This document shows positions 1-64,000 of a stretch of 64,000 bases of DNA, one piece after another. The DNA is from Candidatus Poribacteria bacterium (GTDB lineage: Bacteria; Poribacteria; WGA-4E; WGA-3G), in the NCBI GenBank assembly GCA_965214095.1, contig OZ243938.1:1440001-1504000 (forward strand). The letters are read 5' to 3'. The notes under the pieces are model-generated. The model ran no database searches, was not told where the DNA came from, and saw only the letters and a program-made list of their open reading frames with translations. How positions within the stretch are numbered: the stretch's first letter is position 1; each line of letters opens with the position of its first letter. The translations under genes and the position numbers were made by a program.

Positions 1-1220
1 ACTATCTGTTTCCTGCTGTCCCAAGTCTTGGTGGCAAACTTTTTGATCTTCGTAGGATATTTACTGAACGTCCGTGGAGTGGCATCGGATGGAGTCCGAT
101 TGGGGTTTTCCCGTTTGGTGTTGGATTGTCATTCTTTATACCACTTGATCTTTCATTCTCGTGTTGGGCATTCTGGTTAATTTGGCGTGCGGAACGTTTG
201 TTAGGCACAATTGCCGGATGGCGTGGTCTGCCTCGTTTCCCTTATGAAGCAGAACAATCGCATGGAGCATATCTGGGGTTGTGTGTCCTTGCAATTTGGA
301 TGAGCAGAAGATATCTGAAGCAGATTTTATCTAACTTATTCACAAGAAGTCAATCTAAGGACAATATATCTACGCAAAGTGAGGAACCTATTTCATATCG
401 CTTGATATGCATTGCTTTACTTGCGGGAATTGTATTTATTGTTGCATTTTGTATTAAAATGGAAATGAGCCTCTGGGTTATCATCGTATACTTCGCAATC
501 TGGTTCGCAATCGCAATCGCTATCACAAGGCTTCGAGCAGAACTCGGTTCCCCTGTGCATGATTTACACTTCATCGGTCCTGATGAGATGTTACCAAGAC
601 TCATCGGCATTCGTCGGCTTGGTGCAGTTAACTTAACAGGTTTTTCATATCTCTATTTTCTTAACCGAGCACACCGTTCGCATGCAATGCCGCATCAACT
701 TGAAGGATTCAAACTGGCAGAAGGGGCAAATATACCGTTACGTCGTTTTGCAATACTAATGATGTTGGCATCAGTATTGGGAGCACTCGGTTCTTTTTGG
801 GCATATCTATCAATGTATTATGAAGAAGGCGGCGGACCAGGATTTGGAAGGGAATCCTTTGGCAGGTTGGAGTCATGGCTAACTTATGCAGCACCACCAG
901 ATGTACCAGCAATAGGTTTTGCCTCTTTTGGATTTATCGTAACACTCATTCTCGCTGCTATGCGGATGCGGTTTATCTGGTGGAATCTGCATCCAGTAGG
1001 ATATGCAATTTCTGGAAGTTGGGCAATCAATCCTATGATCGGTTCTATATTTGTTGGCTGGTTACTGAAGTGGCTTGTGCTAAAATACGGTGGTATCCGG
1101 CTGCATCGAAAGGCTATTCCATTCTTCCTTGGAATCGTGTTAGGTGAATTCATTATCGGTGCATTTTGGAGTCTCTTGGCAGTTGCACTTGATCAACCTA
1201 TGTACCGTTTTCTGTTTTAG
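1..1220 (+). CDS. Polytopic membrane protein, DUF6785/DUF6784-like putative transporter (5' truncated by the window edge)
   Basis: Frame is open from position 3; many hydrophobic segments; RLRAELG and WWNLHPVGY motifs resemble this family. Confidence 0.6.
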   Translation, partial: YLFPAVPSLGGKLFDLRRIFTERPWSGIGWSPIGVFPFGVGLSFFIPLDLSFSCWAFWLIWRAERLLGTIAGWRGLPRFPYEAEQSHGAYLGLCVLAIWMSRRYLKQILSNLFTRSQSKDNISTQSEEPISYRLICIALLAGIVFIVAFCIKMEMSLWVIIVYFAIWFAIAIAITRLRAELGSPVHDLHFIGPDEMLPRLIGIRRLGAVNLTGFSYLYFLNRAHRSHAMPHQLEGFKLAEGANIPLRRFAILMMLASVLGALGSFWAYLSMYYEEGGGPGFGRESFGRLESWLTYAAPPDVPAIGFASFGFIVTLILAAMRMRFIWWNLHPVGYAISGSWAINPMIGSIFVGWLLKWLVLKYGGIRLHRKAIPFFLGIVLGEFIIGAFWSLLAVALDQPMYRFLF

Positions 1221-1297
1221 TCTGCTATGTGGTTGATAAAGGGGGCAGTTCTTGGTAAAAAGGTATTGTTCCGAGCATAATCGATAGAACAACATAT

Positions 1298-2827
1298 ATG
1301 AGCAATCTTAAGCACATTTTTACATCAGGAAAAATATCCGATACAACGATATACATCGGATTCTTGATATTTGCCCTCTCACTTCCCTTTGATAATTTAA
1401 CCCTTTTCCTAAATATCGGAATGTCACTTGTTCTTATTGGGTGGATTGGACGAATCATCTATGAACGAAAACTCGGATGGCATCGCACGCCTCTGGATAT
1501 TCCTATTGTGCTTTTCTTAGCATTGACATTGGTTGCTTCACTATTGGCACCAAACCCGTCATTCAATGTTAGCATCGGTTATATTTGGAAACTACTTCGA
1601 GCAATCCTACTTTTCTATGCAGTGATTCACAGTCGTTTGGGAAACCGATGGAGACATGTTCTTATAGCGTTTTTTGTTTCCGCTGGCATCAGTTCAATGC
1701 TTGGTATTTGGTATTACACAAATGGCACAGGTTTGGCACACGCCTTAATGGGGCAAGTTGGATTAGAATATCAGAACGAACTCCCCACTGACGAAGGATT
1801 TTCAGATGGATTCCGTGCGGATTTGCGTCTTATCAATATACCACTATCGCAAACCGCATCCATAGAACAAACCAAGAAATCTGATGAATGGCAAATTGAT
1901 GACTCAGAGAGAAACAGACGTTACTTTGTTGAAAAGGGCGAAACGCACCTGAACGTTTATATGATTGAACAACGTCTCGCTGGCTCTTTCAAAGCACCGA
2001 ATTATCTTGGTGCATATCTCGCGCTCAGTCTTCCTTTTGTGTTAGGGTTTTTTGTAGCAAGTTGGCAGTCATTACGCAAACAGAAGTATGGAATATGGGT
2101 TGTCTTTGCGCTCGGTGCTATTGTTGTTATGATGGCTGTGAATTTGGCGTTAACACTCACGCGTGGTGCTTGGGTCGGTGTTGCAGTTGCAATATTATGC
2201 ATCGGTTTATATTTAGTTGTGGTTAGTCTTGCCAAAATGAAATCACTCGGTGGTGTTTTGAAGTTTATATTGATAGTAGTTATTTTACTATCAATGATAT
2301 TGGGTGCGTATGTATATTTAACACCACAACATATCAAGACACGTCTCAACACCTTGGTTGAGCGACCTACAGGTTTTATGGGAGAACGTCCGCAGTGGTG
2401 GGGCATTTCCCTTGACCTCATAAAGAAGCATCCTATCATCGGAGTTGGTATGGGTCGGTTCCGTCATGAAGCACAATTAAACTCCTTTCCTGATGTGCAA
2501 GATATTCCCTTTCATGCCCATAATATCTATCTACATATCGCAGTTGAACAAGGAATACCTTCACTACTTCTGTTTTTGTGGATGATAGGTCTGTTTTGGA
2601 AACAGATTTGGGCAATCCGTTCTAATACGAATAGTGAAGGGGACTTTTGGTGTATGGGAACATTTATCGGAGGCAGCGGATTTCTCATTTCCACGCTTGT
2701 CTACGGAACAGCAGATTACATATTCCATCATCGAACACTCTTGCTTTTCTGGTTCATCATTGGCATAATATATTATATCCAAATATATAAGGACGAAATA
2801 GATGAAAAAAGACTTGAAACCGATTGA
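1298..2827 (+). CDS. O-antigen ligase (WaaL/Wzy_C) family membrane protein
   Basis: RLAGSFKAPNYLG, LTLTRGAW, HPIIGVGMG and HAHNIYLHIAVEQG motifs. Confidence 0.85.
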   Translation: MSNLKHIFTSGKISDTTIYIGFLIFALSLPFDNLTLFLNIGMSLVLIGWIGRIIYERKLGWHRTPLDIPIVLFLALTLVASLLAPNPSFNVSIGYIWKLLRAILLFYAVIHSRLGNRWRHVLIAFFVSAGISSMLGIWYYTNGTGLAHALMGQVGLEYQNELPTDEGFSDGFRADLRLINIPLSQTASIEQTKKSDEWQIDDSERNRRYFVEKGETHLNVYMIEQRLAGSFKAPNYLGAYLALSLPFVLGFFVASWQSLRKQKYGIWVVFALGAIVVMMAVNLALTLTRGAWVGVAVAILCIGLYLVVVSLAKMKSLGGVLKFILIVVILLSMILGAYVYLTPQHIKTRLNTLVERPTGFMGERPQWWGISLDLIKKHPIIGVGMGRFRHEAQLNSFPDVQDIPFHAHNIYLHIAVEQGIPSLLLFLWMIGLFWKQIWAIRSNTNSEGDFWCMGTFIGGSGFLISTLVYGTADYIFHHRTLLLFWFIIGIIYYIQIYKDEIDEKRLETD

Positions 2828-3749
2828 CATGTCTTCCGTGAAGACCTACCCACTTAAAGAACGTATCAACAAAGTTTCTGTTAACGATTTTGCTACACTC
2901 CCAGACTTAGAAGCGAATCTTACTCCGTTTTTGGCATCCCTTCCCAAAATACTCAAAGGACAAGATTTTACTGAACTTATTGATAAGATTGTTGCTGCAC
3001 ATCAACGTGAAAAGGCAGTGATCGTAATGATGGGTGGACATGTCATTAAGTGCGGTTTAACACCGCTATTGATCGCATTAGTTGAACGCGGACTCATTAC
3101 CGGTTTTGCATTCAATGGTGCAAGCAGCATACACGATTTTGAAATTGCCCTTATCGGTGAAACCTCTGAAGATGTTTCTGAATACCTAAAAACCGGTCAA
3201 TTCGGCATGTGGGAGGAAACAGGACGGTTCATGAATGAAGCGATCCAAAATGCAGCGAATACTGCCATCGGCATGGGTGAGGCATTAGGGAAAAAGTTGG
3301 TAGCGATGGACGCACCATATAACGATTACAGTCTCCTCGCGGCAGGTATTCAACACAACATTCCGATTACAGTGCATGTTGCGATTGGCACGGATATTAT
3401 ACATCAGCATCCATCAGCAAACGGTGCTGCTATTGGTGAAGCAAGTTTTACTGACTTTCGTCTGTTGACACAACTTGTTACGGAGTTAGAAGATGGTGGG
3501 GTCGTGCTTAACTTCGGTTCGGCTGTTATATTACCAGAGGTGTTTCTGAAAGCGTTGACGGTTGCTCGGAATTTAGGACATACGGTGTCTAACTTCACTG
3601 CTGCCGATTTTGATATGCTTCAGCAATATCGTGCTGTGGAGAACGTCGTCAAACGTCCGACTGAGATGGGTGGGAAAGGATATACGTTCACCGGACATCA
3701 TGAGTTGATGATACCGCTTTTGGTGCAATCTGTTCTTGCTCGGCTGTAG
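2802..3749 (+). CDS. Deoxyhypusine-synthase-like fold protein (GSU2086-like)
   Basis: GGHVIKCGL, IHDFEIA, GTDIIHQHP, GSAVILPEVFLKA and GHHELMIPL motifs. Confidence 0.65.
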   Translation: MKKDLKPIDMSSVKTYPLKERINKVSVNDFATLPDLEANLTPFLASLPKILKGQDFTELIDKIVAAHQREKAVIVMMGGHVIKCGLTPLLIALVERGLITGFAFNGASSIHDFEIALIGETSEDVSEYLKTGQFGMWEETGRFMNEAIQNAANTAIGMGEALGKKLVAMDAPYNDYSLLAAGIQHNIPITVHVAIGTDIIHQHPSANGAAIGEASFTDFRLLTQLVTELEDGGVVLNFGSAVILPEVFLKALTVARNLGHTVSNFTAADFDMLQQYRAVENVVKRPTEMGGKGYTFTGHHELMIPLLVQSVLARL

Positions 3750-3765
3750 ATGGAAACAAAGACAT

Positions 3766-3993
3766 CTACACAGAACGTTTTTTATCAAGCATATCCCGAA
3801 CAGACTTCAGACATTTCTTGTTTGAATCATCGCAACGATTTAATTTAGATTTCATCTCACCTAACATGTCACGAAGAGATTGTAAATGCGGCAACGATGG
3901 GGTTTTCAGATATTCACTTAAGAGTTCTTTTCTTGTAGCACTATCCATTTCATTTTCAGTGTCTACAATTTTACGATAATCAGAATATTCCAT
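3766..3993 (-). CDS. Small hypothetical protein
   Basis: 75-aa ORF with a GGAGGT RBS upstream. Confidence 0.6.
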   Translation of the reverse strand: MEYSDYRKIVDTENEMDSATRKELLSEYLKTPSLPHLQSLRDMLGEMKSKLNRCDDSNKKCLKSVRDMLDKKRSV

Positions 3994-4035
3994 ATTTTAT
4001 ACCTCCATTGATACCAAGTGTGGTGCAATTTATAC

Positions 4036-4563
4036 CTATATCTTTTCTGTTATTTTATCTCTTGGTAGTTCACTATATGAAACAGCGATCGGTTCTGCTG
4101 TCTCCAAGCCAAGTGTGTTTTTTACGTGATTGTGTTCCTGATTAGCGTCTGCATCGGATTGTCCTTGATAAACTGTTTCTAATTCAACAAATTCCCCTAA
4201 ATCTTCAACAGTATCAAGATGGATTCTGGTATTTTGATACATCCAAAGCACTCGCTGTTTTTTTATGATTGTCTTGACACCTAAAGCAGCTGTCATAAGT
4301 TCTTTTAATACTGAGGATTCATCAACTTTACAAAGTTGATATACGCTGTAACGAGATTCCAACGTGTTCGGACGTTCATAATAGATTAGCCATCCTTCAT
4401 CGGACGTGTCCGTCTCGCGTAGTTTTAGCCTTCCTTTAGGATTGTGAAAATATGTGTCTACTTGATTTATAACTTCTTGTCGTTTTGCCTTCAGGTCTGC
4501 TAATTTCGGTAGAAGCAGATCAAGTGACCTATATCGCACTTTAAACTCTAAGTTTTTTGCCAT
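4036..4563 (-). CDS. cyaB: CYTH-domain protein (class IV adenylate cyclase-like)
   Basis: N-terminal ExK, QVDTYF, RLKLRE and HLDTVEDLGEFVELE motifs. Confidence 0.85.
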   Translation of the reverse strand: MAKNLEFKVRYRSLDLLLPKLADLKAKRQEVINQVDTYFHNPKGRLKLRETDTSDEGWLIYYERPNTLESRYSVYQLCKVDESSVLKELMTAALGVKTIIKKQRVLWMYQNTRIHLDTVEDLGEFVELETVYQGQSDADANQEHNHVKNTLGLETAEPIAVSYSELPRDKITEKI

Positions 4564-4592
4564 TATTTATTGCGAAGTATTGATCAACAATT

Positions 4593-5249
4593 CTAATTTG
4601 GATCATATTCACTATTTGGATTATAATCACTCAGGTAATCCTCAGACACATCATCAAAATCCATAATATCGGCTTCAGTTTGATAACTATTTACACAAGA
4701 GCGGTTACATTTTTCGTCTTGTGCTTGTAATGAACAAACACGATGTCCCATCCTTAGAGAACTCTGCAGACAGGTTCGGAGTTGTTCTGTATCAAAATTG
4801 CGTCCAACTAAGTAACTATAACTCCCCAATCGCATCATCTCACGCGCTCTGCCATCATTCGGAACAATGGAGATAACTCTTGTACCAGGTTGATACCTTC
4901 TAACATAGGAAAAGATGGTAGAACGTCTGTAACGTGTATAATCCACAATAATCAGTTCATATTTTTGCAGTTTGAGCATACCGACAGCTCTTGAACTTCC
5001 TTCTGCTACATCACACCGATAATTGTCAGATTCAAGGACACCTCTAATTCTCTCTTGTAAATCATCATTATAAGTAATAATCAGAATTTGACCTTTTAAA
5101 TTTGATACTCCCTTCTTCTCCTGAATGTCAAGTGGGATAAGTGCCTGACGTACTTGCCACCGCAAACGTCCACGCGCCTGACGCACCTGTTGCTCAACTT
5201 TATCAAGCTTCTCTTCCATTTCTGGACGACGTTTTCTTGATCTACGCAT
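4593..5249 (-). CDS. Atypical receiver-domain protein
   Basis: Central REC-like segment (ILIITYNDD...YELIIVD) between a basic N-terminus and an acidic C-terminus. Confidence 0.55.
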   Translation of the reverse strand: MRRSRKRRPEMEEKLDKVEQQVRQARGRLRWQVRQALIPLDIQEKKGVSNLKGQILIITYNDDLQERIRGVLESDNYRCDVAEGSSRAVGMLKLQKYELIIVDYTRYRRSTIFSYVRRYQPGTRVISIVPNDGRAREMMRLGSYSYLVGRNFDTEQLRTCLQSSLRMGHRVCSLQAQDEKCNRSCVNSYQTEADIMDFDDVSEDYLSDYNPNSEYDPN

Positions 5250-5606
5250 CTCTTTAATTTAACCTCATCAATGTGTGGACTACGTCTTTCATCAGAATAG
5301 GTGTTCTACAACAAATTCTACAAATGTACGTTATCCAACGATTTTAATAACGAAAGATTCTGCAAAAGAATTCAAAAATTATGAAAAAAGTTCGCTATCC
5401 TTTAGTACTTCTTATTACTTTAGACTGATGAAACCCGTTTTTTGTTGTAAAAAAATGTTAGGTGCTATAAAATAACAGCAATTCTTTGATTAACAACAGT
5501 GTAAATCTAACTTCATTGTCGGTTTCTATATCCATGTTACACATTATAGACTGATTTGTTCTAAAAAAGATAGAAAAAAATCATAATTTCGCTGTGTGAT
5601 GTAAAT

Positions 5607-5744
5607 TATAGTAAAAACCATAATTATTTACAGACTACGGTAGGTTCGGTTTCCTAACCGAACCGGTGTTTGTTCAATCTCATAGATGTGGTTAGGAAAC
5701 CGCATCTACCGGAGAGTGTGCACGTATTTTTGCAACTCACTATA
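5607..5744. mobile_element. MITE-like family M1 (TATAGT...CACTATA ends) carrying an inverted pair of GTAG REP-A hairpins
   Basis: Near-identical copies at 21434-21571 and 55438-55575, partial copy ~11755-11870. Confidence 0.8.
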
Positions 5745-5772
5745 ACTCGTGATTGTAAGTATAAAGGATACA

Positions 5773-6834
5773 ATGATGAGCAACACACTGTCAACCCTAA
5801 AAGTTCCGATTCCTGCTCATTTTGATGTTGATCGGGTAGGACATGTCTGGCGTATTCCATATCAACAACGATTAGATGAAGCACGGGCATGGACACAACG
5901 ACACAACATCCCTCCTGCATCTGAAGATACTCTCCGCACATGCTTGCTGCTTATTGATGTCCAAAACACCTTCTGTATTCCAGAATACGAACTATTCGTC
6001 GGTGGTAGATCTGGCAATGGTGCTGTGGAAGATAATGTGCGTTTGTGTCAATTCATCTATCGTAATTTGCCGCATATTACTAAAATCGCATGCACATTGG
6101 ATACACATACAGCGATGCAGATTTTTCACGAAATCTTTTGGATCAATGATGCAGGTGAACATCCTATACCATTACAAACCCTTATCACACAGGAAGATAT
6201 TGAGACTGCCAAATGGCGCGTCAATCCAGCAGTTGTTGACAGTCTGAGTGGAAATGCAAAACAATATACGTGGCTTCAAAAATTCGGAGAACATTATGTC
6301 AAGACATTGACTGCTGATGGAAAGTATCCGCTAACGATATGGCCCTACCATGCTATGCTTGGTGGAATCGGACATGCGGTTGTTTCTGCTGTGGATGAAG
6401 CGTGTTTTTTTCATGCGATTGCGCGTAACAGTCAGACACATTATGAACTCAAAGGACGCAATCCTTTAACTGAGAACTACTCTGTGCTGCGTCCAGAAGT
6501 GCTTGATAATGCAGAAGGAAAACCGATTGCTCAAAAGAATACTAACTTCTTGAAAACGCTTTTATCTTACGATCGCGTGATTATTGCTGGACAGGCAAAA
6601 AGCCACTGCGTTGCTTGGACGGTGAGCGACCTTCTCACAGAAATACAACAGACAGATGCCTCGCTTGCTAAAAAAATATATCTGATGGAAGATCTGACAT
6701 CATCGGTTGTTGTCCCCGGTGTTGTAGACTATACGGAATCAGCAGATGTTGCTTTTGCAGAATTTGCTGATGCAGGTATGCACATTGTACAGTCAACTGA
6801 ACCGGTTGAAAATTGGGAATTATCGGAGAAATAA
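5773..6834 (+). CDS. Isochorismatase/nicotinamidase-like cysteine hydrolase
   Basis: LLLIDVQNTFC, TLDTH, WPYHA and AGQAKSHCV motifs; AAGGA RBS before ATG 5773. Confidence 0.85.
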   Translation: MMSNTLSTLKVPIPAHFDVDRVGHVWRIPYQQRLDEARAWTQRHNIPPASEDTLRTCLLLIDVQNTFCIPEYELFVGGRSGNGAVEDNVRLCQFIYRNLPHITKIACTLDTHTAMQIFHEIFWINDAGEHPIPLQTLITQEDIETAKWRVNPAVVDSLSGNAKQYTWLQKFGEHYVKTLTADGKYPLTIWPYHAMLGGIGHAVVSAVDEACFFHAIARNSQTHYELKGRNPLTENYSVLRPEVLDNAEGKPIAQKNTNFLKTLLSYDRVIIAGQAKSHCVAWTVSDLLTEIQQTDASLAKKIYLMEDLTSSVVVPGVVDYTESADVAFAEFADAGMHIVQSTEPVENWELSEK

Positions 6835-6836
6835 TT

Positions 6837-8540
6837 ATGTCATCTATAAAAACACTCACGTTTCAATCAACTGATGGGGAATTAGCCGTATCAACGATGC
6901 AGAATTGGCGTATCGTATATTCCGATGATGCCACTGCATCAGAAAGATATGCCGCAGAGGAATTCCAAAAATGGTTCAACCAAGCTACGCAGTTGCAGTT
7001 ACCACTCGGAACAGCAGACGAAAACACAGGGAACAATGATGGACAAATAACTATCACATCTTTAGATGAATTAGGCGATGAGGAAATACATATCACAGTT
7101 AATCAGAAACAGATCCTGGTCAGTGGCGGTGGAACACGAGGGGTGCTTTATGCCGTGTACCAGTTCCTTGAGGAATTGGTCGGCATTCGATTTCTCACCG
7201 CTGACCACACATATCTTCCCGATGCGTCCGATTTGAAAGTGCATTGCGGAAGTTATACTTATAACCCTCCTTTCTCCTTCCGATGGAGTTACTATCGTGA
7301 AAACTCCAATGTTCCAGAATTTGCAGCAAAACGTAAAGTCAATACAGTGACCGATGCTGAAAACCTTGGTGGGAAGACACCACAACAGCTCATCAACCAT
7401 TCATTCCATGTGCTTGTGCCTTATGGAACGTATGGTGAGGAGCATCCAGAATATTACGCATTAGTTGATGGAAAACGGGATACAAATACGCATGGGGGTG
7501 GACCGCAGTTGTGCGTCACCAATCCTGAAGTAATTGAGATAGCCGCTGAAACTGCAATTCAAAATCTCAATGACAATCCCAATGTAGCAAACATCAGTGT
7601 TAGTCAAGCAGATACCGCTGCATACTGCCGTTGCGACAAATGTGAGGAACTCAATGAAGCTGAGGGAACACCAATGGGGTCACAATTGACATTCGTTAAT
7701 GCAGTCGCGGAACGTATTGAAAGAGAACACCCCAACGTTAAAGTTGGAACACTGGCATATTGGTACACCCGTAAACCACCTAAGAACATCAAACCACGAG
7801 ATAATGTGCAGATACAACTTTGCAGTATAGAATGTTGCACACTCCATGCCATAGATAACCCAGCTTGCGAACAGAATCAAGCCTTCTGTACCGATACGAA
7901 TGAATGGGGTAAAATCTGTAACGATATCTGGATTTGGAATTACAACACCAACTTCCGTTCCTACGATTTGCCATTTCCTAACTTACGTAGTATTGGACCG
8001 AATGTCCGCTACTTTTTGCGGAACAACGCCAAAGGCGTTTTTATGCAGGCTAACGGTAATGGGTTAACTGGTGAGTTCTCCGATTTACGCAATTACATCA
8101 TCTCCCATCTTATCTGGAATCCACACCTTGACGATCAGGAAATCTTAAACGAATTTGTCCATCTCCATTACAAGTCAGCTGCACCTGTAATAATGAACTA
8201 TATCACTTTTATCCATGATAACGTTGAGGCGAGAAACTTACACCCCAGATGTTTCCCCTCACCAGAGGAAGTCGGTTTAGATGCAGAGAGTTCACAACGT
8301 GTGTTTGACTATTTTCAAGAAGCGTTATCACTTGCAGAAAATTCTGAAGTGAAAGCACACGTAGAAAAAGCGTCTATTCCTGCTTACAAAGCGATGTTGG
8401 TAGCAGGTGGTGATATTCAGCAGAAACGTCGCCGCACATTGATCGCTGAATATATCGCATTGTGCAAACGTTATGGCATGACACACGCAGCCGAAAGGCA
8501 AGCAGCTGAAACGTATTTTGAGGAATTGCACAAACAATAG
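6837..8540 (+). CDS. DUF4838 domain putative glycoside hydrolase with GH67/GH20-like N-terminal domain
   Basis: RGVLYAVYQFLE, HPEYYAL, QLCVTNP, CRCDKC and TLAYWYT motifs. Confidence 0.8.
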   Translation: MSSIKTLTFQSTDGELAVSTMQNWRIVYSDDATASERYAAEEFQKWFNQATQLQLPLGTADENTGNNDGQITITSLDELGDEEIHITVNQKQILVSGGGTRGVLYAVYQFLEELVGIRFLTADHTYLPDASDLKVHCGSYTYNPPFSFRWSYYRENSNVPEFAAKRKVNTVTDAENLGGKTPQQLINHSFHVLVPYGTYGEEHPEYYALVDGKRDTNTHGGGPQLCVTNPEVIEIAAETAIQNLNDNPNVANISVSQADTAAYCRCDKCEELNEAEGTPMGSQLTFVNAVAERIEREHPNVKVGTLAYWYTRKPPKNIKPRDNVQIQLCSIECCTLHAIDNPACEQNQAFCTDTNEWGKICNDIWIWNYNTNFRSYDLPFPNLRSIGPNVRYFLRNNAKGVFMQANGNGLTGEFSDLRNYIISHLIWNPHLDDQEILNEFVHLHYKSAAPVIMNYITFIHDNVEARNLHPRCFPSPEEVGLDAESSQRVFDYFQEALSLAENSEVKAHVEKASIPAYKAMLVAGGDIQQKRRRTLIAEYIALCKRYGMTHAAERQAAETYFEELHKQ

Positions 8541-8614
8541 AAGTCAGGTGTCTACTTTTCCCTATCAAGATTTGGAGTGGGTATTATCTTGCTTACTGTC
8601 AGGAGAATTAACAG

Positions 8615-11395
8615 ATGTTTGATTTCCGATCTCCACTCTTCTTAATTCTACTTGCTGCAATACCAATTCTACTCTATATTCAGTTACGCACAAGCGTTAT
8701 CACAGCGAAGTGGCGAAAACGCACTACATTCTTCCTAAGAGCTGCTGCACTACTATGCATTATCCTTGCCTTAGCAAATCTTCAGCGAACTGATCGCGAA
8801 CAACGTCTTGCAGTAGCATTCCTGATTGATACATCTGACAGCATTGACCCATCCCAACAAGAAATCACCATCAACCAGATAAATTCCGCTATAACAGAGT
8901 TGAAACCGACTGACCAATTTGCAGTAATCAGTTATGCTAAAGAACCATCCATTGTAATTGGAATGGGAGCAGTAGATCAACAGATATCACTCACATCAAG
9001 TCTCCTGGAATCGTCTGCTGATACGGATGGCACTGATATTCTCACCGTTCTCAAACGTTCACTTGAACTGTTGCCGGACAATTATCACCGTCGGATTGTC
9101 CTATTTAGCGATGGGATCAATAATGCCGGTAATACCTCTATCAAAGATTACTTGCCGTTGTTTAAATCAAGTGACGTGGAAATAATGTCTGTTCCTCTAC
9201 AAACAGTTCACGATACAATCAGAGTTCAAGAACTTCAATTGCCAAACAAGGTTCGGAAAGGACAGCAATTCCCGATACAAGCAATCGTTGAAACGGAGGG
9301 TAGTATTCCGACTGTATCCGCAACACTATACCACAACGGTGTGCCATTTCCTGATACTGAATTCACATTGCAAAAAGGGAAAAATGTACTGTCTCTACCT
9401 TCTCAAACACTATTGGAAGATCGTCCACACACTTTTCACTTTAAATTGAACATCAGCGATGAGATACTTGAAAATAATCAAGCTTATGGTGTGGTACAGA
9501 TTCAGGACAAACCGAATGTTCTATATGTAGAAGGTGATTTAGAATATGCAGATAATCTAAAGAAGGTACTTGAAGAGAACGGTTTTGTGGTCAACGTTAT
9601 CCCTGCTGCTGAAATACCCACAGAATTGGTATTGCTTCAACAGAACGATGTTCTAATACTGAGCAATGTTTCTGTAGACGCACTTTCATCGGAACAAATG
9701 GATGTTATTGAAGATTATGTGCGTGACCTTGGACACGGGTTAGTGGCTATCGGCGGTGACCATGCATTCGGTGCTGGGGGTTGGACAGATACTGCATTAG
9801 AACGGGTTCTTCCTGCAGAAATGACACCGCGTGAACGTCAAGAGTCCGTAGCACTTGTGTTTGTCATTGATACATCGGGTAGCATGGCAAACTCCGTCGG
9901 TTCACAGCAAAAGATTGAACTTGCCATTGAGGCGATACGCGCAGGTATTCAGAATCTGGAAAATGAGGATCAGGCAGCAATTCTCGGTTTTGATGTCAAT
10001 CAACGAGATATTTCTCCACTCACATCAGACCATGACGCGTTGATACGTGCAGTGGGTAGATTAAAACCGACAGGTGGCACAACTGCGATGGATGCGGCAG
10101 TTGAAACAGCAGGAAAAATGCTCAAAACTGCTGAGGCAAAACTAAAACATATTATACTATTATCAGATGTAAAGTCAGCTGGAGATCCTACACAATTTAT
10201 GGAAACTGCTCAGGAGATTGTTGATGCACGGATCGGTATCACCGTCATTGGCATTGGGGATGCGGACAAACAGCTGCTACAGAAAATTGAGGATGATGGC
10301 ATAGGACAATCAGTGCATGTTAAGGATGTACGCGAATTGCCAGATGTGTTGATGGATGCTGTCCGAGAAACGCAGAGTTATATTGTTCAGGAACCGTTTG
10401 TACCAAGTATCCTTAACCAAAATGTTCCAATATTAAAAGGTATTACAAGTTTACCGCTACTGAAAGGTTACGTTGCGACAGCAGAGAAAACCGCTGCACA
10501 AGTCATTGTCAAATCACATAAAGATGAACCTGTGCTTGCAGTTTGGAACTACGGATTAGGGAAATCGGTTGCATGGACATCAGATGTTAAACCCGCTTGG
10601 AGTGCGGATTGGATTAAATGGGAAAACTATGGCAAGTTTTGGGGACAAGTTGTCAATTGGACTTTGCCAACTGAAGACGCAGATGCTAACTTTGATCTGG
10701 TTGTTTCATCAACGAATGGCAGCGGGAATATAGTCATTGATACACAATATTCGTCTCCTGCAACTTTTGTGGTGCAGGTTGCGGGTCCGAATGGAACAAG
10801 TCAATCTGTCAAAATGGAACAGGAAAGTTCTACACGATACACTGGCACCTTTCAGATGAGCGACAGTGGATCTTATATTGTCACAGCAAAACGTGAGGAC
10901 GATGGAAGCAGACAGACAGAAACGATCTCGCTTTCCTATCCTGCAGAGTACGCGGGTTTTGATGTTAACTCAGCATTGCTCAAACAACTTGCTGAGGATA
11001 CGGGTGGTATCTATGAACCGACTGCTACACAGATCGTTGCACCTGCAGGAGTTCCTATTGAGCAACGCGTGTCACTATCAACCATGTTGTTGATTATTGC
11101 GGTAGTGCTGTTTGTATTAGAGATGATTCTCCGGCGTTTCAGCATAATGAGTGGTTATTTTTCTGAACTTCGTACACAATTACGCGGGCAATCTGAGTCT
11201 GTGATACCTGATACTCTAACACGACTTACACAGAAGAAAGGAGAAGTACCTTCAGTATCTGTTAGTGGTGTCTATTCAACGGTGGAAGATGCATCTATAC
11301 GGGAACGGACAACTTCAGAAACACCCCCTCAAGAACAAGTAGAGGGGACGGTGTCGCGTTTGTTGGCTGCGAAGAGAAGGTCGCAATCCATGTGA
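8615..11395 (+). CDS. Membrane protein with two VWA domains and a glutamine-amidotransferase-like domain
   Basis: Two MIDAS motifs (DTSDS, DTSGSM), BatA-like N-terminus, YGLGKSVAWTSD. Confidence 0.85.
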   Translation: MFDFRSPLFLILLAAIPILLYIQLRTSVITAKWRKRTTFFLRAAALLCIILALANLQRTDREQRLAVAFLIDTSDSIDPSQQEITINQINSAITELKPTDQFAVISYAKEPSIVIGMGAVDQQISLTSSLLESSADTDGTDILTVLKRSLELLPDNYHRRIVLFSDGINNAGNTSIKDYLPLFKSSDVEIMSVPLQTVHDTIRVQELQLPNKVRKGQQFPIQAIVETEGSIPTVSATLYHNGVPFPDTEFTLQKGKNVLSLPSQTLLEDRPHTFHFKLNISDEILENNQAYGVVQIQDKPNVLYVEGDLEYADNLKKVLEENGFVVNVIPAAEIPTELVLLQQNDVLILSNVSVDALSSEQMDVIEDYVRDLGHGLVAIGGDHAFGAGGWTDTALERVLPAEMTPRERQESVALVFVIDTSGSMANSVGSQQKIELAIEAIRAGIQNLENEDQAAILGFDVNQRDISPLTSDHDALIRAVGRLKPTGGTTAMDAAVETAGKMLKTAEAKLKHIILLSDVKSAGDPTQFMETAQEIVDARIGITVIGIGDADKQLLQKIEDDGIGQSVHVKDVRELPDVLMDAVRETQSYIVQEPFVPSILNQNVPILKGITSLPLLKGYVATAEKTAAQVIVKSHKDEPVLAVWNYGLGKSVAWTSDVKPAWSADWIKWENYGKFWGQVVNWTLPTEDADANFDLVVSSTNGSGNIVIDTQYSSPATFVVQVAGPNGTSQSVKMEQESSTRYTGTFQMSDSGSYIVTAKREDDGSRQTETISLSYPAEYAGFDVNSALLKQLAEDTGGIYEPTATQIVAPAGVPIEQRVSLSTMLLIIAVVLFVLEMILRRFSIMSGYFSELRTQLRGQSESVIPDTLTRLTQKKGEVPSVSVSGVYSTVEDASIRERTTSETPPQEQVEGTVSRLLAAKRRSQSM

Positions 11396-11412
11396 ATCAG
11401 GTAAAATATCTC

Positions 11413-11897
11413 TTGTCTGAACCAGGATTTCCAGGTTTATGTATCTGAAGTTTCAAGCTGCTCATCTAAAGATAGACATAGGTGTCAACTTAGTGGAAAA
11501 TTACGTTCAAATAACTCGGTATTCGTAGGCGCACTTTGTAAGCGCGCTGAATCATAGAAACATTACTGTCAATTATACACGCCACTGTAGGAGCGATCTC
11601 CGAATCTCGATTTAACTCAGTCACAGTCGGGAATCGAAGTTTACTTCTACATATCCAAAATGTCTAATTTATTCAAGAATCTGCCATATATAAGTTAGAG
11701 CGATAGCTCCAGCGGGGCGGAATGTGTATAGAAGCGTCGTCCAACCTAACGGATTTCACACTACGGTAGGTTCGGTTTCCTAACCGAACCGCTGTTTGTT
11801 CAGTCGCATAGATGCGGTTCGGAAACCACATCTACCAGAGAGTGTGCACATATTTTTACATTTCACCATAAAATCTTATAGGTAGCAACTTGAGTTA
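11413..11897. repeat. Intergenic cluster of fragments from several REP/MITE families
   Basis: M6 left end 11413, IS4-type end 11477, GTAG hairpins ~11525 and ~11587, CCAGCGGGGCG ~11709, partial M1, M4 right end ~11880. Confidence 0.7.
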
Positions 11898-11899
11898 AA

Positions 11900-11935
11900 T
11901 AGTAAAGGACAGTGTTTTGACACTGTCCTTTACTA
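11900..11935. terminator. Hairpin, likely intrinsic terminator
   Basis: 16-bp perfect stem TAGTAAAGGACAGTGT/ACACTGTCCTTTACTA just downstream of the minus-strand gene. Confidence 0.7.
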
Positions 11936-11963
11936 ATTTAGTTGTTACAAATCTATGGTGTTA

Positions 11964-13225
11964 TTATTTTGCACCTTTTAGTTTGCCCCAAGTGGTTACA
12001 AGTTTTCCACCGGCTTCAACAGCAGTGCCAACGTCAGAAGCAGCGGGTCTATATGCGGTTTCTACATCTGCACCTATACCCGCATACATGCCCCATCCAC
12101 CACCACGTTCACTAATTTTGATCATTAACAGATTATCTCCTTTATTCAAGCTCACTTTGAACTTATCTTGGAAACTTGCTCGTCCGCCACGACCACGGTT
12201 TGTAGCGTTGGTATGAACGACTTCACCGTTGAGCCAGACCTTGACCGAGTCATCACTGCTGACACCTATCACAACATCTTCCATCGCTTCTTCAGCGACA
12301 AGTGTAATGAGTGCATAAGAGGAGATGTCGTTAATTGCATTATCATCACCCCGCGGAAACCCTTCAAGGTATTAACAAGCGTATTAATGTTCCCATCCTC
12401 AGGAAGCTCAGCAAGTGTCCAGTCGTAATCACCGACGCTGTTGCCTTCAGTTGCGCCATTCTCAGCAACCATTGCTTCGGTAACAGCATCATTACTGGCA
12501 GCTGCGAGGGAGTCAATGTCTGTAGAAGCTTGTCCACCTTGGTCTGCTTCGGTATGGGCAACCATCCAGAGCCATTCGCCTGTGATGTGTTCAACTGGCG
12601 GTCTATAGGCATAGGTGACATCAGCGTCAATACCAGCAAACATACCCCATCCACCGCCGCGTTCACTTACCTTAATCATTAGCAAGTTATCGCCAGCGTT
12701 AAGGTTTACTTGAACTGTATCTTGGTAACTACCAGCAGCACCACGTCCACGGTTTGTAGCGTTGGTGTGAACGACTGTCCCGTTAAGCCAAACTTTTATA
12801 GAATCGTCACTACTGACTCCCAAAGTTACATCGTTCTGTGCTTCTGCTGATACCAGCGTTATGAGTGCGTAAGACGAAATGTCGTTAATTGCATTATCAT
12901 CACCCCGCGGAAATCCTTCAAGTTCATTGACAAGCGTATTAATGTTCCCATCATCAGGAAGCACTGCGAGCGTCCATGCATAATCACCGACCATTGAACC
13001 TACCTTTGCACCATTTGTTGCTACCATTGCTTCAGTGACAGCATCTTCACTTGCCACTGCAAGTGAATCAATATCGGTAGAATTTTGCCCACCTTGGTCT
13101 GCTTCGGTGTGGGCAACCATCCAAAGCCATTCACCTGTTATTGCCTCTTGTGCATCAGCAATATATGGAATTACTGAAAGAACCATTAGACATGCTAATC
13201 CGAATAAACATACTTTCTTGTACAT
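11964..13225 (-). pseudogene. Secreted protein with two tandem PA14/jelly-roll-like domains, split by a 1-nt frameshift at ~12369 (real or sequencing error)
   Basis: Signal peptide; two SSDDSxKVWLNG repeats; adding one base restores NTLEGFPRGDDN and joins ORFs 12269-13225 and 11964-12284. Confidence 0.8.
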
Positions 13226-13376
13226 TAAGTACCTCCATTAATCATTAATTATTCAACAATATGAACTGAAATTTTATATACCATTTATCCATTAACAAAT
13301 ACTTATACTATATCGTAAGTAGAAACGATAAATTTCAAATAAGTTTAACAGAAAACATTAATTTAATCAATAAGAA

Positions 13377-14072
13377 TTACCTAAAATTCTTAATTTGTGC
13401 CCATTGGGTAGTTAATTTATCGGCAGGTTCAACTGGGAAAACACCACCTACATCAGATACATCATAGTCACCACCAACACCGAAGTGCATACCCCATCCA
13501 CCGCCACGTTCGCTAACCTTTATCATAAGGAGGTTACTTCCTTTTTTTAGGTCAACATTTAGATTATCTTGAAAGGTTCCTGCATCACCGCGTCCACGGT
13601 TCGTTGCATTGGTATGAACGACTTCACCGTTGAGCCAGACCTTGACAGAATCGTCACTGCTGACACCCATTGCTACACTATTTTGTGCTTTGTTGGTACT
13701 AAGAATTAATAGGGCATAAGATGTAATATCATTAATTGCATTATCATCACCCCGCGGAAAACCGTCAAAACTATTGACAAGTGTATTAATGTTCCCATCA
13801 TTAGCAAGTGTACCAGATGTCCACGCATAATCACCAACTATATCACCTTCTCTTGCACCGTTTTTAGCGATTTTCTCTTCAGTGACTTTGCCGTCGCTGA
13901 CTTCACTAAGTGAATCAATATTAGTAGAATTCTGCCCACCTTGGTTCGCAGCAGTTTTAGCTACCATCCAAAGATACGGTCCAAGAATTTTTTGCTGCGC
14001 ATCAGCAGCTAATGTCATAAGGGAAAGGCTCATGATACAAACCAATCCTATGACAAATAATTTTTTGAACAT
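13377..14072 (-). CDS. Secreted single-domain paralog (PA14/jelly-roll-like) with C-terminal KLTTQW tail
   Basis: Signal peptide ending ADA-Q; GVSSDDSVKVWLNG; clear homology to 11964-13225. Confidence 0.8.
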   Translation of the reverse strand: MFKKLFVIGLVCIMSLSLMTLAADAQQKILGPYLWMVAKTAANQGGQNSTNIDSLSEVSDGKVTEEKIAKNGAREGDIVGDYAWTSGTLANDGNINTLVNSFDGFPRGDDNAINDITSYALLILSTNKAQNSVAMGVSSDDSVKVWLNGEVVHTNATNRGRGDAGTFQDNLNVDLKKGSNLLMIKVSERGGGWGMHFGVGGDYDVSDVGGVFPVEPADKLTTQWAQIKNFR

Positions 14073-14172
14073 AATATATACTCCTTATATTTAATCAAAA
14101 TAGTGAGAAATTTATAATTTCTCTTACCTATAGTAGCAAATTGTCAAAAAAAGTCAAGACATTCTTTGCAAG

Positions 14173-14481
14173 TTATTTATTCTGCCCCAACTGTTCCTGA
14201 ACACTAACAATCTTATCTTCCATCGTTTGTGCTCTATCCATCCGAGTGCCGAACTTGAGGGTTGTTGTAATGCGAGGTGCTCCCATTTCATGCACCACTT
14301 CATGACACTGTTTTATCGCATCAAACACGGCATCCCATTCACCTTCAATATTAGTGCCGTAAGCGTGAAGTTTCGTCTTTAATCCTGCCTCTTTCAATAC
14401 TTTTTCACACGCTGTGACGTATTTTGAGACAGACACACCGACTCCCATAGGAACAACACATAAATCGGCAATAACTTTCAT
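14173..14481 (-). CDS. MTH1187/YkoF-like thiamine-binding protein
   Basis: ADLCVVPMG, SVSKYV, HAYGTNIEGEW and GAPRI motifs. Confidence 0.9.
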   Translation of the reverse strand: MKVIADLCVVPMGVGVSVSKYVTACEKVLKEAGLKTKLHAYGTNIEGEWDAVFDAIKQCHEVVHEMGAPRITTTLKFGTRMDRAQTMEDKIVSVQEQLGQNK

Positions 14482-14490
14482 GTGGTTTCC

Positions 14491-15429
14491 TTAATTGTCA
14501 CGCAATTTTTTGATTATTGCTTTGGGTAGCGGTGCAGACCCGGATGTAGCGACACCGTCATCAACTTGGGCAGGTGTCATCATTCCTGGTGTAACACAAC
14601 AAACTGCGCGATGTGCCAAAATGAATTTGAGTGCAGCTTGTGGTAGACTTTTCGCTTTTCCTCGGACAACTGATTTTATCTGTTCAACTCTCTCTAAATC
14701 TGCAAGGAACTTTTCACGGGGCCATGTCTTCCGATAATCGTTATCAGCAAATAAGGTATCCACATTGAGTTTACCAGACAGCAACCCTGATGACAAAGGC
14801 TGGCGAACAGTTACGGCAATACCTTTTGCTGCGGCTGTTTCCATCACAGGTTTTGCCATCCCTTGATTTAGGATGTTGTAGGTGAGCATGAGCGATGAAA
14901 TACCTGTTTCTTCAATTGCTTTGAGTGCTTGCGCTTCGTTTCCAAGACACAATCCATAGAAGCGGATTTTTCCTTCAGACTTGAGTTCAGCCATTGTGCC
15001 AAATGCTTCATCCCATATCTCTTCAGGTGGAGGGGCATGAAATTGATAGATGTCTAATACATCTCTTTTCAATCGTGTGAGACTTCCCTCAACAGATTGA
15101 CGAATATATTCACGCGAAGCATTGAATGCAGGCACCTTGCCACCTTGACTTATCCACCCATCGGAGTCCAATTCATATCCGAGTTTCGTTGCAATGACAA
15201 CCCTATTACCGAGTGCTGAAAACGCGTTACCTAAAAGTTTTTCAGCGCGTCCACCCCCGTATTGGTCAGCGGTATCGTAATAGGTGACACCTTTTTCAAA
15301 AGCGTATCGTAGGAGATCCACGGCTTCCTTTTCACCGATGTCTCCCCATTCGCGTCCTCCGAGTTCCCAGGTTCCCATACCGATCTCGGAGACGGTCAAA
15401 CCCGTTTTACCAAACTTACGCTGTCGCAT
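14491..15429 (-). CDS. Aldo/keto reductase
   Basis: VSEIGMGTW, YDTADQYG, IATKLG and SLTRLKRDVLDIYQFH motifs. Confidence 0.92.
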   Translation of the reverse strand: MRQRKFGKTGLTVSEIGMGTWELGGREWGDIGEKEAVDLLRYAFEKGVTYYDTADQYGGGRAEKLLGNAFSALGNRVVIATKLGYELDSDGWISQGGKVPAFNASREYIRQSVEGSLTRLKRDVLDIYQFHAPPPEEIWDEAFGTMAELKSEGKIRFYGLCLGNEAQALKAIEETGISSLMLTYNILNQGMAKPVMETAAAKGIAVTVRQPLSSGLLSGKLNVDTLFADNDYRKTWPREKFLADLERVEQIKSVVRGKAKSLPQAALKFILAHRAVCCVTPGMMTPAQVDDGVATSGSAPLPKAIIKKLRDN

Positions 15430-15553
15430 ATTGTCCCTCCAGATGGTCTTATGAGAATTTTATATGTTCTTTGTTTTTTTGTCAACAATTTCTTTTTAGT
15501 GATTACGCGACTACAAGCATGAATGTCCGAGGCGCAATGAATTGGGCGGATTC

Positions 15554-15708
15554 TTGTTTGAACCAGGTTTTTCAGGATTGACAAGACAAGAGTTTGAAAC
15601 ATCAAAGTGCCATCCAGAGAATAAACGTTAAACTGGGAATAGGAACTTTGCAGAGCCAAACTCATAATCCTGAAAATCTACTAATCCTGAAAATCCTGGT
15701 TCAGACAA
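15554..15708. mobile_element. MITE-like family M6 (TTGTCTGAACCAGG...CCTGGTTCAGACAA)
   Basis: Terminal inverted repeats with internal AATCCTGAA-like repeats; full copy at 52641-52830, fragments at ~21631-21693 and 11413. Confidence 0.75.
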
Positions 15709-15896
15709 ATAGCAATACAAATCCATAATTAAGTTAACGTTTGGGAATAATATTGAACAAAAATCCTAAAACTAATGGTTTATCTACTTTTATTTTAAGG
15801 GTAATATGATCGTAGGGGCGAGGTCATGAAGATTAATTTATTAAACGGGTAATACTCATTTACCCAAACCCGGTAGGTGCGGTTTCCTAACCGCAC

Positions 15897-17384
15897 CATA
15901 GGCGTCAATTTAAGGATGCACCAAGACCGATAAGTGTCAACTTTTAATCAGAGGAAGTATAAATTATGAAATAAAACTTCTGTAAAAATGAAAACACCTC
16001 ATATATAATGTAGATATAGATTTATTATGGTCTACAAAGAGGTGTTTCCTAATGAATACATTATCACAAGTTCCCAAAGAAATGCAACATATTCTTACAA
16101 CTATAGCCAATGATGCAGCTCTCAATACAGGTTTTGTCAAAAGAAGTTGTAAACTCAACGGTAGTCGTTTTGCTCAAATACTCATTTGGACTTGGTTAGA
16201 AAACCCAGATGCCACCTATACACAACTTGCGCAAACCGCTGGTGTGCTGGGGATTTCAATCTCACGACAAGCCATTGAACAACGATTTACATCTGAAGCA
16301 GCAGAGACCCTGAAAGTTATCCTTGATGCTACTGCGTCCAAGGTTATTTCTGCCGACCCGCAAACGCTTCCGCTCCTTGAAAAGTTCACTGGTGTCTATT
16401 TACAAGATAGTTCTTGGATTACACTCCCTGATGTGCTCCACGAAACTTGGGAAGGTGGAAGCAAAAAGAATAAACCGAACACAGCTGCCGTGAAACTCCA
16501 CCTGCGTTTTGATAGTGCCACAGGCACTTTTGAACACTTTGAACTGACCAATGGTATCACCGCTGATAGTGCTATTGAAAAGCAGATTGACATGCTACCC
16601 GCCGGCAGTTTGCGCCTCGCAGACCTCGGCTATTATTCACTTGATACCTTCAAAAGACTTTCCGATGCAAACGTCTTTTGGATATCACGCTACAAAGTCC
16701 AGTGTTTTCTCTATGATGAAACAGGTGACCCTTTTTGTTTGCTAAAATGGCTCAAGAAGGGTTCTAATAACTTCAAGGACAAACAAATCTTTATAGGTAA
16801 AAACAAGCGTCTCAAAGCACGATTAGTTGTTCAAAGACTTTCAGAAACAGAAACCCAACAGCGTATTAAGGAGATAAAACATCGTGCAAAGCGGAAGTAT
16901 ACGAAACCTTCACCAAAACGACTTCAGCTCGCAAGATGGAATATCTACATTACTAATATAAAAGTAGACCATCTGACTGCTGAACAGATTTGTGCTGTCG
17001 CACGCATCCGATGGCAGGTTGAGTTGATGTTCAAGTGCTTCAAAAGCATTGGAAAAGTTGATACCTCCCGTAGCGACAAGCCATATAGAATCTTATGTGA
17101 GTTATATGCAAAACTCATCGTCGCAATTATGCGGCACTGGATCATGTTAAGGGTCGGTTGGCGATGTCTAAAACATAGTCTAACAAAAACAGCAGAACTT
17201 ATTAGCACCTTCGCACGCACACTTGCAATAGGTTTCCGCAAGTCTATAATGTCTTTTCGGCAAACTTTTGATGAAATAAAACACGCTTTCCAAAATGGGT
17301 GCTACATTGAGAGACGTGCTAATAGAGACACAACATTAGAACACCTTGAAAATGCAGCAAAAAATCACTAAATTGACGCTTATG
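15897..17384 (+). mobile_element. IS4-family insertion sequence, 1488 bp, 16-bp TIRs, 20-bp flanking direct repeat
   Basis: TIRs CATAGGCGTCAATTTA / TAAATTGACGCTTATG; GTGCGGTTTCCTAACCGCAC on both sides. Confidence 0.9.
16052..17371 (+). CDS. IS4-family DDE transposase
   Basis: LQDSSWI, LADLGYY and RWQVELMFKCFK (YREK-like, with Y replaced by A); stop codon lies inside the right TIR. Confidence 0.92.
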   Translation: MNTLSQVPKEMQHILTTIANDAALNTGFVKRSCKLNGSRFAQILIWTWLENPDATYTQLAQTAGVLGISISRQAIEQRFTSEAAETLKVILDATASKVISADPQTLPLLEKFTGVYLQDSSWITLPDVLHETWEGGSKKNKPNTAAVKLHLRFDSATGTFEHFELTNGITADSAIEKQIDMLPAGSLRLADLGYYSLDTFKRLSDANVFWISRYKVQCFLYDETGDPFCLLKWLKKGSNNFKDKQIFIGKNKRLKARLVVQRLSETETQQRIKEIKHRAKRKYTKPSPKRLQLARWNIYITNIKVDHLTAEQICAVARIRWQVELMFKCFKSIGKVDTSRSDKPYRILCELYAKLIVAIMRHWIMLRVGWRCLKHSLTKTAELISTFARTLAIGFRKSIMSFRQTFDEIKHAFQNGCYIERRANRDTTLEHLENAAKNH

Positions 17385-17625
17385 GTGCGGTTTCCTAACC
17401 GCACCGGACTTCTCAAGGAAATTACCCAATTTATTTCTTAATCCTCATCACCTCGCCCTCTTCCAAATTACATAACCGTAATTTTAGAATGGACACTCCA
17501 CTAAATATCCCTGCCATATACGATGCTCAACAATTAGATTGACATGTTGAACGTGTTCTGATAGGATATTGTTATGCAATTTAAGTGTTTTGGAAGATTA
17601 AATACGTTCGATTTTAGGGACAAGT

Positions 17626-18666
17626 ATGAAATTATTGGTCACGGGTGGAGCAGGATTTATCGGGACGAACTTTATTAGATACTGGCTCAAGGAGTATCCA
17701 AATGATGATATAGTGAACCTTGATTTGTTGACTTATGCGGGAAATCTCGCCAATCTGACAGATATTGTATTAGCTTATACAGATCGGTATGTGTTTGTGC
17801 ATGGTGATATTTGTGATGATACATTCGTATCGGAAGTAATGGAGACACATCAACCTGATGTGATTGTCAACTTCGCGGCGGAATCGCATAATAGTCGTGC
17901 TATATTGTACCCGCGTGTATTCTCAGAAACAAATGTGATGGGAACACAAGTATTATTAGATGCTGCCCGTCAATACGATGTGTCTCGGTTTCATCATATT
18001 TCTACATGTGAGGTATACGGTGAACTTCCCTTGCATTCATCTGATGCGTTTTCAGAAACAGCCGCTTACCGACCACAAACCCCTTACAACGCATCAAAAG
18101 CAGCTGCCGATCATCTCGTCAACGCATACTTCCACAGTTTCGGACTTCCGATTACTATCTCTAACTGTTCCAATAATTATGGACCTTATCAGCATCCGGA
18201 GAAACTGATCCCGCTTTTTACGACGAATGCCATCCAAGATTTGCCATTGACACTCTATCGGAGCAGTCATAACCGCAGAGAATGGTTGCATGTTGATGAC
18301 CACTGCAGTGCGATTGCATCGGTTATTCACAACGGTAAGCTTGGAGAGACCTATAATGTCGGTAGTGGCGTTGAGAAAAGTATAGAGGAAATAAGCGATT
18401 TTATATTGGATGTGTTGGATAAGCCGCAAGACTTGAAAACTTATGTTCCCGACAGACCTGGACACGATTGCCGTTATCTGTTGAATTCCCAAAAAATAGC
18501 ACGTGAACTCGGTTGGCAACCAACAATACCGTTTGAAGAAGGCATGCGAAAAACAATTGCGTGGTACGTTGAAAATCGTGAATGGTGGGAAAAAATCCGC
18601 AAAAAACCTGACACAGAAAACGTTAAAGAGGATAAATGGGAGAAGTTCTCACAGCAAAAGAGGTGA
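17626..18666 (+). CDS. rfbB: dTDP-glucose 4,6-dehydratase
   Basis: VTGGAGFIG, LTYAGN, FAAESH, YNASK, NCSNNYGPYQHPEKLIP and DRPGHD motifs. Confidence 0.92.
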   Translation: MKLLVTGGAGFIGTNFIRYWLKEYPNDDIVNLDLLTYAGNLANLTDIVLAYTDRYVFVHGDICDDTFVSEVMETHQPDVIVNFAAESHNSRAILYPRVFSETNVMGTQVLLDAARQYDVSRFHHISTCEVYGELPLHSSDAFSETAAYRPQTPYNASKAAADHLVNAYFHSFGLPITISNCSNNYGPYQHPEKLIPLFTTNAIQDLPLTLYRSSHNRREWLHVDDHCSAIASVIHNGKLGETYNVGSGVEKSIEEISDFILDVLDKPQDLKTYVPDRPGHDCRYLLNSQKIARELGWQPTIPFEEGMRKTIAWYVENREWWEKIRKKPDTENVKEDKWEKFSQQKR

Positions 18667-18670
18667 AACG

Positions 18671-19630
18671 ATGAAACTGACTGATGAACAACATGCAACT
18701 TGGGAACGTGACGGAATTATTGTTGTGCCAGACGTTTTTTCACAAGAGGTCGTTTCTGCTGCATTGGAAGTCGTTGAGCAAAATGCTTATGACGGGTTGT
18801 CATACACTGAATATCGTGCAAAGTGGGATGATAAACCGGATGAACTGAAAGCAGCTTATGAAAAGAACAATCCGATGAATCGCCTCGCGGGTCCCTTTGC
18901 TAAGATTTCCCACTTTCCAACTGGTTTAGAAGCAGTGGACACCCTTATTGAGAATGAAACTTATCTGAGTATTGCGAAGCAATTGTTAGACACAGAAGAA
19001 ATCCGTATCAGTTATGGACAGATTTTTCTCAGAGAGGGGTTAACGGATTCTCGGTATAGCGAACATCCTTGGCAAGGGTATCACATTGATAACGGGACGA
19101 ATGCTGCTCTACCACCGCATCCTGATTGGCTGCGATACGGATATATCCTCTGCAGTATTATGCTGCACGATGTTGATTTGGATGGGGCACCAATGCTTAT
19201 CTGTCCGGGTTCACAAGACCAATTGGATATTGTATGGGAAAAACATCCCGGTAGTGCCGGTGGACTCGGTATTCCTGACCTGCGTGAGTTTAAGGAGTTG
19301 GGAGACCCCGTTCCTCTCACTGCAAAAGCGGGAAGTGCGATTTATCGGTCAAGTTATATAGTGCATGCTGCACAACCGTTTGCGAACAGAAGCAAACAAC
19401 GAGTTTGGATGGGGTATCACTTCCACCGCGCTGACAATGCCGATTGGTGCAACACGACACGTCCGATTCCCAGGTCAAGTCCACACTATATGAAGTTTGT
19501 TACGCAAACAACTCCTGCTGTGAGAAACGTCTTTGGGTGGCCTGCCGTTGGTGATCTGTACTATACACTGCAGGCATTAGATCGTTTAGCACAAGCATTT
19601 CCGGGTATTGATTTGGAACCGTATAAATAG
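18671..19630 (+). CDS. PhyH-family Fe(II)/2-oxoglutarate dioxygenase
   Basis: YHID (HxD), ICPGS, distal VHAA. Confidence 0.85.
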   Translation: MKLTDEQHATWERDGIIVVPDVFSQEVVSAALEVVEQNAYDGLSYTEYRAKWDDKPDELKAAYEKNNPMNRLAGPFAKISHFPTGLEAVDTLIENETYLSIAKQLLDTEEIRISYGQIFLREGLTDSRYSEHPWQGYHIDNGTNAALPPHPDWLRYGYILCSIMLHDVDLDGAPMLICPGSQDQLDIVWEKHPGSAGGLGIPDLREFKELGDPVPLTAKAGSAIYRSSYIVHAAQPFANRSKQRVWMGYHFHRADNADWCNTTRPIPRSSPHYMKFVTQTTPAVRNVFGWPAVGDLYYTLQALDRLAQAFPGIDLEPYK

Positions 19631-19640
19631 AGAATTTATG

Positions 19641-20351
19641 TTATTGCGGACACCACGCCATTACTGTCCCGAAACTTGCGAACATGCTGTTTTCACCACT
19701 CGTTAGGATACGTGAGCCTTGAACAACGACCCTCGCGTCTCTGCTTGTGATTTTGTAACTCACGGGGGCATCTTTTGCAATCAACAGTTCACCGTTTGCG
19801 TCTTTCAGTTTATCCAACCGATAATGCACGGATCTCTGTGCGGGAACATCAAATTCACAGGAAACGTTATCCATTGCAGTATCCTCGTATAGCACTTCTA
19901 ATAGGCACTGCGTATCAATATCTGAGGTATTAGAGACACATATAGATTCATGTGAGAAATACCCGCCGCCTTCGCTCTCCCACCGCTGTTCATCTACTGT
20001 CAATTCTGCCATGTATCCATCCGGCACCACCCAAACGTAAGCACCATCGCCATCAGAAGTACAAAATTTCAGGACATCTTGTATTGCTTCAGTGTTTTCA
20101 GTAATGTCGTCAAGCGAAATCACGAGAAACCTTGAGTAAAATTGTATTCCTTTTGATGGCGTATGTTCTTTTAGTTGTCCTGTTATATTCAAGCATAATC
20201 TGTTTTCATCCAGCATCTCGAGATGACTCACACCTTGAGATGCTAACCAGTCCCCGAACATGTCATTAGCCAGGTTGGTAATAGTGCTAAGATTAGTAAT
20301 TCCTGCCTGTTTGTATTCTCGAATCGTTGCTAACAATATTTCGTATGTCAT
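19641..20351 (-). CDS. Hypothetical protein
   Basis: Long ORF with AAGGAG RBS before ATG 20351; no recognised motif. Confidence 0.65.
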   Translation of the reverse strand: MTYEILLATIREYKQAGITNLSTITNLANDMFGDWLASQGVSHLEMLDENRLCLNITGQLKEHTPSKGIQFYSRFLVISLDDITENTEAIQDVLKFCTSDGDGAYVWVVPDGYMAELTVDEQRWESEGGGYFSHESICVSNTSDIDTQCLLEVLYEDTAMDNVSCEFDVPAQRSVHYRLDKLKDANGELLIAKDAPVSYKITSRDARVVVQGSRILTSGENSMFASFGTVMAWCPQ

Positions 20352-20379
20352 AGGTTTCTCCTTGTAGGTTTTGCTTTTA

Positions 20380-20712
20380 TTATACCATCCATCGTCCATC
20401 AATACCCAGTAGTGCCATTAACACTTGCAATAGGACTATCTCTGCGTTAGGTCCGATAAATTGGCGATGGGTATCAACATAAGTGCCGTAATCTGCTGCC
20501 CACTCACGGAAGTCAGTTTCATATTCCCATCCGTTTGCGGTTTTGCTGAAATTGGAACGGTCGGGATATGGAAGTTTTTGGTTTAATATTTCGTGTAGTT
20601 GTTCAACCGTTGGCATCCATAGGTCTTCGGTGTTTTCTGTAATGGGTTTTAGTGCTTGAATAGTGGGGTGGGTGCACAATTTGAGGTAATGTTTTTTATC
20701 TGATGCGTTCAT
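20380..20712 (-). CDS. Hypothetical protein
   Basis: 110-aa ORF co-oriented with its neighbours. Confidence 0.6.
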   Translation of the reverse strand: MNASDKKHYLKLCTHPTIQALKPITENTEDLWMPTVEQLHEILNQKLPYPDRSNFSKTANGWEYETDFREWAADYGTYVDTHRQFIGPNAEIVLLQVLMALLGIDGRWMV

Positions 20713-20743
20713 AGGATGGTGTAGTTTAAAATCGGTCAGACGA

Positions 20744-21139
20744 TTATGTTATAATCCATTGCTGAATGTGTTTTGCAATTGCGTCAATGTCAGTCATGGA
20801 ACCATCAGCGATTTTTAAACCGAGTTCAATGATTGAATCATCAATGTTTAGACGGAGTACGAAACCGTTAAATTCCAAAAATAGGAGTGCAGACTTCATA
20901 CCAATCCGTTTGTTACCGTCTATAAATACATGCCCCGTAATAATATGATGTGCATATACAGCAGCTTTTTGGAATAGAGACGGAAATAGTTCAATATCAC
21001 CAAATTTCGCATCAACAACTTCAATTAGATAATTTAATTGATTCACATTTAATATCTGATAATTACCGACATGTTTTTCTGCGATTGCCAGAGTTTCAGG
21101 AATAGTCAAATATCTGAAATGTTTCCGAGTGTTTTCCAT
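20744..21139 (-). CDS. doc: Fic/Doc-family toxin (death-on-curing type)
   Basis: KAAVY...GHVFIDGNKR Doc-type Fic motif. Confidence 0.88.
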   Translation of the reverse strand: MENTRKHFRYLTIPETLAIAEKHVGNYQILNVNQLNYLIEVVDAKFGDIELFPSLFQKAAVYAHHIITGHVFIDGNKRIGMKSALLFLEFNGFVLRLNIDDSIIELGLKIADGSMTDIDAIAKHIQQWIIT

Positions 21140-21408
21140 GCGCGGTCGTAGCGGTGTAGTAATTCGTCTATAGCTGTATTGATATTTATCCCGATTTCAC
21201 TGGCAGTTTTCATGTCTGATTTTGCTTTTTCCTCTTCTCCAATTTGTAACCATGCTTTGCTGCGGCAATAATAGGCATCAGCGTAATCAGGTTTTAGTTT
21301 TATCGCTTGGGTATAGTCTTCTATGGCAAGTTCTATCTGACCTTTTTCGCTATTTTCTATACCGCTATTGAAATACTTTTCAGCAAGCTCTTGATTTTGA
21401 TCTTCCAT
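21106..21408 (-). CDS. TPR protein, probable cognate antitoxin
   Basis: TPR repeats (AIEDYTQAIKLKPDYADAYYCR); overlaps the doc start region. Confidence 0.75.
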   Translation of the reverse strand: MEDQNQELAEKYFNSGIENSEKGQIELAIEDYTQAIKLKPDYADAYYCRSKAWLQIGEEEKAKSDMKTASEIGININTAIDELLHRYDRAWKTLGNISDI

Positions 21409-21433
21409 GGGTTTTTCCTGCTAAGTTTGTTTT

Positions 21434-21571
21434 TATAACTAAAACCATAATTATTTACACACGACGGTAGGTTCGGTTTCCTAACCGAACCGGTGTTTGT
21501 TCTGTCTCATAGATGCGGTTAGGAAACCACATCTACCGGGGAGTGTGCACGTATTTTTACATTTCACTATA
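21434..21571. mobile_element. MITE M1 copy with REP-A pair
   Basis: Matches 5607-5744 and 55438-55575. Confidence 0.8.
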
Positions 21572-21828
21572 AGATAATAATAACATACATTAAGGACATA
21601 TTCAACTGAATTTCAAAACTTCAAATCATACTTTGCAGAACCAAACTCATAATCCTGAAAATCTACTAATCCCGCAAATCCTGGTTCAGACAAACAGAAA
21701 TACAAACCAATAAGAAAATTAACGTTTGTGAATGATATTGAACAAAAAATCTAAAACTAAACAACCCTGTGGTTCTGTAAGCATTTTGGATAATATATTC
21801 TTGAATATCTTACTGAACTCCATTATAA

Positions 21829-21941
21829 TACCATTTCTAATAGAGAACGCCGCATTTTTGTAGCACAAACTGCCAGTTTGTGCCATCCTACAAGACATTC
21901 TTAACAAATTGTTAATGGGATAAACATTTATAGAAATGGTA
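21829..21941. mobile_element. 113-bp MITE M3 (TACCATTTCTA...TAGAAATGGTA), TAA duplication, REP-D cargo
   Basis: Perfect 11-bp TIR; TAA on both flanks; internal GTAGCACAAACTGCCAGTTTGTGC. Confidence 0.8.
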
Positions 21942-21983
21942 TAATTACCATCATAACATAAGACGTAGCAAAGCGAGAAAACA

Positions 21984-22814
21984 ATGAAACTTAGCTGCCT
22001 CCCTGTCTCTCTTTATGACGACATCTTCAGTGAAAAAAGTAGTGTTGCAGACTGGATTCGGTTTGGTGCTGAATTGGGTTTGGATGGCGTGGATTTTAGC
22101 ATCAAATTCTTTCCGCACTGGAATGTCCGACTACTGAATTCTGTGTGGATAGCTCTTGCAAGACGCGGTTTAGAGACCTGTATGATTGCGTGTTATTCAG
22201 ATTTTACGCATCCAGACCCTGAACACCGCGCAGGAGAGTTAACTAAACTAAAATCAGACATCACATTGGCAAAGGAATTGGGAGCAAAATTTGTGCGTGT
22301 GACCGCAGGACAAAATCATCCGGGTATTGAACATAAAGAGGCAGTGCGTTGGGTTACTGATGGATTTCGGCATGCCCTTGACGAGGCTGAAAAGCAAGGT
22401 ATCACACTCGCTTATGAGAATCATACAAAAGGTGCACCATGGCAGTATTGGGATTTCTCGCAACCATCAGAGATTTTCTTAGAAATCCTTGATGCATTAT
22501 CGGACACGCCACTCGGTGTCTGCTTTGATACGGCAAACCCGCTCGTGTTGAAAGAAGATGTGTTGGGATTGCTTGATAAAGTGATTGATCGTGTTGTCGT
22601 GCTGCATGTGTTTGACATGCACGAAGCGGGTGAGTTTGAACCTGTGCGTGTCGGCACAGGGGTATCACCGATTCCCCAGATATTTGCCCGTATGCGGCAA
22701 GCCAATTACGACGGTTGGCTTAGCATAGAAGAAGCCAGTCGTCAGGGGAAACAAGGATTTCAAGAAGCTGTCCAATATGTCCGACAAACGTGGGAACAGG
22801 CATCATCCGCGTGA
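21984..22814 (+). CDS. Sugar phosphate isomerase/epimerase (xylose-isomerase-like TIM barrel)
   Basis: LAYENH, VCFDTAN and GWLSIEE motifs. Confidence 0.85.
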   Translation: MKLSCLPVSLYDDIFSEKSSVADWIRFGAELGLDGVDFSIKFFPHWNVRLLNSVWIALARRGLETCMIACYSDFTHPDPEHRAGELTKLKSDITLAKELGAKFVRVTAGQNHPGIEHKEAVRWVTDGFRHALDEAEKQGITLAYENHTKGAPWQYWDFSQPSEIFLEILDALSDTPLGVCFDTANPLVLKEDVLGLLDKVIDRVVVLHVFDMHEAGEFEPVRVGTGVSPIPQIFARMRQANYDGWLSIEEASRQGKQGFQEAVQYVRQTWEQASSA

Positions 22815-23654
22815 TGGTTCACTCATACTTTCTCGTGCTTTCTGTGACAATTCTATCAGATGTCCATCATTTGCCATCACCTGTTCAAGATGTATCTTCC
22901 GTTCCGGTGTTGCAGTGTTCAACATCTTCTCACCATATTTTCGATCAATCCAGAACCGTGCCGAACCTGAAATATATGCCTGTAATGCTTCAATTTTCTC
23001 ATCAGGATAACGTTGACATAGATTCATCGTGAACATACGTCTGCGTGTGCCACCGCCAAATGCTGCATGCTTAGTATTATGATTGAACAGCACAAGGTCA
23101 CCCGGAGTTGTTTCAAAGACTACTGCGGGGACATCTTTACCATGCATTTCCCAAATCTCTTGACTTTTCCCAACTTGCTGGCTCAATCCATCTGCATAGT
23201 TGTCTCCGAACAGATGGCTACCGGGAATGACGCGGAGCGCACCTGAGTCGCGTGTGAGTGGATCGAGATAGAACGCAATTTTGAGGTGCATAGGATCTTC
23301 TAAACGGTGTCCACCGTCTGAATGCCATCCAGTATCGCCTACATAGAAATTGCCATCGCTTCCCATATAGTTAAAATCGTCTCCGAGTAAAGTCTTCGCA
23401 ATTGTCAAAATACGCGGATCATCCAACAATGATGATAACTCCTCGCTTTGATCAATGAATGGTACAATACAGGAACGTGCTGTGCCTTCGTGCGGTTTGC
23501 CGTTATGTCCACCACCACGTTCTTCCCAGACAGTTTCAAATGCATCTTGTATTGCTTCAATCCTGTTTGCCATCAGCTGCGGAAAACTTAGGTAACCAAA
23601 GGTTTTGAAGAAATTAATCTCTGAATCGGTGATAGTATAATCATGTTGATTCAT
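22803..23654 (-). CDS. PhyH-family dioxygenase
   Basis: WHSD, GALRVIPGSH and PGDLVLFNHNTKHA motifs. Confidence 0.88.
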   Translation of the reverse strand: MNQHDYTITDSEINFFKTFGYLSFPQLMANRIEAIQDAFETVWEERGGGHNGKPHEGTARSCIVPFIDQSEELSSLLDDPRILTIAKTLLGDDFNYMGSDGNFYVGDTGWHSDGGHRLEDPMHLKIAFYLDPLTRDSGALRVIPGSHLFGDNYADGLSQQVGKSQEIWEMHGKDVPAVVFETTPGDLVLFNHNTKHAAFGGGTRRRMFTMNLCQRYPDEKIEALQAYISGSARFWIDRKYGEKMLNTATPERKIHLEQVMANDGHLIELSQKARESMSEPSRG

Positions 23655-23728
23655 GACGGATACCTCCTTTAGGCTCTGTTATTTACATCCTATCACACTT
23701 TTTCCTATTCGTCTTTAAAAATCAGCAT

Positions 23729-25123
23729 CTACAAATTCGGTGCGACCATATTACTCGGCACAACAAGTACGTCAAACTCTTCTGCTGTTAGAGCACCTTC
23801 CTCAATTGCAACTTCGCGTAATGTAGATCCATCTCGATGTGCTTTCTGGGCAAGTTTTGCTGCAGCATCGTAGCCAATTTTCGGTGTCAATGCTGTTACC
23901 AACATCAACGATGCTTCCAAATAACCAGCGATTGCCGATCTGTTCGCTTCAATGCCAACCACACAGTGTTCCCGAAACGCATCACATGCGTCCGACAGCA
24001 ACCGAATAGATTGCAGACTGTTGAATGCAATAACAGGCATAAAAACGTTCAGTTCAAAGTTACCAGCACTCCCTGCCAGTGAAATAGTTGTATCGTTGCC
24101 GATTACCTGAGCACAAACCATCGTCATCGCTTCACACTGTGTCGGATTGACTTTGCCGGGCATGATGGAACTTCCGGGTTCATTCTCTGGTAGTATCAAT
24201 TCACCGATACCGCATCGTGGACCGCTCCCTAACAGACGAATATCATTGGCGATCTTATATAAGGAACAGGCAAAACGTTTCAGTGCTCCGCTTGCTGATA
24301 CGAGCGCGTCTCTTGCTCCCATCGCTTCAAACTTGTTTGGTGCACTTATAAACGGGTGACCGGTTCGTTCTGCAATACGAGATGCCATCGCGTCTGCATA
24401 ATCTGGATGTGTGTTCAATCCTGTTCCGACTGCTGTACCACCGATCGGGAGTTCGTAGAGATGATGTAACGTGTTCTGAATCGCTTCCTGTGCGTGTGCC
24501 ACCTGATGTGCATATCCACTGAATACTTGTCCCAATGTCAAAGGTGTTGCATCCATCAAGTGTGTACGACCTGTCTTTACAATATCTGAGAATTCCTCTG
24601 CTTTATCCGCTAATACTTGTTGTAACGCTGCGGCTGCTGGTATCAATCGTTCAACGATCTGCGTAACAACCGCTATGTGAATTGCTGATGGAAAGACATC
24701 ATTCGTTGATTGTGAGCGGTTCACATGGTCATTCGGATGCACAGGGGATTTTATACCGCGGCTTCCACCCGTCAGTTCATTTGCACGGTTCGCTATAACT
24801 TCGTTGATATTCATGTGCGTCTGTGTTCCGCTGCCTGTTTGCCAAATTCGGAGTGGGAACTGGTCTGCAAGTTTTCCATCTGTAACTTCATCTGCAGCAC
24901 GGCAGATAAGTTCTGCTATTTCCGATGTAATCCCTCCGAGTTGGGCATTGACGGTTGCAGCAGCATGTTTTATGATGGCAAGTGCGCGTATGAATGTTGG
25001 TGGAAAATGTTCATCACCGATGTCAAAGTTGATATAGGCGCGTTGGGTCTGTGCACCCCAATATGCCTCCTCTGGAACTTCTACTTCACCTAAACTATCT
25101 TTTTCTATTCGTATGTTCATCAA
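23729..25123 (-). CDS. fumC: Fumarate hydratase class II
   Basis: [15 protein letters not shown] signature, [19 protein letters not shown]. Confidence 0.97.
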
Positions 25124-25225
25124 AATCCTCTTTCTAAAATAAATGCATTTTCTGCATTTATTTTAACGCATTAGAATGGACTTGTCAAGCAGTCAATTTT
25201 ATGAGGTGTGTAAAGTTTTTGCCAC

Positions 25226-25510
25226 CATAGGCGTTTTCCCCAGGCAGGTAGGTTCGGTTTCCTAACCGAACCTTATGTGTCAATTTAGTGCAAATTAGGC
25301 GTTTTCCCCAGGCCGGTAGGTTCGGTTTCCTAACCGAACCATAGGTGTCAATTTAGTGTAAATTAGGCGTTTCCCCAGGCCGGTAGGTTCGGTTTCCTAA
25401 CCGAACCGGATCCTATACGAGAACCTCTATAAAGGTATTTGGCGCAAACTCGGTTCGGTTAGGAAACCGAACCTACCGCTACTTGGAAGGACGCTAAATT
25501 GACGCTTATG
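25226..25510. mobile_element. 171-bp IS4-ended MITE (25340-25510) preceded by two extra tandem left-end units (~68-bp period)
   Basis: IS4-type ends at 25226, 25272, 25340 and 25495-25510; three direct REP-A hairpins plus one inverted; reverse complement of 52263-52433. Confidence 0.85.
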
Positions 25511-25697
25511 GTGACAAGAACTTAACATACCTATATTGAATGGTGTAGGTCACTTGAGAAATTCCTTGACATTTCCTTCTTCATTTGGTATCCTTAATTA
25601 TACGTAAGGTATATGTTGAATCGTTCAATATCTTACCAGTCTATTCTTCAGATTTATTTGAATATCATTGGCATAACATATTTTAAAGAGGATTAAA

Positions 25698-26474
25698 ATG
25701 AAATACTTGGCAAATGAATTTAGTAAGTTGGCAAAAATCGTTGGATTGGTCTTAATAGTCGTTGTTTTTCTATCAACGAATGTGTATTCAGCAGACGAAC
25801 TTGTCCTGCACCTCACTTTTGATGAGTTGAGAGGGGACGTTGCAGAGGATATATCCGAGTTCGGTAATGATGTTACTTTTAATGGAAATGTTAAATTGGT
25901 TGACGGGAAGTTTGGCATGGCAATTGATCTTGATGGAAAATCTTGGGGAGAGATCCCTGACGATGATAGTCTTGATATTGTTGACGGTATAACAATTGAA
26001 ATGTGGGCAAAACTCCGTGCAGCCGGTGCTGAGCAAACCGGCGTTGAAAAAGGAACCACTTGGAAAGCGGGTTTGTATACACTTGCACCTTATTATAGAA
26101 ATGGATCAATCCTCCAATTCTTTGATTTACCAGAAAATTGTAATGATGAAAATATAGGTGGCAATATACAGGATGACACCTGGCACTTTATGGCAGGAAC
26201 ATGGGATGGGTCCACAATCAAGTTGTATATTGATGGTGAGATTAGTAAGGAATCTGAATGTAAAGGCACACTCATACCAAACAATGATCCAGTTTTTATC
26301 GGTTCACGTGGTGGCACGCAACGATTTGTCAACGGTGCGCTTGACGAAATAAAAATGTATAACTATGCATTGACCGAAGACGAACTCAAAGCTGATATGG
26401 ATAACCCGCAGACTGCAGATGTTCTACCTCAAGATAAATTAACAACAACCTGGGCACGTATCAAATCAAGATAG
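25698..26474 (+). CDS. Secreted LamG/concanavalin-like domain protein with C-terminal KLTTTW tail
   Basis: Signal peptide; LHLTFDE, WHFMAGTWDG, KLYIDG and GALDEIKMYNYAL motifs. Confidence 0.9.
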   Translation: MKYLANEFSKLAKIVGLVLIVVVFLSTNVYSADELVLHLTFDELRGDVAEDISEFGNDVTFNGNVKLVDGKFGMAIDLDGKSWGEIPDDDSLDIVDGITIEMWAKLRAAGAEQTGVEKGTTWKAGLYTLAPYYRNGSILQFFDLPENCNDENIGGNIQDDTWHFMAGTWDGSTIKLYIDGEISKESECKGTLIPNNDPVFIGSRGGTQRFVNGALDEIKMYNYALTEDELKADMDNPQTADVLPQDKLTTTWARIKSR

Positions 26475-26493
26475 TTCACAACAAAGGTTAATA

Positions 26494-27057
26494 ATGAAGA
26501 GATTAGTTTATTATATAACAATAATTACTGTGTTTCAAATCATAATGGGTTGTGCCATGCTTCCTTTCGGTAAAGGATCGAAAGAGCAAGTTGCAGTCGT
26601 AAAAACTCAAAAAGGCACATTTGTAATTGAGTTTTACCCCGAATCTGCCCCTGTGGCAGTTGATAACTTCAAAAAGTTGATTGACTTAAAGTTTTACGAT
26701 GGATTAACTTTCCATCGTATAGAGAAAACACCTGGGCTGAATGTTGTTCAAGGAGGTTGTCCAGAGGGCAATGGAAGGGGCGGACCCGGTTGGACCATTG
26801 TTGATGAGTACACGAATCCTAATCAACGGAAACATGTCAGAGGCACCGTTGCTATGGCACGTGCAAATTTACCAAATTCATCGGGTAGTCAGTTTTACAT
26901 CTGTTTGAGTCCACAACCTCACCTTGACGGTAGTTATACCACATTCGGCGGTGTTATACAAGGAATGGAGGTCGTTGATACTTTAATTGTCGGCGATGTC
27001 ATGAAGACAATACGTTTGGAGGCTAAGTCGAAATATGTTAAGCAAACAAAGAGTTAA
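26494..27057 (+). CDS. Cyclophilin-type peptidyl-prolyl isomerase, probable lipoprotein
   Basis: FYDGLTFHR, QGG, GTVAMAR, SGSQFYIC and HLDGSYT motifs; IMGC lipobox-like. Confidence 0.92.
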   Translation: MKRLVYYITIITVFQIIMGCAMLPFGKGSKEQVAVVKTQKGTFVIEFYPESAPVAVDNFKKLIDLKFYDGLTFHRIEKTPGLNVVQGGCPEGNGRGGPGWTIVDEYTNPNQRKHVRGTVAMARANLPNSSGSQFYICLSPQPHLDGSYTTFGGVIQGMEVVDTLIVGDVMKTIRLEAKSKYVKQTKS

Positions 27058-27664
27058 CCAATTTCCGATCGCACTCGTAGTTATCGTTTGTCTATCTGTT
27101 ATCATTCTATTCGGTTGTTCGCAACAGGACAAAAAGGCATCTGAAACCAGTACAGAACAATCTGAAACCCAACAGACAGTAATCAAACCAGTTGAAGAAC
27201 CTGAGAAAACAGAGCCAGAACCAGAAGCCAAACCTATGATAGCACCCGCAAACGCAATCGCTGTCATTGAAACGGCTAAAGGTAATATTGAGTTTGAATT
27301 TTATGCAGACGACTCACCACAAGCATCAAAAAACTTTATCAAAAACGCAAGTACGGGTTACTATAGAAGTGAAAAGTTTCATAGAGTTGAGGAGCTTTTA
27401 ATCCAAGGAGGGTCAAGTCTTACAGATGAATCGTTCCCAATTGAGAAAAGTGATCTTCCCCTTGAAAAAGGTTCTGTGGTAATGGTAACAGAAGAAGGAT
27501 CAGACGTTGCTGATGGTGATGAATTCCTTATCTGTAAAGATGCTATAGTAAATGAAGGATGGACTGTTCTCGGCAAAGTTACCAAAGGTTTAGACGTATT
27601 AGATAATATCGTAAAAAATGATACGATATTGAATATCACAATTCGTGAACGCAATGCAGAGTAA
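27035..27664 (+). CDS. Divergent cyclophilin-like lipoprotein
   Basis: LFGC lipobox, IETAKGNI and FHRV..IQGG; second half of the active site is degenerate. Confidence 0.75.
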   Translation: MLSKQRVNQFPIALVVIVCLSVIILFGCSQQDKKASETSTEQSETQQTVIKPVEEPEKTEPEPEAKPMIAPANAIAVIETAKGNIEFEFYADDSPQASKNFIKNASTGYYRSEKFHRVEELLIQGGSSLTDESFPIEKSDLPLEKGSVVMVTEEGSDVADGDEFLICKDAIVNEGWTVLGKVTKGLDVLDNIVKNDTILNITIRERNAE

Positions 27665-27724
27665 ATAAAGTGGGTGGTCTGCTTTTCTACGACCACCCTA
27701 TACTAAGACTGAAAGGAAAAGTGT

Positions 27725-28093
27725 ATGGCATTAACGGTTATTCGGACAGCACGTCCGAGTCCAGTGTGGCAAGAAAGTTATGTAAACGTAAAAAAAGGAC
27801 AACGCCTTGTGATTGATGCCGATGGCGCGTGGTCCCCTGACTTAAAAAATAGAACGGGGTGGTGTGGAGCAGATGGAGTTCCTAAAACCCCCGCAGGGGA
27901 TAGTTATCTCCTACCCGGTGCCAATGTCGGAGCACTCATCGCAAGAATCGGAAGTAGCGTCTTTGCAGTCGGCTCTCGTTACGATAATCCTGCCCCCGCA
28001 GACGGTGTTATTTTCTTGGCTATGAACGAAAGTCCCAACAATAACAACCAAGCGGGAAGTCTACTTGCACAAATAATTATCTTTGATGAATAA
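27725..28093 (+). CDS. LecA/PA-IL-like beta-sandwich (putative lectin)
   Basis: WQES..VKKGQ, GAWS, GALIARIG and FLAMNE...NQAGSL pattern. Confidence 0.6.
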   Translation: MALTVIRTARPSPVWQESYVNVKKGQRLVIDADGAWSPDLKNRTGWCGADGVPKTPAGDSYLLPGANVGALIARIGSSVFAVGSRYDNPAPADGVIFLAMNESPNNNNQAGSLLAQIIIFDE

Positions 28094-28175
28094 ATCAATT
28101 GATTTGAAAGAAAATTGTCCATAATATGTCGATTGAAACTCAATCGGATCTTTGCGTTTAATGAGGAGATATTAC

Positions 28176-28580
28176 ATGGAAGAAAACACACCACAGGAAG
28201 AAGTTTTACTCCCACCTATTGATTTTAATACTTTTATTACGGATTTAATCACAACTGCGCGTCTCTACCTACATGGATTTAAAAACCCAGAAACCGATGA
28301 CGTTATTGTCAATCTCGGCTTAGCAAAACGAATGATTGATACAATTGAGATGCTTGAAGAAAAAACAGAGGGAAACTTGACTGCACCTGAATCCAATTTC
28401 TTGACAAATTCTCTTTATGAATTGCGGATGGGATATGTCCGCGCCGCTGCTGCTCAAAAGGACGTATCAGAAGTTGAAGAAATAGAAGACGCACCTGTAC
28501 AAGATGCACAGAACGAAGATGTCAATCAAACCGAAACAGAAAATTCTCAAGACGAAAATACAAGTAATAAGTCTGATTAA
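28176..28580 (+). CDS. DUF1844 domain protein
   Basis: AKRMIDTIEMLEEKTEGNLT..E...L...LYELRMGYV motif; GAGGAG RBS. Confidence 0.85.
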   Translation: MEENTPQEEVLLPPIDFNTFITDLITTARLYLHGFKNPETDDVIVNLGLAKRMIDTIEMLEEKTEGNLTAPESNFLTNSLYELRMGYVRAAAAQKDVSEVEEIEDAPVQDAQNEDVNQTETENSQDENTSNKSD

Positions 28581-28640
28581 TCCTACACACGCTGGGTTTA
28601 ACATTGACATTTTCAAACCCAATGATATATAATTTCCAAT

Positions 28641-29555
28641 ATGGCAAAAGACTACGACAATATGGCAAAATCAATATTAACAGATTTTGCTACCGACATT
28701 TCACAGTTTGTAATCGGCACTCATCTTGATGTTGAAGTAATAGAAAATATTGACACGGAACAACAACTTGTTGTAGAACAACTTACTGACAGCACAAAAC
28801 GGATTCGTATCAACGAAAGCGAAGCAATTTTACATATTGAGTTACAACTTCGTGATAGCACATATAAACCGATGTGGGCCCGTAATGCGGCATATCACGG
28901 ATACCTTATCAAAGAACATCAGATGCCTGTTTATTCCAATGTCATCTATTTTCATCCGAATGCTGGAAGAAATGATACGGGTTTTTATCACTATAGTTCA
29001 TACGGATATGAATACACCTTACGATATAAGGTAATACGACTGATTGACATTGATGGACAATCGATATTGGAGATGCAGGCACCAGGATTGCTCCCTTTTA
29101 CCCCGTTGATGAAACGTCCTACGGGAGTTTCCATTGAACAGTGGATGCAAGAATGTATCAACGCAGTTGCTGCAACCCCTTTTGATGAACAGACACAAGG
29201 AGACCTATTCTGTGCACTATCGTTGTTCGGTGGCATTATCTACGATCCATTACTTTTCAAAAGAATGATACGGGAGGAACGTATGCAAGAATCAAAATAC
29301 TATCAACTCCTACGCGATGAATTCATCGCTATCGGCATTGAACAAGGTCTTGAACAAGGTCTTGAACAAGGGGCAAGAGAATCTACTATTAAAAACATCT
29401 TGAAGTTTCTAAATAGTAGATTCACTGCAGAAGAAGTCAACGAACTAATGCCTGAACTACAACAGATTACAGATATAGATCGACTTGAACAGTTGCTCTA
29501 TGCTGCACCACAAGTACAAAATCTTGAAGCCTTCAAATTCATGCTTGAAGAATAA
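28641..29555 (+). CDS. Rpn/YhgA-like PD-(D/E)XK-type protein
   Basis: YDNMAK, LHIELQ, YKVIRL, GLLPFTPLM, MQES and EQGLEQGLEQG repeats. Confidence 0.82.
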   Translation: MAKDYDNMAKSILTDFATDISQFVIGTHLDVEVIENIDTEQQLVVEQLTDSTKRIRINESEAILHIELQLRDSTYKPMWARNAAYHGYLIKEHQMPVYSNVIYFHPNAGRNDTGFYHYSSYGYEYTLRYKVIRLIDIDGQSILEMQAPGLLPFTPLMKRPTGVSIEQWMQECINAVAATPFDEQTQGDLFCALSLFGGIIYDPLLFKRMIREERMQESKYYQLLRDEFIAIGIEQGLEQGLEQGARESTIKNILKFLNSRFTAEEVNELMPELQQITDIDRLEQLLYAAPQVQNLEAFKFMLEE

Positions 29556-29606
29556 CATATCCAGGACTTACACACTGTCCTTTGAATGAAGTTTGAATGG
29601 AGGACA

Positions 29607-30632
29607 ATGAATTATCAACGCAAGATTATTATCGCCTTCAGTTTGTTATTTGGTCTTCTTATCGTGGGAACAATCGGTTACACACTGATAGAAAAGGGAA
29701 ATCCAGAAGGCGAGTGGGACATCCTTGATGCAGTATGGATGACCGTTATTACATTAACGACAACAGGTTTTGACAGAATGAATATGAGTGATGCAGGACG
29801 CATCTTTACCCTGTTTCTACTCGTTGGCGGATTCGGAATTTTCGCATATAGCGTGACTGTTGCAACCGCTTTTCTTGTTGAAGGACAATTACAAAGCTTT
29901 TTTAAACAAAGAAAAATGATACGAACTGTTGATAAACTCTCAAATCATTATATTATCTGCGGAATTGGTGATACTGGCGTGCATGTGCTTGAAGAAATGG
30001 AAAAGGCAGATGCAAACTTTGTCTGTATTGAAATGGATGAAGAACGTGTAGAACACATTGCTGAAACTCACGATTTTCTATACGTTCACGGCGATGCAAC
30101 AGATGATGATATTCTCATCCGCGCAGGCGTTGAACGGGCGAAAGGACTTGTCGCTTGTCTCAGTCGGGACCAAGATAATCTGTTTGCTGTCATTTCTGCC
30201 AAAAAACTCAATCCAAGTTTGCGAGTCGTTTCCAAGGCAGTTGAGAATAATTCTCCTGAGAAAATGATAACTGCTGGGGCAGATGAAGTCGTTTTGCCAG
30301 ACCATATCGGGGGTATACGGCTTGCTTCTGGTATACTTGAACCACATCTTATTGATTTTTTTGCAAAGATGCAGGTAAGCAGACTGACTACGCGATTCGC
30401 AGAATCTATCATTCAACCAGACTCTAAATTGGACGGTATTACCATTGAAGAAGCAGAAATCAAAGATGAAACAGGCTTAGTCGTCATCGCTATTCGCAGT
30501 AAAGATGGTACATACATCTACAATCCTTCCGGAAATTTGCGAATTGAAGCGGGGGATGCTCTATTTGTCATATCAGACCCAAGGCAACTGCAGTTACTAC
30601 ATAAACTCACCGAAGATGCCCGGTGGGAATAA
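29607..30632 (+). CDS. Potassium channel protein with TrkA-N and TrkA-C (RCK) domains
   Basis: TVITLTTTGF pore region, HYIICGIGDTG, GDATDD. Confidence 0.9.
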   Translation: MNYQRKIIIAFSLLFGLLIVGTIGYTLIEKGNPEGEWDILDAVWMTVITLTTTGFDRMNMSDAGRIFTLFLLVGGFGIFAYSVTVATAFLVEGQLQSFFKQRKMIRTVDKLSNHYIICGIGDTGVHVLEEMEKADANFVCIEMDEERVEHIAETHDFLYVHGDATDDDILIRAGVERAKGLVACLSRDQDNLFAVISAKKLNPSLRVVSKAVENNSPEKMITAGADEVVLPDHIGGIRLASGILEPHLIDFFAKMQVSRLTTRFAESIIQPDSKLDGITIEEAEIKDETGLVVIAIRSKDGTYIYNPSGNLRIEAGDALFVISDPRQLQLLHKLTEDARWE

Positions 30633-30685
30633 TCAAAATTAATAATGCCGATTATGTCCTGTTTGCTCGTCACCATTCTATCCTA

Positions 30686-30787
30686 TATACACTGAATTCT
30701 ATAATCAATATACACGCTTTACACGGTAGGCGAGGTTTCCTAACCTCGCATAATCAGAATGTCAAAGTTTTTCAATAATCTACCATA
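30686..30787. mobile_element. Degenerate MITE M2 copy with a REP-A (GCGAGG) hairpin
   Basis: GTAGGCGAGGTTTCCTAACCTCGC and an AATCTACCATA end. Confidence 0.6.
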
Positions 30788-30836
30788 ATATACAATTCTA
30801 AATTTTATATAAAAAACACAAAAAGGAAAAAATCGT

Positions 30837-32375
30837 ATGCTTGCAACTGTCCTAAGCAGTGCAGTACTTGGAATAGATGCATATATCGTTAAAGTTGAAG
30901 TAGATGTCACTGATGGTCTCCCTGTCTTCAGCACAGTAGGTTTACCAGATAGTGCCATAAAAGAGAGTCGTGATCGCGTTACAGCCGCTATAAAAAACTC
31001 CGGTTTTTACTTCCCACCGAGTAGAATTACAGCAAACTTAGCACCAGCACACATTCGCAAAGCAGGTTCCGCTTTTGATCTCCCCATTGCCATCGGTGTA
31101 ATGGCAGCAACGAATCAGGTTGATCCGATGAACCTTGAAAGTACAATGATTTTGGGTGAACTTTCTCTTGATGGCAACATTCGTAATATACAAGGAGGAC
31201 TCCCTATTGCTATAGCAGCAAAACACAACGGAGTGGAGAATCTTATCCTACCAGCTGAAAACGCCAAAGAGGCAGCGATTGTTGAAGGATTAAAAGTTTA
31301 TCCTGTCGAAAGTCTTACTGAAGCAGTCACATTCCTAAACGCTGTTAACGATATCTCTCCAGTACCGCCAACACTTAACACTACATTAGAAAAAACAGAC
31401 ACGAAATCCTATCTTGACTTAATAGATGTAAAAGGACAGGAACATGTAAAACGTGCAGTAGAAGTGGCTGCTGCCGGTGGACATAACATTATCATGATTG
31501 GACCACCAGGTTCCGGTAAAACGATGATTGCAAAACGTATCCCATCAATCTTACCGGAGTTATCTGTAGATGAATCGTTGGAAACAACAAAGATACAGAG
31601 CATCATCGGAGTTTTACCGAGTGATACACCGCTGGTAACAGTCCGTCCATTTCGATCACCACATCATACGATTTCAGATGCAGGTCTAATCGGTGGTGGG
31701 AATATACCACGTCCCGGTGAGGTAAGTCTCTCACATAACGGTGTGCTGTTCCTTGACGAACTCCCCGAATTTCGCAGGAACGTCCTTGAAGTCATGCGGC
31801 AACCTTTAGAAGACGGTTATGTGACGATTTCTCGTGCTGCTGCATCACTTACGTATCCAGCGAATTTTATGTTGGTGGCAGCAATGAATCCCTGTCCGTG
31901 TGGTTTCTTCAGCGACCCAAATAGAGAATGCAAATGTTCTCCTAAACAAATTCAAACGTATGTCTCTCGTATTTCTGGTCCGCTGTTGGATAGAATAGAC
32001 ATACAAGTTGAAGTGCCTGCAGTGAAATATGCCGAACTTTCCGCAGATGTGACAGGTGAACAGTCAGATGTGGTGCGTGAACGGGTTGAAGCAGCGCGCC
32101 GCGTTCAACATCAACGTTTTGACGGCACTACGATACACGCAAACGCAAATATGGAATCTAAACAGATACGAGAATATTGCAAAATAGAAACGCAAGCACA
32201 AGACCTGCTTCGTGTTGCCATCAATCAGTTAGGATTGAGTGCCCGAGCTTACGACCGTATTTTGAAGGTTTCCCGCACCATCGCCGATCTTGATGATAAC
32301 CCGAGTATTGAAGCAGTTCACGTTTCTGAAGCAATACAATATCGGAGTTTAGATAGAAGTTTCTGGAAAAAATAA
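30837..32375 (+). CDS. comM: YifB/ComM Mg-chelatase-like AAA+ ATPase
   Basis: [37 protein letters not shown] and [10 protein letters not shown] motifs. Confidence 0.95.
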
Positions 32376-32459
32376 TAAAATTCAGATATGATAGCATGCA
32401 CGCTTCTCTGTGTCGTAATCAATTTGAAAGTGTCGATAATCCAAGAATGAGGAGGACAA

Positions 32460-33815
32460 ATGCAACCCAATTTTATCATTTTCCTAACCGACGACCAAGG
32501 TTACGGTGACCTTTCCTGTATGGGTGCCACAGATTTCAAAACGCCACATCTGGATAGAATGGCAGCTGAAGGCATCCAATTCTCAGATTGGTACTCCAAC
32601 TCACCGGTATGCTCACCTTCACGGGCTGCGTTATTAACTGGACGGTATCCGTGCCATGCGGGTGTGCGATCAATTTTAGCCGGACATCGCACCGCTACAG
32701 GATTGCCACCTTCCGTGCCAACGATTGCAACCGCACTGAAAGAACTCGGTTATTACTCCGCAATGTCAGGGAAATGGCATCTTGGACTCGCAGAGGGGTC
32801 ACGACCTGAAGATCACGGATTTGACGATTGGTTCGGTTTTATGGCCGGATGCATTGACTTCTATTCTCATATCTTTTATTGGGCATTAGGACGACCCGAC
32901 TTTGACCAAACACATGACCTGTGGGAAAACGGTGAAGAAATATACCGAAACGGTGAATACTTCACGGAGTTGATAACGGAATACGCGATAAAATATATAC
33001 GAAAATCCCTTGACCTCGGTAAACCATTTTTCCTATATGTGCCATACAATGCACCCCACTATCCGATGCATGCACCGCAGGAATATGTCGATAGGTTCCC
33101 AGATCTTCCGTGGGATAGACAGATTATGGCTGCAATGTTAAGTGCCGTTGATGACAGTGTCGGTGCAATTTTTGCTGAATTGGAACGGCAAGGAATCGCT
33201 GAAAATACCTTCTCTTACTTTCAAAGTGACAACGGTCCTTCGCGTGAAACACGAAATTGGTTAGATGGAACGCAAGACCCGTATTACGGCGGCAGTGCAG
33301 GTAAACTCAAAGGACATAAATTCAGTTTATATGAAGGAGGTATCCGTTCACCCGGGATTATGAAATGGCCTAAAGAAATTCCACCTGGAAACGTACTAAG
33401 TCACCCAAATCTATATGGTGCAGCAATGGATGTTTTTCCGACTTTTCTATCGGCAGCTGATGGAGATCTAACCAAATATGAACTGGATGGACTCAATCAA
33501 TTACCAGTGGTATGTGACGGTGGGTTTACACCGCATACTGATATTTTCTGGGAAATGGGGAAACAGACTGCTATGCGTCGGGATAAGTGGAAATTAGTGC
33601 TCAATGGTCAATTGGTGGAAGGTGCACCTCCCGAAGATGATGTACACCTCGCAAACCTTGAGACAGACATGGGAGAAACGACTAATTTGAAAGACGAATA
33701 TCCTGAAATCACTGCTGAGTTAACAGAAGCGGCGCAAACATGGCGACAAGATATTGAAGATTATTGGGAAACACATAAGGAAGAACGGAACGGGACAACT
33801 GGATATGTTAAATAA
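32460..33815 (+). CDS. Cys-type sulfatase
   Basis: TDDQGYGD, CSPSRAALLTGR, GKWHLG and SDNG motifs. Confidence 0.95.
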   Translation: MQPNFIIFLTDDQGYGDLSCMGATDFKTPHLDRMAAEGIQFSDWYSNSPVCSPSRAALLTGRYPCHAGVRSILAGHRTATGLPPSVPTIATALKELGYYSAMSGKWHLGLAEGSRPEDHGFDDWFGFMAGCIDFYSHIFYWALGRPDFDQTHDLWENGEEIYRNGEYFTELITEYAIKYIRKSLDLGKPFFLYVPYNAPHYPMHAPQEYVDRFPDLPWDRQIMAAMLSAVDDSVGAIFAELERQGIAENTFSYFQSDNGPSRETRNWLDGTQDPYYGGSAGKLKGHKFSLYEGGIRSPGIMKWPKEIPPGNVLSHPNLYGAAMDVFPTFLSAADGDLTKYELDGLNQLPVVCDGGFTPHTDIFWEMGKQTAMRRDKWKLVLNGQLVEGAPPEDDVHLANLETDMGETTNLKDEYPEITAELTEAAQTWRQDIEDYWETHKEERNGTTGYVK

Positions 33816-33965
33816 CCTAAGTTGCTACCTACAAGATTTTAGACCTACGGATACCGTATTATTAATAATAGGGCATTATTCTCCAAATTTTGTAGCGTAA
33901 ACTGCCAGTTTGCGCATTCATAGGCACAATCTAACAGATTGTACTACAAGGTGGCAACTTGGGTT
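33814..33965. mobile_element. MITE M4 (AACCTAAGTTGCTACCT/AGGTGGCAACTTGGGTT) with REP-D-type hairpins; AAAT flanks
   Basis: 15/17 TIR; AAAT on both sides; GTAG hairpin at 33892 and an inverted variant ~33924-33947. Confidence 0.7.
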
Positions 33966-34021
33966 AAATAGTATTACCGTGAGAGATTTTGATTTCAAAT
34001 TCTGTAACAATGAGATAATTT

Positions 34022-34915
34022 ATGACACCCTTTAAGTTCGCTTTTATCACAGACACACATCTTTATCCAGATGCACCACAAAATTTTGCTGGTGGATTGC
34101 AACAGCAAGAAAAAAGTTACGCATTATACGAAAAATTGATTGAACAACTCAATGCTTTTGATCCCGCATTTGTAGTGCATGGCGGAGATATTGTTTGCGG
34201 AGGACAAAGTTTTGATATGTCGGCAGAGGAATATGTTGTAGCCTTAAATATAGCGCAATCGCTTGGTGAAAAACTAAATATGCCGTGTTATTATATCCCA
34301 GGGAACCATGATCTAAATCCTGAAACCGGCACCAAGGACATGTATATAGAACGATTCGGCATTAACGGCATGGGATCCGTGAGTTTCGTCAAGGAAAATA
34401 TACGATTTATTTTGATGGATGCACAAGAAGTGCATGAAGATATGACCCACGGATATGTCAGTACGAATCAACTTGCATGGGTGGAACGTGAGATGAAAAA
34501 AGCTGCGGATTACGAAGAGGATATAATCTTTTTTACGCACCAGCTGCCTTTTCCAAATGTGGAATTTCAAGGACTTGGTTCAAGAATAGCAAATTCCGCA
34601 GAGATACTTGAAATCGTTGCACCATTTGAAAAACAGATTATAGGTTTCTTTTGTGGACATCTACACCTTAACCGTGTCTTTAGAGAACAAGGCTTATTGT
34701 GCATCGTCTCATCGGGAATTATATGCTATCCAATGATGTGGCGGCAAGTTCATGTTTATCCTGACAGAATCGAGGTAAAGTCCGTTCCTGTTGACCTACC
34801 AGAAGTCCTTGCCGAATCTGAAGCTGTTAATCCAGACAATAATCCGTATCTGTCTGGCCGTCCAAGAGATCAAGAATTTACTATCCAACGGCATACTGAA
34901 GGAGTCAATAGTTAA
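34022..34915 (+). CDS. Calcineurin-like metallophosphoesterase
   Basis: DTH, GD, GNHD, H and GHLH motifs. Confidence 0.92.
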   Translation: MTPFKFAFITDTHLYPDAPQNFAGGLQQQEKSYALYEKLIEQLNAFDPAFVVHGGDIVCGGQSFDMSAEEYVVALNIAQSLGEKLNMPCYYIPGNHDLNPETGTKDMYIERFGINGMGSVSFVKENIRFILMDAQEVHEDMTHGYVSTNQLAWVEREMKKAADYEEDIIFFTHQLPFPNVEFQGLGSRIANSAEILEIVAPFEKQIIGFFCGHLHLNRVFREQGLLCIVSSGIICYPMMWRQVHVYPDRIEVKSVPVDLPEVLAESEAVNPDNNPYLSGRPRDQEFTIQRHTEGVNS

Positions 34916-34977
34916 TGGGTATACGAGCAAATCTATAGTCGGTTCTTACATTTTGGAAATGAAAGGATCTTAAGATA

Positions 34978-35487
34978 ATGTCGAAAATCGCACAAATTCT
35001 CCTTGGTGGTATTGCTAATAAACTCGTAGGAAAACTTACGGATCAACTTTTAGATCCTCCCATCAAAAGTCGGACACCACGAAAGAAATCAAGCAAAACA
35101 CCGCGTTCCAAGAAGTCTTCACATTTAGACAAACAACTTGACGAATTAGCAAAAGCTTTTATCACAGATAAAACTACAAAAAAGAAAGTAATTCGTAAAG
35201 TTGATCCACCTACCTTACCGCAGAATAACGAATATTGGGCAGAACTCTCAAACTGGTATCGTAAGCAACGTGGTTGGACATGTGAGACGTGTAATCTCAA
35301 TCTGAAAAAGGATAAGAGATTCCTTGATACACACCACATATTAGGCAGAGGCTATAACAGTCCAGAACATTTGAAAGCACTTTGTGTTGGCTGTCATGCC
35401 GAACAAAAAACACCGAGTGACCACAGCTTCATGAAAAATGATGAAAGATATAGGAAATTTGTGAGAGCATATAGAAAAAGGAGATAA
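34978..35487 (+). CDS. HNH endonuclease-domain protein
   Basis: CETC...DTHH...HLKALCVGCH. Confidence 0.75.
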   Translation: MSKIAQILLGGIANKLVGKLTDQLLDPPIKSRTPRKKSSKTPRSKKSSHLDKQLDELAKAFITDKTTKKKVIRKVDPPTLPQNNEYWAELSNWYRKQRGWTCETCNLNLKKDKRFLDTHHILGRGYNSPEHLKALCVGCHAEQKTPSDHSFMKNDERYRKFVRAYRKRR

Positions 35488-35523
35488 TGTGAAAAAACTC
35501 TGGATTCCTCAAGTAATTTTATA

Positions 35524-35568
35524 ACTGACTACTGATTACTGACTACTGACTACTGACAACCGACAACT
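35524..35568. repeat. Heptamer tandem repeat (ACTGACT-like, ~6 units)
   Basis: actgact actgatt actgact actgact actgaca accgaca. Confidence 0.85.
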
Positions 35569-35579
35569 AAAAACCAAAG

Positions 35580-36554
35580 ATGATTGAAGTACAAGATCTC
35601 TCAAAAAACTACGGACCTTTTCAAGCACTAACGGATATATCATTCAGTGTTGACAAAGGACAAATTGTAGGATTTCTTGGTCCCAACGGTGCTGGAAAAA
35701 CCACTACAATGCGGATCCTAACCTGCTTTATGCCAGCAAGTCGCGGAAAGGTAACCGTGGCAGGATTTGATGTATTCAAAGAATCGCGCGAGGTGCGAAA
35801 ACGTATTGGATACCTACCCGAAAATATACCGCTTTATACAGAGATGACCGTCACCAAGTATCTCACCTATATGGGAAAAATCCGAAACGTTCCGCGCAAA
35901 CACATGAAAGAACGGTTGGACATTGTGATTGAATCCTGCGGTCTAAGCGAAAGACGTAATCAGATTATTGGACAACTCTCACGCGGTTTCCGGCAACGCG
36001 TCGGATTAGCACAAGCACTCGTTCACGACCCCGAAGTGCTTATACTTGACGAACCCACATCCGGTCTAGACCCACGCCAAATCGTAGAAATACGAGATTT
36101 GATCAAAGAACTGGGGAAAGAACGTACTATTCTTTTCAGCACACACATCCTCCCTGAAGCAAGAATGACCTGTGAACGGCTATTGATTATTAGTAAAGGT
36201 AAAATCACTGGTGACCTTAAAATATCCAATGGAAGTGCTGTTTCAAACCTTACTTCGAATACAGATGAAAGCGAGACACCTCAACAGATGCTCACACTCG
36301 TTGTGTCCGGTGGACAACCTGATATAATAAAGGAAACGCTTGAACGTATTCCAGATATTATTGCCGTAGAACAGACACCGACAAATGTTGAAGAAACACT
36401 GTCCTTCCATATCCAATACACTTACACAAATGATATACGATCAAAAGTCGCGAAAACAATCGTTGATCAGGGATGGAACTTGCTTGAAATGCGTTCTGAT
36501 GAGATGAGTTTAGAGGAATTATTCCTATCCTTAACTGCGGAAATTGTTGAGTAG
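35580..36554 (+). CDS. ABC-2/GldA-like ABC transporter ATP-binding protein
   Basis: GPNGAGKTT, LSRGFRQR, LILDEPTSGLDP and STH motifs. Confidence 0.93.
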   Translation: MIEVQDLSKNYGPFQALTDISFSVDKGQIVGFLGPNGAGKTTTMRILTCFMPASRGKVTVAGFDVFKESREVRKRIGYLPENIPLYTEMTVTKYLTYMGKIRNVPRKHMKERLDIVIESCGLSERRNQIIGQLSRGFRQRVGLAQALVHDPEVLILDEPTSGLDPRQIVEIRDLIKELGKERTILFSTHILPEARMTCERLLIISKGKITGDLKISNGSAVSNLTSNTDESETPQQMLTLVVSGGQPDIIKETLERIPDIIAVEQTPTNVEETLSFHIQYTYTNDIRSKVAKTIVDQGWNLLEMRSDEMSLEELFLSLTAEIVE

Positions 36555-36599
36555 AGAACGCATTCATCTACATACGAACATTACGCTAATTTAGGCAAT

Positions 36600-36702
36600 T
36601 ATAGTGAATTATAAATATAAGTTGACACTTTCGTCCCACGGTAGGCGAGGTTTCCTAACCTCGCCGATGCAGAGTATTCAAGTAATTTCAAAATCTACTA
36701 TA
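36600..36702. mobile_element. 103-bp MITE M2 (TATAGTG...CTACTATA) with a single REP-A hairpin
   Basis: Near-identical to 41317-41419 and 61788-61890. Confidence 0.85.
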
Positions 36703-37033
36703 CCAAAACAATGATGTGTGAAGATTTTGTACAAATACATTAGCATCAATTTAAGGAGAATTACGCGTTATTCCCGTGACGGTAGGTTCGGTTTCCTAAC
36801 CGAACCAGATCTTCCGCTGCCTCTTATCGTAGTGAGATGTAAGTGCAAAAAACTTGACACAACCCTAAATAATATCAACTTGACATTGGGCAAAATGCAT
36901 GTTAAAATTACATCAATAGACTACACAAATAAAAATATTGAACCTTTTTTGATTAAATCAGTCAAACATATTAAATAGCATAGTCTGAATGTAAAATAAT
37001 GCGTCTCTTGCACGATGGAATAAGGAGAAGAAT

Positions 37034-37795
37034 GTGAAGTTATCGAAAATCCTGATTATTTTAGGGATAGGGTGTGTCGCTGGTTTACTACTTGTATATG
37101 GGGTGAAGCTGCAAGCACAAAATCGTCCTGATCGAGATGCTCTCATAGCGAAAATGGGTGAGATGAACCCAGACATGACATCTCGGATGGCACAATTCCG
37201 TAACCGGCAACAAGGTTCTAATAGAGGATCTCAAAACCCTTCAAATAAGGAAGAATCTAAAGAGAACACAGATTATTATCGGACAATCGTTGACAATAAT
37301 ATCTTCCGACCGCTGGGTTGGAGACCACCTAACAAAGAACCCGAATATACGTTCGTTGGAACCTCTGTTAATGAAAATGGTGCAAAGTTAGATGCTTACG
37401 TGAATGAACGACGTTCAGGTAAATTTTATATGGTTACTATCGGGGATAAAGTCGGTGATGCAGTCGTAAAGGAAATCAGTGAGAAAGAGATTATCTTGGA
37501 TAAAAATGGTGAATCCATTAAACTCCGAGGTGGAAACATGTCGTTCCTCAAAGCAAGCGGTTCAAATCGGAGTTCCTCAAGATCTGATGACCGTGACGAG
37601 AATAACAATAATGACTCTTCCAAATCTCGTGATAGAGAAGCTGAAGCGAAAGCAAAGGCTGAAGCGAGAATGAAAGCTGAGATGGAGAAAAGGCAACAAG
37701 AAATGCGTAGGAGATTTGAAAGTGTATCACGCGAACAAAGAGACCGTATGATACGGGCGTTCCGTGAACGCGGTGGTTCCAGAAGAGGACGTTAA
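37034..37795 (+). CDS. Exported or membrane-anchored protein with a GspC/PilP-like beta domain
   Basis: N-terminal hydrophobic segment; NIFRP...FVGTSV...IGDKVGDAVVKEISEKEIIL; charged tail. Confidence 0.5.
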   Translation: MKLSKILIILGIGCVAGLLLVYGVKLQAQNRPDRDALIAKMGEMNPDMTSRMAQFRNRQQGSNRGSQNPSNKEESKENTDYYRTIVDNNIFRPLGWRPPNKEPEYTFVGTSVNENGAKLDAYVNERRSGKFYMVTIGDKVGDAVVKEISEKEIILDKNGESIKLRGGNMSFLKASGSNRSSSRSDDRDENNNNDSSKSRDREAEAKAKAEARMKAEMEKRQQEMRRRFESVSREQRDRMIRAFRERGGSRRGR

Positions 37796-37837
37796 GGAGA
37801 TCGTTAGTTCAAATTGATTGATCTTATTATTAGTGGA

Positions 37838-37892
37838 AAACACAACAAAACCCCTAATGACCAGAAAAGTCATTAGGGGTTTTGTTGTGTTT
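37838..37892. terminator. Bidirectional terminator-like hairpin
   Basis: Perfect 24-bp stem with 7-nt loop between convergent genes. Confidence 0.8.
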
Positions 37893-37907
37893 ATGAGTTT
37901 TCAAAAA

Positions 37908-38726
37908 CTACGCAACGTGCGGGACATTCTCTGGCATATTTTCAAGACGAGATAACCAATAACCCACATCGTAGGATTCATCTCCGATGAGAAAACGCCA
38001 TAACTTAATCCGATTTACAATTTCAAGTCGGACATCGTTACCATACCATCTATGGTTCCGACTAAGAATACCTCGAATTCCACCTGTATCCATGTCATCC
38101 GTGTTCCATAACTTGAGTTGGCGCACAGTCGGATTGAGACGCAACTTGAACATATAACGTGTGTCTTCAGTCAAGTTCGGTTGTGCGCAGTGCCACATTC
38201 CGTGATGCACGACGACAAGTGTGCCTGCGTTACAAACTATCGGATGTTGTCCGAGGAAGTTCTGATAACGTGCAACATCGGTTTCACAGACACGTCTGAA
38301 GTGGCTCCCAGGTAGAATCATTGTGCCACCCATTTCTCGTGGTGTATCGTGGGAGAAATAGAAAAACTGAATGTCAAAATGCATCCGTATGTCAATGATT
38401 GCATCTGCATGCCAAATTTGCCCATGTTCACTTTGTGGACGCACAATATGAACCGCATGATGGTCATACAACGGATTCTCACCAACGAGACTCTCGACAA
38501 TTCCTTGAACTTTGGGTAAACGGAAAACCTTGCCAACAGCGGACTCATCATGCCAGACATTATCTAAGACAGTGCCACCGCCACCGCGAACTGACATACC
38601 TGATGCCATCTCTTCATGAGCGGCTTTGTTTAATTCATCGGGAATAAAATCATCAAAGCGAAGGTAGCCATCGGCTACGAAACTCGCCATCTGTTCTGTG
38701 GTTAGGAGATGCTGTTTATCAACCAT
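37908..38726 (-). CDS. PhyH-family dioxygenase
   Basis: WHAD, GGTMILPGSH and MWHC motifs. Confidence 0.88.
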   Translation of the reverse strand: MVDKQHLLTTEQMASFVADGYLRFDDFIPDELNKAAHEEMASGMSVRGGGGTVLDNVWHDESAVGKVFRLPKVQGIVESLVGENPLYDHHAVHIVRPQSEHGQIWHADAIIDIRMHFDIQFFYFSHDTPREMGGTMILPGSHFRRVCETDVARYQNFLGQHPIVCNAGTLVVVHHGMWHCAQPNLTEDTRYMFKLRLNPTVRQLKLWNTDDMDTGGIRGILSRNHRWYGNDVRLEIVNRIKLWRFLIGDESYDVGYWLSRLENMPENVPHVA

Positions 38727-39001
38727 TAGATTTCCTCCAACTTCTCTAAGATATATTCAAATCTTAGATACGAAGTGTTATACTCCATCCCAGGATATGC
38801 AGGAAACTGTTGTGGAAACTGAATAACCCGCCAACCATCTTGCATTGCTTCAACAACTGAGTTGTAGGGAGGAGTTTCACTATCACCAGTGGTGTAGCGT
38901 TTTTGACCAGTGCCATCATACATTGCCCATGCAACGACGTGACTGTTTAGGTCTGGTGTATGTAAATGTAAAACCAGAAGCTGCTGTCTTAATTCAGCCA
39001 T
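38726..39001 (-). CDS. Small hypothetical protein translationally coupled to the PhyH gene
   Basis: Stop/start overlap at 38726; PPY.SV..AM.DGWRVIQFP. Confidence 0.7.
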   Translation of the reverse strand: MAELRQQLLVLHLHTPDLNSHVVAWAMYDGTGQKRYTTGDSETPPYNSVVEAMQDGWRVIQFPQQFPAYPGMEYNTSYLRFEYILEKLEEI

Positions 39002-39103
39002 ATAAAAGGTACGCCTTCCATGTAATGTTTTCTATGTTCACATTATTCTAAATATACCAACTAAGGCAAGTTTTTAGATTTCGTAAATCTGATTATTATA
39101 TTA

Positions 39104-40396
39104 TTAGATAACCGTATCCGGTGGAATCGCTGCGTCCTTCGGTACAATTACTATTCCATCACGAATATAATAGTTATCCGAATCAAAATTGTCAAGGTTT
39201 TTTGTGTTTGCTATGACAGCATTATCACCAATTCTCGCATTTTTGTCAATAATTGCATTCTGTATTAAGCATTTTTCGCCAATACCTACATTCGGTCTGC
39301 CCGACTTTTCGTTTTCTGACTTAAGCGCATCCGACTCATAGAAATCAGCACCCATCAACACTGATTGATATACACGACTACCACTTGAGATGATACTACG
39401 TATGCCAACGATTGTTCTATCCAGTTCCGAATCATCAATGATAGAGCCTTCAGCGAGAATAGATGAGCGAATACTACTGCTGTTTACTTTTGTGCTTGGT
39501 AAATGCCTTCTGTTTGTATAGATGGGTGCTTGTTCATCGTAAAAATTAAATTCAGGAGATACATCAGTGAGCGCGATATTTGCAGAATAGAAGGAACGGA
39601 TAGTACCGATATCCTCCCAATACCCATCAAAGAAGTATGCAGACACTGTATGGGTCTCTATGCATTTCGGTATTATGTCTCTACCAAAGTCCACATTTGA
39701 ATCGTCTTGAAGCACTTCCTGAAGCACATTCCGATTAAAGATGTAAATACCCATTGAGGCGATATATTCTCTACCTTTGGGTTCAATACCACGCGAAGTA
39801 AATACATTTGGTTCTACCTTCAACTTTTGCAGTTCCTCATCGGTTTGTGGTTTTTCCACAAAATCGGTAATACATCCGCTTGCATCCGCTTGGAGAATAC
39901 CCAATCCACTTGTAACCTCTTTGTCTACAGGGATAACTGAAACTGTAATGTCCGCATCTGTTTCATTGTGAACTGCCAACATCTTCCGATAATCCATACG
40001 ATAGAGATGATCTCCTGCAAGGATCAGCACATGTTCGTCTGCAAAACGTGGGTTGAGAATGTAGGGTTGGTTATGCTTAATCGCATCCGCTGTTCCCTGA
40101 TACCATTCATCACCCTGGAGTGTTTGTTGTGCTGCCAAAATCTGTACGAACCCGCGCCGATAACTATCAAATCGATACGCCTGTGCAATGTGTCTGTTTA
40201 GAGAAACAGAGTTAAACTGTGTCAGGACATAGATACGATCCATCCCCGAATGGAGGCAGTTGCTAATCGGAATATCAACGAGTCTAAATTTTCCCGCAAT
40301 TGGGACACTCGGTTTTGCACGGTCGCGCGTCAAAGGAAAAAGTCGTGCACCGCGACCACCACCAAGTATTACAGCAATAACACTTCCATTATTCAT
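39104..40396 (-). CDS. glgC: Glucose-1-phosphate adenylyltransferase
   Basis: GGGRGARLFPLT..RAKPSVP, WYQGTADA, FVEKP and GYWEDIGT motifs. Confidence 0.96.
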   Translation of the reverse strand: MNNGSVIAVILGGGRGARLFPLTRDRAKPSVPIAGKFRLVDIPISNCLHSGMDRIYVLTQFNSVSLNRHIAQAYRFDSYRRGFVQILAAQQTLQGDEWYQGTADAIKHNQPYILNPRFADEHVLILAGDHLYRMDYRKMLAVHNETDADITVSVIPVDKEVTSGLGILQADASGCITDFVEKPQTDEELQKLKVEPNVFTSRGIEPKGREYIASMGIYIFNRNVLQEVLQDDSNVDFGRDIIPKCIETHTVSAYFFDGYWEDIGTIRSFYSANIALTDVSPEFNFYDEQAPIYTNRRHLPSTKVNSSSIRSSILAEGSIIDDSELDRTIVGIRSIISSGSRVYQSVLMGADFYESDALKSENEKSGRPNVGIGEKCLIQNAIIDKNARIGDNAVIANTKNLDNFDSDNYYIRDGIVIVPKDAAIPPDTVI

Positions 40397-40414
40397 AACT
40401 TCTCCTGTGTTTTC

Positions 40415-41002
40415 TTACAAACTTCCTTTGGTAGAATGCACACCCGTGATACGATTATCCATCTGGGTTGCAATATCTAATGCTTTTGCCACTGCCTTAA
40501 AAATCGCTTCAATAATGTGGTGCTGATTTGTGCCATACGGAACATTGATGTGTAGTGTTGTCCCACTGTTGTTGACAAATCCGTGGAAGAATTCTTCCGC
40601 TAATTCTATATCAAACTCACCGATTTTGCCGAAATCAAGCGGGGTTTCATAGTGGAGATAGGGTCTTCCACAGATATCCAAATCAACTTTTGCAAGGGAT
40701 TCATACATTGGCACAGTGAAGCTGCCGAAACGCCGCATGCCGGCTTTGTCCCCTACAGCCTTTTGAATGGCTTGTCCTAAACAGATACCGACATCTTCTG
40801 TGGTATGATGTGCGTCAACGTGCAAATCACCCTTCGCTTCAATCTCCAGATCAAAGAACCCGTGTTTTGCAAAGAGTTCTAACATGTGATCTAAAAAGCC
40901 GACACTTGTGTTTATTTTAGATGTGCCAGCTCCATCAAGGTTGAGACAAAGATGGATTTGTGTTTCATTGGTTTCGCGTGTAATTTCTGCTGTTCTGTCC
41001 AT
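40415..41002 (-). CDS. hisB: Imidazoleglycerol-phosphate dehydratase
   Basis: [32 protein letters not shown] and STKGSL motifs. Confidence 0.97.
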
Positions 41003-41041
41003 TTTGTTGCATGTCTCTATTGTGTGATTGAATCAGTCTTA

Positions 41042-41419
41042 TACCATTTCTAAAAAAGAACATACCATTAAAGAAATAGATGGTTCGTAGTCGCGCAATT
41101 CATTGCGCCTCGGACATTCCAACTATGGTGAAATATGAAAATTATTATACACTTTCCTCCCACGGTAGGCGAGGTTTCCTAACCTCGCTAGTGTTGAGAG
41201 TATAAATAATTCTAAAATCTACCATAAAATTGGAATATCATTTATATATCTGGTCTTATGTTGTGGTTACTCAATTATACGTTCAAAAGATGGCATAAGC
41301 AACGGAAAACCTTATTTATAGTGAATTATAAATCTAAGTTGACACTTTCGACCCACGGTAGGCGAGGTTTCCTAACCTCGCCGATGCAGAGTGCTCAAGT
41401 AATTTCAAAATCTACTATA
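41042..41419. repeat. Composite of an M3 left part with REP-C, a divergent M2 (41124-41226) and M2 (41317-41419)
   Basis: TACCATTTCTAA end, GTAGTCGCGCAATTCATTGCGC and two REP-A hairpins. Confidence 0.75.
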
Positions 41420-41444
41420 ACACAGTATTGACAACATCTTCCTG

Positions 41445-44048
41445 TCATGCCCAAGTCAATAACCCGAGTTCATAGATAGATTGTAAATCCTCATGTGATG
41501 GTAGAACCCGTAGTGTATAGCCATGCAAACCTGTCTGATCCAGAATGAGAGTTCCTTCAAACAGATATTTTCCACCACCCAAATCTTCTCGGTATTCCAT
41601 TTCAGTAACGCTGCCGTCCTGTATTTCACCCGCGGAATCCAACACGCCATGATATATTTGGACAGCGAGTTCATTGGGAAAAAGCGCGTCAGTATGAACG
41701 ACTGCTTGAATTGAAACTGACTCTCCGACCGAAAGAGAGGACACACTCTTTTGAGATATATCTACATCTGCTTTGCGAGTTCGTTCCTCAATACGTAAAT
41801 TACTCCAGTGCTTGCGGACGTTTGCTTTCCAATTTGCAAGTGCAATGCTGCGTCGTGAATCATCTTTATTCAATTTTGACCATCTTTGGTGTGCTGGAAA
41901 ATAGAGACGTTCTGCATATTCTGCGACCATCCGCTTTGTATTGAACACAGGTGCTAAGTTTTGCATTGCTGTCTTCATCTTTGTCACCCACCCGTAAGGA
42001 ATATCGTCCACCGGATCACGGTCATAAAAGAGCGGTACTACCTCTTTCTCAAGCAGTTCATAGATAGCGTTTGCATGTGCTTTGTCGGTAGATTTGGTAT
42101 CGTCTGATTCAGGAGTTGCTTCAATAGTCCACCCACCACCGAGATTTTCTGCTTCTGCCCACCATCCATCTGCCATACTAAGATTAAGCGCGCCGTTGGC
42201 TGCTGCCTTCATCCCGCTTGTGCCACTTGCTTCGTTTGGTGGCAGTGGTGTGTTTAGCCAAACATCAACACCTTCAACAAGGTATCTTCCTACACAGATG
42301 TCGTAATTCTCAATGAATAGGATTTTATGACGGAACTGTGGCTGTGATGCGATCTTATGTATATTCTGTATAAACACCTTACCTTCATAGTCGTGCGGAT
42401 GCGCTTTTCCTGCAAAGATGAGTTGCACGGGACGGTCTGGGTCATTGAGTATCTTTGCAAGTCGCTCAATATCGTTGAAAAGTAGTGTAGCGCGTTTATA
42501 GGTCGCAAATCTCCGAGCAAATCCGATAGTCAATGCAGCAGAATTTAGAATCGTAGTGCTAGCTTCTCTCGCTTGATCATCAGCATTCTGTTTACTTTGC
42601 CTTCTCAACCGCTTTTGGTTATTTCTGTTGCGTGCAAATGCGATCAAACGTTCGCGCCGACGTTCATGTGTTCGCCATAGTTCCGTGTCAGGTATTTGCG
42701 ATATCTGTGTCCAAACATCTTGGTTTGTGAGATCCACGATCCACTTCGGGCCGAGATACCGATCAAATAGACTCTGCATATCTTCTGATACCCAAGAACG
42801 TGTATGGATACCATTGGTTATCGCTTTGATGGGAACTTCATGCCCAGGAAGATTGTTCCATAAACCTTTCCACATGTCACGTGAAACGCGCCCGTGTAAT
42901 TGACTTACACCGTTTGACATTGTTGAGAGCCTTAACGCGACCAACGCTGGACTAAACTCACTGCTACTATCTGCGGGATTCTTCCTTCCTATTCCCAAAA
43001 ACTTCTCTTCTGAAATACCGAGTGTGCTGTAGTACCGATTGAAATAGTGTTTGACTAAATCTGGTGGAAACCAGTCAATTCCAGCGGGTACAGGTGTATG
43101 TGTTGTAAATATATTACCAGCTGAAGTTGCTTCGCGTGCCTCATCAAAACCGATGCCGGTTTCATCCATCAATTGACGTATCCGCTCCAATGCTAAGAAG
43201 GCAGCATGTCCCTCGTTCATGTGGCACACAGTTGGACGAATACCAAGTGCATCTAATGCTCGATACCCACCGATTCCAAGCAGAATTTCCTGCTTAATCC
43301 GCATACGTTCATCACCACCGTAAAGATAGTCAGTGATATCGCGCAAACCTGTGTTCTCATTTTCCGGTATATTCGTATCCAGCAAATATAAAGGGACACG
43401 TCCAATCTGTGCACGCCACACTTTAGCAAACGTTTTACCTTCAGGATAATCTACCTCAATTAGAAGCGGACTACCATCTGCTTTATGCTCAGGTTGGATT
43501 GGCATATTGTAGAAGTCATTCTCAGGATAATCCGCCATCTGCCATCCATCTGATGTAAGCGTTTGCCTAAAATAACCGTGCTGATATAACAAACCAACAG
43601 CAACAAACGGCAGTCCAAGATAGCTTGTGGATTTGAGATGGTCACCTGCTAAGACACCCAAACCACCAGAATAAAGCGGCATACATTCTGTTAGTCCAAA
43701 TTCCATGGAAAAATATGCAATTTGTAGATTATCAAGTGGTTTTTCGTTTGAATAGTCTTCAAACCAAGATGAAGCGGCAAGGTAGGATTTAAACTTTTTG
43801 TGGATTACATCCAGATGTGCTAAAAACACCTCGTTTTTCGCTGCTGCTTGCAACTGTTCCTGTGAAATCTTACCAAGCATTGCGACTGGGTTGTGATAGG
43901 TTTCTTCCCAAAGTTCTGAGTCGAGGTGGCGAAATAGACTAAGTGCTTCATTATCCCAAGTCCACCACAAGTTAAATGCTAACTCTCGTAGGGGTTCAAG
44001 GTTCTCAGGGAGTGTAGGCACAACAGATAATTGACGAATTGGCTTCAT
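41445..44048 (-). CDS. glgP: Alpha-glucan (glycogen) phosphorylase
   Basis: YFSMEFGL, YSGGLGVLAGD, FARRFATYKRA and EASGTSGMKAAANG motifs. Confidence 0.96.
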   Translation of the reverse strand: MKPIRQLSVVPTLPENLEPLRELAFNLWWTWDNEALSLFRHLDSELWEETYHNPVAMLGKISQEQLQAAAKNEVFLAHLDVIHKKFKSYLAASSWFEDYSNEKPLDNLQIAYFSMEFGLTECMPLYSGGLGVLAGDHLKSTSYLGLPFVAVGLLYQHGYFRQTLTSDGWQMADYPENDFYNMPIQPEHKADGSPLLIEVDYPEGKTFAKVWRAQIGRVPLYLLDTNIPENENTGLRDITDYLYGGDERMRIKQEILLGIGGYRALDALGIRPTVCHMNEGHAAFLALERIRQLMDETGIGFDEAREATSAGNIFTTHTPVPAGIDWFPPDLVKHYFNRYYSTLGISEEKFLGIGRKNPADSSSEFSPALVALRLSTMSNGVSQLHGRVSRDMWKGLWNNLPGHEVPIKAITNGIHTRSWVSEDMQSLFDRYLGPKWIVDLTNQDVWTQISQIPDTELWRTHERRRERLIAFARNRNNQKRLRRQSKQNADDQAREASTTILNSAALTIGFARRFATYKRATLLFNDIERLAKILNDPDRPVQLIFAGKAHPHDYEGKVFIQNIHKIASQPQFRHKILFIENYDICVGRYLVEGVDVWLNTPLPPNEASGTSGMKAAANGALNLSMADGWWAEAENLGGGWTIEATPESDDTKSTDKAHANAIYELLEKEVVPLFYDRDPVDDIPYGWVTKMKTAMQNLAPVFNTKRMVAEYAERLYFPAHQRWSKLNKDDSRRSIALANWKANVRKHWSNLRIEERTRKADVDISQKSVSSLSVGESVSIQAVVHTDALFPNELAVQIYHGVLDSAGEIQDGSVTEMEYREDLGGGKYLFEGTLILDQTGLHGYTLRVLPSHEDLQSIYELGLLTWA

Positions 44049-44284
44049 TCTACAGCATTCTCCCCATTATTTTCTGCTGCGGAAGAGTTATTCAACGTGA
44101 AATAGGTGGCTCTCTGTCGTTTTATGGTGTCTAACTTTCCTTCTCGTGCTAACCAACCGAGTCCGAGCAATATCATGCGGTCAGTATGTTTGAGTTCTTT
44201 CGTTAGCTTTCCGATAGATGCTTCACTGTTTTCTTCAAGATAGTGCCAAATTTCGCCAGCAGTAATTCCGATCTCTTCAAGCAT
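44045..44284 (-). CDS. Winged-helix protein (DUF2582-like)
   Basis: IGITAGEIWHYL...LGWLAREGKL. Confidence 0.85.
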   Translation of the reverse strand: MLEEIGITAGEIWHYLEENSEASIGKLTKELKHTDRMILLGLGWLAREGKLDTIKRQRATYFTLNNSSAAENNGENAVE

Positions 44285-44308
44285 ATTTCCCTCCGAAGTA
44301 TGTTGTTA

Positions 44309-44421
44309 TACCATTTCTAATAAAGGCTATACCAATAAAGAAATAGTTGGTTCGTAGTCGCGCAATGAATTGCGCCTCTTACATTATAAATGAAAAGAGA
44401 AAATCATTTTTAGAAATGGTA
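44309..44421. mobile_element. 113-bp MITE M3, TTA duplication, REP-C cargo
   Basis: 12-bp TIR TACCATTTCTAA/TTAGAAATGGTA; TTA on both flanks. Confidence 0.82.
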
Positions 44422-44572
44422 TTATATGTGTGATGTTATGACAGAATTATACTTTCGATTCGGATATGTGTCAAGAATTTAACCTGTAATGCAATCCAAA
44501 ACGTCTTGACACTTGGATATCATACATGGTATTTTAAGACATCCTAATTTCTTTACTTTGCGAGGTGAAATC

Positions 44573-46321
44573 TTGAGTATTGTTGTCCACGTCACGCACG
44601 AAGCCATTCAGAAGATAGGAGGTATCGGTGCAGTATTAGATGGTTTGTTGACTACACGCAGTTACAATGATGCAATTGAACGCACATTTCTCGTCGGTCC
44701 GCTATTTTCTGGTGCAGATTTGGGAGCATTTGAAGCAGTGATGTATCACGCAGCCGAAGGCATAAAATCAACACCTCACGCAGCAGCACTCCACGATATT
44801 GAAAAGACTTACCATGTTGAAATTGTTTACGGACAACGACGGTTTGAAAATAAAGACCAGAACGTTACTACACTCACAGATGTGATTTTGATTAATGTTG
44901 CTGACAGCAATGAAGACCTGACGGGTCAGTTCAAGTGGCAACTCTACGAACACTTCGGTATAGACTCAACTCGCTATGAAAGCGAATGGGAGTATGAGGA
45001 ATATGTGCGTCTTGCCGAACCTGCATACCAAGCACTGCAGGCGATTATCGGTGAAGAAACAGAAACGCCTATTTATATCATCTCACATGAATTTATGGGT
45101 ATGCCACTTGCACTTAAAACGCAGATTGAACGGAAAAATGGCAACGGTTCAGCAAATATGCGTACCGTTTTCTACGCACACGAAGTTGCAACGATACGAC
45201 CTATTGTTGAAGGACATCCGGGACATGATGTTCGTTTTTACAACGCGTTACAGCAGTCAAAAGAAAATGGAATGTTAATCCGGGATACATTCGGTGATCC
45301 GTTCTGGTATTTCAAACATGCGTTGATTGACAAAGCACATCTCTGCGATACCATCTTCGCTGTTGGTGATCTTGTCGTTGATGAACTCCGATTTTTGGCA
45401 CAACCATTTGAATCCTTCCCCATCAACCTTGTGTATAATGGAATTCCCGCTTTTGAAATGAGTTTAGAGGATAAATTAGAATCAAAAGCGAAACTGCAAA
45501 AGTATGCAAGAACACTGCTTGATTATCGTCCGGATTATGTCTTTACGCACGTAACCCGTCTTGTCAAAAGCAAAGGGCTGTGGCGGGACTTACAGGTGCT
45601 CACTCATTTAGATTCGTTGCTTGCATCTAATGATAAAACTGCTGTGTTGTTTATCCTCTCAACTGAAATTGCTACGGGACGACCTCATGAAAATATACAT
45701 GAGATGGAGCGCGAATATGGATGGCCTGTATTTCACAAAATCGGATACCCCGATTTGGTTGGTGCAGAGATTGAGTTGAACAACGGTGTTTCTGCATTCA
45801 ACCTTCAATCAAAGGCAATAAAGGTCGTCTTTGTCAATCAGTTTGGGTGGAGTCAAGCAGCTTGTGGAACTCGTATGCCGATGGATATGGAATTTATGGA
45901 CATCCGAAAAGGGAGTGATGCAGAATTTGGGCAGTCCATCTATGAGCCTTTTGGTATTGCACAGGTGGAGCCGTTGAGTTTCGGTGCTATCTGTGTTGTG
46001 AGTAATGTATGTGGTTGTTGCGGTTTTATTCAACGTGCTACGGACAATCGTGAAGTGCCAAATGTGGTTATTGCGGATTACACACACCTTAACTCTGCAC
46101 CGAGGTCATTAGAAGATGTGATGAATATAGGATTAACTGAAAGAACACAGATTGAGGTAGAAAACAGTCGGGACATTGCTGCGAAGCTGCTTGGTCGACT
46201 ACCACGAAAACCGCGCGATGTTGAGGATATTATAAAGGAAGGTTATGAAATTGCATCGCGTATGAGTTGGGAAGTTGTTGTTAAGGATTATTTCTTGCCT
46301 GGATTAAAACAGGCATTATAA
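44573..46321 (+). CDS. GT-B glycosyltransferase, probable GT3-like glycogen synthase
   Basis: HEAIQKIGGIGAV (KxGG), SHEFMG and SIYEPFGIAQVE (EX7E); divergent from glgP; TTG start with GAGGTG RBS. Confidence 0.7.
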   Translation: MSIVVHVTHEAIQKIGGIGAVLDGLLTTRSYNDAIERTFLVGPLFSGADLGAFEAVMYHAAEGIKSTPHAAALHDIEKTYHVEIVYGQRRFENKDQNVTTLTDVILINVADSNEDLTGQFKWQLYEHFGIDSTRYESEWEYEEYVRLAEPAYQALQAIIGEETETPIYIISHEFMGMPLALKTQIERKNGNGSANMRTVFYAHEVATIRPIVEGHPGHDVRFYNALQQSKENGMLIRDTFGDPFWYFKHALIDKAHLCDTIFAVGDLVVDELRFLAQPFESFPINLVYNGIPAFEMSLEDKLESKAKLQKYARTLLDYRPDYVFTHVTRLVKSKGLWRDLQVLTHLDSLLASNDKTAVLFILSTEIATGRPHENIHEMEREYGWPVFHKIGYPDLVGAEIELNNGVSAFNLQSKAIKVVFVNQFGWSQAACGTRMPMDMEFMDIRKGSDAEFGQSIYEPFGIAQVEPLSFGAICVVSNVCGCCGFIQRATDNREVPNVVIADYTHLNSAPRSLEDVMNIGLTERTQIEVENSRDIAAKLLGRLPRKPRDVEDIIKEGYEIASRMSWEVVVKDYFLPGLKQAL

Positions 46322-46357
46322 TGCCTCAATTTGTTTAACTATAAAGGAACTAAGTGT

Positions 46358-47218
46358 ATGCAAGAAATACGTGATTCTAATGATCCAATGCCATTGGCTC
46401 CAGGTGAGAAGTTGATGACGCCTGAACAAAAGTTCTTCTTTGATCTGCGTGGTTGGATTTTATTACCATCAGTCTTGTCGGAAGCGGAAATCGAAGAGAT
46501 GAAAACGGAAGTGTATGCAGGTGCCAGACATAGTTATGAAGGCACACTTCAGAATTTGCTTGATCATCCTGCTGTTGTTGGTATTCTAAACGAACTTGTT
46601 GCTGACGAACGTTTTATTTTTGATGATTGCTACGGCTTTCGTTGTGAGAATTCGTTTACTACGGTCAGGCAACCCGGGTGGAAAACCCCATCTGAAAGAG
46701 GCACTTCTGTGCCGCATGTCGTGAGACCACCACAGCAAGCAAATGCAGTACGGTATCAGGTAGCAGGTGGAAAGATATTCGCAGGACTTACACGTGTGGT
46801 ATGGGAACTTGAAGAAGTTAAAAGAGGTCAGGGAGGTACCACTTTTCTCACTGGTTCACATAAGGCACATTTCAACTACGGTGGACCAGATCCACACCGT
46901 CCGAATATCAGTGAATCCCCTTATGAGGATAAGATAAAGGATATGATGGAAGACTATAGTTGTCCACCTGGGTCAGCACTTGTGTTCACTGAAAGCCTTA
47001 TTCATGCCACCAACAACTGGACAAATCCTGATAATCCGAGATGTGCTGTGTTTAACTGTTACAATTCAATATGGGCGCAATGGTATCGGTTGAATCTAAG
47101 CCATGAAATAATAGAAAGAATGCCGACAAAACGCCAATCCTTATTCCGTGGAACTTGGGCAATAGGCGGTGGTCCCGGTGGAAACCGTCAGTATTCGTTG
47201 GATAATACCACCAAATAA
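46358..47218 (+). CDS. PhyH-like dioxygenase, tandem copy 1
   Basis: FFFDLRGW, GGTTFLTGSHK and PGSALVFTESLIH motifs. Confidence 0.82.
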   Translation: MQEIRDSNDPMPLAPGEKLMTPEQKFFFDLRGWILLPSVLSEAEIEEMKTEVYAGARHSYEGTLQNLLDHPAVVGILNELVADERFIFDDCYGFRCENSFTTVRQPGWKTPSERGTSVPHVVRPPQQANAVRYQVAGGKIFAGLTRVVWELEEVKRGQGGTTFLTGSHKAHFNYGGPDPHRPNISESPYEDKIKDMMEDYSCPPGSALVFTESLIHATNNWTNPDNPRCAVFNCYNSIWAQWYRLNLSHEIIERMPTKRQSLFRGTWAIGGGPGGNRQYSLDNTTK

Positions 47219-47243
47219 TTCTAATACCTTTAAGGAGATATCA

Positions 47244-48083
47244 ATGTCAAAAGAAACGTTAAATGATGTACCTGTGCCAATGACTGAAGAACAGAAGTTT
47301 TTCTTTGATTTACGCGGTTGGATTTTATTACCGTCAATATTGTCTGACTCAGAAATAGAAGAGATGAAAGCGGAAGTGTATGATGGTGCAAGACAAGGTT
47401 ATCATGGAGCACTGCAGAACTTGCTTGATCATCCTGCAATTGTAGGTGTACTGAATGAAATCCTATCCGAAAATCCTTTTGTACACGATGACAGTTATGG
47501 ATTTCGGTGTGAAGGATCCTTTACGACAGTGCGTGAACCTGGATGGAGTAAATCGTCACGAGGTGACAACGGTTTGCCACACGTTGTGCGACCACCACAA
47601 CAGGCAAATGCAATGCGGTATCAGGTAGCAGGTGGAAAGATATTTGCTGGATTGACACGTGTCGTATGGGAACTTGAGGAAGTGAAGGAAGGACAAGGCG
47701 GTACCTCTTTTCTTAGTGGGTCTCATAAGGCACATTTCAACTACGGTGGCCCCGACCCGTTTCGTCCGAATATCAGTGAATCGCCGTGGGAAGGTAGCAT
47801 GCGTGATATAATGGATGAATATAGTTGTCCACCCGGATCTGTGGTTATCTTCACGGAAAGCCTTGTGCATGCTGCGAATGATTGGAGTAATCCTGACAAT
47901 CCGAGATGCGCGGTTTTCAATTGCTATAACTCTATTTGGGCACAGTGGCATCGGTTGAACTTGAGTCATGAGGTTATTGAGACGATGCCACCAAGACGGC
48001 AATCGTTATTCCGTGGGACGTGGGCGATTGGCGGGGGTCCTGGTGGTAATCGTGTGTATTCGCTGGAGAATAATACGACGTGA
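47244..48083 (+). CDS. PhyH-like dioxygenase, tandem copy 2
   Basis: Highly similar to the upstream gene; AAGGAG RBS. Confidence 0.82.
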   Translation: MSKETLNDVPVPMTEEQKFFFDLRGWILLPSILSDSEIEEMKAEVYDGARQGYHGALQNLLDHPAIVGVLNEILSENPFVHDDSYGFRCEGSFTTVREPGWSKSSRGDNGLPHVVRPPQQANAMRYQVAGGKIFAGLTRVVWELEEVKEGQGGTSFLSGSHKAHFNYGGPDPFRPNISESPWEGSMRDIMDEYSCPPGSVVIFTESLVHAANDWSNPDNPRCAVFNCYNSIWAQWHRLNLSHEVIETMPPRRQSLFRGTWAIGGGPGGNRVYSLENNTT

Positions 48084-48276
48084 TTGTTGAAAAAAGTTAT
48101 TGTGGTTACCACTCCAACTGTTAAATAAAAATGCCAGAGTGTCTGGCTCTGGCAACCCAACATAGACATACTATCATGTAGAGGTCACGGTTGGCTGTCC
48201 CTATCTTTTCCAACGGAAAAGCACCGTCCATACGGCACGTATTCGGGCAAAGGTATTAACCTTATATGTGTGACTA

Positions 48277-49050
48277 TCACTTTCTACAAACCACTGACAA
48301 ACCACTGTCATTCATTGGATCGAACTCCCTAATTTCGCGTTTTTTGTAGAAATCAAAATCTGTAAATCCAGCCGTCACAATATTGTCCTTGAGTTCGTGT
48401 GGTCGTAGGTGCATATTAAAATATTCGCACTTGTAATGTATCTGCGTTTCCAAATCTATTCTAACCCAAACACATCTTTCCCCTCCACCCTTTTCGTCAT
48501 ATTCTGCCATTTCCAGAACATAGACGTTTTTCTGTATCTCATTCAAATTAACCATAGGAAATTGCTGTTTTCGTATATGAGGGTTTGAATGAACAAAATA
48601 CAACCTGCCATCTGGTGTAAGGTTATTGTGACTTTGCTTTAAGAGGATAAATGAACCACCCCTTGATTCATAGAAGAATGACCCCTCAAAGAAAATTACA
48701 GAAAACGGTTGTTCAAAGGCCATTTCATTATAATCCTCTAAGACATATTCAATCTCTAATCCTTCCTCTTGGGTGATTTTCTGTGCTTCAGATAGGAAAT
48801 GTGGGGACTTGTCCATTCCAACAACATGATAACCCCGTCTTGCAAATTCACGCGTATAACTCCCAATTCCGCAACCTGCATCCAAGATTCTATCATTTTT
48901 GGTAAGTTGTAGAACCTCTTCATAGAATGCAAAGTGCTTTCGGACAAAGTCGGGTGCTTCAAAATTGTGTCTGGCATGCTCAAGATACCATCTATCATAC
49001 ACCTCGTGTCCAAAATCTGTTCTAAGTAATTGACTGGGTAGACTATTCAT
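48277..49050 (-). CDS. Class I SAM-dependent methyltransferase
   Basis: ILDAGCGIG motif I, VVGMDKS. Confidence 0.9.
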   Translation of the reverse strand: MNSLPSQLLRTDFGHEVYDRWYLEHARHNFEAPDFVRKHFAFYEEVLQLTKNDRILDAGCGIGSYTREFARRGYHVVGMDKSPHFLSEAQKITQEEGLEIEYVLEDYNEMAFEQPFSVIFFEGSFFYESRGGSFILLKQSHNNLTPDGRLYFVHSNPHIRKQQFPMVNLNEIQKNVYVLEMAEYDEKGGGERCVWVRIDLETQIHYKCEYFNMHLRPHELKDNIVTAGFTDFDFYKKREIREFDPMNDSGLSVVCRK

Positions 49051-51094
49051 TTTTTCTCCTAACAGGCACTAAAACCTGTGCGCTTCTGGCAGGGAGATAA
49101 AGCTGAATGGATTGGGTATATCCTTCCATTTCAACATCTTGCCAAGGATAATGGATATTTTCTACAGCACCGTAACCACCAAATTTTGTATCATCGGAGT
49201 TGAGGATGATGCGATAATCTGTCTTTTCAGGGATAGGGATACGCCAATCCGTGGCAGATACGGTCGGATGCAAGTTGAATGCAAACACAAGTCCACCGCG
49301 AGTATATACAATCTGTTTCGCGTCCTCGTGAATAAACAACAACTGAATATCCTCATCTGAAAGCAAGTGATAATGTTTGTCAAGGTGCTGCATTGCAATA
49401 TCAAAAACATTTAGGGGTTTGTAATACAAAGTATCATCGTCAACAAGATGCCACTGCCTACGTGCATACCAATAGGAATTGTTGTTCCCCGCCCGCGGGA
49501 AGTCAATCCATTCGGGGTGTCCAAACTCATTTCCCATGAAGTTAAGATACCCTTCACCACCCAAACTAAACGTGAGTAAACGGATCAATTTGTGCAATGC
49601 AACGCCACGTGCAATCTTCAGACTTGGCGTAACAACACTCATATTTGTATAGAGTTCAGCATCCATGAGTTGCATAGCAAGTGTCTTGTCACCGACAATG
49701 CTCTGGTCGTGGCTTTCAACGTACGCGATATGTTTCTCACCTGCGCGACGATTGCGTAACATGCCGTAAATCTCACCGATGTGCCAATCTTCATCCTTTT
49801 TCTCCTTCAACAACCGAATCCAATAATCAGGAATCCCCATCGCTAAGCGATAATCAAAACCGAGTCCGCCTTCGTCAATAGGACGTGCAAGTCCTGGCAT
49901 TCCACTCATATCTTCAGCGATGGAAATGGCGTTCGGATTGACAGCATGGACGACCTCGTTTACCAACATCAGATAGGCAATTGCATCTAACTCAACGTTA
50001 GCATTGAAGTAATCAGAATAGCCTGTGAATTCCCGACCAAGTCCGTGATCATTGTAAAGCATGCTGGTGACACCATCAAATCTGAAACCATCAAACCTAT
50101 AGGTCTCCAACCAATAGCGGATATTGCTCAACAGAAATCGTTGCACTTCGTATTTGCTATAATCAAAACAGAGTGAGTCCCAAGCAATATGTTCCCCTTT
50201 TGTCCCCGCATGAAAATAGTGATGATCAGTGCCATCAAAGTGGTTCAAACCCTCGTTGATATTCTTTACAGCATGACTATGCACCAAATCCATGACGACC
50301 AACAAACCCATGCCGTGTGCAGTATCAACGAGTTCTTTTAAATCTTCTGGTGTTCCGAAACGACTTGATACTGCGAAGAAATTGCTAACGTGATATCCAA
50401 AGCTTGCATAATACGGGTGTTCCTTAATTGCCATGAGTTGGATTGTGTTGTATCCTAAATCAGCAATTCTTGGCAGCACATTTTGTGTGAACTCAGTGAA
50501 AGTTCCGACCTTTTCATCTTCTTGTGCCATACCAACATGTGCTTCGTAAATCCTTAGTCCTTCTGTGTTGATATCAAGTTGTGGAGATTTATGTTCCCAT
50601 TGATATGCCTTCAGTGGAGACCAATACTGTCCTGTAAACTCCGTTTCGGTTTCTTGAATAACACGTTGGATATAGGCGGGAATTCTATCATGTTCACCAA
50701 GTGCGGATTTGACATGCACTTTGACTCGGCTACCGTGTGTCAATCGGTCAGAATAGTCTTTATCAGGCAGGAAAAGATGCCATATCCCCCAGTCATCAAT
50801 GGACATAGGGTTAGCATCACGGTTCCAATCGTTGAAATCCCCTATGAGGGAGAGGGAATGTGCAGAGGGTGCCCATTCACGATACCAGACACCAGACTCA
50901 CCCTCTTTTTCACCACAATTGAAACCGAAATAACGGTGTCCTTGACTTATCTCACCTAAAACCCCACCGGTTTTCTCAATAATTGATTTAAAATGTAAAT
51001 ATTGTTTAAACCGTTCACGCAATTGGGAAACGTAAGGCTTTAGATACGGATCAAGTTCTATGAGACGTGTACCATCTGGTTGATGTTTGCCCAT
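49043..51094 (-). CDS. glgB: 1,4-alpha-glucan branching enzyme (GH13_8-like)
   Basis: YREWAP, RIYEAHVGMA, SFGYHV, DGFRFDGVTSMLY, AEDMSG, ESHDQ and YLNFMGNEFGHPEWIDFPR motifs. Confidence 0.95.
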   Translation of the reverse strand: MGKHQPDGTRLIELDPYLKPYVSQLRERFKQYLHFKSIIEKTGGVLGEISQGHRYFGFNCGEKEGESGVWYREWAPSAHSLSLIGDFNDWNRDANPMSIDDWGIWHLFLPDKDYSDRLTHGSRVKVHVKSALGEHDRIPAYIQRVIQETETEFTGQYWSPLKAYQWEHKSPQLDINTEGLRIYEAHVGMAQEDEKVGTFTEFTQNVLPRIADLGYNTIQLMAIKEHPYYASFGYHVSNFFAVSSRFGTPEDLKELVDTAHGMGLLVVMDLVHSHAVKNINEGLNHFDGTDHHYFHAGTKGEHIAWDSLCFDYSKYEVQRFLLSNIRYWLETYRFDGFRFDGVTSMLYNDHGLGREFTGYSDYFNANVELDAIAYLMLVNEVVHAVNPNAISIAEDMSGMPGLARPIDEGGLGFDYRLAMGIPDYWIRLLKEKKDEDWHIGEIYGMLRNRRAGEKHIAYVESHDQSIVGDKTLAMQLMDAELYTNMSVVTPSLKIARGVALHKLIRLLTFSLGGEGYLNFMGNEFGHPEWIDFPRAGNNNSYWYARRQWHLVDDDTLYYKPLNVFDIAMQHLDKHYHLLSDEDIQLLFIHEDAKQIVYTRGGLVFAFNLHPTVSATDWRIPIPEKTDYRIILNSDDTKFGGYGAVENIHYPWQDVEMEGYTQSIQLYLPARSAQVLVPVRRKNE

Positions 51095-51119
51095 AATGAG
51101 GGTGAAATACCGATACTAT

Positions 51120-51220
51120 TGGTTTGTCTACCTTTATTTTAAGGGTAATATGATCGTAGGGGCGAGGTCACCTCGCCCTCTTCCAAATCATATACCCGTA
51201 ATTTTAGAGTGGACATTCCA
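51120..51220. mobile_element. Intact 101-bp MITE M5 with REP-B hairpin; CTAT duplication
   Basis: CTAT on both flanks; GTAGGGGCGAGGTCACCTCGCCC at 51156. Confidence 0.82.
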
Positions 51221-51226
51221 CTATTC

Positions 51227-52069
51227 TTAGAAGGATGTAAACAACAGCTCTATTGCTTCGGTTCTCTCAGTCTTACTGAACGTTGAAAGTCTTTGGAATT
51301 CCTCATCGGTCAGTTCTTTAAAGAGACGATCGATTTTGGAGTACAATTCGGTGGTTCCCTCTGTCATGCCAGTATCTGCAGGAGAATCAAGGTCAACCGT
51401 ATACTCTTTACCATACATATCAATAATGTGAACCACACCGTGCTTTCCACCTTCTGGAAAATGAAACGATCCATCTGCCTCCATGACCCATTGGTCAGCT
51501 CCTATTATCCCAGAAGTTTGGATTCCAAAGGCATGAGCTGGTAGTTTCGGATTTGGACCTAGAGGTATATCTGCAATCTTTTCAATGTATGTCTCAACAC
51601 TGTTTTTTACCAGTCTTTTATTGAGTGATTCAAGATGCTGGATCATCAGTTTCCTACTATCTGCTGGCATATCCACTAATTTGGTTTTTGCAATCAGTGC
51701 CAGGAGTCCGAAGTGTCGTTGATAAGGTTTGACATCTGTATCAGCAGGGAATGATTCCTGTCCCATTAAGTACATTTCAGGGTTGTTACGATATAAAGTC
51801 ATTGTATGTGCTTCTAACGCCAATTGTTCACGCTGCGGCAGTCTATATTTTTTCGCAACATCAGGTGAGACGTTCATAAGTGATTCAGCAAGTTCTGAAT
51901 ATTCTTTTTGCTGCGCTGGTGTGAGTTTTCCTGAATAGGTATATATTGGCGCAAATACTTCACGTGTTTTGGCAAAGTTCTTTTGACGTTGGGTGTGAAC
52001 ATAAAACACGCCAATGCCTATTATAATTACAGCCGAAAGTATTGTATAGTATAACCTTTTTTTATTCAT
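51227..52069 (-). CDS. Hypothetical protein with N-terminal membrane anchor
   Basis: Long ORF with a KKR plus hydrophobic N-terminus. Confidence 0.7.
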   Translation of the reverse strand: MNKKRLYYTILSAVIIIGIGVFYVHTQRQKNFAKTREVFAPIYTYSGKLTPAQQKEYSELAESLMNVSPDVAKKYRLPQREQLALEAHTMTLYRNNPEMYLMGQESFPADTDVKPYQRHFGLLALIAKTKLVDMPADSRKLMIQHLESLNKRLVKNSVETYIEKIADIPLGPNPKLPAHAFGIQTSGIIGADQWVMEADGSFHFPEGGKHGVVHIIDMYGKEYTVDLDSPADTGMTEGTTELYSKIDRLFKELTDEEFQRLSTFSKTERTEAIELLFTSF

Positions 52070-52262
52070 GCCGCTTCCTTCCAACAGAGATGGTGGATTT
52101 CTTATGTGTCCATGATACTCTTATTCTTGTTGTTTGTCAATGATGTTTGTAACTCTGGCAGGGTTATTTATAGTAAAGTTTAGAATTAAGAAGACATTTC
52201 AATGTGCTTGTTTCAAAATGAGCAGCCCCAGCGGGGCGACAGGTGTATAGAAAAATGTACCC

Positions 52263-52433
52263 CACAAGCGTCAATTTAGCATCCTTCCAAGTACCGGTAG
52301 GTTCGGTTTCCTAACCGAACCGTATTTGTGCCAAATACCTTTATAGAGGTTCTCGCACAGGTTCCGTGCGGTTAGGAAACCGCACCTACCGGCCTGGGGA
52401 AAACGCCTAATTTACACTAAATTGACGCCTATG
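52263..52433. mobile_element. 171-bp IS4-ended MITE with an internal inverted REP-A pair; 20-bp flanking direct repeat (18/20)
   Basis: Ends CACAAGCGTCAATTTA/TAAATTGACGCCTATG; flanks GTGTATAGAAAAATGTACCC and GTGTATAGAAAACTGTGCCC. Confidence 0.88.
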
Positions 52434-52640
52434 GTGTATAGAAAACTGTGCCCCGACCAATGCAAGTCCCAGCGGGGCAGCATGCGCGTGTGGCATGCTG
52501 CATGAGGTGTATCATTGAAGAAATAGATATGATGACTGTGATACTCCTTGTCCAGAGCACTGTTCAAGTCCTCAAAAAACTGTCCAAACTATAGTAAAGT
52601 TAAGAGGCTGGATCGAACTCGTCACTGGATTTATTGATTC

Positions 52641-52830
52641 TTGTCTGAACCAGGATTTACAGGATTTACAGATCAACGGTATGAATGCGCGTGTGGCATT
52701 CCCCGGGATAAGCGTCTGAAACATCAAAGTGCCATCCAGAGAATAAACGCCAAATTGGGGATAAGAACTTTGCAGAGCCAAACTCATAATCCTGAAAATC
52801 TAAAAATCCTGAAAATCCTGGTTCAGACAA
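52641..52830. mobile_element. MITE M6, 190 bp
   Basis: Perfect 18-bp TIR TTGTCTGAACCAGGATTT/AAATCCTGGTTCAGACAA. Confidence 0.8.
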
Positions 52831-52915
52831 ATAGGACTAAAAACATCTTAATTTCTCTTGCCATTGTTCCTAAATTTGATTATACTATAACCTAACTTAT
52901 ACATTCATATTTAAT

Positions 52916-53917
52916 TGAACTCATAGCGAGTAACATCTAAGCATCGTTGAAAGTTGCTCGAAAATTTATCATTGAATATGCTAAATTACGAAAACCTAAA
53001 CGTGTTTCTTTGAGTTTATCATAACTTAGAACGAGTCTTCGGTAAGTATCTTGCCACCCGAAAGTTCGCTCTACTTTATACCGGTCTTTGTATATATCTT
53101 TTCTAAACCACCGGAACTTGCGAGCGATAGCGATAGGTTCTTTAGTGTTTCGTTTGTTAGGGTAGATCACTGGGATCAGTCCTTGTTCTTTAATAATCTT
53201 ATGATTCACCTTGGAATCAAAACCAGAATCCAGCGTTAGCGCGGAACCATCAAGTGCCATGCCAATCCGATTGCTGAAGGAGATGAGTTCGGTCAATGCC
53301 TCGGGCAAAATCGTTGTATCATGTTGGTTCACTGGTTTGAGGGTTATTGGACCAATGATAAAACCTTTATTGTCGGTGATAGCCACCTCTTTTTCACCTT
53401 TTTGATGTTTATGACCTGAATACCCTATGGTGTCACCCCTTTTTTTACAACAGTGTTTGAACCATCACCATGTAAACAAGAGGTGTCAAGTTGATCACTA
53501 TCATGAAGATGTATGACAGATGCTTCAAAAAGTTTCTCATAAGAACCATCTTTTGACCAACGATTATGCCATTTATAGACGTTAGACCAATGGAGTTCAT
53601 TACGCCGTGTGCGGAGTTGATCCCATTGAATACCGGTATGTAAAACATAGAGGATATAGTTGAATATCTTATAGAAAGACAGTTTCGGTTTGGGACCTTT
53701 TATGCGTTTCTTTAGATGAGGTTTGATATAACGATTAAAATCCTTACGTGAAACCTGCTTCGGAATACCATTGTATCTGAGGGGCTCTTGAACCTTGTCT
53801 GCCATAACAACACCTTTCAATAAGTTATAGATATATGAAGTGAAAGAATAGGACATAAATAAACTCTTGTGTTTCCCTATTATATAGCATTATTATGTTT
53901 TACTCAATATGAGTTCA
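52916..53917 (-). mobile_element. IS5-family element (~1.0 kb); transposase in two ORFs (53425-53805 and 52937-~53440) joined by a -1 frameshift
   Basis: TIR TGAACTCATAnnGAGTAA; LHTGIQW, HGDGS, LDSGFDS and YKDRYKVERTFGW motifs; A7G4 slippery run at 53436-53446. Confidence 0.88.
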
Positions 53918-53932
53918 TTTAAAAGGAATGAG

Positions 53933-54682
53933 ATGTACTCTGTTGACAAATTAAAATTAAAAGATTTACCTAAAGATGAACGTCCCAGAGAACGACTTTA
54001 CAAACACGGTCCATCACAACTAAAAACTTCAGAACTGATCGCACTCATTCTCAAAAGCGGCTACAAAGGCACAACTGCTATTGAACTCGGTGAACGAATA
54101 CTTGCAGAGTATAATAGTGATCTAAAACGGATGGCTGAAAACCGTCCTAAACAATTTGAATCCATCAAAGGCATTGGTGCTGCCAAAGCGGCACAACTTG
54201 CCGCTGCTTTTGAATTGGGAAGACGTTTAGCGCGTTCACATGCTGAACGAGTGAAGATTTCCTCGCCGAGCGATGTTGCCGACCTATTGATGCCACTGAT
54301 GCGAGATCTCAGAAAAGAAGTTGTCTGTGTGATGTGCCTTGACACGAAAGGTGGTATCACCACGCAGGGAATTGCTGGTGACTCCGATAACGAAATTCAG
54401 TGGGGCAAAAGACTACTGTCTGAAGAAAATGTATTTCAGGGAACTTTAAACTCAAGCGTATTTCATCCCAGAGAGATTTTCCGCTTTGCCATTGAGGAAT
54501 CCGCAAACTCCATAGTCTTAGCACATAACCACCCTTCTGGTGACCCACAACCGAGCCAAGAAGATATTCGTGCTACCAAACAACTGATCGAAGCTGGCGA
54601 TTATGTTGGCATCAAAGTGTTAGATCACATCATTATCGGTGATGGTATATTTTACAGCTTGAAAGAGGAAGGTGTTATATAG
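53933..54682 (+). CDS. radC: RadC (JAB domain) protein
   Basis: ERPRERL, GIGAAKA, FHPREIF, AHNHPSGD..PS.ED and LDHIIIG motifs. Confidence 0.93.
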   Translation: MYSVDKLKLKDLPKDERPRERLYKHGPSQLKTSELIALILKSGYKGTTAIELGERILAEYNSDLKRMAENRPKQFESIKGIGAAKAAQLAAAFELGRRLARSHAERVKISSPSDVADLLMPLMRDLRKEVVCVMCLDTKGGITTQGIAGDSDNEIQWGKRLLSEENVFQGTLNSSVFHPREIFRFAIEESANSIVLAHNHPSGDPQPSQEDIRATKQLIEAGDYVGIKVLDHIIIGDGIFYSLKEEGVI

Positions 54683-55412
54683 CAGAACGTTGTCTGAGAA
54701 CTTCATACAACAGAACTCCAGTTGTGACAGATACATTCAACGTTTGTATTTTACCTAACATCGGGAGATGTACGAGGTAGTCACATTTTTGTTTGACAAG
54801 TCTTCGTATACCATCACCCTCATTACCCAAGACGATACACAACGGCACAGTGAAGTCAGCCGAAGTATAGGACATTTCAGCATCCTCATCTGTGCCAACT
54901 ATCCATATACCGTTCCCCTTTAGTTTCTCAATGGTTTGTGCGAGATTTGTCACCTTTGAAATTGGGGTGTACTCTGTGCTGCCTGCTGCTGCTTTGTGAA
55001 CGGAAGCAGTAATATCAACGGAGTTGTTTTTGGGAATTAGCACACCATCTGCATCGGTCGCGTTAGCAGTTCGAATGATCGCGCCTAAATTTCTCGGATC
55101 ATGTATCTGGTCTAACATGATTAGAACCGCAGGGGTATTCTCTTTCTTCCGAACATTCTCAAGAAGTGTTGGTAACGCTGTGTACCGGAACCCACTGATG
55201 TGTGCTATGACACCTTGATGGTTTGGGTGAAGTTTGTCAAGATAATGTCTTGGATGCCGTTGATACGGAATATCTTTCCGAGCCGCAGCATCAATTATCT
55301 GACGAAGACGAGGATGTTCATTGTCTTTAACGATTAGTATCGTTTCTACCTGCCTTGCACCGCTTCGGAGTGCTTCCATAACCGGATTTCTACCTACAAT
55401 CATATCTGGCAT
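54675..55412 (-). CDS. rlmB: 23S rRNA Gm2251 methyltransferase (TrmH/SpoU family)
   Basis: GRNPVMEAL, HQGV, DPRNLGAIIRTA, GNEGDGIR and LNVSV motifs. Confidence 0.92.
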   Translation of the reverse strand: MPDMIVGRNPVMEALRSGARQVETILIVKDNEHPRLRQIIDAAARKDIPYQRHPRHYLDKLHPNHQGVIAHISGFRYTALPTLLENVRKKENTPAVLIMLDQIHDPRNLGAIIRTANATDADGVLIPKNNSVDITASVHKAAAGSTEYTPISKVTNLAQTIEKLKGNGIWIVGTDEDAEMSYTSADFTVPLCIVLGNEGDGIRRLVKQKCDYLVHLPMLGKIQTLNVSVTTGVLLYEVLRQRSAI

Positions 55413-55437
55413 AGAGGCATGTCTCCCGCACTACATT

Positions 55438-55575
55438 TATAGTAAAAACCATAATTATTTACACACGATGGTAGGTTCGGTTTCCTAACCGAACCGGTGT
55501 TTGTTCAGTCTCATTGATGCGGTTAGGAAACCGCATCTACCGGGGAGTGTGCACGTGTTTTTACATTTCACTATA
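55438..55575. mobile_element. MITE M1 copy with REP-A pair
   Basis: Matches 5607-5744. Confidence 0.82.
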
Positions 55576-55598
55576 AAGTGTGTTTGGTTTATAAGAAA

Positions 55599-55838
55599 CT
55601 AATCTCCACGGACGAATTTGACATCGGGTCCGCGCGGTGTAATCTTTATATCAGGATCGTCAATTTGACACTGAACACAAGTAATATCTCCAACATTTGC
55701 ATTTTCCATGCGTGGGGCAAGTTTTCCTAATTTGAATGCGAACTTCATCATTTCATCTGCTGGAATTTCACCTGCACAGTTACTGCACGGAATCGCTTCA
55801 CCTGCTTTAAGTTTCTCTAAGAGTTCTGATGCTTTCAT
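55599..55838 (-). CDS. Small putative zinc-binding protein
   Basis: CSNC...CVQC; AGGAG RBS. Confidence 0.6.
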   Translation of the reverse strand: MKASELLEKLKAGEAIPCSNCAGEIPADEMMKFAFKLGKLAPRMENANVGDITCVQCQIDDPDIKITPRGPDVKFVRGD

Positions 55839-55912
55839 AATTATCGTTTCTCCTATACAAAACATGCTTGTTGATCAAATGAGTCTATATGTAAGAATCT
55901 GGAGACTCCACG

Positions 55913-57781
55913 CTATCCAAGGAAATACCGCTCTTTCTGCTTCGCTTTTTGATACTCTTGGAATGCCTGTTTTGCACTCTCTACTTCTGACACCTCCGCA
56001 ACGGGAACATCCCACCACGATTCATATTGCGGCACCCTTGTGTCATAATCCACATCTATTTTGACAACGGTTGTGCGATCAGCATCACGAGCATCTTGCA
56101 AGGCATTCTTTAATTCCTGTGGAGTTGCAACCTCAATGACATTAGCACCGAGACTTTCTGCATTCGCCGCAAGGTCAACCGGTAATATATCACCTTTAAG
56201 TTCTCCTGTGTTATCATCACGATATCGGAATCGAGTTGCAAACCCTTGTGCACCCGTTGCCTCCGACAAACCTCCGATGCTGCTGTGTCCATCGTTATTT
56301 ATCAGCACAATAATCAATTTATAGTCTTCCTGAATTGAGGTGATAATCTCCTGTGCCAACATCAGATATGAACCGTCTCCGACAAGGACATAGACATCAC
56401 GCGTTGGATCCGCCATTTTGATACCTAAGCCACCAGCGATTTCATACCCCATGCAGGAGTAACCGTACTCAAGATGGAATTGCTTTGGATTACGTGTCCG
56501 CCATAGTTTGTGGAGATCCCCTGGTAGACTTCCCGCTGCACAGACAACGACATCTTCTGGTCGCGAAAATGCGTTAACAACACCGATGACTTCACTCTGA
56601 CTTGGTAATGGTCGGTTATCCAGATGAAACAACCTTTCTACTTCTTCATGCCAAGCATCTCGGTAGTTTTCAATTTGTGCCGCATAGTCACTATTTATAC
56701 GATATGTTCCAACAGCATTAGATAGTTCAGTAAGTGTGACACGAGCATCTGCGACTAACGGTAAAGCTGCATGTTTCGCTGCATCAAAATCAGCAATGTT
56801 GATGTTGATAAACCGAACATTCGGATTTTGAAAGGCTGTTTTTGATGCCGTAGTGAAGTCACTCAGACGGGTTCCAATAGCGATGACCAAATCTGCATCA
56901 CGGGCAGCGATATTGGCACCCGGTGTGCCAGTCGCACCAACAGCACCCAAGTTTTGCGGATGGTCATACCGAAGCGAACCTTTTCCAGCAAATGTTTCAC
57001 CGACTGGAATGCCGATTTGTTCCACGAATTCTGCTAACTGTTCTGTTGCCTCACTGTAGATGACTCCACCACCAGCAATAATCAAAGGTTTTTCACTCTT
57101 TGATATCCATGCAACTGCTTGTTTGAACAGCCCCTCATCTGCACGCGGTCTTGGAATAGAATAAACCCGTTTTTCAAATAGTCGTTCAGGATAGTCGAAT
57201 GCTTCCGCTTGAACATCTTGGGGTAAGGCTAAAGTCACAGTCCCTGTTTCCGCTTGTGATGTGAGAACACGCATCGCCTCCGGTAAGGCAGTGATAATTT
57301 GTTCAGGACGATTGATACGATCCCAATAGCGAGAAACTGGTTTGAAACAATCGTTGACAGAGAAGTCTTGTGAATTCGGAGATTCTAACTGCTGCAGCAC
57401 AGGCGCGACTAAACGCGTTGAGAAAATATCACCCGGCAATAACAGAATGGGAAGTCGATTTATTGTTGCACCCGCAGCCCCAGTAAGCATATTCGTTGCC
57501 CCCGGTCCGATAGATGATGTACAAGCAAATGTACTGAGACGATTACTCATTTTTGCGTAAGCGGCAGCAGTATGTACCATAGATTGTTCGTTACGTGTTT
57601 GATAAAAACGAAACTCATCCGAATATTGATGCAATGCTTGACCGATACCTGCTACATTCCCATGTCCGAATATCCCAAACATGCCTGCGAAAAATGCTCG
57701 CTCATTTCCATCACGTTCAACATATTGTTGAGTAAGAAATTGAACTACCGCTTGCCCCATTGTTTGTTTACGCGTTTTCAT
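55913..57781 (-). CDS. iolD: THcHDO hydrolase (myo-inositol catabolism, TPP-dependent)
   Basis: GIFGHGNVAG, RNEQSMVH, HLEYGYSCMGYE, GDGSYLM and SWWDVPV motifs. Confidence 0.96.
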   Translation of the reverse strand: MKTRKQTMGQAVVQFLTQQYVERDGNERAFFAGMFGIFGHGNVAGIGQALHQYSDEFRFYQTRNEQSMVHTAAAYAKMSNRLSTFACTSSIGPGATNMLTGAAGATINRLPILLLPGDIFSTRLVAPVLQQLESPNSQDFSVNDCFKPVSRYWDRINRPEQIITALPEAMRVLTSQAETGTVTLALPQDVQAEAFDYPERLFEKRVYSIPRPRADEGLFKQAVAWISKSEKPLIIAGGGVIYSEATEQLAEFVEQIGIPVGETFAGKGSLRYDHPQNLGAVGATGTPGANIAARDADLVIAIGTRLSDFTTASKTAFQNPNVRFININIADFDAAKHAALPLVADARVTLTELSNAVGTYRINSDYAAQIENYRDAWHEEVERLFHLDNRPLPSQSEVIGVVNAFSRPEDVVVCAAGSLPGDLHKLWRTRNPKQFHLEYGYSCMGYEIAGGLGIKMADPTRDVYVLVGDGSYLMLAQEIITSIQEDYKLIIVLINNDGHSSIGGLSEATGAQGFATRFRYRDDNTGELKGDILPVDLAANAESLGANVIEVATPQELKNALQDARDADRTTVVKIDVDYDTRVPQYESWWDVPVAEVSEVESAKQAFQEYQKAKQKERYFLG

Positions 57782-57812
57782 AGTATTCTACCTCTAAGTT
57801 GCTCAGTTATAA

Positions 57813-58823
57813 TTATAATCCACCCTTTTGTTCCACAAAGTCGTTAACTTCAGGCATTGTAGGCATAAAGTTTGCACAACCGTGTCGCGTGACAACAATC
57901 GCACCCGTTGCATTACCAAGTCTTGCTGATTTTTGCCAGTCCCACCCGTTTAAGATTCCGTAGATGAAACCGCTGGCAAAGGCATCACCTGCACCAAGTG
58001 TATTGTAGATTTCAACTGGAAAGGGTGGCGCGTGAATAACTTTTCCATCCTTCAAATGAATGTCAGCACCATCGCTACCACGTTTTACGACTAATGCCTT
58101 TGGTCCGGCATTTAGAATGTTTGCGATTGCAGCGTTCATATCTCCTTCAATATTTGGATTTGAGATCTGAGAATCCTCAACTGAAACTTGCGAGACTTCT
58201 GTAAGTGATGCAGCCTTAATCTCCTCTTCTGTTCCGATTGCGATGTCAATGTTACGCAATGCTAATCTTATATTTATGCCATAAGCGCGCGGATCATGCC
58301 ACTGGTCAGCACGAAAATCCAAATCCAAGAACACTTGCCGTTCCATACATTTCGCTTGTTCTGCTGCAAACAGTGTTGCACTCCGACTCGGTTCTTTGCT
58401 GAGACCTGTGCCTGAAATCAACACAGCACGACTATCTACTATTGGAGATGCAATCACATCATCAATTGTCAATTCAATATCTGCACAATTGTCACGATAA
58501 TAGATGAGGGGGAATTTATCAGGTGGTTCAATTCCGAGAACGACAGCACTCGTACGATAACCAGGTTTCTTGATAATAAACCGTGTTTCAACTTTCTCGT
58601 CGTTCAAAAACTTTAATAGGAATTCACCTACTGGATCATCCCCTATCGCAGTCAGAAGGATTGATCGTAATCCAAGCCGTCGTGTCCCCACACTGATATT
58701 GGTAGGACACCCACCAACGAATGCTCCAAAACTCGTAATTTCTGGAAACGGAGTTCCGACATCGTTAGAATATAGGTCTATTGAACTTCTTCCGATGGCA
58801 AGAATATCATACTTTTGTTCCAT
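57813..58823 (-). CDS. iolC: 5-dehydro-2-deoxygluconokinase (PfkB family)
   Basis: IGRSSIDLY, GGCPTN, DLDFR and GAGDAFASG motifs; adjacent to iolD. Confidence 0.93.
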   Translation of the reverse strand: MEQKYDILAIGRSSIDLYSNDVGTPFPEITSFGAFVGGCPTNISVGTRRLGLRSILLTAIGDDPVGEFLLKFLNDEKVETRFIIKKPGYRTSAVVLGIEPPDKFPLIYYRDNCADIELTIDDVIASPIVDSRAVLISGTGLSKEPSRSATLFAAEQAKCMERQVFLDLDFRADQWHDPRAYGINIRLALRNIDIAIGTEEEIKAASLTEVSQVSVEDSQISNPNIEGDMNAAIANILNAGPKALVVKRGSDGADIHLKDGKVIHAPPFPVEIYNTLGAGDAFASGFIYGILNGWDWQKSARLGNATGAIVVTRHGCANFMPTMPEVNDFVEQKGGL

Positions 58824-58890
58824 TCACTACCCAATTAAGTTAAACCTTAGGTTCAGCTAATACCCTTAACCGGGTATTTCACACAAGCAC

Positions 58891-60882
58891 TCATCCTACA
58901 TTCTCTTTCTGAATTTGATTGACTAATTTTTGTGCTTCCTTGACTGCCCGTGGAGGATTTTGCAATTTCTCACCGATAGAAATAATTCGGAGATAATGGT
59001 CGTAAGCAGTTTGGAGATCACCCAGGAGATGAGCACTTTCTGCTGTATTGAAATAGCAGACAGTTGCCGAAGCTTCACATTTTTCAACATCTATGTTAAG
59101 TTGAGCGTAGCGATAATTATCTGCAGCGAGAATGTAAGATTTGCCTGCCTCTGTCCAAGCGCGTTGCATTTCTAACTGACGTGCAAGATGGACATAATAC
59201 ACCGCCCCATACCGGGCATATTTCCTTGCTGTTCGGGGGGTATCAGCTGCAGCGTATGAGAATCTTGCACGCGTATAGCAATTGGCTACAAGTTCCGCTT
59301 CATTCATTTTCATGAACTTTTTGGCATATCTGTTGTAGAACGCTCCAAGCCTCTTGTATTGTCTCTGACATTGATGTTGTTTATCTTGCTGAGTATAAAT
59401 CTGTGCTTGCTGATAGATATAAGCCGCTTCTTCTTCATGTGGATATTGTATATCTTCATGAACTTTATCCAATAGAAATTCAGGTGATGCTTCTTCAATT
59501 AGAACACGGTAATCACTTGTGGAATGGATTTGGTCTATCGACGGATAGGGTTTAATAATATCTTCTTGATGTATCTCTTGGTCATACATCTCATCTGACC
59601 GTATGATTTCATCCGATTCAAATGGTTCAACGTGAATGGTCAATTCATCAATAAGTTGAGATTTATCTGCCTCTGATAACGTTGCAATCATATCAATGAT
59701 TTTTTCAATACTTGAATGATTGGAATCTGGAACAACCGCACTCATTTCCCTGAACAGAATATCGGCTTGTTCAACAAGTTCTTCATCTTGAAAATAGAAT
59801 TTATGTGCTTTATGAAGTTCCTGGAGAGTTGCGTCAATATCTCTGTTACGGGCATAATTTATTGCATCTGTGTAGTGCTGCTGAAGTCGAATCTTAAGTT
59901 TTTCACGATTCTCCTTTTCAACTTTGTTCCGTAATTCGAAGAAAAGGGTTTGGTTAATGCGCTCTGCGACATCAATTTGCAATTTAAAAGTTTTCCTAAA
60001 TCGTTCAAGTGCCCTTGCTAAGTCGGTAGCAGGTGAATCAGCACTATCAGCAATTAATGCTTCCGCTTGCTGTTCGTATTGCCAGCTGCGGATACGGTCC
60101 AGTTCATCATACATCTCAGATGCAGTTTGATAGCGTTTATCAACTTCTCTATGTAATGCTTTTAAAAAGAAATTGCGAAAAATCTCTGGACATCTGTCAA
60201 GATTTTCTATATCTCCAGAGGCTTTTTTTCTATCAATTTCATCTGCTTCACCAGTAAAAGGGAACTGTTTGGTAATTGCTTCATAAAGCACCAAACCTGT
60301 GGCATAGAGATCAGCGCGATAATCATAAGCACCATAGTTCTGTTCTGGTGCCATATACCGTCTGGTGCCGGTCATAGTGACTGCAAATTCGGTGGATTCA
60401 CCAAAAATACGGGCTATGCTGAAATCTGCTATTTTCGCGATCTTTTTTGATGTAAGTAATATATTTTGGGGTTTGATATCACGGTGCAAAATATTCTGTG
60501 CATGTGCTGCTTTTAGTCCATTGCAGATATCTATACCAATATTGAGGACATCATTTAATGTCAAATCCCCTTGTTGAACGAGTTGATGTAAGTTCTTTCC
60601 TTCAATAAATTCCATAACTATCCAAGCAAGATAGTCATCTTTGCCGGGTTCAACAGTATGGATTGAAACAATGTTTGGATGCCCGGATATATTTGACATC
60701 GCTTGCAGTTCTGTTAAGAGATAACGCATTCTGTCTGCTGGGTAAGCATCTTTGGAAAGTGCTTTGAGAGCAACTATCCGATTCGTCATTTCTTCGCGGG
60801 CACGAAAAACAGACGAAAAACTACCTGAACTCAGGTACTCAAGCAGTCTATATTTACCTAATATTTTTTCGTTAATTTTCAT
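58891..60882 (-). CDS. Hanks-type Ser/Thr protein kinase with a C-terminal helical (TPR/SNAP-like) region
   Basis: VALK, HRDIKPQN, ADFS and GT..YMAPE motifs. Confidence 0.9.
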   Translation of the reverse strand: MKINEKILGKYRLLEYLSSGSFSSVFRAREEMTNRIVALKALSKDAYPADRMRYLLTELQAMSNISGHPNIVSIHTVEPGKDDYLAWIVMEFIEGKNLHQLVQQGDLTLNDVLNIGIDICNGLKAAHAQNILHRDIKPQNILLTSKKIAKIADFSIARIFGESTEFAVTMTGTRRYMAPEQNYGAYDYRADLYATGLVLYEAITKQFPFTGEADEIDRKKASGDIENLDRCPEIFRNFFLKALHREVDKRYQTASEMYDELDRIRSWQYEQQAEALIADSADSPATDLARALERFRKTFKLQIDVAERINQTLFFELRNKVEKENREKLKIRLQQHYTDAINYARNRDIDATLQELHKAHKFYFQDEELVEQADILFREMSAVVPDSNHSSIEKIIDMIATLSEADKSQLIDELTIHVEPFESDEIIRSDEMYDQEIHQEDIIKPYPSIDQIHSTSDYRVLIEEASPEFLLDKVHEDIQYPHEEEAAYIYQQAQIYTQQDKQHQCQRQYKRLGAFYNRYAKKFMKMNEAELVANCYTRARFSYAAADTPRTARKYARYGAVYYVHLARQLEMQRAWTEAGKSYILAADNYRYAQLNIDVEKCEASATVCYFNTAESAHLLGDLQTAYDHYLRIISIGEKLQNPPRAVKEAQKLVNQIQKENVG

Positions 60883-61113
60883 AGCAGAGTACGTCTAATG
60901 ATTGAAGGTGCGTTGAAACTGTCAGGGATATATCGTTCTATCTAATGAAATTAGCAAAAAATGCCTAAACTGTCAACAAAAATTGGTTGAAAAAATAAAT
61001 TAATGTAGATGAAGCACCAATTTATGCACTTTTCAGGTAATAGAGTCGACAAAATTAGCATGAATGACGTATGTTACGGATGAGACGTTTATTATAATAC
61101 TTTTGTTTATCAA

Positions 61114-61755
61114 CTACTTTGCAGATTTAACAGCGGCAACTAAGGTCTTCGCCCTTTCTGTAAGAGTCGAAAAATCTCCAGAATCTATCGTGTCTTGACT
61201 AACAAGAGCACTTCCGACGCCGAGTGCAGATGCACCTGCTTTTATGAATTCCGACGCATTTTCAGCAGTTACACCCCCTGTTGGAATAAGTGGTATTTGT
61301 GGTAAAGGTGCTTTTATATCCTTGATATAGGATGGTCCGACTCCACTTGATGGGAACACTTTTACATAATCCGCGCCTGTTTCCCAGGCACATAAAATCT
61401 CTGTGGGTGTAAATGCCCCTGGTATAACGACATTACCATAGCGATTACAGATTTCAATTATATCTGTTTTCGTAACGGGACTGACGACAAATTCTGCCCC
61501 AGCAAGCATCGCTGCACGCGCAGTCTCTGCATCCAAAACTGACCCAACACCGATCAACACAGTATCCCCTAAACGGTCTGATACATCACCAATAACTTGT
61601 AACGCATCAGGAGTTGTCATTGTTATTTCAATTACATCCACACCTCCGTTTCTTATTGCGACTGCTGTATCAAAAAGTTCCTTTGAACTATTTGCACGAA
61701 TAATCGCGACTATACCACATTCCTCAATACGTTGCATCTGTTCTAATTTTGTCAT
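61114..61755 (-). CDS. eda: KDPG/KHG aldolase
   Basis: VAIIR, IEITMTTP, GAEFVVSP, PGAFTPTE, VKVFP and PTGGV motifs. Confidence 0.93.
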   Translation of the reverse strand: MTKLEQMQRIEECGIVAIIRANSSKELFDTAVAIRNGGVDVIEITMTTPDALQVIGDVSDRLGDTVLIGVGSVLDAETARAAMLAGAEFVVSPVTKTDIIEICNRYGNVVIPGAFTPTEILCAWETGADYVKVFPSSGVGPSYIKDIKAPLPQIPLIPTGGVTAENASEFIKAGASALGVGSALVSQDTIDSGDFSTLTERAKTLVAAVKSAK

Positions 61756-61787
61756 ACGCTGCCTCATTAATCTGATAGCTATCAATC

Positions 61788-62240
61788 TATAGTGAATTAT
61801 AAATATAAGTTGACACTTTCGACCCACGGTAGGCGAGGTTTCCTAACCTCGCCGATGCAGAGTGTTCAAGTAATTTCAAAATCTACTATAATAATACCAT
61901 CTCTAATAAAGAATATACCAATAAAGAAATAACTGGTTCGTAGTCGCGCAATTCATTGCGCCTCTTACATTTATGGTGAAGTATGAAATTATATCTACAC
62001 TTTCTTTCTACGGTAGGTGAGGTTTCCTAACCTCACCTTATGCATCAATTTAAGGGGAATTACGCTATAATCCCAGACCGGTAGGTTCGGTTTCCTAACC
62101 AAACCATATCCTACGCGAAAACCTTTATGAACGCCATTGGCACAAATCCGGTCCGGTTAGGAAACCGAACCTACCGGCTTGGGTGTTAACTTTCAGTAAA
62201 TCTCTGTTTTGGAAAATACTTAAAACTAAATAACCCTGTC
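61788..62240. repeat. Nested repeat cluster: M2, M3 left part with REP-C, partial M2, IS4-type end after a REP-A hairpin, REP-A pair
   Basis: M2 61788-61890; TACCATCTCTAA at 61895; GTGAGG hairpin 62017-62036 directly followed by CTTATGCATCAATTTA. Confidence 0.75.
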
Positions 62241-62395
62241 TTGTTGGTAATTTTATTTGCCTTTAATATCATAACATGTTATGATTAATAATCAAATTGT
62301 TCACAATGTATTTGAACACGCTCTACATTAACATCAGAAACTGATGTTTAGCATCTCGGACGAACATATATCAATCATCGTCCCCCTTAAAAAGA

Positions 62396-63739
62396 ATGGA
62401 AGTTCCACTACTATCTTATTTGATCGGATTGGCAGGTCTACTCATCCTTTCCGGTTTTTTCTCTGGTTCTGAGACAGCTCTATGTGCACTTACACGTGTA
62501 CAGGTTGAAAAGATACGTCTCAAACGGGGAAACGCATCGGCAATTGTCAATTTTGTTGACAACCCACGCCGATTATTTATTACCGTCCTCCTTGGAAATA
62601 ATCTGGTAAATGTCACTTTTGCAATACTGATGGCAAGTCTTGTTGCACAACAACTTGATCAATTCTCCGATACCATTGAGTTCATAATGGCAACAGGATT
62701 AAGTGTCATACCGATGCTTATATTCGGTGAGATGACACCGAAAACGATTGCAATTAAACATGCAGAGACTTTTTCCAAAATTACCGCACCACCTTTATGG
62801 ATATTTTCTATTCTAATTACGCCTTTACGCAACCTACTACGCAAAATTATTGACATCCTTGTCCCAATATTTGGCGGACAGCCGCCACCTTCAGATACCC
62901 TGACTACATCTGAATTACAAGAATTATTCAAAACATATCATGAGGAAGCACTTCCTGAAGATGAACGTGAAATTGTAAGTAATATCCTACAAATGCGAGA
63001 CATTGAAGCAAGAGAAATTATGGTACCCAGAACTGAAGTAATTGCAGTACCTACCTCAAACACAATTCAAGCTTCACTCTCACTGGCAAAAGAACACGGT
63101 TTTTCAAGAATACCTGTATACCGAGAACAAATTGATAAAATCTATGGTATCTTCTATGTCAAAGATTTCGTGCAATTGCGGCAGTCGGGAATCGGCTCCC
63201 TTACGATTGATGAATTCCTTGAAAAACGTGATCAGATCGTAGGAAACACAAACAGCACATTGTTAATACGTGATCCTATTTTAGCACTTGAAACTCGTAA
63301 AATCGGGGTACTATTGCTCCAACTCAAACGTGAAAAAACCAAAATTGCAATCCTTCATGATGAATACGGCGGCACTTCAGGTATTGTTACCACAGAAGAC
63401 ATTATAGAACAAGTCGTCGGAGACATTGCTGACGAACATGACAAAGACGATTCTCCACCTGAATATATCAAACATTCAGATGAGCCTTTAGTTATTGAAA
63501 CTACCGGACGTATGAGTATTCGCGAACTCAACCAACAATTTGATCTCAGACTCGCAGATGATGCCGTAGATACAATCGGCGGTTATGTCATAGGCCTCAT
63601 TGGTTACATCCCATCAGTCGGTGAAACACAAGTTGACGAAAGTGGAATAGTATTTGAAATAACCGCAACAGAAGCAAACCAAATTACAAATTTGTTGATA
63701 CGAGTCCCTTCACCTAAAACACCTGAAATGGACATATAA
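62396..63739 (+). CDS. HlyC/CorC (CNNM) family protein: DUF21, CBS pair and CorC domain
   Basis: SGFFSGSETA, LLGNNLVN, FGEMTPK, FSRIPVY and DEYGGTSGIVTTED motifs. Confidence 0.93.
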   Translation: MEVPLLSYLIGLAGLLILSGFFSGSETALCALTRVQVEKIRLKRGNASAIVNFVDNPRRLFITVLLGNNLVNVTFAILMASLVAQQLDQFSDTIEFIMATGLSVIPMLIFGEMTPKTIAIKHAETFSKITAPPLWIFSILITPLRNLLRKIIDILVPIFGGQPPPSDTLTTSELQELFKTYHEEALPEDEREIVSNILQMRDIEAREIMVPRTEVIAVPTSNTIQASLSLAKEHGFSRIPVYREQIDKIYGIFYVKDFVQLRQSGIGSLTIDEFLEKRDQIVGNTNSTLLIRDPILALETRKIGVLLLQLKREKTKIAILHDEYGGTSGIVTTEDIIEQVVGDIADEHDKDDSPPEYIKHSDEPLVIETTGRMSIRELNQQFDLRLADDAVDTIGGYVIGLIGYIPSVGETQVDESGIVFEITATEANQITNLLIRVPSPKTPEMDI

Positions 63740-63753
63740 TTGGGGCAACTAAA

Positions 63754-64000
63754 TTGGATCCATTTTTACTCTCTCTCATAATATTCGGGGCAGATAGTTC
63801 TATACACAGTGCAATACTGATCAGTTCATTTGTCCTTGCTGTACTTGTCTGCCTCGTGCTGTCTGCATTTTATTCTGGTTCAGAAACCGCTCTTGTTTCA
63901 GTCAACAAAATCCGAATAAATCAACTTGTTCAGGAAGATGATTCTCAGGCAAAAATCATACATCGGTTGGTAGACTCTCCTCATAGAATGCTTGCTCTTA
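63754..64000 (+). CDS. Second HlyC/CorC (DUF21) protein, truncated by the window edge
   Basis: Manual translation gives LSAFYSGSETALVSVNKIRI; not in the ORF track. Confidence 0.8.
   Translation, partial: MDPFLLSLIIFGADSSIHSAILISSFVLAVLVCLVLSAFYSGSETALVSVNKIRINQLVQEDDSQAKIIHRLVDSPHRMLAL

Follow-up and report, generated by a model that had tools for sequence, protein, structure and literature searches.

A four-layer nest of repeat elements in Candidatus Poribacteria, with an IS4/Tn5-like IS whose 20-bp target duplication appears to double a REP-like palindrome

The length of the target duplication is treated as a constant of an IS family that reflects the geometry of the transpososome, and long duplications, of much over one helical turn, are known from the IS1202 family. 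For the IS4 family, the tables of De Palmenaer et al. (2008, PMC2266710) give duplications of 7–13 bp, or "one helix turn", with about half a turn in the offshoots of IS4, and the direct repeats of IS1634 and IS1549 are listed there as varying from 8 to 514 bp between copies. The IS described here resembles the IS4 family and Tn5 (IS50), as characterised in that source, in having one ORF, a DDE_Tnp_1 domain, the R(3)E(6)K portion of the YREK signature, 5'-CAT ends, short inverted repeats and a predicted Tn5-like fold; unlike the tabulated members it duplicates 20 bp, and its relatives duplicate 17–20 bp. With IS1634 and IS1549 it shares a duplication much longer than one helical turn, but the length is fixed at 19–21 bp. 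In the full-text literature no relevant report of 20-bp duplications in IS4-like elements was found, although a named relative may exist in ISfinder or TnCentral or in the supplements of PMC2266710 and PMC1525189; one match, PMC2680597, deals in its matching text with genomic islands.

IS that target REPs are already known as a kind, and the examples collected by Tobes and Pareja (2006, PMC1525189) include IS1397/ISKpn1, ISPsy8, ISPpu9/10, ISPa11 and ISRm22, the last belonging to the IS4 family and inserting at the axis of the palindrome. Like these, the present IS occupies extragenic palindromes at one fixed position. It differs from the examples given there, in which duplications measure 0–6 bp and the REP is split, in that 20 bp comprising the entire palindrome are duplicated, leaving two intact REPs that are used again. 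The palindrome concerned, here called REP-A, has the GTAG tag, high copy number and inverted doublets described for GTAG-tagged REPs and REPINs (Di Nocera 2013, PMC3733652; Bertels & Rainey 2011, PMC3116915); unlike the RAYT-moved REPs treated in those papers, it flanks none of the five Y1-transposase genes of this genome.

The window, a stretch of 64,000 nucleotides from the uncultured lineage Candidatus Poribacteria, holds four repeat elements nested at 15549–17513, in the gap that separates the genes for an aldo/keto reductase and a sugar-nucleotide dehydratase (Table 1). The initial annotation had proposed four nested insertions, and all layers were found in place: excision in silico by coordinates rebuilds the enclosing element at each step, and genome searches with the rebuilt layers 3, 2 and 1 recover other copies of every one. 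The genome contains 13 copies of the IS, 17 of the uninterrupted 113-bp MITE, eight others of M5 and about 40 of the layer-1 repeat, and the identity between copies drops from the inside outwards (IS 98.4–100%, layer 3 88–96%, M5 88–96%, layer 1 77–92%). With high probability, the locus records four insertions that entered one gap in turn, the IS and its 171-bp derivatives cutting about 20 bp apart and so doubling REP-A, and layer 3 having entered at a dyad. The oldest event would be the entry of a dispersed repeat of about 235 bp into the promoter-distal gap; the 101-bp MITE M5 would then have inserted into layer 1 with a 4-bp YTAR duplication, a 115-bp MITE exactly at the dyad of the internal palindrome of M5 with one base duplicated, and finally, as the youngest layer, the 1488-bp IS into the REP-A palindrome at the centre of layer 3.

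Table 1. Features of the nested locus, in window positions.
Feature	Position	Strand	Basis or remark
Layer 1, left (main) part	15549..15775	+	BLAST coverage profile and MAFFT alignment of 10 paralogs
CTAA, target duplication of M5	left copy 15772..15775, right copy 17501-17504		only one CTAA at this point in layer-1 paralogs
M5 (layer 2), left arm, end ..GAGGTC	15776..15825	+	reconstructed 101-bp M5 matches 8 other copies
Duplicated central base (C) of the M5 hairpin	15825, second C at 17449		
Layer-3 MITE, left part, A + TGAAGATTAA... through first REP-A core copy	15826..15896	+	
Layer-3 MITE, both parts	15826-15896 plus 17405-17448		together a 115-bp element
IS 20-bp target duplication, left copy, REP-A core GTGCGGTTTCCTAACCGCAC	15877..15896		
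IS, 1488 bp, CATAGG...CTTATG	15897..17384	+	
Transposase gene, 439 aa	16052..17371	+	
IS 20-bp target duplication, right copy	17385..17404		
Layer-3 MITE, right part, ...TTAATCCTCA + T	17405..17448	+	
Duplicated C (17449) and M5 right arm (17450-17500, ACCTCGCCC...GGACACTCCA)	17449..17500	+	
Right CTAA (17501-17504) and final 9 bp of layer 1 (ATATCCCTG)	17501..17513	+	
Intact M5 twin with CTAT duplication	51120..51220	+	

An arrangement of this sort could be produced by an assembler that collapses or chains repeats, in which case the nesting would not be physical. The region is entirely multi-copy sequence, and the read evidence consists of short contigs, probably from the same source, none of which spans the whole stretch; several short-read joints lead to other copies. 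Sequencing run X3 covers only the repeat parts of the stretch, and the short-contig record at 15746–15818 was not counted as bridging because its part to the left of the layer-1/M5 junction is 30 letters long and not 31. Against misassembly, the duplication length proper to each family (20 bp, 1 nt or 4 bp) is kept at every junction, and a contig of single-copy depth (232x) extends from 17419, crosses the M5/layer-1 junction and continues into unique flank. The depth of the IS, 2655x versus about 205–232x, fits 13 assembled copies, and a second layer-3 copy, at C1:2742818–2744438, likewise holds the IS, in the opposite orientation. Misassembly is accordingly regarded as very improbable.

The ends of the IS, CATAGGCGTCAATTTA / CATAAGCGTCAATTTA, are terminal inverted repeats starting 5'-CA(T), as in the IS4 family, and extend over 16 bp, CATA[G/A]GCGTCAATTTA, at 15897–15912 and 17369–17384. 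Its single ORF encodes a DDE-type transposase matching Pfam DDE_Tnp_1 (PF01609, 80.5 bits) and NCBIfam transpos_IS4_1 (NF033592, 195.9 bits, cut-off 115); the score of 29.2 bits for NF033559, with a cut-off of 100, places it outside the IS1634 family. D119, D191 and E324 are invariant across 40 homologs. Within the Y(2)R(3)E(6)K motif, R320, E324 and K331 are present and invariant and the Y position is occupied by A317, Y being kept in two of 13 aligned relatives. A search of the PDB with the transposase sequence gave no match; for the predicted structure (pLDDT 85), the top five PDB matches are all Tn5 transposase chains (E 3.5e-9 to 2.2e-7, TM 0.41–0.43). Judged by its sequence the transposase is of the IS4/Tn5 kind, and a Tn5-like fold is predicted for it. 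Relatives of the IS occur in Candidatus Poribacteria MAGs, and metagenomes hold 786 unnamed homologs. Sponge and coral metagenomes contribute runs with small shares, which are not evidence of habitat.

One 22-nt hairpin, GGTGCGGTTTCCTAACCGCACC, lies on each side of the IS, at 15876 and 17384, and the 20-bp duplication that had been proposed from the letters of the window indeed flanks the IS proper (Table 1). A duplication of about 20 bp accompanies 13/13 IS copies; non-palindromic sites show it as well, and so do dozens of the 171-bp MITEs derived from the IS. Paired IS-type ends number 56, comprising the 13 full IS and a remainder mostly of 171 bp; direct repeats flank 39 of them (20 bp in 34, 19 bp in four and 21 bp in one), and 17 have no clear direct repeat. 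Among relatives with 47–90% amino-acid identity, 28 of 38 loci carry repeats of 17–20 bp and ten are without such repeats. The IS thus departs from the IS4-family rule of a duplication of about one helical turn (7–13 bp).

The flanking hairpins might be thought to belong to the element as extended inverted repeats, or to result from REP recombination, with no target duplication involved. They are near-palindromes, alike at 18 of 22 positions when read as an inverted repeat, and they stand on both sides in 10 of the 13 IS copies. Their loops, however, are in direct and not inverted orientation on the two sides, and relatives of the IS duplicate different palindromes of their own genomes. Moreover, 15 of the 39 paired ends with direct repeats are at non-REP sites, and these three full IS and 12 MITE-size derivatives, at unrelated non-palindromic sites, keep direct repeats of 19–21 bp. 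Because non-REP insertions keep their direct repeats, this explanation is already refuted and retains practically no probability. From the flanking repeats, the IS and its 171-bp derivatives evidently cut the target strands 20 bp apart (19–21 bp). A transposase dimer would recognise one half-site at either end of these 20 bp, the half-sites being separated by two helical turns, and a Tn5-like enzyme whose stagger is fixed at 20 bp would lend itself naturally to testing what sets the spacing of active sites and the bending of the target.

REP-A is a GTAG-tagged 22-bp palindrome (consensus CGGTAGGTtCGGTTTCCTAACCGaACCgg) with 298 strict and 538 loose copies; about 510 copies have GTAG before the palindrome, as in GTAG-type REPs, and these often form inverted doublets. 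The preferred sites of the IS take the form G|GTG...CAC|C, to which the REP-A palindrome is the best match. REP-A amounts to 0.196% of the genome and holds 10 of the 13 IS copies, always in the same register, although copies are not all independent events and binomial figures overstate the significance. Against the same genome share, 76 of the 215 IS-type ends directly adjoin a core of REP-A. Of 510 cores, 222 fall inside IS-type ends, abut them or are no more than 120 bp away, and the 171-bp MITE of the IS carries two more REP-A copies. Because the duplicated stretch takes in the entire palindrome, and the IS starts with C and ends with G, a complete REP-A stands on both flanks after insertion. 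Insertion thereby doubles the target instead of destroying it, and the rebuilt target is used again; all five back-to-back element pairs are separated by exactly 19–20 bp, with no other gap of up to 60 bp.

The 20 bp might instead be the size of a DNA structure and not the setting of a protein ruler, if REP-A were captured as an extruded cruciform or hairpin and cleaved where the stem begins. One related genome speaks for this: a short-loop REP there yields a 19-bp duplication for the same IS (1451 bp), a REP with a loop longer by one base yields 20 bp, and the cuts follow the palindrome (loci L011 and L018–L020 versus L012, L014 and L021). Yet ten non-REP sites with just 0–5 of 10 complementary pairs (random mean 2.5) have a duplication of the same 20 bp, and in the related genome 19 bp are duplicated at L016 and L024. 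Besides, duplication lengths vary by ±1 bp in many IS. Capture of an extruded structure is considered doubtful, though worth keeping in mind, and a stagger fixed by the transposase is the preferred reading.

Since the duplication regenerates the target, REP-like palindromes could multiply without a RAYT; target regeneration would also explain the pile-up of repeats in nests and tandem arrays. A Y1/RAYT transposase as the mover of REP-A was rejected because no Y1 gene is adjoined by REP-A: among the five Y1_Tnp matches in the genome, none has a REP-A core within 600 bp, except for the core inside a layer-3 MITE at C1:4229851. Tentatively, and with the balance somewhat against the whole of the following being right, a Tn5-like clade may have shifted its target cuts from about 9 to about 20 bp, each insertion making a new target, with REP-A spread largely by the IS and its MITE and not by a RAYT, and with an unrelated 115-bp MITE that duplicates 1 nt and inserts into any palindrome at its dyad. 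If this is true, the transposon would be breeding its own landing sites.

Removal of the IS and one duplicate leaves a 113-bp element that matches 17 uninterrupted copies end to end at 87.6–95.6% identity. It is small and non-coding with terminal inverted repeats (ATGAAGATTAA / TTAATCTTCAT), as expected of a MITE; 19 copies occur in this genome, and the end pattern is found in 18 of 18 same-genus genomes. A...T flanks the element in all 19 copies, making the family-wide insert A+113+T, and the next base is duplicated in 15 copies, the central base not being duplicated in four. Complementary flanking arms (at least 7 of 9 pairs) are present in 13 of the 19, versus 0.16% of random positions, and weak palindromic flanks in two, the copies being not all independent, as those at C1:1970865 and 2814988 share long flanks. 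The 1-nt duplication recurs in 8 of 11 copies in two other genomes. It had been suggested that the element entered the TCA loop of the M5 hairpin and duplicated TCA; the hairpin centre is borne out and TCA fits this locus, but the duplication is family-wide one of 1 nt. Duplications of 3 bp (TNA/TCA) and of 2 bp (AT) were both considered and discarded, since 46 of 50 empty paralogous palindromes carry just one C or G in the middle.

We know of no described IS family with a 1-nt duplication at a palindrome dyad as its signature. No pair of layer-3 ends encloses a transposase gene in this genome, and the other DDE_Tnp_1 elements of the genome have different ends. An IS3-family partner, suggested by the TG..CA ends, was rejected, as the genome has no rve domain. 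Layer 3 would be moved by an enzyme not encoded here that recognises palindrome centres, the form recognised being a hairpin, a cruciform or a duplex with two-fold symmetry. A MITE that seeks out dyads and duplicates 1 nt points to a chemistry of insertion, or a way of capturing the target, that is as yet uncharacterised.

Excision of layer 3 gives an M5 of 101 bp, as had been predicted, which aligns with eight other copies at 88–96% identity, the intact twin (Table 1) among them, and the hairpin GAGGTCACCTCG is uninterrupted in 8/8 of these. M5 makes a 4-bp YTAR duplication: CTAA at this locus and CTAT, TTAG, CTAG and CTAG elsewhere, together with near-matches. Such a 4-bp YTAR duplication is typical of IS5-type elements. 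An autonomous IS5-family partner with M5 ends was not found in the genome; the 1-kb DDE_Tnp_1 IS present in nine copies has GAACTCATA ends and a 3-bp duplication and so is unlike M5, from which the single-copy element at C1:1860060 also differs.

Layer 1 is a dispersed repeat of about 235 bp with about 40 copies, its core (15660–15708) reaching about 150, and has a long hairpin, GAACCAGG..CAGGATT / AATCCTG..CCTGGTTC. Excision of M5 with one CTAA restores it: 25 BLAST hits cross the junction with at least 8 nt on each side, 10/10 aligned paralogs read straight through AAAACTAAATA.CCCTG, and the uninterrupted versions reported at about 21752 and 62222 are both present. A search of 15300–17800 against Rfam gave no match at E<=1. 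The Nostoc SDRs, and Nezha as presented in PMC3184786, offer no more than an analogy to the repeats here. A cyanobacterial origin, suggested by the heptamer-like AATCCTG repeats, was rejected: the genome lacks a Photo_RC domain and any enrichment of HIP1, and relatives of the IS belong to Candidatus Poribacteria records.

That three transposases were at work is suggested by the ends, which differ in sequence among the three elements, and by the duplications, which differ in length (20, 1 and 4 bp). Partners with M5 or layer-3 ends were not found in the genome, where of the three only the IS transposase is encoded, and because no transposase for either was found, the mechanism proposed for these two layers is drawn from their ends and duplications alone. 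The proposition that at least three transposases prefer pre-existing repeats or hairpins is supported for the IS and the 113-bp MITE, the two inner layers, for which chance is excluded. It is not supported for M5, which shows only its 4-bp YTAR duplication and, lying within high-copy repeats in three of nine copies, no clear preference for them.

This behaviour of M5, which needs no more than YTAR, would be expected if the gap were a permissive intergenic dump in which insertions are tolerated and elements meet by chance. The congeners G005, G006 and G033 hold other, unrelated repeats in the same gap, bounded by conserved promoter-like motifs, which likewise speaks for tolerance. Tolerance leaves unexplained the single exact register of the 22-bp palindrome (10/13 IS copies, 76/215 ends) and the exact dyad of many different palindromes, beside which A...T stands in 19/19 layer-3 copies. 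Tolerance in place of targeting is thus improbable, and targeting by the IS and layer 3 is preferred. No partial nest emerged from closer orthologs: across G005, G006 and G001 the gap contains other repeats or none. The right flank is 94–97% identical in G033, where the left side is rearranged, and in congener G036 the orthologue of window position 15508 is joined directly to that of 17530, the whole nested block being absent.

The nest occupies a 2.2-kb gap separating two divergent genes in a genome of 5.25 Mb (4 contigs) and consists, from the outside in, of a repeat (layer 1), the 101-bp MITE M5, a second MITE (layer 3) and an insertion sequence (IS). Layers were excised by coordinates and every reconstruction was then searched against the whole genome. 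The 22-nt hairpin GGTGCGGTTTCCTAACCGCACC is present twice, at 15876 and 17384, one on each side of a 439-aa ORF, and removal of the IS with one hairpin copy leaves a layer 3 of 113 bp that aligns over its full length with 17 uninterrupted genomic copies (87.6–95.6% identity); the IS itself has 13 full-length copies (98.4–100%). M5 without layer 3 measures 101 bp, and 8 other copies match it (88–96%), among them the intact twin at 51120-51220 noted in the initial annotation, and the GAGGTCACCTCG palindrome is uninterrupted in all eight. When M5 and one CTAA are taken out of layer 1, the junction is crossed by 25 genomic matches, and paralogs are contiguous across the insertion point in 10 of 10 aligned. 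Every restored element has other copies, and the proposed nest of four layers, each excision restoring the enclosing element, is borne out at every structural point. The nesting itself is less interesting than its producers, of which an IS clade with a long target duplication and a dyad-inserting MITE are the most interesting.

Features bordering the nest and related elements in the window (C1:1440001-1504000)
Feature	Window position	Contig C1 position	Strand	Remark
Aldo/keto reductase gene	14491-15429		minus	left border of gap
GDP-mannose/dTDP-glucose-dehydratase-type gene	17626-18666		plus	right border of gap
171-bp MITE copy	25340-25510	1465340-1465510		IS ends around inverted REP-A doublet
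171-bp MITE copy	52263-52433	1492263-1492433		non-REP site, 20-bp duplication, 18/20 identical
Second IS, ~1000 bp	52910-53918	1492910-1493918	minus	9 genomic copies, 97–100% identity

In the congener G036, position 15508 joins 17530 directly and the entire block is absent between flanks of 78% identity, an empty region that lends independent support to an insertion block; in other congeners the same gap is filled by different repeats. Short-read contigs of four public runs do not contradict the locus and none spans it, and the IS depth of 2655x, against about 205–232x for unique sequence, is consistent with 13 copies. The gap is bordered by the motifs TTGTCAACA (15475-15488) and TTGACA..N..CTGATAGGATATTG (17539-17573), conserved in five congeners. 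The two motifs probably serve as promoters for the divergent gene pair, and this would account for the restriction of tolerated insertions to the space between them.

The IS transposase matches Pfam DDE_Tnp_1 and NCBIfam transpos_IS4_1 (196 bits, cut-off 115). For an AlphaFold model built from 40 homologs (pLDDT 85) the top five PDB matches were all Tn5 transposase chains (best E 3.5e-9), placing the predicted fold closest to Tn5 transposase. D119, D191, E324, R320 and K331 are invariant in the alignment; at the Y position of YREK this IS has A, and of 13 aligned relatives 2 retain Y. CATAGGCGTCAATTTA and its near-complement form the two ends; the boundaries, with C as first base, G as last and a 20-bp direct repeat on the flanks, are fixed because 3 IS copies occupy non-palindromic sites.

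The 20-bp duplication at the REP-A hairpin, previously proposed for this locus, was confirmed there and recurs genome-wide. A scan for the 16-nt IS end with up to 3 mismatches gave 113 left ends and 102 right ends, which combine into 56 pairs (13 full IS, 32 of 170–179 bp, the remainder of other sizes), 39 of which are flanked by direct repeats of 20 bp (n = 34), 19 bp (n = 4) or 21 bp (n = 1), 24 in REP-A and 15 elsewhere. A protein search returned 786 transposase homologs (E<=1e-10), with no informative name among the 120 listed. Relatives were scanned in one genome per species, and the best 41 of the 60 loci (47–90% amino-acid identity) all lay in records titled Candidatus Poribacteria. A cyanobacterial host was considered and rejected on these records, the lack of a Photo_RC domain in the genome and the absence of HIP1 enrichment. 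When IS ends were defined in the same way, direct repeats were present at 28 of 38 loci, of 17 (n = 2), 18 (n = 7), 19 (n = 11) or 20 bp (n = 8), mostly at GTAG-tagged palindromes that are particular to the respective genomes, with some at non-palindromic sites. These repeats indicate that the long duplication belongs to the IS clade as a whole. For the IS4 family, by contrast, the tabulation in PMC2266710 gives 7–13 bp for all seven subgroups and 4–6 bp for three offshoot families, and its account of target repeats mentions long, highly variable ones for IS1634 and IS1549 only; the duplication seen here is fixed at ~20 bp. In one related genome (loci L011, L012, L014, L018-L021) the duplication made by the same 1451-bp IS is 19 or 20 bp long, tracking a REP loop one base shorter or longer.

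With the REP-A core defined as a 20-mer with up to 2 mismatches, the genome holds 510 cores (0.196% of sequence), abutted in the same register by 10 of 13 IS copies and 76 of 215 IS-type ends; binomial figures for this enrichment are extreme yet overstated, as some copies do not represent separate events. At non-REP sites, which lack a palindrome, the common features are limited to G/GTG at one end and CAC/C at the opposite end. Since the 20-bp core is duplicated in full and the terminal C and G come from the IS, a complete 22-bp palindrome stands on both flanks (15876-15897 and 17384-17405). Such rebuilt targets are used again by elements: back-to-back pairs lie exactly 19–20 bp apart in 5 of 5 cases, with no other spacing up to 60 bp. 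The 171-bp MITE, a small derivative of the IS, consists of two IS ends enclosing an inverted doublet of REP-A, and a core lies within 36 of 39 MITE-size pairs. The cores are distributed as 75 inside paired elements, 76 abutting an end, 71 within 120 bp of an unpaired end and 288 free, and REP-A accompanies none of the genome's five Y1-transposase genes. REP targeting is known from five IS families, one example being the IS4-family member ISRm22, with duplications of 0–6 bp in the cases described in PMC1525189, whereas this Tn5-like clade, with its fixed ~20-bp duplication, copies and rebuilds its palindromic target. A tandem array at C1:2057240-2057414 (period 58 bp, each unit one REP-A and a 38-bp IS end) looks like serial insertion into regenerated targets followed by deletion.

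The layer-3 MITE has a left-hand A and a right-hand T as its flanking bases in 19 of 19 copies; one position further out, the two sides share the same base in 15, and at least 7 of the next 9 flank positions are complementary in 13, as against 0.16% of 100,000 random positions. The stems come from at least 6 different palindromes, including the M5 hairpin, several GTAG-type REPs and the end hairpin of an IS200-like element. In one targeted REP family 46 of 50 uninterrupted members have a single central C or G, and the inserted piece is therefore A+113+T with the central base duplicated. Insertion at the centre of the M5 hairpin stands as initially annotated; the accompanying 3-bp TCA duplication fits this locus alone, because T and A by chance form the last positions of the M5 stem, and was rejected for the family given the single central base of the empty palindromes. 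The same 1-nt duplication is found in 8 of 11 further copies in the congeners G005 and G003, where the centre of the MITE holds a different REP that is resident there. All 18 of 18 same-genus genomes contain the end pattern, and none contains its reversed control. Comparison of these copies indicates that palindrome dyads are the insertion point of the MITE and that one nucleotide is duplicated on insertion.

No autonomous partner for layer 3 was found in this genome: there is no rve domain, and the ends of other DDE_Tnp_1 elements differ. Non-coding elements of ~390–400 bp with layer-3-type ends (C1:1112119-1112507, 1519767-1520158, 4738460-4738860 and 2154560-2154961) may be larger relatives or remnants of the missing element; they have internal inverted repeats GTCCCAGCGGGAC... 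/ ...GCACCGCTGGTGC and all lie within the palindrome GTAGTCGCGCAATT. The central GTAG-REP of the MITE differs by genome and subfamily (L066-L076 in G005 and G003; C1:1598255-1598316), and the MITE also enters REP loops, for example REP-A itself at L067, so that REPs and MITE nest reciprocally. Four 141-aa Y1 (IS200-like) transposase genes are present, and 160 bp upstream of one a layer-3 MITE sits in a CCCAAGTC...GACTTGGG hairpin (C1:4229808-4230434).

Preferential targeting of repeats or hairpins, suggested for three elements, holds for the IS and the layer-3 MITE and is not supported for M5, which shows YTAR duplications only. Its 4-bp duplications are CTAA at this locus, as first described, and CTAT, TTAG and CTAG elsewhere; 3 of 9 copies lie in high-copy repeats, and 3 abut a related element's end at a shared CTAG. 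This is ordinary IS5-type MITE behaviour and gives no sign of a preference for repeats. The second IS, unrelated to either M5 or layer 3, has ends GAACTCATA...TATGAGTTC, 3-bp duplications (TAT, AAT, CCT, ACT, ATC, AAA) and its DDE_Tnp_1 part within a 175-aa open frame. Layer 1 is a modular repeat of ~235 bp with ~40 copies, a long internal hairpin and no Rfam match. Immediately to its left lies a separate ~29-bp palindromic repeat of the TGAATGTCCGAGGCGCAATGAATTGGGCG type (15520-15548; ~52 copies), and related palindromes flank ~390-bp elements bearing layer-3-like ends.

Follow-up and report, generated by a model that had tools for sequence, protein, structure and literature searches.

An IS231-like insertion sequence of Candidatus Poribacteria duplicates 20-bp targets, mostly whole REP hairpins

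The length of the target duplication that an insertion sequence leaves behind is treated as a family hallmark of transpososome geometry. For the IS4 family, Table 1 of PMC2266710 gives published duplications of 7–13 bp across all seven subgroups; the same source (De Palmenaer et al. 2008) divides IS4 with its relatives between a "one helical turn" class and a "half a turn" class, and treats about one helical turn, together with a complete YREK motif, as hallmarks of the family. Here we examine a 64,000-nt stretch of the chromosome of a Candidatus Poribacteria bacterium (henceforth the window; contig OZ243938.1, positions 1,440,001–1,504,000), in which an IS4-type element is bordered on both sides by the same 20-bp palindrome, GTGCGGTTTCCTAACCGCAC. 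Is this palindrome an extended end of the element, one of several repeats that stood there before insertion, or a target-site duplication beyond the published range of the family? The preliminary description of this DNA favored the last answer. It set the palindrome against duplications of about 8–13 bp; that these are short in the IS4 family holds according to PMC2266710, with a range that begins at 7 bp.

The insertion sequence spans window positions 15897–17384, has CAT...ATG ends, and carries one transposase gene. The features of the window needed below are the following (+ and −, strand; no sign, no strand assigned):

15877..15896, +: left copy of the 20-bp target-site duplication, a whole REP hairpin with an 8-bp stem and a TCCT loop, with GGTAG before it
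15897..17384, +: insertion sequence of 1488 bp with CAT...ATG termini, one of 13 genome copies that are 98.4–100% identical
15897..15912, +: left terminal inverted repeat (TIR) CATAGGCGTCAATTTA, which agrees with the end consensus of the IS231 subgroup, CAT-------AA--TAA
16052..17371, +: transposase gene, 439 aa, with D119, D191 and E324 and a Tn5-like predicted fold
17369..17384, −: right terminal inverted repeat TAAATTGACGCTTATG, 15/16 identical to the left one and overlapping the transposase stop codon
17385..17404, +: right copy of the 20-bp target-site duplication, then CGGA..., the normal REP 3′ context
25226..25510: MITE with three tandem "left arm + hairpin" copies and a single right end at 25495–25510
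52243..52262, +: left flanking repeat GTGTATAGAAAAATGTACCC of a MITE, within a second, non-hairpin repeat family
52263..52433: 171-bp MITE with the IS ends and, inside, two convergent REP hairpins at 52301–52320 and 52366–52385
52434..52453, +: right flanking repeat GTGTATAGAAAACTGTGCCC of this MITE, 18/20 identical to GTGTATAGAAAAATGTACCC
62017..62052, +: hairpin (62017–62036), then a degenerate TIR-like end (62037–62052) with 3 mismatches

Both copies of GTGCGGTTTCCTAACCGCAC are identical at 20/20 positions and directly adjoin the element, the left one CATAGGCGTCAATTTA and the right one TAAATTGACGCTTATG, as first described. The order is thus GGTAG, GTGCGGTTTCCTAACCGCAC, CATAGGCGTCAATTTA...TAAATTGACGCTTATG, GTGCGGTTTCCTAACCGCAC again, and CGGA.... 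GGTAG, the usual 5′ context of the hairpin, stands only before the left copy, and CGGA..., the usual 3′ context of uninterrupted hairpins, only after the right copy. Because the loop reads TCCT on both sides, the repeat is direct rather than inverted. Hairpin and ends recur in the window: the hairpin pattern, allowing up to 3 mismatches, has 19 matches compared with 0 in 100 shuffles, and the TIR pattern has 10 compared with a shuffle mean of 0.59. Pattern matches also confirm the reported IS4-type ends at the same hairpin position at 25272, 25340 and 62037. The first two adjoin the hairpins at 25252–25271 and 25320–25339, respectively, within the MITE at 25226..25510, and the third, in 62017..62052, is what remains of an insertion that used the same hairpin position.

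The host chromosome (5.2 Mb, 41% GC; genome 94.5% complete) contains 13 copies of the element with lengths of 1487–1488 bp, all with intact open reading frames (13/13). Tabulating their flanks, as the preliminary description had proposed, gave exact 20-bp direct repeats next to CAT...ATG in 13/13 copies and no short duplications. The targets are non-random, with the REP hairpin as the site of 10/13 copies. The remaining three copies lie in unrelated, non-palindromic sequences, GGTATGATTATATAACGCAC, GTGTTGATGTGCCTAGTACC and GAGAGCATTAGCATATTCAC. For these three sites, we mapped the left and right flanks separately onto the orthologous loci of congeneric genomes; the mapped flanks were contiguous and overlapped by exactly 20 bp in 14/14 loci, i.e., each empty locus holds the 20-mer once. 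Because of this, the duplication is real: the 20-bp repeat is confirmed as a true target-site duplication, left by insertion with a stagger of about 20 bp. The predicted stagger is further matched by 21/33 MITEs that share the ends (see below).

In public reads, we searched Logan contigs of four runs with window positions 15300–18000 for an empty allele or a circle junction. No joint bridging 15876 to 17405 was found among the contigs of these four runs, which break at repeats; the joints present had short sides (up to 30 nt) and extra letters, as is typical of repeats elsewhere. In two runs, the depth of the IS contig was about 11–13 times that of the flanks, a ratio that does not equate to copy number.

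To which group does the transposase belong? Its single 439-aa reading frame fills the element without a frameshift and matches Pfam DDE_Tnp_1 (PF01609; 80.5 bits) and the NCBIfam IS4 family transposase model NF033592 (IS4_1; 195.9 bits, cut-off 115), with a weak IS1634 match below cut-off (29 bits vs 100). Residues D119, D191 and E324 are invariant in 58/58 clade sequences, and their spacing of 71 and 132 in a single ORF falls within the IS4 arrangement D(60~110)D(100~150)E. Compared with IS231B, from the Bacillus cereus group, the transposase is 27% identical over 390 aa (E 3e-44), likewise a single-ORF DDE enzyme, and the CAT ends agree in 14/20 terminal bases. The terminal sequence CATAGGCGTCAATTTAAGGA fits every conserved position of the IS231-subgroup consensus CAT-------AA--TAA---. 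An AlphaFold2 model built from the 58-sequence alignment (pLDDT 79.9, pTM 0.73) has a predicted Tn5-type architecture with an RNase H-like core, and its top five Foldseek matches in the PDB are all Tn5 transposase (E 1.1e-10 to 1.7e-8, TM 0.43–0.46). A 15-sequence profile run against the sequences of solved structures gave chance matches only (ABCG2, E 0.5). Taken from ends, catalytic core and modeled fold, the IS231-like nature of the element is clear.

The element nevertheless departs from its nearest named kin. At the YREK motif, R320, E324 and K331 are invariant in 58/58 clade members, whereas the full Y-(2)-R-(3)-E-(6)-K signature of the IS4 family is absent: the motif here is A317-R320-E324-K331, and across the 58 members the Y position holds A in 27, V in 22, Y in 4 and other residues in 5. 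A317 aligns with the tyrosine of the annotated IS231B transposase, so that the earlier remark on a missing YREK tyrosine stands and, as judged from the alignment, the Y-to-A change is real and a clade trait. IS231 retains this tyrosine, while A or V replaces it in 49/58 clade members. The transposase is also about 40 aa shorter than that of IS231, and the hosts belong to Poribacteria and Chloroflexota rather than to Firmicutes. IS231-subgroup transposases are described as closely related (many pairs >50%) and almost confined to the B. cereus group; here, identity to IS231B is 27% and the best 80 of 227 related loci are from Poribacteria. According to PMC2266710, the IS231 duplication is 10–12 bp, compared with 18–20 bp in the present clade, and the 20 bp of 13/13 copies lies outside the 7–13 bp of about one helical turn. 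Because both duplication length and YREK motif depart from the family hallmarks, the element is a variant within the IS4/IS231 kind, not a plain member. Tn5 (IS50) transposase, although the best structural match of the predicted model, shares 13–14% sequence identity with it, and IS50-subgroup duplications are given as 8–9 bp (PMC2266710).

The long stagger extends to relatives of the element. A search of one-per-species genomes with a 15-transposase profile yielded 227 relatives, the best 80 of which are all from Candidatus Poribacteria (48–90% identity). With ends fixed at CAT...ATG, both ends could be located in 78 of these 80 loci. Exact flanking repeats are present in 47/78, measuring 18 bp (4 loci), 19 bp (23) or 20 bp (20); the 18-bp repeats come from one clade of distant relatives. 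Among the 31/78 loci lacking an exact repeat, 14 have 18–20 bp with 1–4 mismatches and 17 have none. Of the exact repeats, 10/47 lie outside the two recognized hairpin families, e.g., GTGACAAAATCTTTACACAC (L003) and GGATGGGGCAACAGACACC (L032). Within one element type, both lengths occur: OX638352 has 20 bp on hairpins with 4-nt loops (L044–46) and 19 bp on a hairpin with a 3-nt loop (L048), and OZ244616 has 20 bp on 20-bp targets (L027, L034, L036, L037) and 19 bp on 19-bp targets (L028, L030). Because one element type gives 19 or 20 bp, we describe the stagger as 18–20 bp with about one base of play. IS231A, too, varies in duplication length by ±1 within one element, and it prefers a symmetric target that is G-rich at one end and C-rich at the other.

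The nearest annotated relatives outside Poribacteria are on Chloroflexota plasmids (34–36% identity). Both copies have CAT ends and exact repeats, of 19 bp on Herpetosiphon pHAU01 and of 20 bp in Ca. Chlorohelix. These two plasmid records contain one full copy each, plus one fragment. These data show that an 18–20-bp stagger is conserved across the clade. Further away, the single-copy Clostridium relatives (L089–L091; 26–28% identity) have no flanking repeat >3 bp; the script located no TIR for L092, and the flanks of L088, an IS231B copy, are inverted, not direct; none of these bears on the duplication length in those relatives. Some repeat-less loci have swapped flanks between copies (L052/L053 and L051/L071), and in a few loci the loops of the flanking hairpins point in opposite directions on the two sides (L010, L018, L049); recombination between copies probably accounts for both. 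It is these loci that chiefly speak against a simple picture.

The ends are shared by much smaller elements. The chromosome contains 56 innermost end pairs within 2 kb, comprising 13 of the IS and 33 of elements with a length of 165–176 bp. The latter (about 171 bp) are short and non-coding, have the TIRs of the IS, and show the same duplication as the autonomous element, i.e., they are MITEs. Flanking repeats of 19–21 bp with up to 2 mismatches border 21/33: 11 are exact 20-mers, 7 are 20 bp with 1–2 mismatches, 2 are exact 19-mers, and 1 is 21 bp with 2 mismatches; in 12/33, a repeat within 2 mismatches is absent. The 18/20 direct repeat at the non-REP site of the MITE at 52263, GTGTATAGAAAAATGTACCC vs GTGTATAGAAAACTGTGCCC, agrees with its first description. 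Its target belongs to the second repeat family, in which two other MITEs elsewhere use the same position. A MITE body consists of an IS end, a short arm, a GGTAG-hairpin, a 45–47-nt center, an inverted hairpin-CTACC, an arm and an IS end. Each MITE therefore carries two potential targets.

The preferred target is itself an abundant repeat. The chromosome harbors 551 hairpin copies (up to 3 mismatches), with GGTAG preceding 473 of them, and 170 convergent hairpin doublets; their stems vary in a compensatory manner (GTT..AAC, GTG..CAC, ATG..CAT, GAG..CTC). Being abundant and short, with a conserved 5′ GTAG and convergent pairs, these hairpins have the attributes of REP sequences. Among the 215 TIR matches, 87 have a hairpin exactly in the 20 nt outside the terminus, and at other offsets from −4 to +4 there is one match at −1 and none elsewhere. 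Hairpins constitute 0.21% of the chromosome, yet host 10/13 IS copies (binomial P = 5e-25), and A..T-ended hairpins adjoin an element end in 1/91 cases compared with 75/436 for G..C-ended ones (Fisher p = 4.8e-6); since each insertion makes two abutting hairpin copies, the copies are non-independent and both values overstate the significance. The direction is clear: target choice depends on the terminal bases, and a stable hairpin alone is insufficient. The same bases recur at 12 non-REP 20-bp sites, where "non-REP" denotes that the main hairpin pattern is unmatched and the sites include a few degenerate or different hairpins: G occupies position 1 in 10/12 and C position 20 in 10/12, and G or T occurs at position 2 in 11/12 and at position 3 in 12/12. 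A preference of the type GT(G/T)-N14-(C/A)AC, suggested from the window, fits these sites. As to orientation relative to the hairpin, 9/10 REP-borne IS copies are inserted the same way, but over all TIR termini the adjoining loops are 45 TCCT, 35 AGGA and 7 other; we therefore claim no orientation bias.

These data bear on whether the shape or the sequence of the target sets the duplication length. The transposase might capture an extruded REP hairpin or cruciform and join at the base of the stem, such that the hairpin would dictate the length. The whole hairpin is indeed duplicated in the case of REP1, and in OX638352 and OZ244616 the duplication follows the target length within one element type. 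Non-palindromic sites, however, also yield 19–20 bp (3 IS copies and 10 relatives' sites), and equally stable A..T-ended hairpins are avoided. In distant clades, moreover, a second hairpin family, GTCGGGT...ACCCGAC, is cut 4 nt inside the stem (GGT...ACC). In L040, the cut lies 1 nt within a 20-bp target, so that 19 bp are duplicated. We thus regard capture of a folded hairpin as unlikely. The observations show that strand transfer occurs 20 bp apart, that the terminal G/C of the target is required, and that palindromy of the site is irrelevant.

Two further readings would do away with the long duplication altogether. In one, the element has an extended palindromic terminus that includes the hairpin, and the true duplication is short or absent. 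The stem is its own inverted repeat, 16/20 positions also fit an inverted-repeat reading, and the few relatives with opposite loops on the two sides would be expected from such a terminus; yet the loops are direct in 10/10 REP-borne copies, GGTAG stands on one side only, and the three hairpin-less copies with their unrelated 20-bp repeats, together with the 14/14 empty sites, refute the hairpin as element terminus, leaving this reading a very small probability. Equally improbable is that the element went in between pre-existing tandem hairpins, or by site-specific recombination at REPs, with no duplication: REP hairpins are clustered, and tandem "arm + hairpin" units exist at 25226–25406, but 13/13 flanking pairs are identical though the genome's hairpins vary, uninterrupted paralogous MITEs have one hairpin where an IS-bearing MITE has two, the transposase is a DDE enzyme and not a recombinase, and at the non-REP sites the pre-existing-tandem reading is refuted by orthologous empty sites holding the 20-mer once.

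We consider it very probable, therefore, that this is an active, IS231-like member of the IS4 superfamily that duplicates 20-bp targets, mostly whole REP hairpins. By analogy with its family, the DDE transposase would act in a Tn5-like dimeric transpososome with cut-and-paste chemistry and would recognize its target as a B-form duplex. It would join both CAT...ATG ends to the target at phosphates that lie on opposite strands with a spacing of 20 bp, a stagger of about two helical turns, and gap repair would then duplicate the 20 bp. The attacked phosphates would have about the same angular relation as at a spacing of about 10 bp, with roughly one additional turn separating them. The preferred target is probably a weakly symmetric site of 18–20 bp, with G(T/G)(G/T) at its start and (A/C)AC at its end. 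The 20-bp REP hairpin, GT(G/T)CGG..CCG(C/A)AC, matches this site exactly, and most insertions therefore duplicate a whole hairpin. The same enzyme presumably mobilizes the MITEs of about 171 bp, each with two such hairpins.

How far do known systems anticipate this behavior? REP-targeting elements had initially been assigned mainly to the IS3 and IS110 families. This needs correction insofar as REP targeting is already known within the IS4 family: ISRm22 (IS4Sa subgroup, Sinorhizobium meliloti) has, by the account in PMC1525189, all copies in REP palindromes. Unlike the present element, it is reported there to enter the palindrome at its axis and to leave a 6-bp repeat, splitting the REP instead of copying it whole. 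Long duplications that differ between subgroups are described for the IS1202 family (27–28, 15–17 and 5–6 bp in the IS1202, ISTde1 and ISAba32 subgroups, respectively; bioRxiv 10.1101/2022.12.17.520857), which is unlike the present clade in its unrelated transposase and, according to that preprint, in that site specificity is confined to the short-repeat subgroup with its XerCD targets. Among IS4 relatives, IS1634 and IS1549 have long direct repeats, by the titles cited in PMC2266710; by these titles, the repeats are long and variable, in contrast to the fixed 18–20 bp found here. Our literature searches, with ISfinder outside their scope, encountered no described insertion sequence of Poribacteria and, with paper supplements likewise outside, no described IS4-family duplication of 18–20 bp. 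The clade represents a natural set of intact, multi-copy elements with duplications of 18, 19 or 20 bp compared with 10–12 bp in their nearest named kin, and offers a comparative system to study what sets strand-transfer spacing in Tn5-like enzymes. For annotation, it cautions that a palindrome flanking an element may be duplicated target DNA rather than a piece of the element.

A bolder reading concerns the hairpins themselves. Insertion into a REP adds a hairpin, and each MITE brings two new targets, which provides a route for hairpin repeats to multiply without a tyrosine transposase of their own. In this genome, 191/551 hairpins are physically linked to the ends of the IS or of MITEs: 109 lie within a MITE arm, 71 adjoin a terminus and 11 do both. 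None of the five Y1 genes in this 94.5% complete genome is flanked by the same hairpins (0/5). In a congeneric genome (G002; L134/L138), a 188-aa HUH protein has two such hairpins on each side, and no homologue of this protein was detected at E≤1e-5 in the present, 94.5% complete genome. That the transpososome spans two helical turns and that the IS and its MITEs, not a RAYT, currently multiply the REP hairpin here is, in our view, a tentative proposal that is less likely than not. The triple "arm + hairpin" array at 25226–25406 probably arose by nested insertion into the MITE's own hairpin, followed by deletion between the repeated centers.

Two copies of the IS in the chromosome, at 2742881-2744368 and at window 15877-17404, occupy paralogous copies of one ~70-bp repeat unit, which reads …ATTTACCCAAACCCGGTAG-hairpin-CGGACTTCTCAAGGAAATTACCCAA, and they lie within it in opposite orientations. 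Two further copies (chromosome 3639488-3640974 and 4265783-4267269) form a subfamily of 1487 bp with 98.4% identity to the window copy, an ORF of 447 aa in place of 439 aa, and CATAAG at both ends. Among relatives of the IS in other Poribacteria, the pairs L051/L071 and L052/L053 (CBDAUH010000004.1) have flanks that match between copies rather than within one copy, which indicates that this genome's IS copies have taken part in inversion or recombination with one another.

A second repeat family, distinct from the main hairpin, reads …CCAGCGGGGCG-ACAG-GTGTATAGAAAA-TGTGCCCCGAC… and is found in the window. MITEs occur at the identical position of this repeat in three places in the genome:

Window 11700-11735, second repeat family
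Window 52215-52262, second repeat family
Window 52434-52485, second repeat family
Chromosome 1492263, MITE in the second repeat family (the window MITE at 52263)
Chromosome 4972884, MITE in the second repeat family
Chromosome 3080288, reverse, MITE in the second repeat family

Tandem MITE arms and solo TIR-like ends are also present:

Window 25226-25406, three tandem copies of MITE left arm plus hairpin, period 67-68 bp
Chromosome 4990821-4991128 and 5165376-5165605, arrays resembling that in the window
Window 36738-36805 and 11477-11492, TIR-like ends standing alone, 2-3 mismatches

In the first copy of the window's tandem array, internal sequence has been deleted between a pair of TAGGCGT repeats, and the array as a whole looks like the product of nested self-insertion and subsequent deletion. 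The solo ends are half MITEs or decayed copies; that at 36738 carries an arm and a GGTAG-hairpin, with no partner end nearby.

Genes of the Y1/HUH type were located in this genome and in a congeneric one:

Chromosome 81623, 2170036, 2385609 and 4230081 (L083-L086), four near-identical Y1 (IS200-like) transposase genes, 141 aa
Chromosome 2666075 (L087), 108-aa ORF beginning at the HUH motif
Congeneric genome G002, contig C30, about 232841-233404 (L134/L138), 188-aa HUH (RAYT-like) gene

Within 1.5 kb of L083-L087 the main hairpin is absent, apart from one hairpin 230 nt from L084. Each flank of the 188-aa gene has two GTAG-hairpins, and one of the four is followed by CATA, an IS/MITE end. Homologues of its product in other congeneric genomes (44-57% identity) are not flanked by the GTAG-hairpin family.

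Contig C2 of the window's genome (32,066 bp), on which no terminal-repeat match was found, has a GC content of 64% versus 41% for the chromosome and is possibly a foreign replicon or a binning contaminant.
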